Shown here: positions 1 to 64,000 of the stretch, in pieces
How the letters are laid out: every line of letters starts with the position of its first letter
How positions within the stretch are numbered: position 1 is the first letter of the stretch
From: Bacteroidales bacterium
GTDB taxonomy: Bacteria > Bacteroidota > Bacteroidia > Bacteroidales > UBA1556
DNA: 64,000 bases
Direction of reading: 5' to 3'
Assembly (NCBI GenBank): GCA_027064095.1
Contig: JAMOQI010000032.1
Location: 25,316 to 89,315, forward strand
Program-made: the position numbers and the translations under genes
The notes under the pieces: model-generated
The model's input: only the letters and a program-made list of their open reading frames with translations
The model's database searches: none
Told to the model about the DNA's origin: nothing

Positions 1-430
1 TAACAGTAAGAGGATTATAAACCAGCTTTCTTTTATTTTCTTTTATTGTTGTAAAAAAAGGGAAATACACAGGAGGTTGAACTATTACTTTATCTCCAGG
101 ATTTGTAAATGCTGTCATCGCCATCATCAAACCTGATACAACACCTGGGCTAAAAGTAAGTTGAGCAGAATCAACATCCCAATCATATCTGGTTTTTAAC
201 CAATATTTTATAGCATTATTATATGATTCAGGGCGGAAATTATATCCTAAAATTGGGTGTTTTATTCTTTTTTCCATTGCATTAAGAATAAAAGGAGGAG
301 TATTGAAATCCATATCTGCTACCCACATAGGAATTAAATCATCTGTCCCGAAAACCTCTTTTATTAAATCATATTTTACTGAATTAGTATTTTTTCTATC
401 AACGATATTATCGAAATTATATTTAATCAT
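1..430 (-). CDS. PLP-dependent C-S lyase / class I-II aminotransferase (MalY/PatB type), N-terminal part; gene runs off the window start
   Basis: Not in the ORF track because no stop lies in the window. Manual reverse translation from ATG at 430-428 gives MIKYNFDNIVDRKNTNSVKYDLIKEVFGTDDLIPMWVADMDFNTPPFILNAMEKRIKHPILGYNFRPESYNNAIKYW...VIVQPPVYFPFF. The DRxxTNSxKY and WVADMDF blocks are typical of MalY/PatB-like enzymes. Confidence 0.7.
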   Translation of the reverse strand, partial: MIKYNFDNIVDRKNTNSVKYDLIKEVFGTDDLIPMWVADMDFNTPPFILNAMEKRIKHPILGYNFRPESYNNAIKYWLKTRYDWDVDSAQLTFSPGVVSGLMMAMTAFTNPGDKVIVQPPVYFPFFTTIKENKRKLVYNPLTV

Positions 431-441
431 ATTTTACCATT

Positions 442-1980
442 TTAACTACCCCATTCATCTCTGTCTAAACTCCTATATTGTATTGCTTCAGAAAGATGGT
501 CGTTATTAATATTACTTGATGCATCGAGATCTGCAATAGTTCTCGATACTTTAAGTATCCTATCATAAGCTCTTGCCGATAAGCCAAGTTTTTCCATTGC
601 CATCTTCAATAATTCTTGACCTTCATCATCAATAACACAATGTTCACGAAGTAATTTAGGACTCATTTGAGCATTAGCATAAACACCTTCTACATCTTTA
701 AACCTTTCTTCTTGAATTTTTCTTGCTGCTATAACTCTTTTTCTAACTTCACTACTTTTCTCAGATTTACGAATCTTAGACAATTCTCTAAAAGGTACCG
801 GTGTCACCTCCACATGTAAGTCAATTCTATCTAATAAAGGTCCCGAAATTTTATTCAAATACTTCTGTACAACTCCCGGACCACAAACACAAGCTTTCTC
901 AGGATGATTATAATATCCACATGGACAAGGGTTCATGCTTGCAATTAACATAAAGCTAGCAGGATATTCAACAGTAAATTTAGCTCTTGAAATAGTAATT
1001 GACCTATTTTCCATTGGCTGCCTCATTACTTCCAAAACAGTTCTTTTAAATTCTGGTAATTCATCTAAAAACAGTACTCCATGATGAGCTAAAGAAATTT
1101 CGCCAGGCTGCGGATAAGTACCCCCTCCTACTAATGCTACATCACTAATAGTATGATGCGGGGAACGAAATGGCCGTACAGATATCAATGAATCGTTGGG
1201 CGACATAAGGCCTGCAACAGAATGAATTTTGGTTGTTTCAAGAGCTTCATAAAGATTTAATGGTGGCAATATAGAAGGTAACCGTTTTGCCAACATCGTT
1301 TTCCCTGAGCCGGGAGGTCCAATCATAATTGCATTATGACCACCGGCAGCAGTAATTTCTAAAGCTCTTTTTATATTTTCTTGTCCCTTTACATCCTCAA
1401 AATCAAATTCGTAATTGTCAAGACGGTTAAAAAACTCATCTCTAGTGTCAATAGCAAACTTTTCAAGATATTCTCCTTCATCGAAAAACTTAACAACTTC
1501 TTCTAAATTTTCAGCTCCGTAAACATCAAGATTATTAACAATAGCAGCTTCATTGGCATTTTCTTTTGGTAAAATAATTCCTTTAAAACCTTTCTCTCTC
1601 GCTTCTATAGCTATTGGCAATGCACCCTTTATCCTTTTAAGGCTTCCATCAAGACTCAATTCTCCCATAATAATATAATCAGAGAATTTATCAGAATTCA
1701 CCTGTGTAGAAGCGCCTAATATTCCAAGTGCAATTGGTAAATCATAAGCAGAACCTTCTTTTCTAATATCAGCAGGAGCCATATTAATAACTATTTTCCT
1801 TCCAGGCATTTTATAATTATTATTTATTAAAGCGGTATGTATCCTCTGCTGACTTTCTTTCACAGCATTATCAGGTAAGCCTACCATATGCATATTTATA
1901 CCCTTGCTTATGTTTACTTCAATAGTAATGGTAATAGCATCAATTCCGTGTAAAGCTGCACCATAAGTTTTAACTAACAT
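442..1980 (-). CDS. comM: YifB/ComM family Mg-chelatase-like AAA+ ATPase
   Basis: 512 aa. N-terminal Lon-protease-like domain, Walker A GPPGSGKTMLAKRL, full-length resemblance to the ComM/YifB family. Confidence 0.9.
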   Translation of the reverse strand: MLVKTYGAALHGIDAITITIEVNISKGINMHMVGLPDNAVKESQQRIHTALINNNYKMPGRKIVINMAPADIRKEGSAYDLPIALGILGASTQVNSDKFSDYIIMGELSLDGSLKRIKGALPIAIEAREKGFKGIILPKENANEAAIVNNLDVYGAENLEEVVKFFDEGEYLEKFAIDTRDEFFNRLDNYEFDFEDVKGQENIKRALEITAAGGHNAIMIGPPGSGKTMLAKRLPSILPPLNLYEALETTKIHSVAGLMSPNDSLISVRPFRSPHHTISDVALVGGGTYPQPGEISLAHHGVLFLDELPEFKRTVLEVMRQPMENRSITISRAKFTVEYPASFMLIASMNPCPCGYYNHPEKACVCGPGVVQKYLNKISGPLLDRIDLHVEVTPVPFRELSKIRKSEKSSEVRKRVIAARKIQEERFKDVEGVYANAQMSPKLLREHCVIDDEGQELLKMAMEKLGLSARAYDRILKVSRTIADLDASSNINNDHLSEAIQYRSLDRDEWGS

Positions 1981-2011
1981 CTAATTTTTTATTTTATTTA
2001 TTATTTGCGTT

Positions 2012-2019
2012 CAAAGTTA
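2012..2019 (-). promoter_or_regulatory. Bacteroidota-type -7 promoter box (TAACTTTG on - strand) upstream of comM
   Basis: Matches the TAnnTTTG consensus, 32 nt upstream of the comM ATG. Confidence 0.4.
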
Positions 2020-2173
2020 ATAATAAAAAATGAAAATAATTTCATCAATTAATATTTATTTAAAAATTCCTTTATAATACAGGTATATTCTGATTGCACT
2101 TTGGAAAGCAAATAACATTAAGAAAAGACTTAAATTTTGGTAAAAAACATTTTTAGAACAATACAATCTATCA

Positions 2174-2206
2174 ATAAAAAAGGCTATCTCAAAAAAGACA
2201 GCCTTA
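2174..2206 (-). terminator. Rho-independent terminator after the glmS-upxY-ppi-DUF3127 gene string
   Basis: The - strand reads AAGGCTGTC-TTTTTTGA-GATAGCCTT followed by TTTTATT: a 9-bp stem with one G-U pair. Confidence 0.6.
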
Positions 2207-2229
2207 TAATTTCCAATTACCACACAAAA

Positions 2230-2589
2230 TTAGAATGGTAAATCATCAGTAGGTTCTGGGGGTGGAGGCAATTCACTTCCAGAAGGTAAAGGAGGATTTT
2301 CAGAAGATGATGCTCCAGCCTTACCTTCTATTTTCCATGCTTTAACATTGGTGTACCAGCGTCCATTATATTCTCTTGATTCTATATCAAAGCTAACACT
2401 TAGCTCACTTCCAATAGCAAACGAGTTTAAAGAATCGGCTCTATCACCCCATGCATCTATGCAAACTTTTTTAGGATATTGTTCATCTAAAGTCTCAATA
2501 ACAAAAGATTTTTTTCTCCATTCATTACCATTTTTTCCTTGCCCTGTTTGCTCAGGCAATAATTCAATAAGTTTTCCTGATATTTCCAT
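2230..2589 (-). CDS. DUF3127 family protein with a Pro/Gly-rich linker and an SSB-like acidic C-terminal tip (DDLPF)
   Basis: 119 aa. The N-terminal ~85 aa ([33 protein letters not shown]...) resembles DUF3127. The tail is ENPPLPSGSELPPPPEPTDDLPF. Confidence 0.65.
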   Translation of the reverse strand: MEISGKLIELLPEQTGQGKNGNEWRKKSFVIETLDEQYPKKVCIDAWGDRADSLNSFAIGSELSVSFDIESREYNGRWYTNVKAWKIEGKAGASSSENPPLPSGSELPPPPEPTDDLPF

Positions 2590-3026
2590 TATTCTTCTAT
2601 AATTACAATTTTCTCTATTTTATCTCCAGCTCGTATATCATCTATAACCTCTAATCCTTCATATACTTTACCAAAACAAGTATGATGACGATCTAAGTGA
2701 GCTGTATTTTCTCTACTATGACAAATAAAGAACTGAGAACCTCCTGTATCACGTCCGGCATGAGCCATTGATAAAACACCTCTATCATGATACTGATTAT
2801 TTCCATCTAATTCGCACTTAATAGTATATCCGGGACCACCGGCTCCTGTACCATCAGGACAACCACCCTGAATTACAAAATTAGGTATAACTCTATGAAA
2901 AGTTAAACCATCGTAAAAACCCTCTTTTGAAAGTTTAATAAAATTTGCCACCGTTCCCGGAGCATCTTCTTCGTAGAAATTAACCTTCATAAGGCCTTTT
3001 TCTGTGTAAATTTCTGCTTGTTTCAT
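2589..3026 (-). CDS. ppiB: Peptidyl-prolyl cis-trans isomerase, cyclophilin type
   Basis: 145 aa with the [24 protein letters not shown] cyclophilin signature. Confidence 0.9.
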
Positions 3027-3036
3027 TGTATTAAAT

Positions 3037-3570
3037 TTATAGTACTATTTCTAATGTAAAATCTGTTGATTCTATGGCTACTAAAAACCTTTTCTTTCCT
3101 CTTAATTGTTTGACTATTCCTTTATATCCTTTAAAGGTTCCTGAAGTAATATTTACTCTATCTCCTAACTTAACTTTCCTATTACTAATCTGGAATTCAG
3201 TTTTATTAAGAATTAATTTTCTAATTAAGTCAATATCTTTTTGTCGTATTATTGCCGGTTTACCCGAAAATCGAACATAAGTAACAACACCCGGTGTTTG
3301 AATTACATCATAAATTTCATGATACTGAATAAGAACAAAAATATAAGATTTAAAGATTGGCTCTTCTAGTTTTTTTATCCTATCTGAATATTTTCTATGA
3401 ACAGTATTCATAGGCAGATAACAAACAAAACCATCTCTTTCTAGTAATTCTTTAACTTTTCTCTCATGCTTTCCCTTAACGTAAAAAACATGCCAATTAT
3501 AATTTTTATCTTTTTCCCGAATTTCTAATTTAGAACTTTCAGAATTTACCTCTTGTCCTTCAACTAGCAT
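3037..3570 (-). CDS. UpxY-family (NusG-like) transcription antiterminator
   Basis: 177 aa. NGN-like N-terminus ([29 protein letters not shown]) and a KOW motif ([18 protein letters not shown]). Confidence 0.75.
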
Positions 3571-3573
3571 AAA

Positions 3574-5412
3574 TTATTCTACAGTTACAGATTTAGCTAA
3601 ATTTCGTGGTTGATCGACATTGCAATCACGCATTACTGCGATATAATAACTAAATAATTGAAGAGGTATCGTTGCAACTAAAGGTACTAATAATTCTTCC
3701 ACTTCTGGAATTTCTATAACATGGTCAGCCATGTTTCTTACTTCAGTATCTCCTTTAGTCACAATAGCAATTACCTTTCCTTTTCGAGCTTTCACTTCTT
3801 GTATATTACTTACCAATTTATCGTAATGCCCCTTTTTGGGTGCAATAACAATCACCGGCATTTGCTCATCAATCAAAGCAATAGGACCATGCTTCATTTC
3901 AGCAGCTGGATACCCTTCGGCATGAATATATGATATCTCCTTTAGCTTCAACGCACCTTCCAAGGCAACAGGGAAATTATACCCACGACCTAAATAGAGA
4001 GCATTCTTTGAATCTTTATATAACAAAGCTACTTCTTTTACAAAATCGTTAGTCTTAAGTACTTCTTCTATTTGATTTGGTATAGCATCTAATGCATTAA
4101 GTAATTGCTGATGTCTAGAATTAGTAATGCTTCCTTTTTCATGAGCAATCATAAGCGCCATCATTGTTAGCAATGTAACCTGAGATGTAAATGCTTTAGT
4201 AGAAGCAACACCAATTTCTGGTCCGGCATGAGTATAAGAACCAGCATGAGTTTCTCGTGGAATACTTGAACCCACAACATTACAAATTCCTAAAATAGTG
4301 GCACCTTTTTCCTTGGCCATCTTTATAGCAGCAAGAGTATCAGCTGTTTCACCAGATTGTGAAATTGCAATTACCACATCATCCTCTGTAATAATAGGAT
4401 TACGATATCTAAACTCAGAAGCATACTCAACCTCAACAGGAATCCGCGTTAATTCCTCAAATAAATATTCTCCTACTAATCCGGCATGCCATGATGTACC
4501 ACACGCAATCATAAGAATACGTTTAGCATTCATCAACTTATTCTTATACTCGGTAATTCCTCCCAAATTAACAATTCCTTGTCCAAGACGAAGCCTTCCT
4601 CGCATTGTTTCTCGAATTGAAATTGGTTGTTCAAAGATTTCTTTTAGCATAAAATGCTCATATCCTCCTTTTTCAAGAGCATCAAGACTCATTGTAAGCT
4701 CTTGAAAGTATGGAGTATGAATAATATTCTTTACACTTTTAAGTATAATATCCTTTCCCTTTTCCAAAATTGCCATCTCTCCATCTTCCATATAGATAAC
4801 TTTCCGAGTATATTCTACTATTGGAGTAGCATCAGAAGCAACATAAAAATCATTATCCCCGATACCAATAACCATAGGACTACCATTTTTTGCTACTATA
4901 AGTTTATTTGATTCATCTTTTGAAATAACAGCAATAGCATAAGCTCCAACAACCTGATTTAAAGCAACACGAACAGATTCTGCCAAGTCTAACTTTTCAT
5001 TATCTTGTATATCTTCAATAAGGTGAATTAATACTTCAGTATCTGTTTCGCTTAAAAATTTGTGCCCTCTACTTATTAATTCTTCCTTTAAACTAACATA
5101 ATTCTCAATAATTCCATTATGAATAATTGCTAAATCTTGGTTTTGAGAAAAGTGAGGATGAGCATTTTCATCATTAGGCTGACCATGTGTAGCCCATCGG
5201 GTGTGAGCTATACCGATGGTTCCGTTAATATCTTTATTTTCTACAAAGTCCTCAAGTTGATTCACTTTTCCTTTACGTTTGTATAAATTCAATTTACCAT
5301 TTAATATGGCTACACCAGAGCTATCATAACCTCGATATTCCAGTCTATGAAGTCCTTTAATAAGTATTGGATAAGCTTGCTTATCCCCTACATAAGCTAC
5401 AATTCCACACAT
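3574..5412 (-). CDS. glmS: Glutamine--fructose-6-phosphate aminotransferase (isomerising)
   Basis: 612 aa. N-terminal MCGIVAYVG Cys nucleophile, two SIS domains, C-terminal ...SVTVE. Confidence 0.97.
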   Translation of the reverse strand: MCGIVAYVGDKQAYPILIKGLHRLEYRGYDSSGVAILNGKLNLYKRKGKVNQLEDFVENKDINGTIGIAHTRWATHGQPNDENAHPHFSQNQDLAIIHNGIIENYVSLKEELISRGHKFLSETDTEVLIHLIEDIQDNEKLDLAESVRVALNQVVGAYAIAVISKDESNKLIVAKNGSPMVIGIGDNDFYVASDATPIVEYTRKVIYMEDGEMAILEKGKDIILKSVKNIIHTPYFQELTMSLDALEKGGYEHFMLKEIFEQPISIRETMRGRLRLGQGIVNLGGITEYKNKLMNAKRILMIACGTSWHAGLVGEYLFEELTRIPVEVEYASEFRYRNPIITEDDVVIAISQSGETADTLAAIKMAKEKGATILGICNVVGSSIPRETHAGSYTHAGPEIGVASTKAFTSQVTLLTMMALMIAHEKGSITNSRHQQLLNALDAIPNQIEEVLKTNDFVKEVALLYKDSKNALYLGRGYNFPVALEGALKLKEISYIHAEGYPAAEMKHGPIALIDEQMPVIVIAPKKGHYDKLVSNIQEVKARKGKVIAIVTKGDTEVRNMADHVIEIPEVEELLVPLVATIPLQLFSYYIAVMRDCNVDQPRNLAKSVTVE

Positions 5413-5445
5413 AGTTAATTAATTTTATTAGTGATTTATTAATTT

Positions 5446-6789
5446 TTATGGTATTACATCAGTATAATAAAGCCTTAGTTTTGTATTATCGGATGTTGTT
5501 TTGTTTCCATTTAATATTAATCTATTAGCAATAACAGACTCTCCTGCAATTATTAATCTAAGTCCATAAATCTCTTTTGATTCCAAGAGTAATTGCTGAA
5601 TAGTATGAGTAATATTAAAGACATATTGATTACCACTTTCTTTATAAGCACCACCATAAAATCCGGCACCCTCTAAATAATCTGTTAAGAAAATATTATT
5701 TCCTTTGCTATCTATTCCTACTACACTAATCTTATATGGAGCTGGATAAGATAAAGTATCACTCTTATCAGAAACTTGCACTATCAATTCAGCCTTATGT
5801 ATAGCTAACTGATTTTCTTTCTTCAAATTATCAATAAAAGGGAAATCTAAATAGGTTCTGACTCCAGCCATAGATTGTAGATAAAGCTCAGTCATTCCTA
5901 ATGTGGTATCATTATTTATTACTTGATTTATAAAATCTTGGTTTGCATCCTGATAATCAAAATGATTAAAATTATTGAAGTAAGCACAATTTTGATTTAT
6001 TAGAAAATGTTCATAAAGGCTATCTTCATCATCATTGTGATAATAAAGTGTTAATCGGCTATAATTCGATAATAAATCAACATACGCAAAACCTCCACCA
6101 TTGAGTATCTTATCAGTAGTAATATATAATCCTTTTAAATATTTCAAAAACTCTTCATTATTACTCAACTCTGATTGACCAGATAAGCTAACAATTTCGT
6201 CGCCAAAACTTTTATTCAAAGGAATACGTAAATGTGGTTTTGCTTTACCTCCTAAAATAAAAACAGAATCTGTTAAATTAAAAACTATATCATCATCGAA
6301 AAGAGGAGTAGCTTGATAAGCTACTGTATAATTGGAATAATAGCTTGTATCAAAATACATATCTTCATCCAAACGATACACTTTAAGTCGCTGAACAGCA
6401 TTGGTATCACCATAGAAACCAACATAATCAATACCCAAAATAATTGAATCGCAAACTGGATTTGTTCCAAAGTCTAAATCATTATTTGCCAATCGCAATT
6501 GTGTATACAAACTAGCTACTGATGATCCGAAATAAGGGTCGTTAATACTTCCTAATACCTGACTCTTAGTACCTGTTGTTGGTACTGAATCTATAATGTA
6601 GCTATGTGTTTGAATGGTAACAGTATCGGTAAAATGCACATTCAATTCTTCGCCGGGAAGAGCAACAACATTTTGTCCAATATCTTCGGGTTTTTCACAG
6701 CTATACAATACAACTGCTGACAATAATATCATCAGCAGTCCTCTAAAATTATGTTTCAATTTCAAATTAACCTTCAAGTAATTCATCAT
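5446..6789 (-). CDS. DUF4270-like lipoprotein
   Basis: The ORF track starts at 6864, inside the upstream gene. I trimmed it to ATG 6789, giving MMNYLKVNLKLKHNFRGLLMILLSAVVLYSC (signal peptide plus lipobox Cys). The position after the short glycogen-synthase-like gene, divergent from panC, is a gene order I recall as conserved in Bacteroidota. Confidence 0.6.
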   Translation of the reverse strand: MMNYLKVNLKLKHNFRGLLMILLSAVVLYSCEKPEDIGQNVVALPGEELNVHFTDTVTIQTHSYIIDSVPTTGTKSQVLGSINDPYFGSSVASLYTQLRLANNDLDFGTNPVCDSIILGIDYVGFYGDTNAVQRLKVYRLDEDMYFDTSYYSNYTVAYQATPLFDDDIVFNLTDSVFILGGKAKPHLRIPLNKSFGDEIVSLSGQSELSNNEEFLKYLKGLYITTDKILNGGGFAYVDLLSNYSRLTLYYHNDDEDSLYEHFLINQNCAYFNNFNHFDYQDANQDFINQVINNDTTLGMTELYLQSMAGVRTYLDFPFIDNLKKENQLAIHKAELIVQVSDKSDTLSYPAPYKISVVGIDSKGNNIFLTDYLEGAGFYGGAYKESGNQYVFNITHTIQQLLLESKEIYGLRLIIAGESVIANRLILNGNKTTSDNTKLRLYYTDVIP

Positions 6790-7576
6790 AAAATTCATTA
6801 TATGTTTTAGCGCAATCGTCACCTTCAACATATGGTAATATTCTTTTACCGCTGGCCTTAGCATATTCTTCTACTTCAGAAGGAATTTCTTTTTCACCAA
6901 AAATAAGCACATCAGACATATCGATTGCACTTTTCATCATGCCAACGTATGTTTTTTCATTATAGTGTAATGTTTCTTCACTATTTAGACCTTCATGCAC
7001 TAATTTATCCACAAATTTAGAGTCTAATTTATCATCAAAGCCATCATTATATAATGAAAGAACAATTTTAGATTCATTAAAAAGGGGATTATCTTGGAAA
7101 ATCTTTCTTAAATACATAGGTACTAAACTGCCAAACCAACCATGTACATGAATAATATCAGGCGCCCATCCTAATTTTTTTACTGTTTCTATAACTCCTC
7201 GTGCATAAAAAATAGCTCTTTCATCATTATCTTTAAAAAACTTATTTGTTTTTGAATGAAATATAAACTTACGATGAAAATAATCTTCGTTATCAATAAA
7301 GTAAACCTGCATTCTTGCAGATTGTATTGAAGCAACTTTAATAATCAATGGATGATCCATATCATTGATTATAAGATTCATACCAGACAACCTAATTACT
7401 TCATGAAGCTGATGTCTTCGTTCATTAATAACGCCAAAACGTGGCATAAATGTTCGTATTTCCTTTTTACTTTCTTGGGTAAATTGTGGCAATTTGCGCC
7501 CTATCAATCCCATGTGTGATTCAGGTAAATAGGGTGTAATTTCTTGAGCTACGTAAAGAATTTTTGGCTTGTCCAT
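6767..7576 (-). CDS. Short glycogen/starch-synthase-like protein (GT5 N-terminal domain type)
   Basis: 269 aa. MDKPKILYVAQEITPYLPE..., HVHGWF block. Confidence 0.7.
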   Translation of the reverse strand: MDKPKILYVAQEITPYLPESHMGLIGRKLPQFTQESKKEIRTFMPRFGVINERRHQLHEVIRLSGMNLIINDMDHPLIIKVASIQSARMQVYFIDNEDYFHRKFIFHSKTNKFFKDNDERAIFYARGVIETVKKLGWAPDIIHVHGWFGSLVPMYLRKIFQDNPLFNESKIVLSLYNDGFDDKLDSKFVDKLVHEGLNSEETLHYNEKTYVGMMKSAIDMSDVLIFGEKEIPSEVEEYAKASGKRILPYVEGDDCAKTYNEFYDELLEG

Positions 7577-7608
7577 GAAGTGTATTATTTATCTATATTT
7601 TAATACTG

Positions 7609-7616
7609 CAAAAGTA
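7609..7616 (-). promoter_or_regulatory. -7 promoter box (TACTTTTG on - strand) for the glycogen-synthase-like operon
   Basis: TAnnTTTG match 33 nt upstream of ATG 7576. Confidence 0.45.
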
Positions 7617-7680
7617 CTAAAAATTTATAGTTTTAACAAATTATTCATATTCCAATATTTTGAGGTGTTAATTAAGTCAA

Positions 7681-7688
7681 TACCTTTG
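7681..7688 (+). promoter_or_regulatory. -7 promoter box (TACCTTTG) for panC
   Basis: TAnnTTTG match 38 nt upstream of ATG 7726. Confidence 0.5.
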
Positions 7689-7725
7689 CCTCACGTTTTT
7701 ATTTAAATGTTTTTAAAATAATACT

Positions 7726-8571
7726 ATGAAAATAGCTAAAAGTAAAAAAGAATTAATAGCTTTTATTGAGAATGACCGAATTAATAGTAAAAAAATTGGC
7801 TTTGTGCCAACAATGGGTGCTTTGCATAAAGGACATTTGACATTAGTGGAAAAATCAATTTTTGATAATGACATTACTGTGTGCTCAATTTTTGTTAATC
7901 CAACTCAGTTCAACAATCCTGAAGACCTTACGAAATATCCCCGACAACTACAAGATGACATTGCTTTATTAGAATCTGTAAATTGTGATTATCTTTTTGT
8001 ACCAGAAGTAAATGAAATGTATGCGAAAAATGAAAATCCTATAAATTTTAACTTTGGGAAACTGGAAATGGTAATGGAGGGCCCCAATAGGCCAGGCCAC
8101 TTTCAAGGTGTAGCTACAATAGTGAAGAAATTATTTGAAATAATAAATCCAGATAAAGCTTATTTTGGGGAAAAAGATTATCAGCAATTAATAATTATTA
8201 AATCTCTTACAAAACAATATAATCTAAGTCCTGAAATAATCGGTTGTGAGATAGTTAGAGAGGCTGATGGCCTTGCCATGAGCAGCAGAAACCAAAGGCT
8301 TAATGAAACTCAAAGATTTGAAGCTCCGTTTATTTATCAAACATTAAAAAAAGCAAAAACCAAAGTTAAAAAAATTACCGTTAAAGACCTCAAATTATGG
8401 GTAAAAGAAGTGATAAATAATAATCCTATAATGGAATTAGAATACTTTGAAATAGCAAATGCTGTTGATTTGCAACCGATAAATAATTGGAACGACTCTA
8501 TAAGTGTGATGGGATTTATTGTTGTTAATGTGGGTGGTGTAAGACTTATAGATAATATAAAATTAATTTAA
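7726..8571 (+). CDS. panC: Pantoate--beta-alanine ligase
   Basis: 281 aa. PTMGALHKGHLTLV HIGH-type motif, FGEKDYQQ, MSSRN. Confidence 0.95.
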   Translation: MKIAKSKKELIAFIENDRINSKKIGFVPTMGALHKGHLTLVEKSIFDNDITVCSIFVNPTQFNNPEDLTKYPRQLQDDIALLESVNCDYLFVPEVNEMYAKNENPINFNFGKLEMVMEGPNRPGHFQGVATIVKKLFEIINPDKAYFGEKDYQQLIIIKSLTKQYNLSPEIIGCEIVREADGLAMSSRNQRLNETQRFEAPFIYQTLKKAKTKVKKITVKDLKLWVKEVINNNPIMELEYFEIANAVDLQPINNWNDSISVMGFIVVNVGGVRLIDNIKLI

Positions 8572-8582
8572 AATTACGTAAC

Positions 8583-8748
8583 TACTCAGCAGCTATTGAA
8601 AATCATAACTAACTAAATTTTAATAAGTTTTGTCATGATTTTGGTGCTTCGCAAACCAAAATCCCGCCAAAACCACATTTTATTTAACATTTTACCCCTT
8701 GCTAAAGCATGGGACTATTGTAATCCACTTAATAAACCTGCTGAGTAA
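8583..8748. other. Structured intergenic element closed by a 10-bp long-range stem (possible sRNA, MITE or bidirectional terminator)
   Basis: TACTCAGCAG (8583-8592) pairs with CTGCTGAGTA (8739-8748). There is an internal hairpin GATTTTGGT-GCTTCGCAA-ACCAAAATC, and an alternative pairing of AAAATCAT with ATGATTTT. Confidence 0.35.
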
Positions 8749-8756
8749 TAAGAAAA

Positions 8757-9680
8757 TTACACCCACAGCAAGAGGCTGGTAGATAAACCAATTAACATTA
8801 CGGCCTTCATTCTTAAGCTAAGATTATGAAAATCTTCTTCATCTTTAGCTTTTCTAAGTTTTGGTATTAGGTAAATGTAAACTATAAGATGAATAATAAT
8901 GAAACTAAGTCGAAACATTATATTTTGTGATGAATAAATCTGGAAAAGGAAAATAAGTAAAGAAAAAACCACTAGCAAAATAGTTAAGCTTCTAATAAGC
9001 ACTTTGTGTGTTGCTAGCGCAGCCCAAGTTTTGCAATTGGAAGATAAGTCTGATTTTTTATCCTCTCTATCTTTTATTATCTCTCTAATAAGATTAGAAA
9101 TAAAGGCGAATAATGAGAAAAAGAAAATAGTAAAATGCATTTCTTTCAATGAATAATTAAACATAATACCATTATTCGAAACATCCATAATACTATAATA
9201 CCAAACCAAAGCAGGCACAAGAGCGGTTACTAATGACACTACAATATTTCCAAATAACTTCCTACATTTCCATCTGTACGAGTACATTAAAATCATGCCC
9301 AAAACTATAAATTGAAATATAGCATTTCCAAAAGCACCGATTAGCCAAGCAGCATAAACAGAAGATAATACCCCTAAAGAACTGCTAACAATAAATAAGA
9401 TATTCGCACTTTTAATGCTAATCAAACCACTTACAATTGGACGCTTAGTGATTTTATTATTAGAATCAGCCTCAACATCTCTTATATCATTAATTATGTT
9501 TCCGGCGGATGCAACAAACACACTTGAAAGTAATAAAATAATAAAGGTGTAATTATCAAGACGATAAACAAAGTTAGCCTCGTTTAAAAAATAATCCATA
9601 ATGACATACTTGATAATAATTTCTGTAATAATTATTGTCACTAAATTACGCCAACGGATTAATTTTAATAAAGCTATCAT
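8757..9680 (-). CDS. UbiA-family prenyltransferase (integral membrane)
   Basis: 307 aa, multi-pass hydrophobic, NIINDIRDVEAD (NxxxDxxxD) motif. Confidence 0.85.
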   Translation of the reverse strand: MIALLKLIRWRNLVTIIITEIIIKYVIMDYFLNEANFVYRLDNYTFIILLLSSVFVASAGNIINDIRDVEADSNNKITKRPIVSGLISIKSANILFIVSSSLGVLSSVYAAWLIGAFGNAIFQFIVLGMILMYSYRWKCRKLFGNIVVSLVTALVPALVWYYSIMDVSNNGIMFNYSLKEMHFTIFFFSLFAFISNLIREIIKDREDKKSDLSSNCKTWAALATHKVLIRSLTILLVVFSLLIFLFQIYSSQNIMFRLSFIIIHLIVYIYLIPKLRKAKDEEDFHNLSLRMKAVMLIGLSTSLLLWV

Positions 9681-9687
9681 CTACAAA

Positions 9688-10209
9688 TTACCAATTATAA
9701 GCATCATTATTCATCCATTTACGATGTAACTTTAGAGTTTGCTCTATTATATCTCTGGCACATCCTTCACCACCCTTCTTATCAGATATATAATCAGATA
9801 TTTCTTTTATTTCTGTAGCTGCATCAGCAGGACATACTGCTACTCCGGCATTTCTCATAACCTCGTAATCAGGAATATCATCTCCCATATATATTATTTC
9901 TTCATCATTAATATCATACTTTTCTTTCAATTCTTCATACACTTTCAACTTGTTTGATACACCTAAATAAACATCCTTAATATTTAATCCATAAAGACGT
10001 TTATACATTCCCTCTGCCTTTGCACCAGAAATTATTACAACTCTATATTCCTTTTTAACAGCAAGTTGCATGGCATAACCATCCTTTACATTTGTTCTTC
10101 TTAAAAAGCCTCCCTCCTCTGTTAACAGTACCATGCCATCAGAGAGAACACCATCAAAATCAAAAATAAAAGTATTTATCTTGCTTAGTTTAGCTTTGTA
10201 ATTTTTCAT
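9688..10209 (-). CDS. kdsC: HAD-IIIA phosphatase, KdsC-like (3-deoxy-D-manno-octulosonate 8-phosphate phosphatase)
   Basis: 173 aa. FDFDGVLSDG motif I, GDDIPD motif. Confidence 0.75.
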   Translation of the reverse strand: MKNYKAKLSKINTFIFDFDGVLSDGMVLLTEEGGFLRRTNVKDGYAMQLAVKKEYRVVIISGAKAEGMYKRLYGLNIKDVYLGVSNKLKVYEELKEKYDINDEEIIYMGDDIPDYEVMRNAGVAVCPADAATEIKEISDYISDKKGGEGCARDIIEQTLKLHRKWMNNDAYNW

Positions 10210-10997
10210 TAATTATTGTTTTGTTGTTTGTAAATTATTTTGGACATCAGTTTATAAATTTTAGCATAATCTGTATTATCAGCAAGGCTTTGAATGTGCT
10301 TGTCAATTATTAATCTATCATTTCTAACAGCAGGTCCAGTTTGTAGAAGTTTTGGAGACTTTATCATAGTTTTTTTTGCGGTTTCTTCTATCAATGGTCG
10401 TAATAAATCGAATGAAATATTATTTTTATCTAATATTTCTTCTCCTATAGCATATAAAGCATTAGTAAAATTACACACAAATACAGCAGATAAATGCAAA
10501 ATAGCTCTTTCCTTAGAATTAATATCAAATATTTTTTTAGAAAATAGCCTTGCAAGATTTTTTAATTTATAAATATTATTTTCGGTATTTGCTTCAATAC
10601 AAATTGGTATTGTGTCCCAATTAGGTTTATCGTACATATTAAAAGTCTGTAATGGATAAAAAACACCATGATTCTTAATTCCCCTTAACACATCGATTGA
10701 TAATGAACCACTTGTATGAACAATTAAAGTATTTTGAGGTAAAGAAAATAATTCTAAATCACCAAAAGCTGAATCTGAAATAGATATTACTATCAAATCC
10801 AAATCTTTATCAAAACCGGAAATTTCAGATATTGCTGCTGCACCGGTCTTTTTTGCTAAAGTAAGAGCATTATCAAAATTTCTTGAATAAATCTGTGCCA
10901 CATCAATACCTCTATCGTAAAATGAAATAGCTAATTGTGTGGCAACTTTTCCACTTCCGATAAAACCAACTTTAGAAATTTCTTTATTAGCAATCAT
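10209..10997 (-). CDS. Rossmann-like / DUF2520 domain protein
   Basis: The ORF track start (11012) is a TTG. I trimmed it to ATG 10997 (MIANKEISKVGFIGSGKVATQL, a GxGxxG fold). Confidence 0.65.
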   Translation of the reverse strand: MIANKEISKVGFIGSGKVATQLAISFYDRGIDVAQIYSRNFDNALTLAKKTGAAAISEISGFDKDLDLIVISISDSAFGDLELFSLPQNTLIVHTSGSLSIDVLRGIKNHGVFYPLQTFNMYDKPNWDTIPICIEANTENNIYKLKNLARLFSKKIFDINSKERAILHLSAVFVCNFTNALYAIGEEILDKNNISFDLLRPLIEETAKKTMIKSPKLLQTGPAVRNDRLIIDKHIQSLADNTDYAKIYKLMSKIIYKQQNNN

Positions 10998-11155
10998 TTG
11001 GCGAAAATACAAAAAACGTAATTAAGATTAAACTCCACGCAAGATTTAACAATCATCATAATTAAAGCTTTAAAACTTTGAAAAAATACAAGACTATAAA
11101 ACTCGCCGATATATCCTTCTATTATAAAGACGGGAACAAAGCCGATGCATAAAGA

Positions 11156-11277
11156 TTAACCGTATTATTCATACAATTCGACTTACTATATTATGAATAA
11201 ACAATGAAAAACAAGGTGCAATGCGGGAAACCCCTCCCAAAATAAGGTCAGATTATTTATGAATAATAAAGGATTAA
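11156..11277. mobile_element. MITE-like repeat, copy A (122 bp)
   Basis: Left end is TTAACCGTATTATTCATACAA; the right end reverse-complemented is TTAATCCTTTATTATTCATAAA. The interior (GCAATGCGGGAAACCCCTCCCAAAA) is colinear with copy B. Confidence 0.7.
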
Positions 11278-11380
11278 CAAAGCTAACATCTCTAAAGCCG
11301 CCCTAAGAGACAAGCTCCTAAAACAAATTTTAAGAGCTCGCTCAACCAAACAGCTATTATGCGAAAAACAGATGTATATT

Positions 11381-12811
11381 CTATGTGAAAGGTAAAACCA
11401 ATCCTACCGTAAATGGATATAATTCAGGACCTTTTCCTTTTCTAAACATTTCGATAATTGAATAATTAGCATAAATATTTAATGGACCCCAACCAATACG
11501 TGCTGTAGCATCTAAGCGGAAAGGCTGTAAGTAAAAACTATCATATTCTTTTGGTTTATTTGTACTACCATTATTTTTATATACTTGTTTTGAATGCGAT
11601 CCTAATCTTACTCCGCCAACTACGCCGGCAGATATATGAATGCTATTTGTGTTGTGATATGGGTTTGTTTGAAATTCTAAAATTACCGGTACTACTAAAT
11701 AACTTGCTGTAAGTTTACTTTTAGTATATGCTCTGTTAGGATTATTGTCAAAATAACCACCCAATTCATTGCTGTCATTAGTAAGAATAGTATTATTAGC
11801 AAATCTATAGTTGTACCATTGAATACCCATACCCGTTAGTACGCCAAATTTATTACCTTTCAGATTAAAGCTCTGTTGGAAAAAGTTTATATTGAAATTA
11901 GTTGATTTTTCATATTTAAGCTCCATAAATTCATATCCCTTAGGCATATCAATACTGCCAGTTGGTGTTAAGTATCCATTTACTCCTAATTCTAGTCCAG
12001 TCCAATTACCTTTGAAAAATTTCCCTCCAGTAGTTCTATGTTTTTCTATACTAATACCATTCTCACCATCAATAATAATAATTTCTTTTTTTCCCTTTTT
12101 TGTTTTTAGCCTTATAGTATCCTGATTCTCCGTAACTTCAATTCCATTATGATAATCATCAACCCAAACAGATTCATTAGAATTTATCTTTTTATACTTT
12201 GGATTCTTCTTATACTTTAGTGAGCTTGAGCCACTTAAGTCAGCAACAATAGTACTATCTGTATTTAAACTTACATCGCTTGCACCACTAGCTTGCACAC
12301 TTGCATAAATATTTTGCACCTGAAAAGCATCAAAATCTGAAGCCCCACTTGAATGTAAATAAATACTATCAACTCTACCTGATAAAATTAAATCAGATGC
12401 TCCACTTATTTCTGCTGAAAGCTGACTATAATCGAGGCTAATTTTTGCATTTGATGCTCCGCAAAGATGTATATATAAACTATTGCCAGATATCTGGCCT
12501 TCGGTATTTACATCACAAGCTCCACTGAAATACAATTCCTCTATTGAAGAAGTTCCAAGTTCTATATCAATTGATTTGTTTTTAAGTCCCTTTACATTAA
12601 GCTCTAATAAGCCATCTTGCACTTTATAAGAAAACTTATCGGTATCAAAATCTTTATTTTGTATCAGAATATAACTGCTGTCAGTTTGTACCAAGTTAAT
12701 GTCAATTTGCTTACCTACTTTAATCTTATTGAAATTATCAGTAGAATATCTATGCTGAGCTATAGCACTTATTGAAAGGCCGAGCAGACAAAATATTAAT
12801 ATATTTTTCAT
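11381..12811 (-). CDS. Secreted protein: DUF2807/GIN-type beta-helix domain fused to a C-terminal outer-membrane beta-barrel-like domain
   Basis: 476 aa with a signal peptide (MKNILIFCLLGLSISAIAQ). Repeated SGASD/GASN units are typical of DUF2807. The C-terminal ~200 aa has alternating hydrophobic strands and ends in an aromatic residue (...VGLVLPFT). Confidence 0.6.
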   Translation of the reverse strand: MKNILIFCLLGLSISAIAQHRYSTDNFNKIKVGKQIDINLVQTDSSYILIQNKDFDTDKFSYKVQDGLLELNVKGLKNKSIDIELGTSSIEELYFSGACDVNTEGQISGNSLYIHLCGASNAKISLDYSQLSAEISGASDLILSGRVDSIYLHSSGASDFDAFQVQNIYASVQASGASDVSLNTDSTIVADLSGSSSLKYKKNPKYKKINSNESVWVDDYHNGIEVTENQDTIRLKTKKGKKEIIIIDGENGISIEKHRTTGGKFFKGNWTGLELGVNGYLTPTGSIDMPKGYEFMELKYEKSTNFNINFFQQSFNLKGNKFGVLTGMGIQWYNYRFANNTILTNDSNELGGYFDNNPNRAYTKSKLTASYLVVPVILEFQTNPYHNTNSIHISAGVVGGVRLGSHSKQVYKNNGSTNKPKEYDSFYLQPFRLDATARIGWGPLNIYANYSIIEMFRKGKGPELYPFTVGLVLPFT

Positions 12812-12934
12812 ATTAAATAGTTTCTATATTATTATAAATTTAAACGACATTAAATAAAGTAAGCTTACAATCTAATGTTTGTGCGGATAAGACGAAGGTA
12901 GTATGATAATGTTACAAATTATTACGTAATTTTA

Positions 12935-13495
12935 CTAAACAAGTTCATAATCTGACACTTCAATATACTCGGGATTCCTATTTGTTGGCCGACTTTCTAA
13001 TAAAACAATTCTCGAAACAGGAATTTCGATAGGTTCTATAACAGCGAACCTCCTTAGTTGCTTCTGAAAAAATCTTCCACTATTTGTTGTAATAATTCTA
13101 GCTAAAGTTATATGTGGAACAAAATTTTGCCTATCAGCAAAAAAATCAAGTTTATCAAATTCATATTGTAATTTTGTTGTAAGCTTTTTAATAAATTCTT
13201 CATCCGTTATTCCCCACCATAAAACTTTTGGAGTGTTTTTACTTCCAAAAACTGCCAATTTGGTTATGCTAATATTAAATTTTTCCTGTCTTAGTAATAC
13301 TAATTCTATTGACTTTTGTAATTTATCTATCCTTCTTGAATCTACTTTACCAAAAAATTTAAGAGTCAAATGCAGCATATCACCATCCACCCATCGCATT
13401 TTTGCAAATTCAAATTGATGCTTATATTCAGATAAATATGCATTAATATTCTCATCAATAGGTATCCTAATTGCTAGAAATAATCTCTTAGACAT
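12935..13495 (-). CDS. thpR: RNA 2',3'-cyclic phosphodiesterase (2H phosphoesterase, ThpR/LigT)
   Basis: Two HxT motifs (HLTLKF and HITLARI). The ORF track start 13543 is a TTG; trimmed to ATG 13495 (MSKRLFLAIRIP). Confidence 0.8.
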   Translation of the reverse strand: MSKRLFLAIRIPIDENINAYLSEYKHQFEFAKMRWVDGDMLHLTLKFFGKVDSRRIDKLQKSIELVLLRQEKFNISITKLAVFGSKNTPKVLWWGITDEEFIKKLTTKLQYEFDKLDFFADRQNFVPHITLARIITTNSGRFFQKQLRRFAVIEPIEIPVSRIVLLESRPTNRNPEYIEVSDYELV

Positions 13496-13622
13496 TAGTG
13501 TAAATATTAAAAAATTAAAAAACTTTAGAAATGCTATTTTCAAAAAATAAATAAAGCATTAAAAAGTCCACACTCTCTTTTCTTTTAATAAGGACTAATC
13601 CTTCGCTTAAAACATCAATAAT

Positions 13623-14123
13623 ATGAAGTATTTAAATAAGGAACAAAGATATGTAATACAAACATTATACAGACGAAAAGTATAAAATTTTGAAATAGGT
13701 AGTACTTACTATATGCCAGTGAGCGTAAGGAATGATTTGGTTATAATCGCAAATTCACATCACACATACAAAAAGTTGTTGTTGAATATATTACTAAAGA
13801 ACAATGGTCCTCTTGGTAGATAGTGGGTTATTACAAAAAGATATAAATTATATATAACAGTGTGTACGTTTATTAGTGGGGATAAAACAAAAAAGGATAA
13901 TATTTATATATATTTATGTCATAAACTAAAACACGAAAATAAGTCTGTAACAGATTCTACTTTAAAAATAAAAGATAAAATCAGCTTTGACCAAAGACCT
14001 GAAAAAACAAATACCATAAAAGAATTCATACATTTTGAAATGAATATAATTATAGGTAAAAACAATACTTTACATAATAAGCCAAAGCCAAGTAGAAAAT
14101 TAATCAACTTGGCTTTGCTTTGA
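13623..14123 (+). pseudogene. Decayed IS30-family transposase relic (N-terminal half only, multiple stops and frameshifts)
   Basis: MKYLNKEQRYVIQTLYRRKV* matches the IS30 HTH start (xLTxEQRYxI). The EQWSSW* fragment corresponds to the WSPEQI block. The fragment TFISGDKTKKDNIYIYLCHKLK...SFDQRPEKTNTIKEFIHFEMNIIIGK corresponds to the ETIYRYIY.DK..GG.LY.HLR...RP..V..R...GHWE.D.I.GK blocks. The DDE core is missing. Confidence 0.7.
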
Positions 14124-14337
14124 TTGAATTAAATTTTTTATTAATACTAAAGAGATATTATGTTGTTAATATTGTAATTATAATTACTAATACCATTGCG
14201 ATACCATATATCCACATCATGGTACTCTCTTTAATTTTTGTTTCAGTTTTTTCTGCCATGACTAAAAATTTTATAAATTTACACTCTACATTTTACACAT
14301 TGAGATTTTACAAGTCTCTTAACAAATAGACGATATA

Positions 14338-15180
14338 ATGTTGAAAAATCTTTGTTTTCATAGTCATAATAATTTTTGTGATGGTAAAAATAGCATTGAT
14401 GAAATGATTCAATCAGCTGTTAATATGAATGTTACGCATTTTGGAATATCTAGTCATGCACCTCTAAAATTCATCAATAAATGGAGTATGAATCATGATG
14501 ATTTGCAAAAATACTCTGATGAAATTGACAATGCTAAACTAAAATTTGGTAATAAAATTCAAATTTATAAATCTTTAGAAATTGATTATATCGAAGATTT
14601 AAGTTATCCTTTTGAATATTTTAAAAAAAAGATTGGACTTGACTACACTATCGGATCTATTCATTTAGTATTAAATAAAGAAAATAAAAAGCTTTGGTTT
14701 ATTGATGGAAATATAGAAGAATGTCATCAAAATTTTAAAAATGTTTTTGATAGTAACATTTATAAAGCTATTACGTCATATTATTCTCAAATACGCAAAA
14801 TGATAAAGACACAAAAACCTGATATAATTGGACATATTGATAAAATAGTAATGAATACTGCAAATGTATTTTTTAACGAAAACGAAAACTGGTATCTTGA
14901 TGAAATTAATAAAACATTGGATGTAGTTAAGAAACATGGTTGTATTATGGAAGTAAATGCCAGAGGCTTATATAAGAACAAATGGAATACTAGCTTCCCT
15001 TCTCCTACTATTTTATCTATAGCAAATTCTAAAAATATTCCTATTATTATTACTACAGACGCTCATCATACATCAGAAATTATAGCAAAATATGATGAAA
15101 CTGCAATAATTGCTAAATCTGCAGGTTATAAACATCAAACAATATATGACAATTACTCTTGGAAAGAAATAAAACTATAA
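14338..15180 (+). CDS. hisJ: PHP-family histidinol-phosphatase (HisJ type)
   Basis: 280 aa. FHSHNNFCDG and GISSHAP PHP metal motifs, C-terminal TDAHH. Confidence 0.75.
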   Translation: MLKNLCFHSHNNFCDGKNSIDEMIQSAVNMNVTHFGISSHAPLKFINKWSMNHDDLQKYSDEIDNAKLKFGNKIQIYKSLEIDYIEDLSYPFEYFKKKIGLDYTIGSIHLVLNKENKKLWFIDGNIEECHQNFKNVFDSNIYKAITSYYSQIRKMIKTQKPDIIGHIDKIVMNTANVFFNENENWYLDEINKTLDVVKKHGCIMEVNARGLYKNKWNTSFPSPTILSIANSKNIPIIITTDAHHTSEIIAKYDETAIIAKSAGYKHQTIYDNYSWKEIKL

Positions 15181-15184
15181 ATAT

Positions 15185-16777
15185 ATGCAACTAAAAAATA
15201 TTATTGGAATTTTATTGCTAATAAGCATTTTATCCTCATGTCAAAAAAAATATGAAGAGCTTAGAATTTTACCTTCTAACTCAAACTTTGTAATGACTCT
15301 TCAACCTAATATTTTACAAGAAAAAAGTGGCGTCTATAATATTGCAGAAACACAGCTATATTCGAAAATACTCAAGAATACAGATAGTAGTAATTTGGTG
15401 ATATTTAATAATTTTAAATACGTTTTTGAAAATTATGAAGAAAGTGGAATAAATGTGACAAAACCAATATTCATATTTTCAAGTAGTAGCCATAATGGCT
15501 ATAATAAAATTTCCGGAATAAATTTTACACTATCTGATAAAGATAAATTTTCTCAATTAATAGAAAAAATTAAAAATAATGCATATGATTCTTTAGAAAT
15601 CATCAAAGATGAAAATCTAAATATTATGATTTCTAATAAAAATTCATCAAAAATAATTTTAGCTTGGAATAATACAACTGTTATTGGATTAAAAGGTATC
15701 AGTGGAAACAATAATCAAACTTCATTAATCAAATATATAAAAGAATTGTTTGAACAAAGCCTAAATAAATCTCTATCTTCGAATAAAGACTTTGTAGATT
15801 TTTATGAAAAAAGACAAGATATAAGCTTATGGATAAATTCAAAATTCTATATCGAGCAACTACCGGCTGAATATAAAACAATTGCTAAAATGCAAATGCC
15901 AATAAGTATGGATGATGTTTACTTACATTATTTTATAAAATTTACAAAAGGTGAAATAAAATTAAAATCTAAGATGATTTTACCTGAGGATTTGACAAAT
16001 TTCCTAAAAGATTACCATATTGTAAAACCTCATATCGACACAAAAATGATGAATTTTATACCTTATAATAGTATAATGAACATAAGTTTTGCAATTAATC
16101 CACCAGAACTGTTACGAATGATAAGAGACTTATATTCCGAACGTCAGGTAAATACCGAAGGAATGGAAAAATTATTTGAGATGGCTACTAATATGAAAGT
16201 AGAGAAACTATTTCATGCTATTTCCGGTGATTTAATTATTAATATTCATGGAGTTAAAATAATTAACAATGTTAACGATTCTATTAATAATAAAAAAGTT
16301 AAGTGGATGTTTTCTTCTATTGCAAAATTAGATGATAAATCCATTTATCAATGGCTTGTCAATCAAATTGACTCTAATAAAGATAAAATGACTGATGGTT
16401 ATTTTGTATTGAATGAAAATAATAATTCATCTCTATACATGTGTTTGAAAAATAATTATGTAATGCTTACCAACGATAAAGCTTTAATAGTGGGATTTAG
16501 CAAAGAACATGGACTCGCAAAATCATTAAACGACAGTCCGATTGCTAAAAAAATTAATAACTACTCAGCTTATGCGGAATTTAACCTCGAATATTCATCT
16601 TATCCTCAAGATGTTCAACAATATTTTAACAATAAATATGACAAAAAAAACAATATAACTTTTAAAGAAAAAATTTCGCAAGTTAGATTCGAACCTATTG
16701 ATTCATATACAGCAGAACTAATAATAGAATTTAAAGACAAAACTAAAAACAGCTTAAAACAAATAATGGCCAATTAA
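15185..16777 (+). CDS. Hypothetical lipoprotein (possibly DUF4836-like)
   Basis: 530 aa. Signal peptide plus lipobox (LLLISILSSCQKK). No catalytic motif recognised. Starts 5 nt after the hisJ stop. Confidence 0.5.
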   Translation: MQLKNIIGILLLISILSSCQKKYEELRILPSNSNFVMTLQPNILQEKSGVYNIAETQLYSKILKNTDSSNLVIFNNFKYVFENYEESGINVTKPIFIFSSSSHNGYNKISGINFTLSDKDKFSQLIEKIKNNAYDSLEIIKDENLNIMISNKNSSKIILAWNNTTVIGLKGISGNNNQTSLIKYIKELFEQSLNKSLSSNKDFVDFYEKRQDISLWINSKFYIEQLPAEYKTIAKMQMPISMDDVYLHYFIKFTKGEIKLKSKMILPEDLTNFLKDYHIVKPHIDTKMMNFIPYNSIMNISFAINPPELLRMIRDLYSERQVNTEGMEKLFEMATNMKVEKLFHAISGDLIINIHGVKIINNVNDSINNKKVKWMFSSIAKLDDKSIYQWLVNQIDSNKDKMTDGYFVLNENNNSSLYMCLKNNYVMLTNDKALIVGFSKEHGLAKSLNDSPIAKKINNYSAYAEFNLEYSSYPQDVQQYFNNKYDKKNNITFKEKISQVRFEPIDSYTAELIIEFKDKTKNSLKQIMAN

Positions 16778-16867
16778 TACTCATTAATTCATGATTTTAG
16801 CTTTGTACTGTAAAACAAAGCCTTATATTGTCGTCAAATCTCAAAGCTTTATTAGTAATTTCGCTAA

Positions 16868-19800
16868 ATGAGTAAGAAATATGAACAATTAATCCATAAA
16901 ATTGAAATTTTTATACGTAAGTACTATAAAAATCAACTAATTAAGGGTATTATTATCAGTCTATCTTTATGGATTTCATTTTTCTTAATAATAAATTTTC
17001 TGGAATATTTCTTTCATTTAGGAAAAACATTCCGTAAAATTTTCTTTTATTTATACTTAGGAGGAGCATTTACAATCTTTATTTTATATATAGCAAAGCC
17101 TATAGCTAGTCTAATTAGAATTGGTAATAGACTTTCTTATATTCAAGCAGCTAAAATAATAGGTGAACATTTTTCGGATGTAAGTGATAAATTACTAAAT
17201 ACATTAGAGTTACAACAATTACTTAAAAATACTTCTTCTGATAATATTTTTCTTTTAGAGGCAGCCGTTGAACAAAAATCAGAGAAACTCTCTCCTATTC
17301 CATTCCAGTCAGCCATTAAATTTTCGATAAATAAAAAATATCTTAAATTTTTAATTCCACCTTTATTAATAATTGTATTTATAAGCTTTTTTGCACCAAA
17401 ATACATTACTGAATCTTCAACTAGACTAATAAATTATGATAAAGAATTTATAGAAAAACCTCCTTTTAAATTTGAAATAATAAACAACAAATTAGAGTGC
17501 CTACAAGGAGAAAATTTTGAACTAAAAGTAAATATTAAAGGCGATATTATTCCGGATGATATTTTTATTATTATTGATAACTATCCTTTTAAAATTAAAA
17601 AAGAAAATAAAATTTCGTTTAAATATTTGTTCAATAACGTTATTGCTAACAAAAGATTTTATTTTAAATCTGGCAAATATAAATCTCAAATTTACGAACT
17701 AATTATCGTTCCCAAGCCAAAAATTTTATCATTTAGTATAGAAGCAAAATATCCATCATATATTAACAAAAAAACTAAAACTTTTAAAAATATCGGGGAC
17801 CTGAGTATTCCGGAAGGTACAAAGTTGAAATGGTATTTCAACACAAAAGACATAACTAATTTGAAAATACTCTTTGCAAAAGATACCATAAATTTATCGG
17901 ATAAAAATAAAGTAAAAACCCAATACATTTATTTTACTAAAAGCGAAAATTATAATATTATACCACAAAATATATATATAACCAGACCTGATACAATTAA
18001 TTATCATATAGAAGTTATAAAAGATCAATATCCGCGTATAAAAGTGGATAATTTTAAAGATAGTTTAAATGATAAGATTATTTATTTTCAAGGAATTATA
18101 AAAGATGATTATGGTTTTTATAACCTCATCTTTAAATGGAAAAAACAACAAGAAGCCAATTATAACAGTATAGATATTCCAATTCACAAAGGTATAAATC
18201 AACAGCGTTTTTATTTTATCTTAGATATAGATAGTATGCCAATAGCACAAGGAGAAAATATTTCATATTTCTTTGAAGTATTTGATAATGATGCTATTAA
18301 TGGTTATAAATCAAGTAAAACACTTCTTCAGTCTGCAAGAAAAGCTAGTATTATGCAGCTTGATAGTGCAAGAAAAAAAATCGATAATGAATTGAAAGAA
18401 TCGATGAAAAAAACAATTGAAAAAACAAAAAAAATTACCAAAGAAGTAGAAAAGCTTCAGAAAAAATTCGTGGATAAAAAACAATTGAATTGGCAAGATA
18501 AACAACAATTAAAAGATTTACTTAATAAATTAAAACAAATTCAAAATAACATTGAAAAAATTAAAAAAACACATGCTAAATCTCAACAAAAAAACAAAGA
18601 ATTAAGCAAAGAAGATAAGCGTTTATTAGAAAAACAAAGACAGCTGGAAGAACTTTTTAATAAACTTATGACCCCCGAAATGCAAAAAATGATGATGGAA
18701 ATGCAAAAAATGATGAATGAAGAATTAAAAAAAGAAGATGCTCAGAAAATGCTTAATCAAATACAAATGGATAATAAAGATTTAGAAAAACAACTAGATA
18801 GAGATTTAGAAATGTTTAAGCAAATGGAGTTTGATCAAAAACTACAAGAAGCTATATCACAATTAGATAGTATCAAAACCAAGCAAGATAAAATAAAAGA
18901 GGAATTAGGAAAAAATAATAAATCAACAAAAGAAATTACCAAAAAACAAGAAGAATTAAATAAAGAATTTAAACAATTTAAAAATAAATTAGACGAAGCT
19001 AAAAAAGCTAATGAAAATCTTGAAAAACCTAACAAAATGGATAATTTTGATAGTGAGAAGCAAGAAATAGAAAATAAAATGGAACAAAGTAAGCAAAGTC
19101 TTGAAAAAGGAAAGAAAAAATCTGCTTCCAAAATGCAAAAAAGCGCATCAGAAGCCATGCAAAAATTATCAGATAAATTAAAACAAATGCAATCTGAGAT
19201 AGAGATGGAATCTAATGCAGAAAACATAGAAGATTTGAAAAATATACTTAATAATCTAATTGAAACTTCGTTCAACCAGGAAAACTTAATGAAAAAAGTT
19301 AAATCAACAAATCACACAGACCCTAATTATCCAAGTCTTATAAGATCTCAAAAAAATATTAAGATGGACCTCCTAATGATAGAAGATAGCTTATTAGCAT
19401 TAAGCAAAAGACAAGCATCTATTTCACCTATGGTAAATAAAGAAATAGGAAATATTAACCTTAATATGGAAAAAACACTTGAATCATTACTCGCCATAAA
19501 TACTATAGGTCCAACTTCAAAACGACAAAAAGATTATGCTGTTTCTAACCAACAACAAATAATGACTTCTGTAAACAACTTAGCTTTAATGTTATCGGAA
19601 GCTTTAGAACAAATGCAAAAACAACAAATGCAATCTAAGAATGGAAAAGGTAACTGTAAAAAACCTAAACCTGGTCAAAGTGGAAATAGTATGAAAAGTA
19701 TTAGACAAATGCAGGAAGCTCTTAATAAACAGATGAAAAAAATGCAAGAGCAAATGAAAAATGGTAAAGGAAAACAAAAAGGTCCCCAAAAAGGTAATGG

Positions 19801-20257
19801 TAAACAGGGAAATGGTGGCGAAAAAATGAATGAAGAGTTAGCCAAAATGGCTGCTCAACAAGAAATGATACGACAAAAACTACAATCATATCAGGAATCA
19901 CTAAAAAAATCTGGCGGTGGTAAACAAGCTCGTGACTTGAATAAAACAATTAAGGATATGGAGCAAAATGAAACTGAATTAGTAAATAGCATTATTCTTA
20001 AAGAGAGCTTAATGCGTCAGCAAGAGATACTTACACGTCTATTGGAAGCTGAAGAAGCAGAGAGAGAACAGAAGCAAGAAGATAGGAGAGAAGCAAAAGA
20101 AGGCCATGATATTAAAAGAAAATACCCACCAAGTATTGAAAAATATTTAAAGCAACAAAATTCGGAAGTGGAATTATTAAAAACTATTCCCCCAGAAATG
20201 AAACCTTTTTACAAAAATAAAGTAAACAAATACTTAGAACAAATAAAGGTTCACTAA
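16868..20257 (+). CDS. Large membrane-anchored coiled-coil protein (DUF4175-like)
   Basis: 1129 aa. N-terminal TM helices, a beta-rich middle region, then ~500 aa of K/E/Q/M-rich coiled coil (MQKMMMEMQKMMNEELKKE...). Confidence 0.55.
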   Translation: MSKKYEQLIHKIEIFIRKYYKNQLIKGIIISLSLWISFFLIINFLEYFFHLGKTFRKIFFYLYLGGAFTIFILYIAKPIASLIRIGNRLSYIQAAKIIGEHFSDVSDKLLNTLELQQLLKNTSSDNIFLLEAAVEQKSEKLSPIPFQSAIKFSINKKYLKFLIPPLLIIVFISFFAPKYITESSTRLINYDKEFIEKPPFKFEIINNKLECLQGENFELKVNIKGDIIPDDIFIIIDNYPFKIKKENKISFKYLFNNVIANKRFYFKSGKYKSQIYELIIVPKPKILSFSIEAKYPSYINKKTKTFKNIGDLSIPEGTKLKWYFNTKDITNLKILFAKDTINLSDKNKVKTQYIYFTKSENYNIIPQNIYITRPDTINYHIEVIKDQYPRIKVDNFKDSLNDKIIYFQGIIKDDYGFYNLIFKWKKQQEANYNSIDIPIHKGINQQRFYFILDIDSMPIAQGENISYFFEVFDNDAINGYKSSKTLLQSARKASIMQLDSARKKIDNELKESMKKTIEKTKKITKEVEKLQKKFVDKKQLNWQDKQQLKDLLNKLKQIQNNIEKIKKTHAKSQQKNKELSKEDKRLLEKQRQLEELFNKLMTPEMQKMMMEMQKMMNEELKKEDAQKMLNQIQMDNKDLEKQLDRDLEMFKQMEFDQKLQEAISQLDSIKTKQDKIKEELGKNNKSTKEITKKQEELNKEFKQFKNKLDEAKKANENLEKPNKMDNFDSEKQEIENKMEQSKQSLEKGKKKSASKMQKSASEAMQKLSDKLKQMQSEIEMESNAENIEDLKNILNNLIETSFNQENLMKKVKSTNHTDPNYPSLIRSQKNIKMDLLMIEDSLLALSKRQASISPMVNKEIGNINLNMEKTLESLLAINTIGPTSKRQKDYAVSNQQQIMTSVNNLALMLSEALEQMQKQQMQSKNGKGNCKKPKPGQSGNSMKSIRQMQEALNKQMKKMQEQMKNGKGKQKGPQKGNGKQGNGGEKMNEELAKMAAQQEMIRQKLQSYQESLKKSGGGKQARDLNKTIKDMEQNETELVNSIILKESLMRQQEILTRLLEAEEAEREQKQEDRREAKEGHDIKRKYPPSIEKYLKQQNSEVELLKTIPPEMKPFYKNKVNKYLEQIKVH

Positions 20258-20316
20258 TAACAAAGTTATTGTTGATAATTGTTTATTAAAATCCAAATTT
20301 TCAAAATAATATTTCA

Positions 20317-20324
20317 TAATTTTG
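20317..20324 (+). promoter_or_regulatory. -7 promoter box (TAATTTTG) upstream of the ATPase-ybeY-mnmG string
   Basis: TAnnTTTG match 53 nt upstream of ATG 20377. Confidence 0.35.
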
Positions 20325-20376
20325 GCGAACTAATTAATAATATTATTTAATTCACATTACTCGTATCGGATTGATA

Positions 20377-20856
20377 ATGGAAAGATATTCAAATATAAAA
20401 TTAAAATCAGTTAAATCTGAACTAAACAAGGTTGTTGCTTTTATTGAAAATATTTGTGACCAACACAATATTTTTAATAATTATTATGGCAATATCGTTA
20501 CTGCAATTTCAGAAGCTTTTATTAATGCTGTAGAGCATGGTAATAAAAACGATAGCACTAAATCCGTGAAAATTCATTTTGAAGTTCAAGATGATGGATT
20601 TGCATTCTGTGTTTCAGATGAAGGTGAAGGTTTTGATTCTAACAATATTGCAGATCCTACAGAAACCGAATCCATATCAGGAACCGGCATCTACCTAATG
20701 AAAACTCTAAGTGATGATATTGAATTTCATGATAAAGGTAGAACTGTATGTATGAAGTTCTTAATTTCTAGTATTAATAAAGAAGTAGCTGATAACAGAG
20801 TAAATAAATTTAAACAATTTATTAAAAAAGGAGTTAATCAAAAAACAAAAATATAA
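20377..20856 (+). CDS. GHKL-type ATP-binding protein, RsbW/SpoIIAB-like anti-sigma serine kinase fold
   Basis: N box NAVEHGN, G1 DEGEGF, G2 GTGIYLM. The ORF track start 20371 is a TTG; the ATG is at 20377. Confidence 0.7.
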   Translation: MERYSNIKLKSVKSELNKVVAFIENICDQHNIFNNYYGNIVTAISEAFINAVEHGNKNDSTKSVKIHFEVQDDGFAFCVSDEGEGFDSNNIADPTETESISGTGIYLMKTLSDDIEFHDKGRTVCMKFLISSINKEVADNRVNKFKQFIKKGVNQKTKI

Positions 20857-21296
20857 TGCCATCCATACAATTTCTTAATGAAGATATTAAGTATAACATT
20901 CCGAAAAAGAAATTACTGAAATCCTGGATTATAGATACAGCCAAAAAAGAAGGACAAAACATTGAATCAATTACTTTTATATTTACCTCCGATAATTTCC
21001 TTTATGACCTTAATATTGAATACCTTGACCATAATACTCTAACAGATATTATTACTTTTCAATATAATAACATCGACTCACCTATTCAAAGCGATGTATT
21101 TATTAGTATAGAAAGATTAAAAGAAAACGCTAAATTATATAAACAAAAATTACTTGATGAAGTACATCGAATAATAATACATGGTACACTTCATCTTTTA
21201 GGTTATAAAGATAAATCAAAAACAGAGAAAGAAGAAATGACATCCAAAGAAGATTATTATCTATCTTTGCGCCCTAAAGAATTATTATCATATTAA
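20856..21296 (+). CDS. ybeY: rRNA maturation endoribonuclease YbeY
   Basis: 146 aa. HGTLHLLGY (HxxxHxxxxxH-type) zinc motif. Confidence 0.9.
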   Translation: MPSIQFLNEDIKYNIPKKKLLKSWIIDTAKKEGQNIESITFIFTSDNFLYDLNIEYLDHNTLTDIITFQYNNIDSPIQSDVFISIERLKENAKLYKQKLLDEVHRIIIHGTLHLLGYKDKSKTEKEEMTSKEDYYLSLRPKELLSY

Positions 21297-21356
21297 TTCT
21301 GTATTTTTATTAATTATCTGTATATCAATTATATACACTATTATTCCACGTGAAAC

Positions 21357-23240
21357 ATGTTTGAAATGTTTGATAAATACGATGTTATTGTAGTAGGAGG
21401 GGGGCACGCTGGGAGTGAAGCCGCCGCTGCTGCTGCTAATATGGGTTCAAAAACCTTACTTATTACCATGGATAGACATAAAATTGCCCAAATGTCATGT
21501 AATCCGGCAATGGGTGGAATAGCTAAAGGACAAATAATTCGAGAAATTGATGCTTTAGGAGGCCTATCTGGTATAGTAACTGATAAATCTATGATTCAGT
21601 TCAGAATGTTGAATAAAAGTAAAGGGCCCGCAATGTGGAGTCCCAGGGCACAATCAGATCGTCACTTATTTACTATGACCTGGTTAGAAGAATTGGAAAA
21701 AATACAATTACTAGATTTCTGGGAAGATATGGTTACAGGTTTATTAATGAAAAATAATACAATTGTTGGTGTTTCAACAAGTATGAATCATAATATTTAT
21801 GCCAAAACTGTAATCCTAACCAATGGAACCTTTCTTAACGGGGTTATACATATAGGTGAAAAAAATTTTGGAGGCGGAAGAATTGGAGATAAAGCTTCTA
21901 TTGGCATTACAGAAAACTTAATTAAATTAGGTTTTGAATCTGATAGAATGAAAACCGGCACTCCTGTTAGAGTGGATGGACGAACAATTGATTATTCAAA
22001 ACTGATAGAACAAAAAGGCGATGAAATTCCACAAAAGTTTTCATATTCTAATAAAACTCAAGTCTTAACTAAACAAAGAAGTTGTTACCTAGCTTATACT
22101 TCAGAAGAAGTACATAATATATTAAAGACAGGATTTGAATTCTCTCCAATGTTCGTTGGAAGAATTAAAGGAACAGGACCAAGATACTGTCCCAGTATAG
22201 AAGATAAAATAGAACGATTTTCTGATAAAAATTCTCACCAATTATTTATTGAACCTGAAGGTTGGAATACTAATGAAGTATATGTTAATGGATTTTCGTC
22301 TTCTTTACCAGAAGACATTCAATTAAGAGCTCTAAGAAAAATCAAAGGTTTTGAAAAAGCTAAGATTTTTAGGCCCGGATATGCAATTGAATATGACTAT
22401 TTTCCACCAACTCAACTTAAAAATACTTTAGAGACAAAAAAAATAAATAATCTATATTTTGCCGGCCAAATTAATGGTACAACAGGCTACGAAGAAGCAG
22501 CAGCACAAGGTTTAATGGCTGGTGTAAATGCAACTCTTAAAATTAATAATAAAGAACCGTTTATTTTAAAAAGATCAGAAGCATATATTGGAGTTCTTAT
22601 TGACGATTTAATTACTAAAGGAACCGATGAACCATACAGAATGTTTACTTCAAGAGCTGAATACAGAACACTTTTACGCCAAGACAACGCAGATATTAGA
22701 CTTACAGAAAAATCATATAATATCGGACTTGCTGATGAATCAAGATTAAAAGCTGTACAATACAAAATTAAAGAAATAAATAAACTAATTAGGTTTATAA
22801 AAACAGAAAGTGTAATGCCAAAAATGCTTGATGAATATTTAAATATTAAAAATTCTCCAGGTTTAAAACAAAAAGTAAAAATATCAAATATATTACTAAG
22901 ACCTCAAGTACAATTACAAGAGATAATACAATATATTCCATCTCTAAAACAGAAAGTAAAAAATATAAATAAATATAGAAATGAAATTATAGAAGAAGTT
23001 GGAATAATATCCAAATACGAAAATTATATTTCTAAGGAAAATGATTTAGCCAACAGAATTTCTAAATATGAAGAAGTATTTCTTAAAGATGATATAGATT
23101 ATCTATCAATAGAAGCTATAAGTTATGAAGCCAGAGAAAAATTAAATAAAATAAAACCAAGTTCTATTGGACAAGCTTCGAGAATTAGTGGAGTTAGCCC
23201 TTCAGATATATCTGTTTTACTAGTCCATATTGGAAAATAA
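21357..23240 (+). CDS. mnmG: tRNA uridine-5-carboxymethylaminomethyl modification enzyme MnmG (GidA)
   Basis: 627 aa. FAD motif [14 protein letters not shown] and full-length GidA-like sequence. Confidence 0.97.
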
Positions 23241-23312
23241 ACAAAATCATTAAATCTAAACTAAAACTACTGTTCCACGTGGAATATTAATAAAATAACT
23301 TAAAATAAACGC

Positions 23313-23376
23313 TTTTAAGAAACTTTTATACTTCTGTAGTATGCTATATTAAATTATTAGAGAAAGTTTCTTAAAA
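23313..23376. repeat. 14-bp perfect inverted repeat with a 36-nt spacer between convergent mnmG and hemW (possible bidirectional terminator)
   Basis: TTTTAAGAAACTTT (23313-23326) and AAAGTTTCTTAAAA (23363-23376). Confidence 0.4.
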
Positions 23377-23422
23377 TAAATATTCTGTATAACTCTGTAT
23401 ATCAGTGTATTAAGTAGTATGA

Positions 23423-24547
23423 TTAAATGAAAAGATTAGAAGCAACTCTATCAGCATATTTTTTTCCTTCTAAATTCAATATGACGACATTCCCATCAAT
23501 GGAAACGAAATTTCTCACATTTGGATTTAAAAGTAAATTTTCAAAATATAAAGAGTATTCTTTTCCAAAATTTTCTTTTATAATTTTTCTGTCAATACCC
23601 CATTTAGTTCTTAAACCTAACATAATATATTCGTTGTATGAATCATCAGTTGATAAAACCTCAATATTATGATACATTTTGTTATCTTTAATATTCTGGA
23701 TATACTTTGACACAGAATAAGCATTCCATTGTCGTGTTTTAGAATTAAAGGAATGAGCAGAAGGTCCCACACCTAAATAAGGTAGATTCTTCCAATAATT
23801 AGTATTGTGTCGACTATAGGTCTTATTTTTAGCAAAATTGGATATTTCATACTGTTCGTAGTGGTGAGTATTTAATAAATCAATTAATAAATTAAAATGT
23901 TCTATACTTTCACTATCTGAAGGCATTGGATATCTATTATTACGTATTAAATAATGTAATGTTGTTTTCTCCTCAACTGTAAGTGAATAAGCAGATAAAT
24001 GTGGAATATTTAAATCAAGAAAATTTTTAATATCATTTTTTAAAATTTCGATATCCATACCTGGAATACCATATATTAAATCTATATTCAAATTATGAAA
24101 ATCGAAATTGTGAGCCAAATTTACCGATTCAATAGCTTCTTTTGAAGTATGTATCCTATTCAATCGTTTTAAAATATAATCATTAAACGATTGAATACCA
24201 ATACTTAAACGATTTACACCACAGCTTTTAAAAAATTTAAGTTTTGAAGCATTTATATCATCAGGATTTGCCTCAACACTAATTTCAGCTGAATCACTAA
24301 TACTAAATTGTTTATAAAGAGTTTTAAATATCTTATCAAAATCACTATTATCTAAAATACTTGGAGTACCACCACCAAAATAAATAGTATTGATTTTCCC
24401 GGATTGTAAATAATCATTTTTAAGCTCAAGTTCTTTGCATATAGCATCAATTAAATCTTGCTTGGTTTTAGTACTTATAACGGTAAAAAAATTACAATAA
24501 TGACACTTTTGCTTACAATAAGGAATATGTATGTAAATCGACGACAT
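23423..24547 (-). CDS. hemW: Radical SAM heme chaperone HemW (HemN-like)
   Basis: 374 aa. CKQKCHYCNF (CxxxCxxC) near the N-terminus, GGGTPS block. Confidence 0.9.
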   Translation of the reverse strand: MSSIYIHIPYCKQKCHYCNFFTVISTKTKQDLIDAICKELELKNDYLQSGKINTIYFGGGTPSILDNSDFDKIFKTLYKQFSISDSAEISVEANPDDINASKLKFFKSCGVNRLSIGIQSFNDYILKRLNRIHTSKEAIESVNLAHNFDFHNLNIDLIYGIPGMDIEILKNDIKNFLDLNIPHLSAYSLTVEEKTTLHYLIRNNRYPMPSDSESIEHFNLLIDLLNTHHYEQYEISNFAKNKTYSRHNTNYWKNLPYLGVGPSAHSFNSKTRQWNAYSVSKYIQNIKDNKMYHNIEVLSTDDSYNEYIMLGLRTKWGIDRKIIKENFGKEYSLYFENLLLNPNVRNFVSIDGNVVILNLEGKKYADRVASNLFI

Positions 24548-26076
24548 TATTCTTCCATATCATTTAGATTCAATTCAGGCTCAATTTTAGTTGCATCGTA
24601 TTCTTGTTCAATACCGTCTTTAAATTTAATTTTCAAAATTAACTTACCTCCTTCATCAAAATATTTCCAGTAACCTTCTTTAAGCCCCATAATATAATCA
24701 CCAATTTTTTTAATTTTACCATTTCGATAATACCAAATATGAGTTCCGTCAGGGTTTCCATCTATAAATCTACCTTCAAAATATAAGGTATCTGAAGTAT
24801 AATAATATTTCCATAAACCATCTTTTACATTATCCAAATATGTACCTTTTTCAATAAATCCATTAACATTAGTAACCCAATCTCCTTCCTTACTACCATT
24901 AACATATTCACCTTGTATCATTATCTCACCATCACTATCATATTCCAAATAATCTCCCTCTCTCTCTCCTTCAAAATATTTTTCTACAATTCTTAAACTT
25001 CCATCAGGAAAATACCATTTCCAGTCCCCTGTATATTGTCCACCATTATCAAAAAAACCAGTCTGCTCAATTTTACCATTTTCAAAATAAAATATCCACT
25101 TTCCTATACGTTTATTATTAACATATTTTCCCTCAGCTCTTATTCTTCCATTATCATAAAATTCTTTCCAATCTCCTTGTTTTTTTCCTGACTTATCAAT
25201 TATTCCATGACCTACTACTACTCCATTATGTAATATGTATGCATCTTTAATATTTCCATCACGAGAAAACTCACGTCTAACACCCTCAGGCTTACCATCT
25301 TTATAACTCCCAATTACTTTAACACTTCCATCATCATAATAATCTGTTCTTAACTCATAGGTTGCCAGCTCATCAGGATTATCTTCCAATATACCTCTGA
25401 CATATTTTTCTATTTTAATTAAATTTCCTTCTTTATCATAATATTTAAAATAACCATCCTTTATACCATTATTATAAGTACCGGAACAGATTACATTATA
25501 GTTTTCATCAAATTTTTTCCACAAACCATGTTTCTTACCATTTCTGTTATAAGCATTGAAATATTCTCTCTTTTTTATAAATCCATTTTTATATAAAGTA
25601 CGAATAACAATTCTACCATCTTCAGCATAATTATAAGCCCATCCTTCCTCTAAACCATTTTTATAAAATGTTTTAGATTTAATTTTTCCATTTGTATATA
25701 AAACCTTGCTCCAATTGTTTTTAATATCATTTTCAAAGCTATCTACTAATATTTTATCAGGTAAAAATGTTTTTCTAATTCCAGATTTTTTACCTTCTTT
25801 ATAATTAATAATTAGATGAATTTTCCCTAATTCGTTATAAAATTTCCATGTGCTATCAAGTAAAAAATTCTTTCTATTACCCTCAGAAATTAATTGGCCA
25901 TAGGTATTATAGGTTTTCCAATAACCATCAGGTTTACCGTTTTTCATAAAACCTTCGCTCGAAATTTTTCCATTAGGATAATGAAATATTTGGTATCCAT
26001 CAACAACTACACTATCTTGTGCCAATAGGTTAATGAATAATAGTCCAAAAAAGAAAGTAAATAAAATTTTACTCAT
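24547..26076 (-). CDS. Secreted MORN-repeat-variant (YwqK-like) repeat protein
   Basis: 509 aa. Signal peptide plus about 18 repeats of the G.W..Y..nGk....g.y.nG type. Confidence 0.75.
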   Translation of the reverse strand: MSKILFTFFFGLLFINLLAQDSVVVDGYQIFHYPNGKISSEGFMKNGKPDGYWKTYNTYGQLISEGNRKNFLLDSTWKFYNELGKIHLIINYKEGKKSGIRKTFLPDKILVDSFENDIKNNWSKVLYTNGKIKSKTFYKNGLEEGWAYNYAEDGRIVIRTLYKNGFIKKREYFNAYNRNGKKHGLWKKFDENYNVICSGTYNNGIKDGYFKYYDKEGNLIKIEKYVRGILEDNPDELATYELRTDYYDDGSVKVIGSYKDGKPEGVRREFSRDGNIKDAYILHNGVVVGHGIIDKSGKKQGDWKEFYDNGRIRAEGKYVNNKRIGKWIFYFENGKIEQTGFFDNGGQYTGDWKWYFPDGSLRIVEKYFEGEREGDYLEYDSDGEIMIQGEYVNGSKEGDWVTNVNGFIEKGTYLDNVKDGLWKYYYTSDTLYFEGRFIDGNPDGTHIWYYRNGKIKKIGDYIMGLKEGYWKYFDEGGKLILKIKFKDGIEQEYDATKIEPELNLNDMEE

Positions 26077-27011
26077 TATATTATTTTGTGCTTTTTAGAA
26101 ATCTCTAACATTCGATTTATAGGAGTTAATGATTTATCAATAGTTTCCTGAGAAAGATTTATTTCATTACTTTCATTAGCTAAACAATTATAAATTTTCT
26201 CCATAGTAATCATTTTCATATAAGGACAATCATTGCAAGAGCATGTCTCGTCTGAAGGAACAATAATCAATTGTTTTTCAGGTGATTGTTTTTGCATTTG
26301 ATGTAATATGCCAGACTCTGTTGCCACTATTATTTTTTTTGAAGCAGAATTTTTTACATAATTTAATATTCCTGATGTAGATCCAACATAATCTGCAAGT
26401 TCCAATACTGGAGCAGCACATTCAGGATGAGCTACTAATGGAGCATCAGGATTTTTTACTTTTAATTCAATCACTTTTTCAGCTTCTAAAATATCGTGAA
26501 CTTCACAAGTTCCATTCCATAAAACCATATTCCTATCGGAGATTTTATTTATATATGATCCAAGATTTTTATCAGGTCCAAAAATAATTTTTTCATTTTT
26601 AGGAAATGATTCTACAATTTGAAGAGCATTTGAGGAAGTACAAACAACATCTGTAACTGTTTTCAAATCAGCAGTACAATTAATATAAGATATTACTTTG
26701 TGATCAGGATAATCTTTCTTGAATTCTAAAAATTTATCTAATGGAGCAGATTCAGCAAGAGAACATCCTGCTTTTAAATCCGGTAACAATACTTTGGAAT
26801 TAGGATTTAAAGCTTTTGCTGTTTCAGCCATAAAATGAACGCCGGCAAAGACAATAATATCAGCTTTAGAATCTTTTGCTTTTTGAGCTAAAGCCAATGA
26901 ATCTCCAACAAAATCTGCTATATCTTGTATTTCTGGGATTTGATAATAATGTGCAAGTATAATTGCATTTTTATCTTTACGCAATTTATTTATTTTTTCT
27001 GTTAATTTCAT
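26076..27011 (-). CDS. nadA: Quinolinate synthase
   Basis: 311 aa. Characteristic FMAET, HPEC and CSCNDCPYMK blocks. Confidence 0.95.
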   Translation of the reverse strand: MKLTEKINKLRKDKNAIILAHYYQIPEIQDIADFVGDSLALAQKAKDSKADIIVFAGVHFMAETAKALNPNSKVLLPDLKAGCSLAESAPLDKFLEFKKDYPDHKVISYINCTADLKTVTDVVCTSSNALQIVESFPKNEKIIFGPDKNLGSYINKISDRNMVLWNGTCEVHDILEAEKVIELKVKNPDAPLVAHPECAAPVLELADYVGSTSGILNYVKNSASKKIIVATESGILHQMQKQSPEKQLIIVPSDETCSCNDCPYMKMITMEKIYNCLANESNEINLSQETIDKSLTPINRMLEISKKHKII

Positions 27012-27590
27012 TTTAAAATTGAAAATTTATATGTTTAAATATACTTATGCAAAGATACATAATTAGACCACATTATTTTTTTTGAAATCGTTTTTATCAA
27101 CATCTGAATAATATTTATTATAAACTTATTTTATAAAAAGAAAACTATTAAATGATATTATATCTGTTAATACTGTTAAAAATATTTTTTTATTTTTGAT
27201 AACCTTTGAATTACTAATATATAATTAACATCTAATATAAATATAATATGTAATGTAATCAATTAATTATAGTAGTTATTAACTATATGTTAATAATCGT
27301 AATTTTAATAAATTCTTATTTCAATTACAATAATTAAATGTTAATAAAGCAGATGTTAATTTGTTAATTAATTTAAAAAAATAGGAGTTGATTTTATCAA
27401 AAAAAATACACGTATTCAATTAGTAATTATTTATTAAAAAATTGCATTTTTATTAACAAAAGTAATTAACATAATTGTTTAAAATTGCTAATATACTTAT
27501 TTGCAAAAAGATAAATAAATTGTAAATAATTGAGAAATTATTTAATAAATTGATAAATAATAAATTGACATAAAGTATAAATAGTAAAAA

Positions 27591-27598
27591 TAATTTTG
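27591..27598 (+). promoter_or_regulatory. -7 promoter box (TAATTTTG) for rpiB
   Basis: TAnnTTTG match 37 nt upstream of ATG 27635. Confidence 0.4.
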
Positions 27599-27634
27599 TT
27601 ACTTTGTACTTATTAACAATTTTAAAAATACACA

Positions 27635-28072
27635 ATGTTTGATAAGACAAAAACACTTGCAATAGGCTGTGACCATGCAGGTTATCAATTAAAGGAATAT
27701 CTTAAAGAAACTCTTACTAAGGAGGGATATAACATTAAGGACTTTGGAACTTATTCAGAAGAGAGTGTAGATTATCCTGATTATATTCATCCTTTGGCAG
27801 AAAGTATTCAAAATGGAGAAATAGAATTAGGTATTATAATGTGTGGTAGTGGTAATGGTGTGAGTATAACTGCCAATAAGCATTCAAAAGTTAGAGCAGC
27901 AATGGCATGGAATACCGAGTTAGCAGCTTTGGGGCGTCAACATAATAATGCTAATGTTTTAGGTTTATCAGCAAGATTTATAGCTAAAGAATATGCTTTG
28001 GAAATAGTATATTCTTTTTTAGCAGCAGATTTTGAAGGTGGACGTCATCAAAAAAGAGTTGATAAAATTTAA
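27635..28072 (+). CDS. rpiB: Ribose-5-phosphate isomerase B
   Basis: 145 aa. IGCDHAGYQLKEYL, CGSGNGVSI. Confidence 0.92.
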   Translation: MFDKTKTLAIGCDHAGYQLKEYLKETLTKEGYNIKDFGTYSEESVDYPDYIHPLAESIQNGEIELGIIMCGSGNGVSITANKHSKVRAAMAWNTELAALGRQHNNANVLGLSARFIAKEYALEIVYSFLAADFEGGRHQKRVDKI

Positions 28073-28094
28073 TAATAATATAAAAATTATAGAT

Positions 28095-29285
28095 ATGTAT
28101 TCAAATTTTCAAGAGTATTTGCAGTCAGAAATTTCTGCAATAAAAACAGCCGGATTATATAAAGACGAACGAGTAATAGTTGCTCCACAGCAGGCAGAAA
28201 TTGTTTTAGAAGATGGTTCTAAGGTTTTAAATTTTTGTATGAATAATTATTTAGGTTTATCAAATAGTGAGGAACTAAAGAATGCTGCCAAAGAAGCTAT
28301 GGATACACATGGCTATGGTATGTCTTCAGTTCGTTTTATTTGTGGAACTCAAGATTTGCATAAATCATTGGAAAGAAAAATTGCTGATTTTTTCGGTACA
28401 GAAGACACTATTTTATATGCTGCTGCATTTGATGCTAATGGTGGAGTTTTTGAACCATTATTAGGTCCAGAAGATGCTATTATTTCGGATTCATTAAATC
28501 ATGCTAGTATTATTGATGGTGTTCGTTTATGTAAAGCTCAGCGATATCGTTATGAGAATGCAAATATGGAAGATCTTGAAAAGCAACTTAAATTATCTCA
28601 GGCTCAAAGATTTAGATTAATTGTTACAGACGGAGTATTTAGTATGGATGGTAACGTAGCTCCAATGGATAAAATATACGAATTGGCTGAAAAATATAAT
28701 GCTATGATAATGATTGACGAAAGTCATTCTGCTGGTGTTGTAGGAACTACAGGTAGGGGTGTTACAGAACTATTTGATCTTAAAGGAAAAGTAGAAATTA
28801 TTACTGGTACTTTAGGAAAAGCTTTTGGTGGTGCTATAGGTGGTTTTACCACAGGTAAGAAAGAGATAATTGAAATGTTACGTCAGCGTTCACGACCATA
28901 TTTGTTTTCTAATTCTATTCCACCTATGGTGGCTGCTGCTGGAATTAAAATGTTTGAAATGGTTGATTCTACTAATACTCTTCAAGATAAATTACATGGT
29001 AATACTGATTATTTTATGAATAAGATGAAATCTGTTGGTTTTGATATTAAACCTACTAAATCAGCTATTTGTGCAGTAATGCTTTATGATGCTAAATTAG
29101 CACAAGATTTTGCTTCTAACTTACTTAATGAAGGTATTTATGTTATTGGATTTTCTTTTCCTGTGGTACCAAACGGACAGGCACGTATCAGAGTTCAATT
29201 ATCAGCGGCACATGAAATAGAACATCTTGATAAATGTGTTGATGCTTTTACTAAAGTAGGTAAAGAAATGGGTGTTATTAAATAA
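28095..29285 (+). CDS. kbl: Glycine C-acetyltransferase (2-amino-3-ketobutyrate CoA ligase)
   Basis: The ORF track start 28032 is a TTG overlapping rpiB; trimmed to ATG 28095 (MYSNFQEYLQSEI). FSMDG block and PLP-lysine block TLGKAFGG. Confidence 0.9.
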   Translation: MYSNFQEYLQSEISAIKTAGLYKDERVIVAPQQAEIVLEDGSKVLNFCMNNYLGLSNSEELKNAAKEAMDTHGYGMSSVRFICGTQDLHKSLERKIADFFGTEDTILYAAAFDANGGVFEPLLGPEDAIISDSLNHASIIDGVRLCKAQRYRYENANMEDLEKQLKLSQAQRFRLIVTDGVFSMDGNVAPMDKIYELAEKYNAMIMIDESHSAGVVGTTGRGVTELFDLKGKVEIITGTLGKAFGGAIGGFTTGKKEIIEMLRQRSRPYLFSNSIPPMVAAAGIKMFEMVDSTNTLQDKLHGNTDYFMNKMKSVGFDIKPTKSAICAVMLYDAKLAQDFASNLLNEGIYVIGFSFPVVPNGQARIRVQLSAAHEIEHLDKCVDAFTKVGKEMGVIK

Positions 29286-29300
29286 TAAGTTTTATTTAAA

Positions 29301-29340
29301 TTAAGGAAGTGGGTTTTATCTCCCATTTCCTTAATTATTA
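29301..29340 (+). terminator. Hairpin downstream of kbl (weak T tract)
   Basis: TTAAGGAAGTGGG-TTTTATCT-CCCATTTCCTTAA followed by TTATTA. Confidence 0.4.
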
Positions 29341-29351
29341 ATATTAAAGTA

Positions 29352-29777
29352 ATGAATTTAGATATTTATAAGAATAGATTAAAGATAGAAATAAGGTATG
29401 CTGATTTAGATACCTATGGCCATGTTAATAACAAAGCTTTTGTGAGTTTTTTGGAAGATGCTCGTATTTATTATATGAAAGAAGTAATGAATTTTGTTCC
29501 AAAAAATTTAGATTTTGAAGCTGTTGTTGGAAGAATAGATATAACATATTTATCACCATTGTTTTTATATGATGATGTTTGGGTTTATACAAGATGTAAT
29601 AAAATTGGAACTAAAAGTTACGATTTAGAAAGCTTAATAATAAAAAAGAAAGATGGAAAAGAAATTATTGCTGCTAAATCTGTCGTTTATATGGTTTCTT
29701 ATGATTTAAAAAATGGAACCACAAAACCTAATAATGAAAAAATGATTAATAAATTAAAAAAATTCGAGGGTTTGTAG
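29352..29777 (+). CDS. Acyl-CoA thioesterase, 4HBT/YbgC hot-dog fold
   Basis: 141 aa. YADLDTYGHVNNKAFVSFLEDAR motif. Confidence 0.8.
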   Translation: MNLDIYKNRLKIEIRYADLDTYGHVNNKAFVSFLEDARIYYMKEVMNFVPKNLDFEAVVGRIDITYLSPLFLYDDVWVYTRCNKIGTKSYDLESLIIKKKDGKEIIAAKSVVYMVSYDLKNGTTKPNNEKMINKLKKFEGL

Positions 29778-29857
29778 AATATTTTATTCCAAAAAATATC
29801 AAAATTAGTTATTGATTATCAATTATTTATATTTTCAATAAATGGGTGTTGAATATA

Positions 29858-30114
29858 TTAACTCAGATTATTTACAAATAATATTGATAATAGAGTAAAA
29901 CTAATAATCTTAGTCTGATATAGGATTTCACTTACAGAAAGTTAATATTTAACAGAGGTTATTAAATTTGGATATTTTCCAAATATCCAAATTTAAGTTT
30001 TTCTAAATGAGCTTATCCCGAATTTGTTTAGGGAGAGTTTTCTCGCATTGTACTCCGCTATTTATTGCTTATTTATACAAAAACAAAGCGAATTGTATGA
30101 ATAATGTGGGTTAA
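29858..30114. mobile_element. MITE-like repeat, copy B (257-bp long variant with an internal 31-nt palindrome)
   Basis: Left end is TTAACTCAGATTATTTACAAATAAT; the right end reverse-complemented is TTAACCCACATTATTCATACAATTC. The subterminal hairpin is TTATTTATACAA-AAACAAAGCGAA-TTGTATGAATAA. The internal palindrome is AAATTTGGATATTT-TCC-AAATATCCAAATTT (29965-29995). Confidence 0.7.
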
Positions 30115-30165
30115 AGTAATAGACTAAAATTATATAGAACTAAAAACTATATAAACTATAGTATT

Positions 30166-30993
30166 CTACCAGCTGCCACCGGCTCCACCACCGCCAAAAC
30201 CGCCTCCACCGAAGCCTCCAAAACCGCCTCCACTTCCGAAGTCACTTCCTCCACCGAAACCTCCAAAGCCACCACTTCCCCCGGAGAAATTATTATAATA
30301 ACCTCGATGAGAATTTGAAGAATTCATCATCAATAAAAAGGCTGCCCAGAAACCAATATTGTTTATTCTGGAATATGAATATGCACTTGAGCCTGCTTTG
30401 AAACTAAAAAGAAAAAACATTAATAATATAATACCAAGTAAAGATAAAACAGATCCTTTTGAGCTTGTTTTCTTTTGATAATCATCAGCAGTGTATTCAC
30501 CATAAGTGATATCCATAATTACATTTATGGCAGATTCAATACCTTTTGAATAATTTCCTTGTTTAAAATTAGGAATCATTTCATTTTCTACTATTCTATT
30601 GGCAATAGCATCTGGAATAAGGTGTTCTAATCCATAGCCTACAGCGATAAAAGTTTTACGTTGTCCCGGACCACCAGTAGGTTTCACCATTATCATAATA
30701 CCATTATCTTTACCTTTTTGTCCTATTTGCCACTTATGTGCCAGAGTAGTAGTATAATCTGCTTTATCCATTCCTTGCAAATCCTGTACTATTACTACTA
30801 CTATTGCTGTAGAAGTTTCTTTAGTAAAAGAGCGTAATTTATTTTCTAATCTAACTTTATCAGATTGAGAAAGTAATCCAACAAAGTCATTTACCGCCAT
30901 AGGTGGATTTGGACGTTCCGGTAAATTTTGAGCCAAAAGGAATGTTGGGTTTAGTAAAAAAACGAAGATTATTATTTTGACAATTTTATTCAT
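30166..30993 (-). CDS. TPM-domain (YgcG-like) membrane protein with a Gly-rich C-terminal tail
   Basis: 275 aa. Signal peptide, TPM/DUF477-like domain, TM helix, tail GGSGGFGGFGGGSDFGSGGGFGGFGGGGFGGGGAGGSW. Confidence 0.75.
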   Translation of the reverse strand: MNKIVKIIIFVFLLNPTFLLAQNLPERPNPPMAVNDFVGLLSQSDKVRLENKLRSFTKETSTAIVVVIVQDLQGMDKADYTTTLAHKWQIGQKGKDNGIMIMVKPTGGPGQRKTFIAVGYGLEHLIPDAIANRIVENEMIPNFKQGNYSKGIESAINVIMDITYGEYTADDYQKKTSSKGSVLSLLGIILLMFFLFSFKAGSSAYSYSRINNIGFWAAFLLMMNSSNSHRGYYNNFSGGSGGFGGFGGGSDFGSGGGFGGFGGGGFGGGGAGGSW

Positions 30994-31023
30994 ATCATAT
31001 TATTATTTAAGTAAATATCACTT

Positions 31024-31464
31024 CTATTTACCAAAAGAAATGTCATCATCAAGTTCATTTATATCATCACTTTTATATGGGAAGAAAGCTTTTAATTTTT
31101 CTCCAGCCATTGATATTCCTTCTATTAGACCATCAGAGAAATTATTAGATTTAAAGTGTATTAACATATTTTCTTTAACATCTTCCCAAAAATCATCTGA
31201 TACAACATTATTAATACCGGCATCACCGAGTATTGCAAATTTGTGGTCATCAACAGCTAAATAAAACAAGACTCCATTTCGTAGTTTAGTCTTATGCATT
31301 TCCAATTTTTCAAAAATATAAGAAGCGCGATCTAATACATCACCTTTGCATTTTTTATCAATGTGCACTCTTATTTCGCCTGAGGTTTCTTTTTCAGCAA
31401 GCTTTATAGCATTAACTATTTTATCTTTTTCAGATTTGCTAAAAAAGTTTTTTATATTAGACAT
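31024..31464 (-). CDS. TPM-domain protein (cytoplasmic type)
   Basis: 146 aa. ETSGEIRVHIDKKC and LFYLAVDDHKFAILGDAGI blocks typical of TPM/DUF477. Confidence 0.7.
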   Translation of the reverse strand: MSNIKNFFSKSEKDKIVNAIKLAEKETSGEIRVHIDKKCKGDVLDRASYIFEKLEMHKTKLRNGVLFYLAVDDHKFAILGDAGINNVVSDDFWEDVKENMLIHFKSNNFSDGLIEGISMAGEKLKAFFPYKSDDINELDDDISFGK

Positions 31465-31494
31465 AATAATGTTATTTTATTGTATAACAACTTA

Positions 31495-32076
31495 TTAAAA
31501 CTCAACTGTAGGTGCATTTTCAGAGCCTTTAGAAGCTTGAAACATTTCTTTTTTGGGAAATTCATCTTCATCGCCAAATACTCCTAAAGCCCATTTTCTA
31601 AATTTACCTCTGATAAATTTATTGTAGTTTTTAGCAGCTTCGTTGAATCTGTTACGTTCCACATTAATTCTGTTTTCAGTACCTTCTAATTGAGCTTGAA
31701 GATCGCTAAAATTTTGGGTTGATTTTATCTCCGGATAAGCTTCAAAAGCCAAATTAATAGCTGTATTAATTTTCTTTCCCATTAACTCCATATCTTCTGG
31801 AGTTTTAGCATTTACTATGCCGGCACGAGCTTGAGTAACTTGAGTTAGGATGGCTTTTTCATTTTCAGCAGCTCCTTTTACTGTGGCTACCAAATTTGGT
31901 ACTAAATCTGCTCTTCTTTGATATGCACCTTGTACATTTCCCCATTGCGCATTTACATTTTCTTGTAAATTAACAGCTTGATTATAAGTATTATTCATCC
32001 AATTAATAGTCATAAATACTATTAATATTATTGCTCCAATAATAATTAGAGGTTTAAACCATTTTTGTTGTGTCAT
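31495..32076 (-). CDS. lemA: LemA family protein
   Basis: 193 aa. N-terminal TM helix and full-length LemA-like sequence (QRRADLVPNLV...ENRI..RNRFNE). Confidence 0.88.
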   Translation of the reverse strand: MTQQKWFKPLIIIGAIILIVFMTINWMNNTYNQAVNLQENVNAQWGNVQGAYQRRADLVPNLVATVKGAAENEKAILTQVTQARAGIVNAKTPEDMELMGKKINTAINLAFEAYPEIKSTQNFSDLQAQLEGTENRINVERNRFNEAAKNYNKFIRGKFRKWALGVFGDEDEFPKKEMFQASKGSENAPTVEF

Positions 32077-32169
32077 ATTCCTTTTGTTTTAAAATTTGAT
32101 TGTAAAATTACAACATTATTAAATTGATAAATCGGTTTATTTACTTAATAATAAATTATTTAAAGTTAT

Positions 32170-32742
32170 TTAACAGTATTTAATCCAGTTTTCTATCATT
32201 TTTAAACCAAATTCTGTTAATACCGACTCTGGATGAAATTGTACACTTCTTAGGTTAAAAGTCTTATGTTTAAGAGATTGTATTATTCCATATTCATCAG
32301 TAGAAGTAATAATAAAAGGTAAATTTTCAATACTTTTTTTATCAATTATCCATGAGTGATAGCGTCCTGATAAAAAAGTGTTTGGAATATCATTATAAAA
32401 TTTTTCATCAATATTATTTTGATAAGTAGTAACGGCAATACCATGAAGCGGCTCTGAAAGATTATTAAGCTTTGCACCAAAATTCTCACCTATCGCTTGG
32501 TGGCCTAAACATACTCCAAGTATTTTTTTGGAGTCGGAATAATTATTAATTATATCCATTGTAATTCCTGCATCCTTTGGTAAACCGGGTCCGGGAGATA
32601 TTATAATGGAGTCAAACTCATTTACTTGCTCTAGTGTAAGTTCATTATTTCGTTTAACTATTACATTATTGCAATACTTCCTTGCATAATGTTCTAGATT
32701 ATAAGTAAACGAATCAAAATTATCAATTATTAAAAGCTTCAT
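32170..32742 (-). CDS. pabA: Glutamine amidotransferase, anthranilate/aminodeoxychorismate synthase component II
   Basis: The ORF track start 32766 is a TTG; trimmed to ATG 32742 (MKLLIIDNFDSFTYNL). GVCLGHQ Cys nucleophile, FHPES. Confidence 0.88.
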   Translation of the reverse strand: MKLLIIDNFDSFTYNLEHYARKYCNNVIVKRNNELTLEQVNEFDSIIISPGPGLPKDAGITMDIINNYSDSKKILGVCLGHQAIGENFGAKLNNLSEPLHGIAVTTYQNNIDEKFYNDIPNTFLSGRYHSWIIDKKSIENLPFIITSTDEYGIIQSLKHKTFNLRSVQFHPESVLTEFGLKMIENWIKYC

Positions 32743-32883
32743 AAAATGAATTATATATAAGGGCAAAAATAGAAGTATTTTTTCTTGCTTTTAAATAAGA
32801 AGGAATAATTAAATCCATTATTATATAGTAAATATTTAATAATTAAATTTTTATTAAATTAGCTCTGAAAAAATTAAAAGGAA

Positions 32884-34962
32884 ATGCGTTTCAATAAATA
32901 TCCGGTATTAAGATTATTAATTGCATTAGTTATTGGAATTTTGATAGCTTATTTTATAGAATTTTCTTTTATAAAATGGTATTATTTTTTTCCTATTCTT
33001 GCTATGCTTTCGTTTCTTGCATTTCCCAGAAAATACTTATTTCCTTATAGGTTTAGATATTTCACAGGTAGCTATATTTATTTTGCTTTTATAGTATTGG
33101 GAATATTAACATTGCGCTATCATTCTTTAAAAGTTAATAGTAATTATATTGGAAAGTATGTTAATTCTGCTAATCAAATTTTAGTAAAAGTTATAGAACC
33201 ACCTCGACAAACAGAAAAGACAGTTAAGCTTTTTGTATCTATAAAAAGTTGTAATACGATAAAAACATCGCAATTTTGTTATGGAAAAGCTGTTTTATAT
33301 TTACAAAAAGATAGCAATGCTTTAAATATAGTATTTGGTGATATTCTTGTAATAAATAAAAATCTAAAACCAATTCAGCAACCTTCTTCACCGGATCAAT
33401 TTGATTATGCGTCGTATTTATCGCTGCAAGATATTTATTATCAACAATATATTAAATCAGGAGAATGGTATGTGGTAGATAATGAATCAAAATATAGCAT
33501 AACCCGATATGCTATTTCTATCAGACAAAAATTGTTACAAATATTAGAGCAAAACAGTGTTCATGGGGATGAGTTATCAGTAGCAGCTGGTATGATATTA
33601 GGTCAGCGCGATTTGCTATCTCCGGAATTACGAAAATCATATGCCGGTGCCGGAGCAATGCATATTCTTTGTGTATCAGGTCTTCATGTAGGTATTATTT
33701 ACCTTATATTAAATTTTTTATTCATAAAATTGAGTAATAGACATCGTGATTTAGCAATTAAGGCTTTTATTATTTTAGTAAGTATATGGATATACGCTAT
33801 TATAACAGGATTATCACCTTCTGTAGTACGGTCGGCTATAATGTTTACTTTTATTACTTTAGGAAAGAGAAATGGTCGTAAAACAAATATTATTGGGTCT
33901 ATTTCTTCTTCTGCATTGGCTTTATTAATATTAAATCCAAATTTGCTTTTCGATATTGGCTTTCAACTTTCTTATTCTGCAGTATTTGCAATAGTTATTT
34001 TACAAAAACATTTAGTGAGATTATGGACACCTATAAATGGTTTCGTATATACAATATGGAATTTAATTATAGTTTCAATAGCGGCACAAATTGGTACAGC
34101 ACCTTTATCTATATATTATTTTCATCAGTTTCCTAATTTGTTTATTGTTACTAATTTAATTGTTATACCTGCGGCTTATCTAATTATTGTATTAGGACTA
34201 TTTGTATTATTATTTTCTTTTATTCCGGTGGTTTCTGCTTTTATTGGTAAAGGATTATCATACACCCTTTTAGCATTAAACAATATCATAACTTATATAG
34301 AACATTTACCTTATGCCGTTAGTAGAGATTTATATATTAGTTTACCAATATTAATTTTGACATTTCTTTTAATAATATCCATAAGCTATTGGCTAATAAA
34401 ACAAAAAAAACAGTTCATATATGTAAATCTTTTATTGGTAATACTAAGTTTGTTGTTTTTCACACAGAACTACGATAGAGATAATGAATTTATTATATAT
34501 CCGGATAAAGAAAGTCTTTATATGGCAATTTATTCTAATAATGAAGCTTGGATAATATGTGATACTTCCATTTATAATAATCCGAATAAAATGAGTTTTC
34601 AAGTAAAGGAACATGAATTACATAAAGGTATTAGAAAACGTCATTTTATATTACTTGATTCGTTACAAAAGGTAGAAACAAAAACATTTTCTATTGATTT
34701 TCCATATTGTAAAATAGGAAATATTATGCTTAATTTAGATGGAAAAAGAGAAACAGATAGTTTATATAATATTAGATGTAATTATTACATATTCAATTCG
34801 TTAACTAAAAACAATATAGTTCCAAATGATAAAACAACTAAGATAATTATTTGCAATAATATTTCTCCATGGATACGTAAAAAACTTATATATAATGCCA
34901 AAAAACAGTCAGTTCTATATTTTGATATCAAAGAAAATGGTGCTTGGAGAATTAGATTTTAG
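32884..34962 (+). CDS. comEC: ComEC/Rec2 family DNA internalisation channel protein
   Basis: 692 aa polytopic protein. The competence-domain block GAGAMHILCVSGLHVG is present. No C-terminal metallo-beta-lactamase motif is seen. Confidence 0.85.
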   Translation: MRFNKYPVLRLLIALVIGILIAYFIEFSFIKWYYFFPILAMLSFLAFPRKYLFPYRFRYFTGSYIYFAFIVLGILTLRYHSLKVNSNYIGKYVNSANQILVKVIEPPRQTEKTVKLFVSIKSCNTIKTSQFCYGKAVLYLQKDSNALNIVFGDILVINKNLKPIQQPSSPDQFDYASYLSLQDIYYQQYIKSGEWYVVDNESKYSITRYAISIRQKLLQILEQNSVHGDELSVAAGMILGQRDLLSPELRKSYAGAGAMHILCVSGLHVGIIYLILNFLFIKLSNRHRDLAIKAFIILVSIWIYAIITGLSPSVVRSAIMFTFITLGKRNGRKTNIIGSISSSALALLILNPNLLFDIGFQLSYSAVFAIVILQKHLVRLWTPINGFVYTIWNLIIVSIAAQIGTAPLSIYYFHQFPNLFIVTNLIVIPAAYLIIVLGLFVLLFSFIPVVSAFIGKGLSYTLLALNNIITYIEHLPYAVSRDLYISLPILILTFLLIISISYWLIKQKKQFIYVNLLLVILSLLFFTQNYDRDNEFIIYPDKESLYMAIYSNNEAWIICDTSIYNNPNKMSFQVKEHELHKGIRKRHFILLDSLQKVETKTFSIDFPYCKIGNIMLNLDGKRETDSLYNIRCNYYIFNSLTKNNIVPNDKTTKIIICNNISPWIRKKLIYNAKKQSVLYFDIKENGAWRIRF

Positions 34963-34977
34963 TGATGAAATATTTCT

Positions 34978-34985
34978 TACCTTTG
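34978..34985 (+). promoter_or_regulatory. -7 promoter box (TACCTTTG) for efp
   Basis: TAnnTTTG match 31 nt upstream of ATG 35016. Confidence 0.5.
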
Positions 34986-35015
34986 CAGCCTTATAATTTC
35001 AAATAAATTTATCTA

Positions 35016-35582
35016 ATGGCAACAACTTCAGATTTTAAAAACGGTTTGGTAATGCTCTTTAATGGAGAGTTATACTCTATCGTTGAATTTCAACATGTTA
35101 AACCAGGAAAAGGTCCTGCTTTTGTTAGAACCAAATTAAAAAATGTAAAAACAGGAAAAGTTATTCCAAATACTTTCACTGCAGGAGTAAAAGTAGATGT
35201 ACAAAGAATTGAACGAAGACAATATCAATACTTGTATAACGATGGTGCTGATTACCATTTTATGAATAATGATACATACGAGCAAACTTTTATTGCTGAA
35301 GAGTTAATCAATGCTCCAGACTTAATGAAAGAAGGTCAAATGGTAGAAATAGTTTTCCATGCTGATACAGAAACAGCTCTTTATTGTGAACTTCCACCAT
35401 TTGTAGTATTAGAAATCACATATACAGAACCCGGTGAAAAAGGAAATACAGCTACCAATACTTTTAAAGATGCCACTGTTGAAACAGGCGCAACTGTTAA
35501 GGTTCCGTTATTTATAAATACCGGAGAAAAAATCAAGGTTGATACCCGTACACATACATATTCAGAAAGAGTAAAAGGCTAA
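35016..35582 (+). CDS. efp: Translation elongation factor P
   Basis: 188 aa. [16 protein letters not shown] motif. Confidence 0.97.
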
Positions 35583-35603
35583 TATATCAAAATATTATAA
35601 ATC

Positions 35604-35636
35604 AAAGCCCTTGAGTTAATTCTCCGGGGCTTTTTT
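35604..35636 (+). terminator. Rho-independent terminator of efp
   Basis: AAAGCCC-(16-nt loop)-GGGCTTT followed by TTTTT. Confidence 0.6.
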
Positions 35637-35655
35637 ATTGCCTCAATTTTATTTA

Positions 35656-35748
35656 TTAATACGCATTTATTTACCATGTTGAATAATATTAGATGCTATT
35701 GATTATTCATACAATTTTCTTTGCTTTTGCATGAATAATGCGGGTTAA
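35656..35748. mobile_element. MITE-like repeat, copy C (93-bp short variant)
   Basis: The left end TTAATACGCATTTATTTACCATG is degenerate. The right end reverse-complemented is TTAACCCGCATTATTCATGCAA. The subterminal hairpin is ATTATTCATACAA-TTTTCTTTGCTTTT-GCATGAATAAT. Confidence 0.65.
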
Positions 35749-35838
35749 TTTTTATGATGCATGTATTTGGGCTGTAATAGTTGAATTTATCAGTGATTTT
35801 TATCATTTAAAAAAGCCTTATAGTCCCAATGATTTTAG

Positions 35839-35846
35839 TATCTTTG
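35839..35846 (+). promoter_or_regulatory. -7 promoter box (TATCTTTG) for the suf operon
   Basis: TAnnTTTG match 37 nt upstream of the sufB ATG at 35883. Confidence 0.5.
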
Positions 35847-35882
35847 CGGCGCTATTTAAATTTAATCTAAATAAGAAAACTA

Positions 35883-37331
35883 ATGGCAAAAGACGAACAA
35901 AAAATTATTGGAGATGTAACAAACTCTGATTATAAATATGGATTTTACTCTGATATTGAGACCGATACTATCGCAAAGGGTCTTAGTGAAGAGACGGTCC
36001 GCATAATATCAATGAAAAAAGAGGAGCCTGAATGGCTGCTTGATTTTCGTTTAAAAGCTTATAGAAAATGGCTTACTATGGAGGAGCCTGATTGGGCTCA
36101 TTTGAATATTCCACCAATAGACTTTCAAGATATAATTTATTATGCTGCTCCAAAAAAGAAAAAAGAGTTAGAAAGTTTAAATGAAGTCGACCCTGAGTTA
36201 TTGGATACATTTAATAAGCTTGGTATTTCTCTTGAAGAGCAAAAAAAGCTTGCAGGTGTCGCTGTTGATGCCGTGATAGATAGTGTATCTGTAAAGACAA
36301 CTTTCTCAGCTACTTTAGAAGAAAAAGGAATTATTTTTATGTCCTTTAGCGAAGCAGTTCAAAAATATCCTGATTTAGTAAAGAAATATTTAGGAACAGT
36401 TGTTCCTATTGGTGACAATTATTTTGCTGCTTTAAACTCAGCTGTTTTTAGCGATGGATCGTTTTGTTATATTCCAAAAGGAGTTCGTTCACCGGTGGAG
36501 TTAAGTACTTATTTTAGAATAAATACAGCTAATACCGGTCAATTTGAAAGAACATTGATTATTGCTGATGAAGGTGCATATGTTAGTTATTTAGAAGGAT
36601 GTACGGCTCCACAACGTGATGAAAATCAACTTCATGCTGCTATAGTGGAAATTATTGCCCATAAAGATGGTGAAGTAAAGTATAGCACTGTTCAGAACTG
36701 GTATCCTGGTGATAAAGAGGGCAAAGGTGGAATTTATAATTTTGTTACCAAGCGCGGAATGTGTGAAGGCGATCGTTCTAAAATATCCTGGACACAAGTG
36801 GAAACAGGTTCTGCAATTACATGGAAATATCCCAGTTGTGTGTTAAAAGGTGATTTTTCAGTTGGTGAATTTTATTCTGTTGCTGTTACAAATAACTATC
36901 AACAAGCAGATACAGGATCTAAAATGATACATCTTGGTAAAAATACCAAAAGTACAATTATCTCCAAAGGTATTTCTGCCGGAAAAAGTCATAATAGTTA
37001 TCGTGGGTTGGTAAGAATAAATCCTAAGGCTGATAATTCCAGAAATTTTTCGCAATGTGATAGTCTTTTGTTAGGTGATAAATGTGGAGCTCATACTTTT
37101 CCATATATTGAGTCAATGAATACATCAGCAATTGTTGAGCATGAAGCTACAACTTCTAAAATTTCTGATGCACAGTTATTTTATTGTCAACAAAGAGGGT
37201 TAAGTCCCGAAAAATCAATTGGATTAATAGTTAATGGTTATGCCAAAGAAGTTTTAAATCAATTACCTATGGAGTTTGCTATGGAAGCACAAAAGCTACT
37301 TTCTATAAGTTTAGAAAATAGTGTAGGTTAA
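35883..37331 (+). CDS. sufB: Fe-S cluster assembly scaffold SufB
   Basis: 482 aa with full-length SufB-like sequence; first gene of sufBCDSE. Confidence 0.96.
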
Positions 37332-37363
37332 TTTAAATAAGAATACCTTAAAGAAGATATATA

Positions 37364-38116
37364 ATGTTACAAATAAAAGATTTACATGTAAGCGTACAAG
37401 GAAAAGAGATCCTTACCGGTTTAAACCTTGAAGTAAATGCTGGTGAAGTGCATGCTATTATGGGGCCTAATGGTACGGGAAAAAGTACATTAGCCTCCGT
37501 AATTGCCGGTAATGAAAACTATGAAGTTACCAAAGGTGAAATAATATATAATTCTAAAAATTTACTTGAATTATCAATAGAAGATAGAGCTCGCGAAGGC
37601 GTGTTTCTTGGTTTTCAATATCCTGTTGAAATACCAGGTGTAAGCATGACAAATTTTATGAGAACCGCATTGGACGAAATTCGTGAATATAGAGGAGAAA
37701 AACCTCTTTCTGCTGCTCAATTTTTAAAATATATGAAGCAGAAAAAAGCTCTTGTTGAAATGCAGGATAAATTAAATAATCGTTCTGTTAATGAAGGTTT
37801 CTCTGGTGGCGAGAAAAAGAAGAATGAGATTTTTCAGATGGCAATGTTAGAACCTAAATTAGCTATTTTGGATGAAACAGATTCCGGTTTAGATATAGAT
37901 GCACTTCGCATAGTTGCAAATGGCGTTACTAAACTTAAATCTCCGGAAAATGCAACCATTGTTATTACTCATTACCAACGATTATTAGATTATATAGTTC
38001 CTGATTTTGTGCATGTTATGTATGAAGGAAGAATAGTTAAAACCGGAGATAAAAGCTTAGCTTTAGAATTGGAAGAAAAAGGATACGATTGGATAAAAGA
38101 TGAATTGAAAGCTTAG
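37364..38116 (+). CDS. sufC: Fe-S cluster assembly ATPase SufC
   Basis: 250 aa. Walker A GPNGTGKST, signature FSGGEKKK, Walker B ILDETDSGLD. Confidence 0.96.
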   Translation: MLQIKDLHVSVQGKEILTGLNLEVNAGEVHAIMGPNGTGKSTLASVIAGNENYEVTKGEIIYNSKNLLELSIEDRAREGVFLGFQYPVEIPGVSMTNFMRTALDEIREYRGEKPLSAAQFLKYMKQKKALVEMQDKLNNRSVNEGFSGGEKKKNEIFQMAMLEPKLAILDETDSGLDIDALRIVANGVTKLKSPENATIVITHYQRLLDYIVPDFVHVMYEGRIVKTGDKSLALELEEKGYDWIKDELKA

Positions 38117-38120
38117 TGAT

Positions 38121-39536
38121 ATGACTGATAATCCTAAAGAAATAGCCCTTGAACTAAAGGACAAATTGCTACAGCGATTTGAGAGTGTTTTACCGCATTT
38201 TGAATCCGACGAAAGTGATTTCTTTGTTAATAAACGAAAAAAAGCTATTGAAGCTTTTAAGGAAGTAGGTTTTCCTTCTACTAAAAATGAGTCGTGGCGG
38301 AAAACAGACCTAAAGCCATTTTTATTAAAAGATTACTCTTTCTCATTTACTGAAAATAATAATAACCAAATTCCTTCAGCATATAAATGTAATATTAATC
38401 AATTCGATACTGATTTGTTTACAATGGTAAATGGTAAATGGGTAAATGGATCTGATGGAGTTACAACTTACGATAATGGTACTGTCGTTGCTAGTTTAAG
38501 TACGGCGAAAATAGCTTTTCCTGAAATTTTTGAAAAGCATTTCGGTCAATGTGTTGTTAATGAACGAAATGGTCTTATTGCTTTAAATAGCGCTTTTTAT
38601 GAAGAGGGTTATTTTATTTATGTTCCTGATAATGTGTCGCATAATACAAATTTACAAATGGTAAATATTATCGAAACAAATCAGAATATTCTTACAAATA
38701 CAAGAAATATTGTTGTTTTAGGTAAAAATGCCAGACTTAAACTTGTACATTGTGATGATTCTGTTGATAATCAGTATAGCTTTATTAATAATGTGACAGA
38801 AATATGTTTGGATAATGGTGCTAATTTGGATTTTTATAAATTACAAAATAAAGATGATGAGGCTGTTGTATTAACAAATACTTTCGTTAGGCAAGATTCT
38901 GATTCTAATTTTACCTCAAACACTGTTGTGCTTAATGGAGGACTTATTCGTAATGACACCTATGTGAATTTGAATGGTGGAGGTGCAAATGCTGATGTTA
39001 TTGGTCTTTACCTTATGGACAATAAGCAAATTGTTGATAATCACGTTTTTATTGCTCATAATGTTTCTAATTGTACTAGTAATCAACTATTTAAAGGAAT
39101 AGTTGATAATGAAGCACGTGCTATTTTTAATGGTCATACTTTGGTAAAGCAAGATGCTCAACAAACATTGGCACTTCAAAATAATAATAATATTCAACTT
39201 ACTAACATTAGCAAAATAGATACTCATCCTTTCTTGGAAATTTATGCTGATGATGTTAAATGTAGCCATGGTGCAACAGTGGGACAATTGGATATGGAAG
39301 CAATGTTCTACTTAATGCAAAGAGGAATTTGTGAAAGAAATGCTAAAATGTTGCTTATGGTAGCATTTGTGGGTCAGATTATTAACAAAATAAAACTTCC
39401 AAATTTGCAAAAGAGTGTTGATGAGCTTGTACGCAAAAGATTAAAAGGAGAATTGAGTTCCTGTGAGCAATGTTCTATCCAATGTGCCGAGCCGGATAAA
39501 CCTCTTCATTTCGATATTGATATGTCTAAAGTTTAG
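38121..39536 (+). CDS. sufD: Fe-S cluster assembly protein SufD, with a Cys-containing C-terminal tail
   Basis: 471 aa. SufBD beta-helix region, position between sufC and sufS, tail ...SSCEQCSIQCAEPDKPLHFDIDMSKV. Confidence 0.9.
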   Translation: MTDNPKEIALELKDKLLQRFESVLPHFESDESDFFVNKRKKAIEAFKEVGFPSTKNESWRKTDLKPFLLKDYSFSFTENNNNQIPSAYKCNINQFDTDLFTMVNGKWVNGSDGVTTYDNGTVVASLSTAKIAFPEIFEKHFGQCVVNERNGLIALNSAFYEEGYFIYVPDNVSHNTNLQMVNIIETNQNILTNTRNIVVLGKNARLKLVHCDDSVDNQYSFINNVTEICLDNGANLDFYKLQNKDDEAVVLTNTFVRQDSDSNFTSNTVVLNGGLIRNDTYVNLNGGGANADVIGLYLMDNKQIVDNHVFIAHNVSNCTSNQLFKGIVDNEARAIFNGHTLVKQDAQQTLALQNNNNIQLTNISKIDTHPFLEIYADDVKCSHGATVGQLDMEAMFYLMQRGICERNAKMLLMVAFVGQIINKIKLPNLQKSVDELVRKRLKGELSSCEQCSIQCAEPDKPLHFDIDMSKV

Positions 39537-39539
39537 AAT

Positions 39540-40760
39540 ATGAGTTTTGATGTAAATATTATTCGTGAGGATTTTCCTATTTTAAAGCAGAAAATCAGAA
39601 AAAAGGATTTAATATATTTTGATAATGGAGCTACTAGTCAAAAACCTAAAATGGTGATTGACAGAATGAACGATTATTATAATACTGAGAATAGTAATGT
39701 GCATCGAGGGGTTCATTATTTAAGTCAAATAGCAACAGATGCTATGGAAGCAGCTAGAGATAAAATTAAGGATTTTATCAATGCCGGTAGTATTAAAGAA
39801 ATAATATTTACAAAAGGTACTACAGAAGCTATAAATTTGGTTGCTAGCTCTTTTGGAAGAGCTTTTATAGATAAAGGTGATGAAATTATTATTTCTGAAA
39901 TGGAGCATCATGCCAATATTGTACCTTGGCAAATGCTATGTCAAGAAAAAGATGTAAAGCTCAAAGTTGTTCGTATAAATGATGATGGGAGCTTAAATAT
40001 AGAGCATTTTAAAAGTCTGTTAAATAAAAATACAAAATTGGCAGCTATAACTCATATATCAAATGTTATGGGAGTTATAAATCCTGTTGAGGAAATTATA
40101 GAGGCTGCTCATAATTTTGATATTCCGGTTTTATTGGACGGAGCACAAGCCGTACCACATGTAGAAGTTGATGTACAAAAACTAAATTGTGATTTTTATG
40201 TTTTTTCAGGCCATAAAATGTATGCTCCAACAGGCATTGGAGTTCTTTACGGCAAAGAAAAATGGCTTACTAAAATGCCTCCTTATCAAACTGGAGGTGA
40301 GATGATTAAAGATGTTAGTTTTGAAGAAACTACTTTTAACGAATTACCTTTTAAGTTTGAAGCCGGCACTCCAATGGTGGCCGAAATTATAGGTTTGGCT
40401 AGTGCTATTGACTATATGTATTCTATTGGTATTAATAATATTTCAAAATATGAGCATGAATTATTAGATTATGCAACAGAACAATTATTAGGGATTGATG
40501 GACTTAAAATAATAGGTACAGCTAGCCCTAAAGCTGCTGTGATTTCTTTTGTTCTTGAAGGAATACATCATTATGATGCCGGAAGCATCTTAGATCAGTT
40601 AGGCATAGCCGTTAGAACAGGCAATCATTGTGCCCAACCTCTGATGAAACGTATGGGTATAAATGGAACTATTAGAGCTTCTCTTGCATTTTATAATACA
40701 AAGGAAGAAATAGATATTTTGGTTAAATCTATAGATAGAGTTAAATCTATGCTTTTATAA
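39540..40760 (+). CDS. sufS: Cysteine desulfurase SufS (group II)
   Basis: 406 aa. SGHKMYAPTGIG PLP lysine block and RTGNHCAQP active-site Cys. Confidence 0.95.
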   Translation: MSFDVNIIREDFPILKQKIRKKDLIYFDNGATSQKPKMVIDRMNDYYNTENSNVHRGVHYLSQIATDAMEAARDKIKDFINAGSIKEIIFTKGTTEAINLVASSFGRAFIDKGDEIIISEMEHHANIVPWQMLCQEKDVKLKVVRINDDGSLNIEHFKSLLNKNTKLAAITHISNVMGVINPVEEIIEAAHNFDIPVLLDGAQAVPHVEVDVQKLNCDFYVFSGHKMYAPTGIGVLYGKEKWLTKMPPYQTGGEMIKDVSFEETTFNELPFKFEAGTPMVAEIIGLASAIDYMYSIGINNISKYEHELLDYATEQLLGIDGLKIIGTASPKAAVISFVLEGIHHYDAGSILDQLGIAVRTGNHCAQPLMKRMGINGTIRASLAFYNTKEEIDILVKSIDRVKSMLL

Positions 40761-41209
40761 TGAATTTAAATATTATAGCAATGACAATAGAAGAGCAAAA
40801 AGCAGAACTTGTTGAAGAATTTGATCTTTTTGAGGATTGGATGGATAAGTATAATTATATTATAGAAATGGGTAAGGATTTGGAAGGATTACCCGAAGAA
40901 AATAAGACAAAACAATTTTTAATAAGTGGTTGTCAATCACAGGTCTGGTTGACGGCTAATTATGATAACGGGAAGATACATTTTCAAGCTGATAGTGATG
41001 CGATTATTACTAAGGGAATTGCTCAGCTATTAATAAGAGTTGTTGACAATAGAAGTCCCAAAGAAATTATCGACGAAGATTTTAGCTTTTTAGATAAAAT
41101 TGGATTAAAAGAACATCTTTCTCCAACCAGATCTAATGGGCTTACATCGATGATAAAACAAATAAAATTATATGCATTAGTTTTTAAAACTAAAGAAGAA
41201 CAAAAATAG
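40760..41209 (+). CDS. sufE: SufE-like sulfur acceptor
   Basis: 149 aa. ISGCQSQVW conserved Cys block. The ATG overlaps the sufS stop. Confidence 0.85.
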   Translation: MNLNIIAMTIEEQKAELVEEFDLFEDWMDKYNYIIEMGKDLEGLPEENKTKQFLISGCQSQVWLTANYDNGKIHFQADSDAIITKGIAQLLIRVVDNRSPKEIIDEDFSFLDKIGLKEHLSPTRSNGLTSMIKQIKLYALVFKTKEEQK

Positions 41210-41215
41210 AATACA

Positions 41216-41548
41216 ATGGAAGAGAAAAAAGAGCCTATAGATTTTTTGCAATTGGAAAACCAAGTAATGAAAGCAATAAAGACGGTTTATGACCCAGAGA
41301 TTCCTGTTGATATATATGAATTGGGAATGATATATGAGATTGAGGTTGATGATGATGCCGTTGCGCATGTTGTAATGACACTCACTACTCCAAACTGTCC
41401 TGTTGCTGATTCGCTTCCTAATGAAGTAAAGGAAAGAGTGAGTAATATACCAGGTATTAAAGAAGCGGATATTGTACTTACTTTCGATCCTCCTTGGGAC
41501 AAAAGTATGATGAGCGAGGAAGCTCAGTTAGAATTGGGATATTTGTAA
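41216..41548 (+). CDS. DUF59/MIP18-family Fe-S assembly protein (SufT-like)
   Basis: 110 aa. VYDPEIPVDIYELG and TLTTPNCPVAD motifs. Confidence 0.85.
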   Translation: MEEKKEPIDFLQLENQVMKAIKTVYDPEIPVDIYELGMIYEIEVDDDAVAHVVMTLTTPNCPVADSLPNEVKERVSNIPGIKEADIVLTFDPPWDKSMMSEEAQLELGYL

Positions 41549-41590
41549 TAACTTGAGTTCTACTTAAAACTATCTTATGGTTTTAGGTAA

Positions 41591-42553
41591 TTATTTAATT
41601 ATTAACTTTTTACAAATCCTGTTTTTATTAAAAATTAAATTTACGACATATACACCTTTGGGTAAACTGGAGGTGTTTATTTTGTTTAAGCCTCCTTTTA
41701 TATCTATATTAACATATAATTGAGAAAGCATATTGAAAATCTGTATTTTAGTGTTAGTATTTGTTTTTATGTAAACAAAGTCTTTACAAGGATTAGGAAA
41801 GATAGAAACATCGGATTTTGTATTTAATTTAGAGAAGCCAACATTTTGGTTTATTACTCCTATAGCATCAAGGTCGAAACCTGACGAAGGAAAAGGAGTA
41901 GGAAATGGGTCATTAATAATATTTCCATTGCTATCATAAGATGCAATAGTGCTATCAATACTTCCGACTACATCTATAATTCTAATAAAATTTATATTCT
42001 GTAAATCCAAATTAGCATTTCCTTGTAATTCACTTAGGTCAAAAGGAGTACCGTAACCACCTTTATATTTTCCTGCTAAGTTATTTATTTTTGTTGCTTC
42101 TAAAGTGCCAAAAGTAGTTATTTGCGAATCTATTTGGGTAAGAGAATGAGAAGGAAATCTAACAAAATATTGTCCATCAGAGCTTACTTCTACAAAAGCA
42201 AGTTCTAGAAAGAAATCGTCGAAAGAGTTTTCAAAAACAGCAAAATCCCAGGATGGTCCATCTACAATTGTATTTGCAAAAGATATTATGGCCAAACCAC
42301 CATCACCGAGACTTACAGTTGAATTGTCTGCAATTCCAACAGCATTATTATCTACTCCATAGGTTGCAATTCCTAATGAAGTATCCTGTGCATTAACCCA
42401 GCCTCTGGTGATGCTCGCATTGCTTGCCCAACTTACAAACACATTACTATCACGATAGATAGCAGTGCTCCCGCTTTGACCTGCTGCAGGTGCATATTGT
42501 GCTATGCTAATGGTGGAGATAAATAATAATATTATTAGAATTACTTTATTCAT
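41591..42553 (-). CDS. T9SS-secreted protein of unknown function (second gene of the B12-riboswitch operon)
   Basis: 320 aa. Signal peptide MNKVILIILLFISTISIAQ and a C-terminal Por_Secre_tail-like CTD (IFPNPCKDFVYI...LPKGVYVVNLIF...KKLIIK). The central block is SLGDGGLAIISF...DGPSWDFAVFENSFDDFFLELAFVEVSSDG. Confidence 0.7.
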   Translation of the reverse strand: MNKVILIILLFISTISIAQYAPAAGQSGSTAIYRDSNVFVSWASNASITRGWVNAQDTSLGIATYGVDNNAVGIADNSTVSLGDGGLAIISFANTIVDGPSWDFAVFENSFDDFFLELAFVEVSSDGQYFVRFPSHSLTQIDSQITTFGTLEATKINNLAGKYKGGYGTPFDLSELQGNANLDLQNINFIRIIDVVGSIDSTIASYDSNGNIINDPFPTPFPSSGFDLDAIGVINQNVGFSKLNTKSDVSIFPNPCKDFVYIKTNTNTKIQIFNMLSQLYVNIDIKGGLNKINTSSLPKGVYVVNLIFNKNRICKKLIIK

Positions 42554-42559
42554 TGGCTT

Positions 42560-43540
42560 TTACTGTTTTATAAATCTTATTTGTTGCAAATTGTTATTGC
42601 TAATAATTTGTATAAAATATAAACCATTTGTGTAATTACTGATATCTAATTTCAATTTAGTTAAATTAGATTCAATATTTTCTGAATAAACCAAACTTCC
42701 TTTAGTATCAAAGATTCTTATAGATTCTACATCTTCAATACCACTGATTGTGATATTATTAGTGCTAGGATTTGGATAAACATTAATATTATTTTGGTTT
42801 TTAAATGTAGGCTCTACATTCACACCATCAAGGCATTGTAGGTCGTCCATACAAAAGTATGAAGGAGTATTCATTCCATAAGCACCATTATCGCTACTAC
42901 TTAATACAAAGGCTAGACTGTCCACATTTCCCAATTTCATAAGGTTAACCATTGTCCAGTCTTTAATAATATAGTCCTTGCTATTATCGGCAAAACGATA
43001 ATCTGCTAAAAAGAAATTTACAGTATCAGTCAAACTACCATTTAAATATCCTTGAACAGTAAGCATAAACCAATCAGAATCGTTACCGGAAGTACCACCG
43101 AATTTTTTAGCATAAGTATCGCCATTTTTCATGCTATAATAAGCATAAGTGTTATTATTGATGTAAAATCCAGATACAAGCTTACCACTAGAACTATTTG
43201 TCAGTTTTATACTTGTAGCTCCGGTATATGCACTAACATAAGCAACAGCATATGTTGCAGATATATTTCCGCTACCTGAAATTGACGAATACATATTTGA
43301 CCAACCGGTAGTAATGGTATCGGTTTTTGAAGAGTATGCAAAACCACCCCAAGTGTAATAGTTGGTATCATATTGATTACTAAAAACAGCATTACCACTT
43401 ATGAAATTACCACTAAGGTCCGAGCCGTTCCAAAAAGTATCAGCCGGCAAGTTTAAGTCCTCGAAATTACTTGTTGTTTGTGCTTGTAATGTAACAAAGC
43501 TGGCTACAACTAAAGCCATTGATAGTAAAAAATTTCTCAT
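42560..43540 (-). CDS. T9SS-secreted protein, DUF4465-like (first gene of the B12-riboswitch operon)
   Basis: The ORF track start 43567 is a TTG; trimmed to ATG 43540 (MRNFLLSMALVVASFVTLQAQ signal peptide). WNGSDLSGNFISGNAVFSN...WGGFAYSSKTD resembles DUF4465 from memory. The C-terminal T9SS CTD is VYPNPSTNNITI...TNGLYFIQIIS...IRFIKQ. Confidence 0.65.
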   Translation of the reverse strand: MRNFLLSMALVVASFVTLQAQTTSNFEDLNLPADTFWNGSDLSGNFISGNAVFSNQYDTNYYTWGGFAYSSKTDTITTGWSNMYSSISGSGNISATYAVAYVSAYTGATSIKLTNSSSGKLVSGFYINNNTYAYYSMKNGDTYAKKFGGTSGNDSDWFMLTVQGYLNGSLTDTVNFFLADYRFADNSKDYIIKDWTMVNLMKLGNVDSLAFVLSSSDNGAYGMNTPSYFCMDDLQCLDGVNVEPTFKNQNNINVYPNPSTNNITISGIEDVESIRIFDTKGSLVYSENIESNLTKLKLDISNYTNGLYFIQIISNNNLQQIRFIKQ

Positions 43541-43654
43541 AAAATTGTAAATTTTAAGGTCGGACAAAATCGTCCATTAATAATTAATAAATCCTCAAAA
43601 CTTACGGGAAACAGAAAGTGTAAAAAATACAAATTCAAGCTTTTAGTCCCGAAA

Positions 43655-43835
43655 GCATTTGTAATATGAAAGTGGCAGGTCTTCTGACTTACTCCTTGTC
43701 TTTTGTCGTCTTCCCTTTTGTGGTTTGGAAACAAAAAGTGACATTTGACAAAAGCATTTAGAGTTTACAGCAGCGGGTACTGTTCAGGATTTTCACCTGA
43801 TTCCCTCTTGGCCTAAATAATTTAGGAACCCCTTT
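43655..43835 (-). promoter_or_regulatory. Cobalamin (B12) riboswitch aptamer
   Basis: The - strand reads GGTTCC..AGGCCAAGAGGGAATCAGGTGAAAATCCTGAACAGTACCCGCTGCTGTAAAC....AAAGGGAAGACGAC....GTAAGTCAGAAGACCTGCCACTTTC. The conserved core and the B12 box (AGTCAGAAGACCTGCC) are both present. Confidence 0.88.
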
Positions 43836-43841
43836 ACGGGG

Positions 43842-43849
43842 CAAAGATA
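43842..43849 (-). promoter_or_regulatory. -7 promoter box (TATCTTTG on - strand) driving the riboswitch leader
   Basis: TAnnTTTG match immediately upstream of the aptamer 5' end. Confidence 0.5.
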
Positions 43850-43885
43850 GTTTTATTTTTATTAAAAGACAGGTATTTGTGAAAT

Positions 43886-45337
43886 TTATCTTATTCCATT
43901 CCTCATACGTGTTTTTACGTCTAAATTTCCTTTTTTGTCATTAATCATTTTCAAAAAGTAGTCTTCGAAATAGTCGGAAGGTAAATGGGCATTCCATGAT
44001 ACAAAATTGCCTTCAGGATCAATTAGGATAGCATGTGGTAAAGCGCTAAGCTGATAATCTTGGATGAAATGATAGTTATCATTAAGAAAAACAAAATGCC
44101 AATTATAGTCTTTGTTTTCAATTGCATGCATCATATCAGCAGGACTTCTATCAACAGAAATATTAATAAAAGTGATAATATCGTCAAATTTTTCATATAG
44201 TTCCTTGGTATATTTCATTTGATTTAAACAGGGAATACATTGGTCGTCCCATACTTGTATGTAAATATATTTTCCTGCTAGTCTTTCCAGATTTAAAGTA
44301 TCAGAATGAGTGTCATAAAACTCAAAATCAGGGGCTTTATTTCCTGTATTTAATGCTTGTAGTTTCTTGCGCAAATTAACTGCAATTTCTTGATGTTTTT
44401 TACTGTATTTACTGGCAGAAATATCATAAAGTATACTTATTATCGCTTTTTTATTAAATCTCTTCATCCTATACATCTGAGGTAAATTTCTCAGAATAAC
44501 AAGTTCGCGAAGATATGGGTTTTGTAATAAACTATCTTCCGATAATAATGCTGACAGAGCTTGATAGCTTTGAGTGATATTTACAACAGAATCCAGGCGC
44601 TTGCGAATAGATTGAGGTACTTTTGATGTTATATACTTTGTCCAAAAAGAGTTGAAAAAGGTCATAAAGGCCTGGCTGTTATATTTTATATTGCTGGGAT
44701 TAAAGTATTTATCAACAATATAATCATTACCATATTGGTTGCTAAGCATCCTGAATTGTGCTATTTGTATATCAGCATATTCTTGTAAATATTTATCTTT
44801 ATGTTTTTTGGTAAAAGCTTCAATATCCATTTGCAAACTATCAACAAGTTTCCAACTTTGTTTTCCTAAACGCAATGCCAGGTGATTTTTTTGAACAAAA
44901 TCATCAATTATCCAATTTAATGTATCAATATTTGCATTAAGTTCATCTTCTGATGGTTGTATAATTTTAAAATCAGGGCTTAAATAGCCTACAACATCCT
45001 TGGGATAGAAATAGCGGTTATTAAAGTCTGTTTTATTTATATTTATTTTATAATTTGTATTTGGTTTTAGGTAGATAGGGATTCTGAAATATCTTACTTC
45101 AATATAAAACATCTGCACCTTGCTATTGTAAGTATCAAAAGATATATTTCCATTTTTATCAAAGTTTTCTTCAGCAATAATCACCCTATCAAGAGATATC
45201 AAATCACGATAAGTCCAAACAGTAGCTTTTTGATTTTCTGCACCGGGGAAATTAATATTTACGTGGCTTTTAGCAGCTTGTGAGCTAATGAAAGACATTA
45301 GTAAAACAAAGCCAAAAAATATTTTAAGTTTTAACAT
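43886..45337 (-). CDS. TlpA/ResA-like thiol-disulfide oxidoreductase with a long N-terminal domain
   Basis: 483 aa. Signal peptide and a C-terminal thioredoxin fold with WDDQCIPC (CxxC). Confidence 0.75.
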   Translation of the reverse strand: MLKLKIFFGFVLLMSFISSQAAKSHVNINFPGAENQKATVWTYRDLISLDRVIIAEENFDKNGNISFDTYNSKVQMFYIEVRYFRIPIYLKPNTNYKININKTDFNNRYFYPKDVVGYLSPDFKIIQPSEDELNANIDTLNWIIDDFVQKNHLALRLGKQSWKLVDSLQMDIEAFTKKHKDKYLQEYADIQIAQFRMLSNQYGNDYIVDKYFNPSNIKYNSQAFMTFFNSFWTKYITSKVPQSIRKRLDSVVNITQSYQALSALLSEDSLLQNPYLRELVILRNLPQMYRMKRFNKKAIISILYDISASKYSKKHQEIAVNLRKKLQALNTGNKAPDFEFYDTHSDTLNLERLAGKYIYIQVWDDQCIPCLNQMKYTKELYEKFDDIITFINISVDRSPADMMHAIENKDYNWHFVFLNDNYHFIQDYQLSALPHAILIDPEGNFVSWNAHLPSDYFEDYFLKMINDKKGNLDVKTRMRNGIR

Positions 45338-45343
45338 CTTAGC

Positions 45344-45823
45344 TTAACGATTCTTATGATTAATTATTTCATTAATAATAGCTTCAGGCACTAATTGGGA
45401 GATATCTCCATTATGTTTAATTACATCTCGTACTATTGATGAGCTTATAGGTGTATGAGCTGTAGAGGTAAGCATAAAAATGGTTTCTATTTCTGGTTTA
45501 AGAATTTTATTAACTTGTCCTATTCCGCGCTCAAATTCAAAATCGGCACTTGTACGTAATCCTCTTAGGATGTAATTTGCTTTTTCTTTTATGCAAAATT
45601 CTACAGTAAGTTCAGAGAATGATTTTACACTAATTTTTGGTTGATTAGCGAAGCACTTTTCTATCCATTTGATACGTTGCTCAACAGAATAAAGCGAATT
45701 TTTTGTTGCGTTGATTCCAACGGCGATAACTATTTCGTCAAAGAGGGGTAAAGCTCTTTCTATAACACTTTGATGTCCAACAGTAATAGGGTCGAAACTT
45801 CCTGGAAATATTGCTTTATTCAT
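45344..45823 (-). CDS. coaD: Phosphopantetheine adenylyltransferase
   Basis: 159 aa. FPGSFDPITVGH motif. Confidence 0.95.
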   Translation of the reverse strand: MNKAIFPGSFDPITVGHQSVIERALPLFDEIVIAVGINATKNSLYSVEQRIKWIEKCFANQPKISVKSFSELTVEFCIKEKANYILRGLRTSADFEFERGIGQVNKILKPEIETIFMLTSTAHTPISSSIVRDVIKHNGDISQLVPEAIINEIINHKNR

Positions 45824-45849
45824 ACTTTATGAGATTTATGTATTAGGGA

Positions 45850-45857
45850 CAAAGGTA
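45850..45857 (-). promoter_or_regulatory. -7 promoter box (TACCTTTG on - strand) for coaD
   Basis: TAnnTTTG match 27 nt upstream of ATG 45823. Confidence 0.5.
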
Positions 45858-45906
45858 GTTAATTTTAAAAATATTTCTATTTTTGAATAGATATAATTAA
45901 TAAAAA

Positions 45907-46407
45907 TCACATCAAATCATTTTCATTAGTAAGTTTTATTTTTTTGAGTCCTTTTTCTCTGAAAATTAGCCAAGGTAATGAAACACCAATTGATAAACTT
46001 GCCAGTACAAAAAACATATTAATTGCATTATGAGTTATAAAAAGAAGAGTATCTATATCTTGCGAATTAGTTTTGTGTCCAATAGCTAAATGCATAATAC
46101 CTAGTAATGTTTGGTAGCCAAAATATCCCGGAATCATTCCAATAACTGAGGGTATAGAAATAACAAAAGGGCTGGTGTGTTTAAACCTTGAATAAGGAAT
46201 ACTTATAAAACCAACTAAGGAGGCTGCAAAAAGAGAAGCGAAAATTATGTTAACATTGAAATATAATGTTCCAAATTTTACGATTCCTGCTAACATAGAT
46301 GTAACAAAAATTGCTAACAATAATCTATAGGGGACATTAAAAATGGTAGCAAAACCAAAACCAACTATGCCTGACCAAAATGCTTTTTCAATAATCTCCC
46401 AATACAT
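45907..46407 (-). CDS. Threonine/serine exporter family protein, small subunit (ThrE_2 / YjjB-like)
   Basis: 166 aa, about 5 TM helices, paired with the upstream YjjP-like gene. Confidence 0.75.
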   Translation of the reverse strand: MYWEIIEKAFWSGIVGFGFATIFNVPYRLLLAIFVTSMLAGIVKFGTLYFNVNIIFASLFAASLVGFISIPYSRFKHTSPFVISIPSVIGMIPGYFGYQTLLGIMHLAIGHKTNSQDIDTLLFITHNAINMFFVLASLSIGVSLPWLIFREKGLKKIKLTNENDLM

Positions 46408-46409
46408 AA

Positions 46410-47186
46410 TTAAAGCCTTTGAATATTAAATAAATATAATATGATAAATAGTGCCGCTGCAATGGATAACACATATAATAAACCATGGATAAATCTTACC
46501 ATTCCGGTAATAAAATAACCATCCATAAGGTCAGTAAATGAGTTTATTAATGGAACTCCGGGAACAGAAAACAAAACAGAAGTTGCAATGGCTACATCAG
46601 GATTTTTACAGGGTATAAAAGTAAGTAAAAGCGCTGTTGAAAGACTTGAGATAAATGTGCCTGCAAAAGTACCTAGATATGTATTGAAGCCTTTATGATG
46701 AAAAGCTTGCTTAATAAATAAACCTAAAAAAGTTCCAATGAAAACTGACAGAAAACCATAATAATCGCTACCAAATAGAATTGATAAGCCAGCCCCTGCA
46801 AAACTAACTGCAATAAGCACCATCCAACGAGAATGAGGTTTTTGGTTGTCGATAATTTCAACTTCTTTTTTTATTTTATCAAAACTCCATTGTTCTTTTT
46901 TTGCCAAAACAGCGATTTGGCTTAAGCCCGATAGGGTATTGAAGTTTATAATATGTGCCGGCAATCTTTTTACTTGAGTAGTTTTATCCCCATTATGCTT
47001 ATCGGTTAGACTTATGATAAAAGCCTTGTGATTAATAAATACTTGTGCATCAACATGCATTAAAACGCTAAACTTATTAATTATAAGCAATATTCTATTT
47101 GTGTTGGCTCCGGCTGTCATTAGCATTGCGCTAATTTTTAGTAGTAGCTCGGCCATTTCGTTGGTTAGCTTTTTTGAGCTGCGCAT
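46410..47186 (-). CDS. Threonine/serine exporter family protein, large subunit (ThrE / YjjP-like)
   Basis: 258 aa. Soluble N-terminal region followed by TM helices. Confidence 0.75.
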   Translation of the reverse strand: MRSSKKLTNEMAELLLKISAMLMTAGANTNRILLIINKFSVLMHVDAQVFINHKAFIISLTDKHNGDKTTQVKRLPAHIINFNTLSGLSQIAVLAKKEQWSFDKIKKEVEIIDNQKPHSRWMVLIAVSFAGAGLSILFGSDYYGFLSVFIGTFLGLFIKQAFHHKGFNTYLGTFAGTFISSLSTALLLTFIPCKNPDVAIATSVLFSVPGVPLINSFTDLMDGYFITGMVRFIHGLLYVLSIAAALFIILYLFNIQRL

Positions 47187-47206
47187 AAAAGATAATGTTA
47201 TTTAAA

Positions 47207-47214
47207 CAAAGATA
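47207..47214 (-). promoter_or_regulatory. -7 promoter box (TATCTTTG on - strand) for the ThrE pair
   Basis: TAnnTTTG match 21 nt upstream of ATG 47186. Confidence 0.45.
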
Positions 47215-47257
47215 ATGTAAAAGTAAGTTTAACGTGAAATTATATTAAGATTGATTT

Positions 47258-47983
47258 CTAATCATCAAAACCGGGTCTTTTAAATTCCATTACTTTTGGA
47301 TAAGTAGTTTTTAAAAGTCGTTTTATCTTAGAAAGGTCAGATAGAAAAATAAGGCATTCTTCTTCCTTTTCAGGAAAATTTTTCAGACAATAACTCAATG
47401 CATCAATACTTTTATCTATTGATATTATTGCAATTTTAGCCGAGCCAAGTTTGTCGTATTGGTCTGTATCTTGCTCAGACACACTATTATACATTGCTCT
47501 GTTTATTTTAGCTCCAATTAGAGGAGCATACCATGATAAAACTTTTATTACTTCATTTATTTGCTGTGAAACTTCTTCGTTATTTGAAAAAAGGTTTTCT
47601 GTTTTTTGATAAAAAAAGTCTTTGTTTTCTTTAAGCCAAATAATAATCTCATCTGCATAATTGTTTGCTAGTTTTTCTATTTCACCTGGAGTATTTTCTG
47701 GCATATCTATGTTTTCAAGACTATTTAGATCTACACCAATATCCTCAGCAATATCATTTAGCATTTCTATTGTTAAGGCTAAAATATTTGATGCTCTTTT
47801 GTAATTATCATTAATGTCTTCTGTTTTTTCCTCCTTTTGGTAAATTTCGCAATTATCTTTAAACTGACATCTTTCACACCAACGATCGCAATAGTTATAG
47901 ATACCTGCTATTAAATTATTTTTAATAGATTTAGGTATTTTATAAGTAGATTCTTGATGTAGTTTATTCATGTATAGAGGCAT
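47258..47983 (-). CDS. Hypothetical helical protein with an N-terminal CX3CX2CX5C motif
   Basis: 241 aa. YNYCDRWCERCQFKDNCEIY. The rest is acidic and predicted helical. No family recognised. Confidence 0.55.
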   Translation of the reverse strand: MPLYMNKLHQESTYKIPKSIKNNLIAGIYNYCDRWCERCQFKDNCEIYQKEEKTEDINDNYKRASNILALTIEMLNDIAEDIGVDLNSLENIDMPENTPGEIEKLANNYADEIIIWLKENKDFFYQKTENLFSNNEEVSQQINEVIKVLSWYAPLIGAKINRAMYNSVSEQDTDQYDKLGSAKIAIISIDKSIDALSYCLKNFPEKEEECLIFLSDLSKIKRLLKTTYPKVMEFKRPGFDD

Positions 47984-48101
47984 TATTTGTTTTTAGAGAT
48001 CAACTAATTAATAATTGACTAAAACGTCTATTTATTCAAATTAGAACTATACTGTACGAAAAAAATAGAATTGGGTTGCAGTATATTCTTTTTTCATTTT
48101 A

Positions 48102-48195
48102 TTAACCTGCATTATTTATAATAAAGCAAAGTGAATTGTATTAATAAGCAATAAATAGCCGAATGTAATGTGAAACAAGTTCTGAACAGGTTGAT
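48102..48195. mobile_element. MITE-like repeat, copy D (right end degenerate or truncated)
   Basis: TTAACCTGCATTATTTATAATAAAGCAAAGTGAATTGTATTAATAAGCAATAAATAGCCGAATGTAATGTGAAACAAG is colinear with copies B (reverse complement) and E. Confidence 0.6.
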
Positions 48196-48286
48196 TTAAA
48201 AAAATTTAAAATTTTAATATTTTTTAAAGAATATTCAAATTCATTAGTTTTACACAATTATTAAGGATTATCTAAAATAAAGTGGT

Positions 48287-49204
48287 TTAATACAGTTGAG
48301 ATTTTATTTCTTCAATAATTTCCAGAATTGTATTATCTTCATCAAGGCTAATTATTGGGCTTATATTTGTTTTAATGGAGTTGTGGAAACTTATGAGCTC
48401 TGAATACAAAGCCTTTATTTTTATAGCTTCATTTTTGAAATCAAAAGATAGTATATCTTGAGATTTAGTATTAGCTTTTAAAATTTCTAAAGTATTATTT
48501 CCCAAATTTATATGTACTACTGCATCTTGTTGGTATATAGCCATTTTGCTATATGAGTTAGGAGATAGACTACTGATATTGATATTTGCAACACAGGCGT
48601 TGTCAAATTCTAGTCTTACGTTTAGTAACTCAATATCATTACCATAAGGATTATTAGTTCGAGCTTGAATTTTTCGAATACCAGCATTAGCAAAACTTAA
48701 AACCAGATCTAAGTCTTCTATTAATAAATCTAATGCGGTACTAATTTTATCTTTAGGAGAAATATCAGCAATTCCTCGTCTTGTTTCAATAAAATTGGCA
48801 TGTTGCACAAATTCTCTTGCTTTGATAACTGCCGGATTATATCTGTCATGGCGTGCAATTTGAACTTTTACATTAGCCTCATCAGCTAAGTCAATAATAT
48901 TTTGAATTTGTTCTTTGTTTTTCAGGAATTTATTTTCAATAAATAAATGTCGAGCACTTTTTATTGCCATAAAAATATATTCCAAATCCATTGGTTGAGG
49001 GCTGATAAAATCAACGACTTCTGATTGCTCAATAAGATCTATAGGGTGCGAAAAAGTGTGAATGCCAAATTTTTTTGATAATTCATCAGCTTTTTTAGGA
49101 TTATGGTCATAAATTCCTACCAAATCAAATTCATTAATTTGTTTGATTTGTTCGATATGATTAATAACCGTATTACCAATACCGATAATTCCTATTCGCT
49201 TCAT
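48287..49204 (-). CDS. Gfo/Idh/MocA family oxidoreductase
   Basis: 305 aa. N-terminal Rossmann IGIIGIGNTVINH. Confidence 0.7.
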   Translation of the reverse strand: MKRIGIIGIGNTVINHIEQIKQINEFDLVGIYDHNPKKADELSKKFGIHTFSHPIDLIEQSEVVDFISPQPMDLEYIFMAIKSARHLFIENKFLKNKEQIQNIIDLADEANVKVQIARHDRYNPAVIKAREFVQHANFIETRRGIADISPKDKISTALDLLIEDLDLVLSFANAGIRKIQARTNNPYGNDIELLNVRLEFDNACVANINISSLSPNSYSKMAIYQQDAVVHINLGNNTLEILKANTKSQDILSFDFKNEAIKIKALYSELISFHNSIKTNISPIISLDEDNTILEIIEEIKSQLY

Positions 49205-49258
49205 GCTATATTGTTAATTTTAGTAAAAATAAGCTTTAAAGCATGTTCTAAAAACGTT

Positions 49259-49266
49259 TAAATTTG
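49259..49266 (+). promoter_or_regulatory. -7 promoter box (TAAATTTG) for pcm
   Basis: TAnnTTTG match 42 nt upstream of ATG 49308. Confidence 0.4.
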
Positions 49267-49307
49267 CCGATAATTAATAAATGATTGTTAATAATTTATT
49301 TTATTAA

Positions 49308-49958
49308 ATGATTGATTCATACAAACATAAGGGGATGCGTAAAGCATTAGTTAATGAAGTGCAGCAAAAAGGAATAAAGGATGCAGCTGTTTTAGAAGCC
49401 ATTGGAAAATTGCCCAGGCATCTTTTTTTAGATTCTTCCTTTGATAGATTCGCATATCAGGATGTAGCATTTCCGATAGGTTCCGGACAAACTATATCGC
49501 AGCCTTATACTGTAGCTTTTCAATCAGAATTACTTGAAATAAAAAAAGGAGAGAAAATATTGGAAGTGGGAACCGGTTCCGGTTATCAAGCTTGTGTGTT
49601 GGTAGAATTAGGAGCTAAAGTTTTTAGTATTGAGCGTCAGCGTAATTTGTATGAGAAAACTAAAAAATTTGTCCAAAAGCTGGGTTATAGAATGAATTTA
49701 TTCTATGGTGATGGTTATAAAGGCCTTCCAACCTATGGTCCTTTTGATAAAATAATTGTTACTGCCGGAGCTCCGGAAATTCCTAAGGAACTTTTAATTC
49801 AATTAAAAGTTGGAGGATGGATGGTAATCCCTATTGGTAACCAAGAAAAAGGACAGATAATGACTAAAATCACCAGAGTTTCGGAAAAAGAATTTGCTCA
49901 GAAGACATATGGTAATTTTGCTTTTGTTCCCATGTTGAAGAATCGTGCTGCGGATTAA
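49308..49958 (+). CDS. pcm: Protein-L-isoaspartate O-methyltransferase
   Basis: 216 aa. QTISQPY and the SAM motif EVGTGSGYQ. Confidence 0.93.
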   Translation: MIDSYKHKGMRKALVNEVQQKGIKDAAVLEAIGKLPRHLFLDSSFDRFAYQDVAFPIGSGQTISQPYTVAFQSELLEIKKGEKILEVGTGSGYQACVLVELGAKVFSIERQRNLYEKTKKFVQKLGYRMNLFYGDGYKGLPTYGPFDKIIVTAGAPEIPKELLIQLKVGGWMVIPIGNQEKGQIMTKITRVSEKEFAQKTYGNFAFVPMLKNRAAD

Positions 49959-49994
49959 TTATATTAGCCTGACAAAATGAAATTAACAGATACA

Positions 49995-50028
49995 AAAAAG
50001 GGTAGAATTTGCTTTCTACCCTTTTTTA
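49995..50028. terminator. Bidirectional rho-independent terminator between pcm and the carboxylase operon
   Basis: AAAAAAGGGTAGAA-TTTGCT-TTCTACCCTTTTTT: the stem is flanked by an A tract and a T tract. Confidence 0.7.
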
Positions 50029-50051
50029 TTATATTCGGATAATAAAATTAT

Positions 50052-51587
50052 CTATAAAGGAATATTTCCATGCTTTTTAGCTGGATTTTGTTCACTTTTG
50101 TTTTTAGTCATATCCAAAGCCTGAATAAGTTTTTTACGGGTATCGCGTGGAAGAATTATTTCATCGATATATCCCATTTCAGCAGCTTTGTATGGATTAG
50201 CAAAAGTGTCTTTATATTGTTCAACAGTATTTGTAAGGTCGTCACCTTCAAGGTTTCTGTAAAGAATATTTACAGCTCCGTCAGCACCCATAACTGCAAT
50301 TTCAGCAGAAGGATAAGCAAAGTTTACATCAGCACCGATATGTTTTGAGTTCATCACATCATAAGCTCCACCATAAGCTTTACGGGTAATTAGAGTAATT
50401 TTGGGTACTGTAGCTTCAGAGAATGCATATAAAAGCTTAGCGCCATGTTTTATAATTCCACCATATTCTTGTACTGTACCTGGTAAGAAACCAGGAACAT
50501 CTACTAGCGTAATTAATGGAATATTAAAAGCATCACAGAATCTGACGAAACGTGCAGCTTTAATACTTGAATCAATATCTAAAACACCTGCAAAGAAAGC
50601 TGGTTGATTGGCAACAAAACCTACAGTTCTTCCATCCATACGACCATAGCCAATAACGATATTTTGAGCATAATGCTCTTGTACTTCATAGAAATAATTA
50701 TTATCAACAACAGATTCAATAATTTCTTTTATATCATAAGGTTTGTTAGGGTCTGCAGGAACTAAATCATCTAATTTATTATCAACACGGTCTACAGGGT
50801 CGTTATTTTTAACAATAGGTGCAGAGTCTAAATTATTAGATGGTAAGAATGATAATAATTCTCTGATAGCCATTATGCTAGATTCATCATCTTCAGACAT
50901 AAAATGAGCCACACCACTCTTTGTATTATGTGTAACCGCACCACCTAATTCTTTTTTAGTTACTTCTTCATTGGTAACTGATTTTACTACATCTGGACCG
51001 GTAACAAACATATAGCTACTATCTTTCACCATAAAGATAAAATCTGTAAGGGCAGGAGAATAAACAGCACCACCGGCACAAGGACCTAAGATAGCAGAAA
51101 TCTGAGGGATAACACCGGAAGCCTTTGTATTTAACCAAAAGATATCTGCATAACCGGCAAGACTTTGGACTCCCTCTTGAATCCTGGCTCCACCAGAATC
51201 GTTTAATCCAATGATAGGAGCACCATTTTTCATTGCTAATTTGGTTACCTTTATAATTTTATCAGCATTGGTACGACTCAAAGAACCACCAAAAACAGTA
51301 AAATCTTGTGCATATAAATATATTAATCTGCCGCCAACTTTACCATAACCCGATACTACACCATCACCAAGAAATTTGTTTTTATCCATATCAAAATCAG
51401 TTGTTCTATGAACAACAAATTTGTCAAATTCTACAAACGTTCCGGGATCAACGAGTACATCTATTCTTTCTCTTGCAGTAAGTCTTCCTGCTTTATGTTG
51501 TTTCTCAATACGGGCAGCACCACCACCCAATTCAGCTTGCTTGTTTTTTTCTTCAAATAATTTATATTTATCTTGATTTGTCATCAT
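50052..51587 (-). CDS. Acyl-CoA carboxylase carboxyltransferase subunit (propionyl-CoA carboxylase beta / methylmalonyl-CoA carboxyltransferase family)
   Basis: 511 aa with full-length similarity to the PccB/MmdA family. Confidence 0.9.
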
Positions 51588-51607
51588 AACTTCTTGTTTT
51601 TTAATAT

Positions 51608-52117
51608 TTATTCTACAATTACTAATGGTTGGTGACTATCTATATTATCGCCTTCGTTAACGCATACTTCAATGATTTTACGGTCTTTCTTAACTTTATA
51701 TTCACTTTCCATTTTCATGGCAGAAACAATTACAACCACATCACCGGATTTAACTTCATCACCTTCGTGAACCATTACTTTTACAACTTTACCGGGCATA
51801 GGTGACGAAATTATATTCTCATCATCATGGCCGGAACCTTTGCCTCTAGCCATTTGATATTTAGACTCGGCATCTATAACCGTAGTTTCGAATACTTCCA
51901 TCATTGTATTAACAACATAATCTTTGTTTTTGGCGCCATCTTGCACTTCTACATCAATAGATTTATTATTGTAAAGAAAAGAATAAATATTAGGTGTAAT
52001 ATTTTGTACATCAGCTTCAAAAATTTCACCGTCAATACTTAGTTTAATGTTATTTCCTTTGCGTTCTATAAGTTCTACTTCCGAAACTTTATCGCCTATT
52101 TTAATGTCAACTGTCAT
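51608..52117 (-). CDS. Biotin carboxyl carrier protein
   Basis: 169 aa. Biotinylation motif SAMKMES. Confidence 0.88.
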
Positions 52118-52135
52118 ATTATAAAATTTTTGTTG

Positions 52136-53647
52136 TTAAAAACGCATTAAACTTTTACGTTTACCGAATGATTTCCATTCACTTGTATTACACTCTTCAG
52201 TATCTTCGTCTTTCTTAGCAACAGCATTATTATTCAAATAATGTATAAAAGAAGCCATTACGGCTAATTTGTCATGCTCTTCAGAATGAGATTCTTTTTG
52301 AATAAGATAATCGATATTTTTATCGATAAAAGCAGTACTATATTTACCCGAAGCAAAATCTTCAGATTCCATAATTCTATTTAAAAAACGAATATTGGTA
52401 CGTACACCACTAATTTTATAGCTATATAAAGCTCTCTTCATTCTTTCAATTGCTTGTTTTCTGTTTTTAGCAGTAACAATTAGTTTAGAAATCATTGGGT
52501 CATAATGAATAGGAATTTCATAATTGCTATATACATAACCATCTATTCTAATACCGGGGCCTTGAGGTGCTTGATGATTTTTAACTAATCCTGGACTAGG
52601 CATAAAGTTAGAACATGGATCTTCAGCATAAACTCTGGCTTCTATTGAATGTCCTTGTTGAAACAAGTCTTCCTGTTTATATTCAATTTCCATTCCTGCT
52701 GCAACCTGAATTTGTTGTCTAACTAAATCAACTCTAGTAACTTGTTCTGTAATTGGATGTTCAACTTGCAAACGAGTATTCATTTCTAAGAAGTAATAAT
52801 TTAAATCATCATCAACAAGAAATTCAACCGTACCAGCCCCAACATAATTAACAGCTTTTGCTGCCATTACTGCTTGCTTGCCCATAATAGCTCTAAGTTC
52901 AGGTGTCATTAGTGGTGAAGGAGTTTCTTCAATTACCTTTTGATGACGACGTTGCACGGAGCATTCTCTTTCAAAAAGATGAATTACATTACCATGAGAA
53001 TCTCCTAGTACTTGAAATTCGATATGGTGAGGATTTTCCACAAATTTTTCTACATAAACAGTGTCGTCACCAAAGCCTGCAAGAGCTTCACTTTTAGCTG
53101 CTCTAACACCGGATATGATATCTTTCTCTTCTCTAACGAGTCTCATTCCTTTACCTCCACCACCGGCAGATGCTTTTATCATAACAGGAAGACCAACTTC
53201 TTTTACAATACGGATTGCGTCTTCGTCATTTTCAATATTTTCTTTTGTGCCGGGAACAACTTGTACTCCTGCTGCAATCATTTTCTTACGAGCAGAAATT
53301 TTATCTCCCATTACTGAAATAACATCGGAAGTAGGACCTATAAAAATAATTCCTTCTTCTCTACATCTATCAGAAAAGGTTGCGTTCTCGCTTAAAAAAC
53401 CATATCCCGGATGAATTGCATCAGCACCGGATTTTTTGGCGACATCAATAATAGTATCAATTACTAAGTAACTTTCTGCTGATGCAGCAGGGCCGATAAA
53501 GTAAGCTTCATCAGCTAATCGTACGTGTTGTGAATTGCGGTCTGCTTCCGAAAATACGGCAACGCTTTTAATTCCCATTTCTCGACAAGTGTGCATTACT
53601 CGTATTGCTATTTCACCACGATTTGCAATTAGAATCTTTTTAATCAT
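52136..53647 (-). CDS. accC: Biotin carboxylase subunit (AccC-like)
   Basis: 503 aa. ATP-grasp fold, GGGGKGMR, EMNTRLQVEH. Confidence 0.93.
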   Translation of the reverse strand: MIKKILIANRGEIAIRVMHTCREMGIKSVAVFSEADRNSQHVRLADEAYFIGPAASAESYLVIDTIIDVAKKSGADAIHPGYGFLSENATFSDRCREEGIIFIGPTSDVISVMGDKISARKKMIAAGVQVVPGTKENIENDEDAIRIVKEVGLPVMIKASAGGGGKGMRLVREEKDIISGVRAAKSEALAGFGDDTVYVEKFVENPHHIEFQVLGDSHGNVIHLFERECSVQRRHQKVIEETPSPLMTPELRAIMGKQAVMAAKAVNYVGAGTVEFLVDDDLNYYFLEMNTRLQVEHPITEQVTRVDLVRQQIQVAAGMEIEYKQEDLFQQGHSIEARVYAEDPCSNFMPSPGLVKNHQAPQGPGIRIDGYVYSNYEIPIHYDPMISKLIVTAKNRKQAIERMKRALYSYKISGVRTNIRFLNRIMESEDFASGKYSTAFIDKNIDYLIQKESHSEEHDKLAVMASFIHYLNNNAVAKKDEDTEECNTSEWKSFGKRKSLMRF

Positions 53648-53807
53648 AAAATGATAATTTGATTTATATAAAGTCTGTGTTTTTAATGATTTAATTTAAA
53701 TGTTTTACAATAGAAGATTTATTTTGATTTTAAAATAATAATCAAAATCTTTTGCAAATACCATATTATAATCAAAAATGAATTTTAGATAATAAAATGT
53801 TTTTGCA

Positions 53808-53836
53808 TTAAAATTGGCTGTTATATTTACAGCCAA
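53808..53836 (-). terminator. Candidate terminator about 200 nt downstream of ppk2
   Basis: The - strand reads TTGGCTGT-AAATATA-ACAGCCAA followed by TTTTAAT. Confidence 0.35.
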
Positions 53837-54039
53837 GTCTTCCCCTAAATTGAAGTGGTAAAAATAGTAAGAATTATTTTGTTGTCAAGGGTAATATAAT
53901 TTTGTTCTTAAGAATATGAGATACAATAAGTAAGTAATAAAAATGAGATGCTTGCGTACTATTATTACTTTATTAATATAGTAATTTTATGACATACTTG
54001 TTTTAAACTATAATCATTTATTAAAATAGTAAAATCAAA

Positions 54040-54855
54040 CTAATCATTTTTATAATGATCAGGAATTAAGCTTTGTTCTTGTATTGGAGGACGAACATAT
54101 CCACCTGAGTGTTTGCGTGGAGGTAATTTAAGAGGTTCCGGCGTTAAATCTTCGTATTTTATAAGTGAAAGTAAATGTTTTATTGTGTTTAATCGGGCTT
54201 TCTTTTTATCGTCAGCATTAACAACATACCAAGGACATATTTTAGTATCGGTATAGTTAAACATTTCATCTTTAGCTTTTGAGTAATTTATCCATCGAGC
54301 TCTGGATTCTAAGTCCATAGGACTAAGTTTCCAGCGTTTTGTCGGGTCTTTAAGTCTTGATTGAAATCTTTTTTCTTGCTCTTCTTCACTTACTGAAAAC
54401 CAATACTTTATAAGAATAATACCACTACGAATCAGCATTCTTTCATAATTTGGACAAGCTCTAAGAAAATCCCAATATTCTTCATCGGTGCAGAAGCCCA
54501 TAACTTTTTCTACTCCTGCTCTATTATACCACGATCTATCAAATAAAACCATTTCACCGGCTGCAGGTAAATGCGGAACGTATCGTTGAAAATACCATTG
54601 TGTTTTTTCTTTCTCGGTAGGTGTACCTAAAGCTACTACACGGCAAATTCTTGGATTTAATTTTTCGGTAATTCGTTTTATCACTCCTCCTTTGCCGGCA
54701 GCATCTCTTCCTTCAAAAAGGATTACTACTTTTAAGCCTTTTGCTTTAATCCATTCCTGAAGTTTAACAAGTTCTATTTGTAAATTTGCTAGTTCTGATT
54801 CATAAAAAGAAGACTTTAGTTTTCCATTTTGCTTAAAAATATTTTTATGATTCAT
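54040..54855 (-). CDS. ppk2: Polyphosphate kinase 2
   Basis: 271 aa. FEGRDAAGKGG Walker-A-like motif and full-length PPK2 pattern. Confidence 0.92.
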   Translation of the reverse strand: MNHKNIFKQNGKLKSSFYESELANLQIELVKLQEWIKAKGLKVVILFEGRDAAGKGGVIKRITEKLNPRICRVVALGTPTEKEKTQWYFQRYVPHLPAAGEMVLFDRSWYNRAGVEKVMGFCTDEEYWDFLRACPNYERMLIRSGIILIKYWFSVSEEEQEKRFQSRLKDPTKRWKLSPMDLESRARWINYSKAKDEMFNYTDTKICPWYVVNADDKKKARLNTIKHLLSLIKYEDLTPEPLKLPPRKHSGGYVRPPIQEQSLIPDHYKND

Positions 54856-54920
54856 ATTATAGTGACATTTAAATGTTTAGAAGCGAAAATACTAAAAAAA
54901 ACGACGAAAGTCAAGATAAA

Positions 54921-55044
54921 TTAGCTTACATTATTCATACAAAAGCAAAGCGAATAGTGTGAATAAGTAATGAATAGTAAAATAGCAATACTAGTTTCCG
55001 AAACAAGTTTGGATCAGGATTATTTGTGAATATATCCAGACTAA
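54921..55044. mobile_element. MITE-like repeat, copy E (124 bp)
   Basis: The left end is TTAGCTTACATTATTCATACAA, with the hairpin CATTATTCATACAA-AAGCAAAGCGAA-TAGTGTGAATAAG. The right end is ATTATTTGTGAATATATCCAGACTAA. Confidence 0.7.
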
Positions 55045-55084
55045 ATAAATGTTATAGTAAGTTGATTTTAAATTTGTTTTTTAG

Positions 55085-55119
55085 AAAAAAACCGTCATCT
55101 CACAATGAGATGACGGTTT
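55085..55119 (-). terminator. Rho-independent terminator of the ALDH gene
   Basis: The - strand reads CCGTCATCTCA-TTG-TGAGATGACGG followed by TTTTTTT: an 11-bp perfect stem. Confidence 0.8.
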
Positions 55120-55141
55120 GATATTTATAAAATAAAAAATT

Positions 55142-56689
55142 CTAAAGATCAAATTTAATTCCTTGTGCTAAAGGTAATTCTACACCATAGTTTACTGTGG
55201 AAGTTTGACGACGCATATAAACTTTCCATGCATCAGAACCAGACTCACGTCCTCCACCAGTGTCTTTTTCACCACCAAATGCTCCGCCAATCTCAGCTCC
55301 GGAAGTGCCAACATTTACGTTAGCAATACCACAATCAGAACCGGCAGCAGAAGTAAATAATTCAGCCTCACGAACATTATCAGTAAAGATACAAGAAGAT
55401 AAACCTTGAGGTACATCGTTCTGAATTTCAATAGCATTCATTACATCACCGCTATATTTAATAAGGTAAACAATAGGAGCGAAAGTTTCTTCTTGTACAA
55501 TTTTGAAGTCATTTTTAGCCTCAGCAATACATGGCATAACATAGTTGCCAGATTCGAAGCCTTCGCCTTCAAGAACTTTACCGCCAAATAAAATTTTTCC
55601 TCCCTCTTCCTCTACTTTAGCAACAGCATTTTGGAATAGTTCAACAGAGAATTTGTCGATAAGTGGTCCTACTAAGAAACTTTCGTCTAAAGGATTACCA
55701 ATTTTATTTTCAATTTTGTGATAAGCTGCGATCATTTTATCACGTACTTCATCATAAATATCTTCGTGGATAATAATTCTACGAGTAGTTGTACAACGCT
55801 GACCGGCTGTTCCAACAGTTCCAAATACGGTAGAAGTAATTGCCATAGGAATATTAGCGTTAGGAGTCATAATAACAGCATTATTACCGCCTAATTCTAA
55901 AATGGTTTTACCAAGACGTTTTCCGACTATTCCACCGACACGTTTTCCAACAGCAGTAGAACCTGTTACCGACATTAGATTTACACGCTTGTCAGCTAAG
56001 AAGTTATCACCCATTACTGAGGATTTAGCGATAATTAAATTAAAGACTCCTTCAGGTACATTATTTTCTTTAAGAACATCAGCAATAATTTTTTGGGTAG
56101 CAATAGCTGTTAGAGGTGTTTTTGAACTAGGTTTCCAAACAACAACATCGCCGGCAGCAATTGCAAGAGCTGAATTCCAAGCCCAAACTGCCACAGGAAA
56201 ATTATAAGAAGTTACGATACCTACAATACCAAGAGGCTGATACTGTTCCATAAGGCGATGCTGTGGACGCTCACTTTGTAGAGAAACGCCATTCATTAAG
56301 CGTGCCTGACCAACAGCAAAATCACAAATATCAATCATTTCTTGTACTTCTCCTAGACCTTCTTGGTATATTTTACCCATTTCGTAGGTAACTAAAGCAC
56401 CAAGTTCGTTTTTATATTTTCTTAATTGAAGACCAATTTGACGAACCAATTCTCCACGAATAGGAGCAGGTACTAATCGCCATTTTTTAAATGCTTCTTG
56501 AGCTTTTTTTATTACCATTTCGTAATCGTCAAGAGTACCATTTTTTACTTTTCCAATTTCTTTTCCATCGATAGGAGAGAAAGAAGATGTAGTTGCGCCT
56601 TTGGTGTCAAACCATTCAACTCCTGTAGAAACGCCGGCATTAATTTCACTAACACCTAATGTTTCCATTACTTTTTTAATATCAATCAT
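55142..56689 (-). CDS. Aldehyde dehydrogenase, ALDH7-like (probable piperideine-6-carboxylate / alpha-aminoadipic semialdehyde dehydrogenase)
   Basis: 515 aa. ALDH blocks ELGGNN and GQRCTT (catalytic Cys). The overall pattern resembles antiquitin-type enzymes. Confidence 0.75.
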   Translation of the reverse strand: MIDIKKVMETLGVSEINAGVSTGVEWFDTKGATTSSFSPIDGKEIGKVKNGTLDDYEMVIKKAQEAFKKWRLVPAPIRGELVRQIGLQLRKYKNELGALVTYEMGKIYQEGLGEVQEMIDICDFAVGQARLMNGVSLQSERPQHRLMEQYQPLGIVGIVTSYNFPVAVWAWNSALAIAAGDVVVWKPSSKTPLTAIATQKIIADVLKENNVPEGVFNLIIAKSSVMGDNFLADKRVNLMSVTGSTAVGKRVGGIVGKRLGKTILELGGNNAVIMTPNANIPMAITSTVFGTVGTAGQRCTTTRRIIIHEDIYDEVRDKMIAAYHKIENKIGNPLDESFLVGPLIDKFSVELFQNAVAKVEEEGGKILFGGKVLEGEGFESGNYVMPCIAEAKNDFKIVQEETFAPIVYLIKYSGDVMNAIEIQNDVPQGLSSCIFTDNVREAELFTSAAGSDCGIANVNVGTSGAEIGGAFGGEKDTGGGRESGSDAWKVYMRRQTSTVNYGVELPLAQGIKFDL

Positions 56690-56714
56690 AGTTTTATGTT
56701 ATTTTATAACAATT

Positions 56715-56750
56715 AAAAAAAGTCCCATTGCGTATATGTATGGGACTTTT
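56715..56750 (-). terminator. Rho-independent terminator of pruA
   Basis: The - strand reads AAAGTCCCA-(13-nt loop)-TGGGACTTT followed by TTTT. Confidence 0.65.
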
Positions 56751-56763
56751 ATATATTTAAAAT

Positions 56764-58395
56764 TTATTCTTTATCTAAAAATGGGTAACGATAGTTTGTT
56801 GGAGCTACAAAAGTTTCTTTTATAGTACGAGGGTTTGTCCAACGAACTAAGTTTAAATAACTTCCCGCCTTATCGTTAGTTCCACTACCACGAGCACCAC
56901 CAAATGGTTGTTGGTCAACAACAGCACCGGTTGGTTTATCGTTTAAGTAGAAATTACCAGCAGAATAACGTAAAGCATTATAACCTTCGAGAAGTTTTTC
57001 TCTGTCTTGAGCAAAAATTGCTCCTGTTAAGGCATAAGGAGAAGTTGTATTACAAAGCTCTAAAGCTTCAGCATATTTATCATCATCATATACATAAATT
57101 GTAATTACAGGGCCGAATATTTCTTCTTCCATGGTTACAAAATGAGGATCAGTTACTTTGATAACTGTAGGCTCAACAAAATATCCTTTAGATTTATCTA
57201 CACCACCGCCAATAATAATTTCTGCACTATTGCTATCTTTAGCCATTTGTATGTAATTAGCAATAGAATCAAAAGCAGCTTCATCAATTACTGCATTCAT
57301 AAAATGACTGAAATCTATAACATCACCTACGGTAAATTCTGCAACATCATCTTTTATTCTTGATTCAATGGTTGGCCATAGTGAAGCAGGAATATAAGCT
57401 CTGGAAGCAGCAGAACATTTTTGTCCTTGATATTCGAATGCACCTCTTGTAATAGCAACAGAAACAATTTCCGGATCAGCAGAACTGTGAGCAAAAATAA
57501 AATCTTTACCACCTGTTTCTCCAACGATACGAGGATATGATTTGTATTTAGTAATATTTTTACCAATTATTTTCCAAAATTGTTGGAAAGTGTTAGTAGA
57601 ACCGGTGAAGTGAATTCCTCCTAATTCAGGACTGTTAAAGATAACATTACCAATAGTAGAACCTTTACCGGGAACAAAGTTGATAACACCGTCAGGTAAA
57701 CCAGCTTCTTTAAAAATCTTCATCAACCAGTAGTTTGAGAAAATAGCTGTAGTTGCAGGTTTCCATACTGTTACATTACCCATTAAAACTGGAGCCATAT
57801 TAAGGTTAGAGGCAATTGAAGTAAAGTTAAATGGACTAAGTGCAAATACAAAACCTTCTAAAGGACGATACTCCAAACGGTTGATTACACCAGTAGAGCT
57901 ATTAGGTTGTTGAGCATATATTTGAGAAGCATAAGCAGCATTGAAGCGGAAGAAATCAATAGTTTCGCATGCAGCGTCAATTTCTGCCTGGAATGGATTT
58001 TTACCTTGTCCTAACATTGTAGCTGCATTAATTGTAGATCGGTATTTTGTAGCTAGTAATTCAGCAACTTTTAATGTTATTGATGCTCTTTCTATCCAAG
58101 GCATTTCTTCCCAGGATTTTTTTGCTTTCATAGCAGCATCTATTGCCATTTGTACGTGTTCCGGACTAGCTTTATGGTATGTTGCTAATACATGACCGTG
58201 GTCGGTAGGCATTACAACTTTTCCTGTATCACCGGTAAAAATTTCTTTTCCTCCAATAATTAAAGGAATTTCTATCTCTTGTGATTTGAACTCTTCAAGC
58301 TTAGCTTTGAGTTCAATTCTCTCAGGACTACCTGGAGCATAGCTTTTTATAGGCTCATTCTGAGGATGAGGAAAGCTAAATATTGCATTATTCAT
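56764..58395 (-). CDS. pruA: L-glutamate gamma-semialdehyde (1-pyrroline-5-carboxylate) dehydrogenase
   Basis: 543 aa. ALDH family, ETGGKD and GQKCSA blocks, length and termini typical of PruA/RocA. Confidence 0.88.
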   Translation of the reverse strand: MNNAIFSFPHPQNEPIKSYAPGSPERIELKAKLEEFKSQEIEIPLIIGGKEIFTGDTGKVVMPTDHGHVLATYHKASPEHVQMAIDAAMKAKKSWEEMPWIERASITLKVAELLATKYRSTINAATMLGQGKNPFQAEIDAACETIDFFRFNAAYASQIYAQQPNSSTGVINRLEYRPLEGFVFALSPFNFTSIASNLNMAPVLMGNVTVWKPATTAIFSNYWLMKIFKEAGLPDGVINFVPGKGSTIGNVIFNSPELGGIHFTGSTNTFQQFWKIIGKNITKYKSYPRIVGETGGKDFIFAHSSADPEIVSVAITRGAFEYQGQKCSAASRAYIPASLWPTIESRIKDDVAEFTVGDVIDFSHFMNAVIDEAAFDSIANYIQMAKDSNSAEIIIGGGVDKSKGYFVEPTVIKVTDPHFVTMEEEIFGPVITIYVYDDDKYAEALELCNTTSPYALTGAIFAQDREKLLEGYNALRYSAGNFYLNDKPTGAVVDQQPFGGARGSGTNDKAGSYLNLVRWTNPRTIKETFVAPTNYRYPFLDKE

Positions 58396-58441
58396 AACAG
58401 TAATTTTAATTGTTTATTCTATTCAAGATTATATGGGTTTG

Positions 58442-58449
58442 CAAAGGTA
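58442..58449 (-). promoter_or_regulatory. -7 promoter box (TACCTTTG on - strand) for pruA
   Basis: TAnnTTTG match 47 nt upstream of ATG 58395. Confidence 0.45.
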
Positions 58450-58554
58450 GTAATTCCCATTAGCATATTACCTTATAATGTAAAAATTTAGTTAATTTTA
58501 TATTGATTTTTATCAAATATAAAATTCTAAAATTATTTTGTTAATTAGATTGAT

Positions 58555-58812
58555 TTAATTCAATTTATCTACATCTATTTTCTTTTCAAAACCCACGTTT
58601 TCATCAGGATTATCTGCTAATACTTGTAGTTCTTTTACAAATCTCTCAATATCTTTGTTGGTAAAACCTTTTTCTTCAGCAGCTTCTTCTAAACTTCCCC
58701 AAATTGGTTCACCACACACAATGCAGCGGATTCCTTCTTTCATTAAATAGCCTACAGAAGCAGGAACTTCTTCTATCAATTCTTCTATGCTAATATCTTT
58801 ATTTATTGTCAT
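58555..58812 (-). CDS. DUF1858 domain protein (hybrid-cluster-protein-associated redox disulfide type)
   Basis: 85 aa. IEELIEEVPASVGYLMKEGIRCIVCGEPIWGSLEEAA. Confidence 0.7.
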   Translation of the reverse strand: MTINKDISIEELIEEVPASVGYLMKEGIRCIVCGEPIWGSLEEAAEEKGFTNKDIERFVKELQVLADNPDENVGFEKKIDVDKLN

Positions 58813-59018
58813 TTGTATTTAGTTTTAAATAAATATTAATATATTACAAAATTATAGTAATTTCTTATATAATTCTCATTTTTAACTTTTCTAAAAGTAC
58901 ATTGTTAATAAACCTGTTATTTTAACATTTACATAATATAATAATAGAATAATTTAGCATATAATTTAATTGGTATTTTTATACCAACAGTTTGGAAAGA
59001 GTAAAACCATAGAACGCA

Positions 59019-60560
59019 TTGAAACATATATTTTTAAGCATAGTTTATCTTTTATTATCATCAAGTATTATTGCCCAGAAGCTTTCTCATGAGCTTTCAC
59101 AATCTGATGATTATTATTTAAATTTCTGGAAGACTAATTTGGATTCTCTTAGTGAATGTACTCAAAATACACTGCATTATGAGATATTAAGCCTTAAGCG
59201 TAATATTCCCGGTTACACTGAAAAAAATTATAAGGACCTAATAACTCAGCTTAATAGTGAAATTCAATTAAAATATGATTATCGTGTTGGTGATATTTTG
59301 TCTTTTTATATTCAAAATGGAGAAAAAACCTCTTTTGCTATTGCTTATTCTAATTTTTTAAGTAAGAAATTTAGCAAAGAATTGGAGTTAGCTTCATTAC
59401 CTAAAACCTTGAAATATCTTCCATTGGCGCTTTCTGCTATGAACAAAAAGGCTATGAATAAGGCTGGGGCTTCGGGGCTATGGCAACTTAGGTATTCGGC
59501 AGCAAAGAAAGAGGGATTGGTGATAAACTCTTTTGTGGATGAAAGAAGAAATATTGATAAATCAACATTAGCTGCTTTGGTAGAATTAAAACAATTGTAT
59601 ATTTTGTATCAAAATTGGGATTTAGCACTAGGTGCCTTTGCTTGTGGTCCTAGTAATATCAATAAAAGCATTAGAAGAGTAGATAATAAAGTGGATTATT
59701 ATGTTATTTACCCATTGCTGCCCGATTTTGGACGGGATATTGTTCCTGCACTTACCGCAGCGGCTATGATAAGCCAGTTTCCACAGGAGTTTGGTTTGAA
59801 AATACCGGAGATTGATTTCAATATTGATGTTGACACTTTAGAAGTATCTCAAAGATTGCATTTTGTTCAGCTAAATAAGGTTTTGGGAATAGCGATTGAT
59901 ACTTTGCGCTTCCTTAATCCAAAATACAAAAATGATATTGTTCCCGCAATTGATAAAGTGTATCAGATATTGATACCTAAAGGTTTTTTGACTGCTTTTA
60001 ATGAGTTGGAAGATTCAATATATCATTATCAAGATTCTTTGCTTTTTAATATAAAAAGACCTGTTATTCTTCCTCCACCATCAAAAGAACGACGCTTTGC
60101 TAAATATGAGCCGGAACGTATACCTGATGGTTCGGCATTGGTATATTATCATATTAAAAGTGGTGATAATCTTGGTTATGTGGCTTCATGGTATGGAGTT
60201 AAAACAAGTCAGATTGAAGATTGGAATAATGTTTACGATCCAAGAAGATTGCAAATAGGTAAGAGATTAAAAATATATATTCCGGAAGAAAAGGAGGATT
60301 ACTATAGAACTTTCGATGATTTGAGTTTTCAAGAAAAACAAAAACGTATTGGGAAGGCAGCAAAGTCGTCTATAAAACCAAAGAAAGAAGAACCACTGGG
60401 TAAGAATTGGTTTTATCATACTGTAAAGTCCGGAGAATCGCCATATATTATAGCAAAAAAATATAAAGGTGTGAGTGCTGATGATATTCTTCGTTGGAAT
60501 AATATCACAAATCCAAGAAATATTAGACCAGGACAAAAACTAAAAATTAAGAAGCAATGA
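59019..60560 (+). CDS. MltD-like lytic transglycosylase homolog with two C-terminal LysM domains; catalytic Glu apparently replaced by Leu
   Basis: 513 aa. TTG start and signal peptide MKHIFLSIVYLLLSSSIIAQ. The SLT block LPLALSAMNKKAMNKAGASGLWQL aligns without gaps to the MltD pattern (V/I)ESAFxPxAxSxAxAxGxWQ, with L at the E position. The two LysM domains are YYHIKSGDNLGYVASWYGV... and YHTVKSGESPYIIAKKYKGV... Confidence 0.75.
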   Translation: MKHIFLSIVYLLLSSSIIAQKLSHELSQSDDYYLNFWKTNLDSLSECTQNTLHYEILSLKRNIPGYTEKNYKDLITQLNSEIQLKYDYRVGDILSFYIQNGEKTSFAIAYSNFLSKKFSKELELASLPKTLKYLPLALSAMNKKAMNKAGASGLWQLRYSAAKKEGLVINSFVDERRNIDKSTLAALVELKQLYILYQNWDLALGAFACGPSNINKSIRRVDNKVDYYVIYPLLPDFGRDIVPALTAAAMISQFPQEFGLKIPEIDFNIDVDTLEVSQRLHFVQLNKVLGIAIDTLRFLNPKYKNDIVPAIDKVYQILIPKGFLTAFNELEDSIYHYQDSLLFNIKRPVILPPPSKERRFAKYEPERIPDGSALVYYHIKSGDNLGYVASWYGVKTSQIEDWNNVYDPRRLQIGKRLKIYIPEEKEDYYRTFDDLSFQEKQKRIGKAAKSSIKPKKEEPLGKNWFYHTVKSGESPYIIAKKYKGVSADDILRWNNITNPRNIRPGQKLKIKKQ

Positions 60561-62035
60561 TACGCCCTTTGAAAGTCGTTTGGTTTTTTACTTTTGTTGG
60601 AATTATTCTAACACTTAGTTCTCTTACACTTCCTAAGGATGGTGTTGAAATTGCCGGTTTTAAGATTCACTTACCAAGTGTTGAATCGTATTTTACAAAA
60701 GACACCAATAGTTATGCTGATATTTCTCAAATAGTGGAGCAAATATCCGATATCGACTCTTTGCCGGATATAACACAGATTATAGAAGCAGAAAAAGTAA
60801 ATATTGATTCATCGGCAATGATAAATCCAGAGGATACTATTAAAGCAAATGCTGCTAAATTGGCTGCTAGTATTCATAAAATTGAGTTTGGTACAAAAGG
60901 AAAAGAATCTTTATTAAAGTTTTTTGAAAAACTCAATAATAAAAATACTAGTAATATTCGTATAATGCATTATGGTGATTCTCAATTAGAAGGAGATAGG
61001 ATTACGAGTTATATACGCAATAAACTTCAGAAAAAATATGGTGGTAGTGGGCCTGGACTTTTACCTGCACTTCAGCCTTACGAATCATACTTTAGTATAA
61101 ACCAAAGCAATGAGGGAGCGTGGGTTCGTTATCCTGTTTTTGGGAAGGTAAATCCTATTGTTAAGCATAATCGTTATGGCCCTTTGGCTGCATTTTCTCG
61201 TTTTGCTCCGATTGTTCCTGATAGTTTGTTTAAGGACAGCATTGAATATCACGCAAGTATTAGTTTTGAAGAATCGAAATTATCTTATGCCAGTGTTCGT
61301 AAATTTCAAAGAATTCGTCTTCTTTATGGTAATTCGAAGCGTGCTGTAGAAATAAAATTAATGGTAAACGACACTATAATTTATATTGATAGTTTAAAGG
61401 CAAATACCGATTTAACTGTTTTTGAATATAAACTCAAAAAGCCAACAAAGAATCTAAGAATAGAATTTACAGGCTATGATAGTCCGGATATTTATGGCAT
61501 AGCCTTAGATGGTCTTAAAGGTGTGAGTATGGATAATATTGGACTTCGTGGAAGCTCGGGAACTATTTTTCGTAAGATGGATTATGAACATTTGCAAAAA
61601 GCATATAAGGTATTAGGTGTGGACATGATAATACTACAATTTGGAGGTAATGTAATGCCTTATATCAAAGATACAATACAAGTAGTGAATTATGCTAGAT
61701 GGTTTAAGAGTCAAATCTATACTTTGCAAAAAATGAATCCGCAGATAGCTATTATAGTATTAGGACCTTCAGATATGTCATATAAATCCGGAGACAAATA
61801 TATTACTTATCCATTTTTACCATTGGTAAGAGATGAGCTTCGTAAAGCTGCATTTCAGGCAGGATGTGGATATTGGGATATATATGAGGCGATGGGTGGA
61901 CATAATTCAATGCCTTCGTGGGTGCGTTCACAACCACCATTGGCAGGTGCTGATTATACTCACTTCACACCTCGTGGTGCTAAACTTATTGCTAATATGT
62001 TTTATAATGCTCTTATGTATGAATCTATTAAATAA
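60557..62035 (+). CDS. Membrane-anchored SGNH/GDSL-family hydrolase or acyltransferase
   Basis: 492 aa with an N-terminal TM helix. Block I is HYGDSQLEGD, block II GLRGSSG, block III QFGGNVMP, block V DYTHFT. The ATG overlaps the upstream stop (ATGA). Confidence 0.7.
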   Translation: MIRPLKVVWFFTFVGIILTLSSLTLPKDGVEIAGFKIHLPSVESYFTKDTNSYADISQIVEQISDIDSLPDITQIIEAEKVNIDSSAMINPEDTIKANAAKLAASIHKIEFGTKGKESLLKFFEKLNNKNTSNIRIMHYGDSQLEGDRITSYIRNKLQKKYGGSGPGLLPALQPYESYFSINQSNEGAWVRYPVFGKVNPIVKHNRYGPLAAFSRFAPIVPDSLFKDSIEYHASISFEESKLSYASVRKFQRIRLLYGNSKRAVEIKLMVNDTIIYIDSLKANTDLTVFEYKLKKPTKNLRIEFTGYDSPDIYGIALDGLKGVSMDNIGLRGSSGTIFRKMDYEHLQKAYKVLGVDMIILQFGGNVMPYIKDTIQVVNYARWFKSQIYTLQKMNPQIAIIVLGPSDMSYKSGDKYITYPFLPLVRDELRKAAFQAGCGYWDIYEAMGGHNSMPSWVRSQPPLAGADYTHFTPRGAKLIANMFYNALMYESIK

Positions 62036-63361
62036 ATGAGGGATAGAATATTAAATATTATCTTTTTGGTGTTTGTTTTTAGCGTTTATTCAAATATCAT
62101 ATTTGCCCAATATGGACGATATCCTTTTGAAATAAGCCATTACAATATTGTAAAATATGATAGTAATCATTTAAAATTCCCTGAGGGAAGAGCTAATTTT
62201 GAAATTTTTTATAATAAACTGTATCATACAATAAGCATGGGGCAGTCACAAATAAACATTGTGCAATATGGTGGTTCACATATCCAAGCAGATATATTTT
62301 CGGGAGAATGTCGAACTAGATTCCAATCGTTCGATGGTGGAATAAATGCAGGTAGAGGTTTTGTTTTTCCTTATCGTCTTGCACATACCAACACGCCCTA
62401 TGGTTATTATTTTAGATATAGTGGTGATTGGACAACTTGCAGAAATGTTCAGAAAAAAGAATCTTGCAATCTTGGAATGGCAGGTATTAGTGCCAGAACT
62501 GAGGATACTTTAAGCTCATTAACATTGCTAATTGAACCAGATAATGATCTTGACTATTCTTTTAATAGAATTAAGATTTATCACAATATGGATTCTGCTT
62601 CATATAGTATTCGTATTGATACAAATATACTTGATTCACAGAAAGTATTTATTAATGAGGGATATACGGAACTTTATTTAAATGATTTTATTGATAGTTT
62701 ACAAATAGAATTTTATAAATCAGATAGTAATCAGAGTTTTTTCCAGCTTTTTGGAATGAATTTAGAAACAAATAATGCCGGAATTGTATATCATAATCTT
62801 GGAATAAATGGTGCTGCCACTACCTCTTTCCTTAGATGTAATAGAATGGAGCAGGATTTAAAAACTATTAAACCCGATTTAGTAATTTTTGGTATTGGTA
62901 TTAATGATGCTTATGGTAAAAAATTTAGTCAGAGGAAATTCGAAAAAAATTATGATAGTTTAGTTTCGCGAGTAGTTGCAGCAAACCCTGATGTAGCTAT
63001 AATTTTTGTTACTAATAATGATAGTTATATTAGAAAGAGATATTTAAATAGAAATGGAATTAAGGTTCAGGAAAGTATGTATCGTCTGGCAAAAAAACAT
63101 AAAGCTGCAGTGTGGGATATGTTTGAGATAATGGGTGGTTTAAACTCTATTGTTGTTTGGCAGAGAGATTATTTGGCAAAAAGAGATAGAGTGCACTTTA
63201 CTAGAACCGGATATATTTTATTGGGTGATTTGCTTTTTGATGCCGTAATTAAGGATTATGGAGATTTTTTAGAACACAAAACCAATAAATTATCATCTAA
63301 ACACAATTTTTTGGATGAGAGTGCTATAATTGATACAAGAACAGATAACAAGAACAGATAA
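62036..63361 (+). CDS. SGNH/GDSL-family hydrolase or acyltransferase (paralogous architecture)
   Basis: 441 aa with a signal/anchor sequence. Block I is QYGGSHIQAD, block III FGIGINDAYG, block V DRVHFT. It starts directly after the upstream TAA. Confidence 0.7.
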   Translation: MRDRILNIIFLVFVFSVYSNIIFAQYGRYPFEISHYNIVKYDSNHLKFPEGRANFEIFYNKLYHTISMGQSQINIVQYGGSHIQADIFSGECRTRFQSFDGGINAGRGFVFPYRLAHTNTPYGYYFRYSGDWTTCRNVQKKESCNLGMAGISARTEDTLSSLTLLIEPDNDLDYSFNRIKIYHNMDSASYSIRIDTNILDSQKVFINEGYTELYLNDFIDSLQIEFYKSDSNQSFFQLFGMNLETNNAGIVYHNLGINGAATTSFLRCNRMEQDLKTIKPDLVIFGIGINDAYGKKFSQRKFEKNYDSLVSRVVAANPDVAIIFVTNNDSYIRKRYLNRNGIKVQESMYRLAKKHKAAVWDMFEIMGGLNSIVVWQRDYLAKRDRVHFTRTGYILLGDLLFDAVIKDYGDFLEHKTNKLSSKHNFLDESAIIDTRTDNKNR

Positions 63362-63366
63362 TTAGA

Positions 63367-64000
63367 ATGGATATATTAGATTATTTAAAAGAGATATTTC
63401 TTTATAATCCCGATAAACCTTTGATATTTACCAGATTTTATTTCTGGGTGTTTTTTGCTTTGGTATTAGCGGTTTACTCACTTGTTTATAAAAACAAAAA
63501 CAGGAGCATAAGAGCCGGTTATTTGTTTTTGGTAAGTTTATTTTTCTATTACAAATCAAGTGGAATGTTCTTTTTTATACTTCTATTTTCCACGTTAACA
63601 GATTATTATATTGGTAAATGGGTGTTCGAATCACGTAAGTTACTTTACAAACGCTTACTTATTGCCGCCAGTATTACTATTAATTTAAGTCTATTAGTTT
63701 ACTTTAAATATTCTGCATTTTTCTTAGAGAGTTTTAATGATCTGTTTAATACCAATTTCGAATTGGTAAATTATATGGCTGTTTTAATGAATAATGCTAC
63801 AGGAACACATTTTGCCGTTGATCAGATTTTACTTCCGGTAGGAATTTCGTTTTATACTTTCCAGACAATAAGTTATTCTATTGATGTATATAGGGGAGAA
63901 GTTAAACCTGTTAATAATCTGATAGACTTTGGCTTTTATGTTAGTTTCTTTCCACAGTTAGTTGCAGGTCCAATAGTTAGGGCATCGCAGTTTATACCAC
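63367..64000 (+). CDS. MBOAT-family membrane O-acyltransferase (AlgI/DltB/PatA-like), N-terminal part; continues beyond the window end
   Basis: Manual translation from ATG 63367 gives MDILDYLKEIFLYNPDKPLIFTRFYFWVFFALVLAVYS...LPVGISFYTFQTISYSIDVYRGE...FVSFFPQLVAGPIVRA. The ISFYTFQ and FPQLVAGPI blocks are typical of MBOAT. Confidence 0.85.
   Translation, partial: MDILDYLKEIFLYNPDKPLIFTRFYFWVFFALVLAVYSLVYKNKNRSIRAGYLFLVSLFFYYKSSGMFFFILLFSTLTDYYIGKWVFESRKLLYKRLLIAASITINLSLLVYFKYSAFFLESFNDLFNTNFELVNYMAVLMNNATGTHFAVDQILLPVGISFYTFQTISYSIDVYRGEVKPVNNLIDFGFYVSFFPQLVAGPIVRASQFIP

Follow-up and report, generated by a model that had tools for sequence, protein, structure and literature searches.

Organization of the locus

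The minus strand of the analyzed DNA carries a promoter box, a cobalamin riboswitch with its expression platform and, downstream of the riboswitch, two co-oriented genes, A and B, separated by 6 nt. These features are listed below, where residue numbers refer to the encoded proteins. The window, that is, the whole stretch of DNA analyzed, is 64 kb long and has a low GC content of 30.4%.

43842..43849, minus strand: Bacteroidota-type -7 promoter box TAtcTTTG (read from the sequence)
43657..43848, minus strand: full-length aptamer of the cobalamin riboswitch RF00174, including the B12 box AGTCAGAAGACCTGCC (cmscan)
43541..43656, minus strand: expression platform, a small hairpin plus a 13-bp stem (minimum-free-energy fold)
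43605-43593 and 43559-43547, minus strand: arms of the 13-bp platform stem, the 3' arm stopping 7 nt before the AUG
42560..43540, minus strand: gene A, a BtuJ-family predicted B12-binding protein of 326 aa (PF14717)
gene A, residues 1-20: signal peptide (read from the translation)
43363-42839, minus strand: gene A, residues 60-234, DUF4465 domain
42781-42563, minus strand: gene A, residues 254-326, type-A C-terminal domain (CTD) of the type IX secretion system (T9SS)
41591..42553, minus strand: gene B, a protein of 320 aa that founds an unnamed family (only the CTD matched)
gene B, residues 1-18: signal peptide (read from the translation)
42496-41837, minus strand: gene B, residues 20-239, CBM32-like jelly-roll N-domain (predicted structure)
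41803-41594, minus strand: gene B, residues 251-320, T9SS type-A CTD

A preliminary description of this DNA had placed a complete B12 riboswitch upstream of the two genes, and the cmscan analysis bore this out: the RF00174 aptamer scored 110.3 bits (E 9.5e-27), where the gathering score is 31.5, the match ran across all 189 model positions (1-189) and took in the B12 box AGUCAGAAGACCUGCC, and a purpose-built covariance model gave the same aptamer 164.7 bits. It was the sole Rfam match in the whole window. The promoter box, also noted earlier, was found at 43849-43842 and is conserved in position: of 65 related loci, 53 have TAnnTTTG, the Bacteroidota -7 consensus, no more than 3 nt from where the aptamer begins, the background rate being 3.5% of random 56-nt windows.

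The minimum-free-energy fold of the expression platform contains the 13-bp stem, with a z-score of only -1.9. Both arms of this stem were invariant in 5 genomes, in which the loop differed in sequence and length. A consensus scan revealed no intrinsic terminator between the aptamer and the AUG, and, by eye, no convincing complement was seen that could serve as a kissing-loop partner of the first platform hairpin. Because no covariation was seen in the stem among the 5 genomes and the platform contains no GC-rich stem with a U-tract, we infer its role only: at a high intracellular level, cobamide would be bound by the aptamer, and in the ligand-bound state the 13-bp stem would most likely occlude the start region of gene A, both genes being expressed when cobamide is low.

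Gene A belongs to the BtuJ family

The first gene had been described as DUF4465-like, and we confirmed this with a match to PF14717 (E 5.5e-52; 177.1 bits versus a cut-off of 25) spanning profile positions 2-176 of 176. DUF4465 is the BtuJ family, whose B12 binding was demonstrated in 2025-26 (PMC13398666; bioRxiv 10.1101/2025.07.01.662609), and the B12 binders so far comprise BtuJ1, BtuJ2, and six divergent DUF4465 proteins (PMC13398666; PMC12751083; bioRxiv 10.1101/2025.07.01.662609). Sequence searches of the PDB with gene A yielded 9fct (BtuJ1; E 1e-23), 9hmu (E 1.7e-23), and 9i2l (BtuJ2; E 2e-9), the domain being shared with BtuJ1 and BtuJ2 of Bacteroides thetaiotaomicron (PF14717; PDB 9FCT and 9I2L) and with D5EK51 of Coraliomargarita akajimensis (PDB 9HMU).

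The BtuJ binding motif consists of the HI-loop (M/N)TP(S/A)Y with Y245 and of Y146 in the DE-loop (PMC13398666; bioRxiv 10.1101/2025.07.31.667871). In the alignment to 9fct_B, Y132 of gene A (in NNTYAYY) pairs with Y146 of BtuJ1 and Y228 pairs with Y245, the segment GMNTPSYFC, which includes the MNTPSY loop, being identical in the two proteins. Since the binding residues of the family are conserved in its sequence, we infer that gene A binds B12, and it would do so as a BtuJ-type jelly-roll gripping the corrin ring. Gene A and BtuJ have in common the MNTPSY HI-loop, both binding tyrosines, a genomic setting under riboswitch control, and a BtuH-type gene that follows immediately.

In B. thetaiotaomicron, BtuJ1 and BtuJ2 are lipoproteins of the cell surface that bear a lipoprotein export signal and are loaded onto vesicles. 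Gene A differs from both: its signal peptide is of the plain Sec type, with neither a lipobox nor any cysteine in that region, and a T9SS type-A CTD is present instead. Surface lipoproteins with such a signal are typical of the Bacteroides members and do not define PF14717 as a Pfam family.

Both proteins carry T9SS sorting domains

The two back-to-back genes had been noted to encode proteins with signal peptides and T9SS CTDs, and the profile searches agreed. The CTDs of both proteins scored above the curated cut-offs of PF18962 (Por_Secre_tail) and TIGR04183 and reached the last residues, with PF18962 E values of 8e-14 for gene A and 4.4e-12 for gene B; these CTD matches were the only family matches of gene B. 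In the PDB, the CTDs matched 8glj_D (gene A) and 8glk_D (gene B). As read from the translations, each signal peptide is hydrophobic, ends in A-Q, and has no lipobox cysteine. In related loci, the CTD was present in 68 of the 71 B proteins, in 28 of the 29 J proteins, and in 22 of the 23 long propeller proteins, whereas most of the short BtuG-like proteins (36 of 49) had a lipobox in its place.

Judging from these domains, both products would pass through Sec across the inner membrane, and their type-A CTDs would take them across the outer membrane via the type IX secretion system, with the cell surface or release from the cell as the predicted final place. The literature searched made no mention of T9SS delivery in B12 uptake; the papers on DUF4465 assign members other than lipoproteins to the periplasm and are silent on T9SS. 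Environmental Bacteroidota probably export B12 scavengers by a route other than that of gut Bacteroides. To our knowledge, B. thetaiotaomicron has no T9SS.

Gene B represents a large family probably related to the BtuH domain

The second gene had not been placed in any family. This held in that no Pfam or NCBIfam family matched its N-terminal 240 residues, but the protein does fall into a very large unnamed family, with at least 7996 matches and 1917 clusters at 50% identity, whose domain of 220 aa is about 60% identical across classes. The AF2 models reached a mean pLDDT of 89.5 with the full protein and 81.7 with only the N-domain. Foldseek placed the N-domain model among CBM32 and F5/8-type-C folds, AlyQ included, with 2jda, 3nng, 5zu6, and 7d29 as the nearest structures (query-normalized TM-scores of 0.35-0.41), while the full-length model retrieved only uninformative jelly-roll-plus-Ig composites (GH2 enzymes) at a TM-score of about 0.2, along with the CTD structures 8glk_D and 8qb1.

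Several assignments were rejected. A divergent DUF4465 paralogue was ruled out by the hhalign control of gene B versus DUF4465, which gave a probability of 1.3%; and BtuK and BtuG, both beta-propellers, as well as BtuL, a protein of 696 aa, were set against the jelly-roll model of gene B. No divergent B- or BtuH-like paralogues were found among the neighboring ORFs.

In contrast to the DUF4465 control, hhalign of the gene B profile against the BtuH profile yielded a probability of 87.2% (P 3.8e-6) over 38 columns. When the threshold for alignment was relaxed, this became 88.5% over 168 columns, with YAPAAGQ26 paired with YTPAPGQ333 and FEN109SF with QGN399AF. The similarity is confident over only about 38 columns. 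BtuH2 Q333 and N399, whose numbering was verified, touch the ribose and phosphate of B12 (PMC8941943). The residues aligned with them are kept in the gene B family, with N109 invariant and Q26 matching the consensus, whereas the region of the BtuH2 corrin contacts H476, Y510, W511, and W577 aligns with low confidence and shows no clear counterparts in gene B. Searching the PDB with three B profiles by hmmsearch gave a marginal match to 7BIZ (E 0.04), which was lost with one of the three; phmmer of gene B retrieved no BtuH chain, and the Foldseek top 50 for the N-domain did not include 7BIZ and included 8BLW_B with a poor TM-score. A 43-residue fragment of BtuH2 returned only a 48-aa fragment from the protein database.

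On these data, the gene B family is probably related, at a distance, to the domain with which BtuH binds B12. The two share the motifs Y-x-P-A-x-G-Q and VSLG-x-GG...DF-x-V-x-N-x-F, inside which both nucleotide-loop contacts lie. CBM32 (AlyQ) modules are structural neighbors of both, AlyQ being named as a neighbor of BtuH in the BtuH paper, and both families are without a Pfam model. BtuH2 (BT1956; C-terminal domain PDB 7BIZ) and the BtuH domain fused to BtuG1 (BT1490; PDB 8BLW) are, like gene B, B12-locus accessories found beside btuJ; btuH2 directly follows btuJ2 in B. thetaiotaomicron, the same order as that of A and B here, and members of both families occur either alone or fused to a beta-propeller. 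In contrast, the domain of gene B is smaller (about 220 aa versus about 290 aa), has neither the 21-residue DxNGNG loop nor the PKD domains of BtuH, and is followed by a T9SS CTD where BtuH has a lipid anchor. By this relationship, gene B itself would bind cobamide.

Gene B homologues recur in riboswitch-controlled loci

We surveyed the 80 best genome loci carrying a gene B homologue at the species level, the top locus being 69% identical to gene B and the species of the window not being among them. The preliminary description had proposed checking whether such orthologs accompany B12 riboswitches across genomes, and for gene B most do: a cobalamin riboswitch lay upstream on the same strand in 61 of the 80. 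About 11 of the other 19 loci are cut off upstream, and the riboswitch was absent despite enough upstream sequence in about 8 (L029, L039, L042, L055, L056, L072, L073, and L076; L numbers denote loci).

Gene B homologues usually lie within BtuB-like/BtuG-like operons, in the orders J-B-TBDT-G, G'-B-TBDT-G, TBDT-J-B-G, and TBDT-G-G'-B, where TonB-B12 is the best model match of the TonB-dependent transporters (TBDTs) and G is DUF5074 of the BtuG type. In L064 and L082, B is the only gene that the riboswitch controls; in L028 and L045, it controls B together with a DUF4430-CTD gene. Among 34 long B representatives, fusions to DUF4465 (11), DUF4430 (3), and DUF5074 (1) were observed. Within the operons, mean pairwise identity was highest for B (49%), followed by J (40%), G (35-39%), and TBDT (30%).

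The operon is split from transporter genes

As described previously, the flanks comprise the SUF operon and a TlpA-like gene: one side holds sufE and an FeS_assembly_P gene, the other a TlpA/ResA-like gene and coaD. No TonB-dependent receptor, ABC importer, or salvage gene was present among the ORFs annotated in the 64-kb window, about 30 of the largest, and no gene for T9SS machinery was seen there. The earlier claim that no transporter gene accompanies the pair holds for the locus, but it does not extend to the system, since most relatives carry BtuB-like and BtuG-like genes in the operon. In these loci, a single operon unites the relatives of the pair with genes for a BtuB-like TBDT and a DUF5074-type lipoprotein, under the same riboswitch and promoter layout as in the window; unlike them, the operon described here has neither BtuB nor BtuG, and capture is uncoupled from the transport genes. 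As most relatives combine A/B with BtuB/BtuG, the window represents a split locus rather than a transporter-independent pathway, and the BtuB-BtuG complex of the host genome would have to be encoded outside the window.

The stand-alone pair with its riboswitch recurs in the close relatives L085, L086, and L087, whose flanking genes differ. Conservation of the pair, riboswitch, and platform across these rearranged flanks, at 74-77% protein identity, indicated purifying selection on the stand-alone unit. Among the informative riboswitch loci, about 58 in number, the transporter-less layout was found in about 6-7, in addition to the clade of the window itself, and similar stand-alone units occur in the unrelated lineages L027, L063, L064, L082, and L083. 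Thus, the split from the transporter is a minority but recurrent arrangement.

A proposed cobamide-capture operon

We consider it reasonably likely that A and B constitute a B12-repressed extracellular cobamide-capture operon, in which a BtuJ protein and a BtuH-like protein, both exported by T9SS, relay their ligand to BtuB-BtuG. The core of the preliminary reading, a B12-repressed, T9SS-exported capture pair, is thereby retained, given that the family of gene A binds B12 and that gene B is tied to B12 loci; its claimed novelty is halved, because gene A belongs to the already published BtuJ family. In the proposed mechanism, gene B, as a compact distant relative of the BtuH B12-binding domain, would most likely hold cobamide by its nucleotide-loop side and, as the next relay step, would hand it to the BtuB-BtuG outer-membrane complex. 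The same working is known from the BtuJ-to-BtuH-to-BtuG/BtuB relay of B. thetaiotaomicron, except that T9SS sorting domains replace the lipoprotein anchors on the capture proteins. The haemophores HasA and HmuY, as well as vesicle-borne BtuJ acting 'like siderophores', follow the same logic of a starvation-expressed, high-affinity extracellular binder feeding an outer-membrane receptor; compared with haemophores, the ligand here would be a cobamide and export would proceed by T9SS.

Genomic association alone is no proof of B12 binding, because B12 loci also encode non-binders, as do those of B. thetaiotaomicron with BtuL and with BtuK2, despite its likeness to BtuK1 (PMC12751083; PMC13616437). 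Gene A might capture B12 while gene B serves as a non-binding adaptor that tethers the secreted binder (BtuJ, the secreted propeller, or the DUF4430 protein) to the surface or to BtuB-BtuG, or as a helper in the manner of BtuL, which promotes vesicle release. We regard this as rather unlikely. In its favor, B nearly always stands beside a recognized binder and is often fused to one, its very high conservation fits a protein partner as well as a ligand, and the corrin-contact residues of BtuH are not recognizably kept. Against it, B is the sole riboswitch-controlled gene in L064 and L082, which leaves it no co-encoded docking partner; conservation in TBDT and G, the putative partners, falls far short of that in B; and the residues aligned with the two ligand contacts of BtuH2 (N109 and Q26) are kept. 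In a second alternative, gene B is a CBM32-type module that anchors the capture machinery to capsule, to glycans of algae or particles, or to surface polysaccharide of the cell itself, its likeness to BtuH reflecting a shared fold only. Here the best structural neighbors do bind pectin, alginate, and galactose, and the many invariant Asp, Glu, and Asn residues recall calcium-dependent CBMs; yet the TM-scores are modest, no CBM family matched by sequence, and the sequence link points specifically to BtuH, ligand contacts included. Given, moreover, that glycan-degrading or glycan-uptake genes do not recur in the operons and that B12 riboswitch control is hard to explain for a glycan binder, this alternative is very improbable.

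It is likewise highly improbable that the pair is a decaying remnant of a btu operon, split from btuB and btuG and no longer serving B12 uptake. The minority status of the transporter-less layout would fit such decay, but both ORFs are uninterrupted and encode full domains, the aptamer reaches 110 bits, and the conservation across rearranged flanks and the comparable units in unrelated lineages speak against it. Returning to the capture operon, a broader version of this reading can be advanced as a tentative and, taken as a whole, doubtful proposal: T9SS-released, interchangeable modules (BtuJ, a secreted BtuG-like propeller, DUF4430, and the gene B domain) would, in environmental Bacteroidota, act as soluble or surface protein 'cobalaminophores' that collect B12 at a distance from the cell and return it to BtuB-BtuG; the gene B domain would belong to nearly every module set and represent a new compact variant of a cobamide-binding fold in at least several hundred species; and stand-alone units would let capture be regulated, and perhaps shared or exploited, apart from the transporter.

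Implications

B12 serves as a keystone micronutrient in marine, soil, and gut environments, and Bacteroidota rank among its major consumers. The mechanism of their extracellular capture is known from B. thetaiotaomicron and a few recombinant DUF4465 proteins of other bacteria. If the proposed reading is correct, most environmental Bacteroidota would deliver their capture layer by a different export route, and this layer would include a very abundant, highly conserved family that has no name, Pfam model, or structure. Secreted rather than lipid-anchored binders would also shift the partitioning of B12 in communities, because they could be used as public goods or stolen by neighbors. The gene B domain is tractable for binding assays and crystallography, and a model of its family would better annotate B12 regulons in thousands of metagenome-assembled genomes.

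Riboswitch and leader of the two-gene unit

The sole Rfam match in the whole window was a cobalamin riboswitch (RF00174), which cmscan scored at 110.3 bits (E 9.5e-27), well over the gathering score of 31.5 bits; this single match spans 189 of 189 model positions, with the B12 box aligned. The aptamer is abutted by a TAtcTTTG box, TAnnTTTG being the -7 promoter consensus of Bacteroidota, and the riboswitch and promoter box that the preliminary description had read upstream of a gene pair are therefore both in place. The features are as follows.

43849-43842, minus strand: TAtcTTTG promoter box
43657-43848, minus strand: cobalamin riboswitch (RF00174)
43605-43593 and 43559-43547, minus strand: arms of a 13-bp leader stem, the 3' arm stopping 7 nt short of the AUG
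42560-43540, minus strand: gene A, 326 aa; DUF4465 (E 5.5e-52) and type-A C-terminal sorting domain (CTD) of type IX secretion (T9SS)
41591-42553, minus strand: gene B, 320 aa; the sorting domain is its only family match

The position of the promoter motif is conserved: among 65 related riboswitch loci, it lay inside -40 to +15 of the aptamer start in 57 and no more than 3 nt from it in 53, against a background of just 3.5% of 56-nt windows drawn at random from these loci. The leader from aptamer to AUG is kept across five genomes, in which the stem arms are invariant and the loop differs in sequence and length. A consensus scan found no terminator between aptamer and AUG, no covariation was seen in the stem across the five genomes, and the fold z-score of the leader was -1.9. 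We tentatively favor a mechanism in which ligand binding leads to occlusion of the region around the translation start of gene A.

Gene A belongs to the BtuJ family

Genes A and B are separated by 6 nt. Each protein opens with a hydrophobic signal peptide that ends in A-Q and contains no lipobox cysteine (read by eye), and closes with a matched T9SS sorting domain; the signal peptides and sorting domains agree with the preliminary reading. The suspicion that the first gene is DUF4465-like was likewise borne out. This family has already been published as BtuJ. Its Bacteroides thetaiotaomicron members, BtuJ1 and BtuJ2, are lipoproteins of the cell surface with tight B12 binding; they are loaded onto vesicles and confer a fitness gain under B12 limitation (bioRxiv 10.1101/2025.07.01.662609; PMC12751083; review PMC13616437). 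B12 binding extends to six additional divergent members, among them a protein of the flavobacterium Fluviicola taffensis (PMC13398666). Transfer of B12 from BtuJ1 to BtuH2 and BtuG2 has been followed by stopped-flow. In sequence searches, gene A matched the solved structures 9FCT (E 1e-23), 9HMU (E 1.7e-23) and 9I2L (E 2e-9), and alignment showed the HI-loop motif MNTPSY to be identical in gene A and BtuJ1, with Y228 paired with the BtuJ1 binding residue Tyr245 and Y132 with Tyr146. Whereas BtuJ1 and BtuJ2 are surface lipoproteins, gene A carries a T9SS CTD and no lipobox. The DUF4465/BtuJ papers describe more than 70% of the family as lipoproteins and the remainder as "periplasmic", and do not mention type IX secretion (bioRxiv 10.1101/2025.07.01.662609; PMC12751083; PMC13616437; PMC13398666).

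Gene B homologues usually lie in B12 uptake operons

ORFs were called and clustered in 80 genome loci containing a gene B homologue, and riboswitches were scored with our own covariance model, built from eight Rfam-confirmed examples, which also scores a riboswitch in the window and in L001, L003 and L004. A cobalamin riboswitch preceded gene B in 61 of the 80 loci, on the same strand every time. The expected riboswitch association thus held for most homologues but not for all: about 11 of the 19 remaining loci are cut off upstream, and about eight (L029, L039, L042, L055, L056, L072, L073 and L076) truly lack the element despite enough upstream sequence.

Operons in the surveyed loci combined gene B with a DUF4465 gene (J), a BtuG-type DUF5074 protein (G, about 350 aa), a related propeller that bears a sorting domain (G', about 425 aa) and a TonB-dependent receptor (TBDT), whose best, full-length match was to the TonB-B12 models, albeit under their cut-offs. 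The orders observed were J-B-TBDT-G, G'-B-TBDT-G, TBDT-J-B-G and TBDT-G-G'-B, the last of these in L052 of Mesonia ostreae; J-B operons occur in Flavobacteriia and Saprospiria. Gene B was the sole gene under the riboswitch in L064 and L082, whereas in L028 and L045 the riboswitch governs a DUF4430-plus-CTD gene with B after it; in 34 long representatives, the B domain (residues 20-239 of the gene B protein) was fused to DUF4465 in 11, DUF4430 in three and DUF5074 in one. Taken together, these genomic surroundings link gene B with the uptake of B12.

Further genes recur at these loci. A gene of about 235 aa with a Diphthami_syn_2 (PF01902) ATP-binding domain and no export signal occurs inside riboswitch-controlled B12 operons (cluster c6, 8 loci; L017:9179-9898 (+), also L046, L025, L038, L065, L081 and L048); in L017 and L046 it separates gene B from the DUF4465 gene. 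An accessory module, roughly 140 aa long, that carries a T9SS CTD and the motifs YWVG.GS...VVDF...AWGY.F.G and NG.WFGC was found in tandem (L044:8796-9944 (+)), fused to a B domain (L054:9110-10912 (+)), fused to a DUF5074-like propeller (L067:8190-9890 (+)) and at L028:9177-9938 (+), the only copy that reaches DUF4430 (Pfam, E 1.7e-7). The homologues in L055, L073 and L076 (about 9929-10912 in the last) have neither riboswitch nor btu neighbors, and have a conserved set of genes (c12, c23, c44) on one side and, on the other, a roughly 1185-aa ORF (c45); one contig of this subgroup is labeled Chitinophaga pinensis. These cases suggest that the B domain also has another context, one independent of B12. 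Two Flavo-1 sRNA copies (RF01705; L052:517-608 (-) and L052:19090-19171 (-)) flank the Mesonia ostreae B12 locus, and a group II intron domain match (RF00029, 42 bits; L027:3850-3933 (-)) lies upstream of the L027 locus.

Gene B represents a large family, probably related to BtuH

The B domain had no Pfam, NCBIfam or PDB match in sequence searches. A database of 5.8 billion sequences nevertheless held at least 7996 related proteins, an exhaustive search matched 1917 50%-identity representatives at E <= 0.001 and 800 at E <= 1e-30, and relatives occur in at least 585 species-level genomes. AlphaFold gave confident models, the full protein with a mean pLDDT of 89.5 and the N-domain alone with 81.7; the predicted B domain is a jelly-roll whose closest solved structures are CBM32 and F5/8-type-C modules (Foldseek). 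Among the proteins of these operons B is the best conserved, its mean pairwise identity of 49% exceeding those of J (40%), G (35-39%) and the TBDT (30%).

Two of three B-family profiles weakly matched 7BIZ (B12-binding BtuH2; E 0.04) in the PDB, and one of these two also matched 8BLW_B, the BtuG1 chain bearing a BtuH domain; the third profile lost the 7BIZ match. B. thetaiotaomicron locus 2 (L101) was recovered from gut metagenome contigs, and its 593-aa ORF carries all six published BtuH2 contact residues. Sequences of the B12-binding BtuH domain, for which a crystal structure has existed since 2022, came from L101:3818-4699 (+) and P0272-P0391. The BtuH-domain family, also without a Pfam model, has about 5100 database matches, the majority of which are stand-alone gut-sample proteins about 318 aa long.

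Comparison of B with BtuH by hhalign gave a probability of 87.2% (P 3.8e-6) over 38 columns by default, and 88.5% over 168 columns at a relaxed threshold; a divergent DUF4465 paralogue was rejected as its identity, since the control comparison of B with DUF4465 reached only 1.3%. The extended alignment pairs YAPAAGQ26 with YTPAPGQ333, VSLGD-GG with VSLGSFGG, FEN109SF with QGN399AF and, past a 21-residue loop specific to BtuH, FLEL with WYEL. Within the B12 nucleotide loop, the ribose and the phosphate are contacted by BtuH2 residues Gln333 and Asn399 (PMC8941943), and N109 is invariant across the B family. In B. thetaiotaomicron btuH2 immediately follows btuJ2, as B follows A in the window, and B domains, like BtuH domains (PMC8941943), occur alone or propeller-fused. 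On the other side, the four corrin-contacting BtuH2 residues have no recognizable aligned counterpart in the B domain, which is about 70 residues shorter, and a Foldseek search with it did not single out 7BIZ. We regard gene B as a probable remote counterpart of BtuH; in view of these differences, we propose that it would work like BtuH, and do not claim family membership. The gene B family, unnamed so far, appears to be new; it is large and highly conserved, and a relationship to BtuH is probable.

In 36 of 73 gene B homologues, Gln is the first mature residue after predicted cleavage between A and Q. In secreted proteins of Bacteroidota, an N-terminal Gln would probably be cyclised to pyroglutamate. 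The BtuH-like Y-A-P-A-A-G-Q (42496-42476 (-)) directly follows this Gln, placing a putative ligand-contact motif at the extreme N terminus of the mature protein.

Sorting signals of the capture proteins

Table. Sorting signals in the surveyed loci
Protein; T9SS type-A CTD; lipobox
B proteins; 68/71; 1
Co-located J proteins; 28/29; 1
Long propeller (G'); 22/23; 0
Short BtuG-like (G); 1/49; 36

As read from these signals, the capture layer is predicted T9SS cargo, and the lid of the core transporter would retain its lipid anchor. In place of the CTD, three long B-domain representatives carried PEP-CTERM and one CHU_C (type-B T9SS) (P0121-P0270), so the domain is re-used with other surface-sorting signals; it probably also occurs outside Bacteroidota. 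A literature search found nothing linking T9SS and Btu proteins, and T9SS delivery of a cobamide-capture layer appears to be new.

The pair as a unit probably split from its transporter

No TonB-dependent receptor, ABC importer or cobamide salvage gene was found among the roughly 30 largest window ORFs annotated. The absence of a transporter that had been noted thus holds for these ORFs, but it points to a split locus rather than to a new pathway, since relatives carry TBDT and G in the same operons. The stand-alone layout is real but a minority arrangement, with about 6-7 cases among the roughly 58 riboswitch loci that are informative: in L027 the pair is followed by xth, surE and lpxB, L063 and L083 combine B with a tandem DUF4465 gene, and L064, L082 and L028 are further cases. 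In the clade of the window itself (L085, L086 and L087; gene B proteins 74-77% identical to that of the window), the layout is likewise stand-alone; riboswitch, leader sequence and J-B pair are all retained there amid differing flanking genes, which argues for a two-gene unit under selection and against a decaying remnant. Recurrent stand-alone riboswitch units encoding capture proteins only appear to be new.

The earlier functional guess, a corrinoid-capture pair, was largely right. On balance, we lean toward a B12-repressed pair of BtuJ and a BtuH-like capture protein, exported by T9SS and split from the transporter; the chief remaining doubt concerns cobamide binding by gene B itself, which is a prediction.

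Elsewhere in the window, ORFs of 1129 aa (16868-20257 (+)) and 492 aa (60557-62035 (+)) had no Pfam match at E <= 1e-5, and one of 441 aa (62036-63361 (+)) had no NCBIfam match at that threshold. A carboxyltransferase lies near a biotin carboxylase (50052-51587 (-) and 52136-53647 (-)) and resembles the methylmalonyl-CoA decarboxylase alpha subunit (TIGR01117, E 6e-237, under cut-off). The two look like a propionyl-CoA carboxylase-type system, which hints at a methylmalonyl-CoA pathway; such a pathway usually needs a B12-dependent mutase and would be in keeping with an organism that requires B12.
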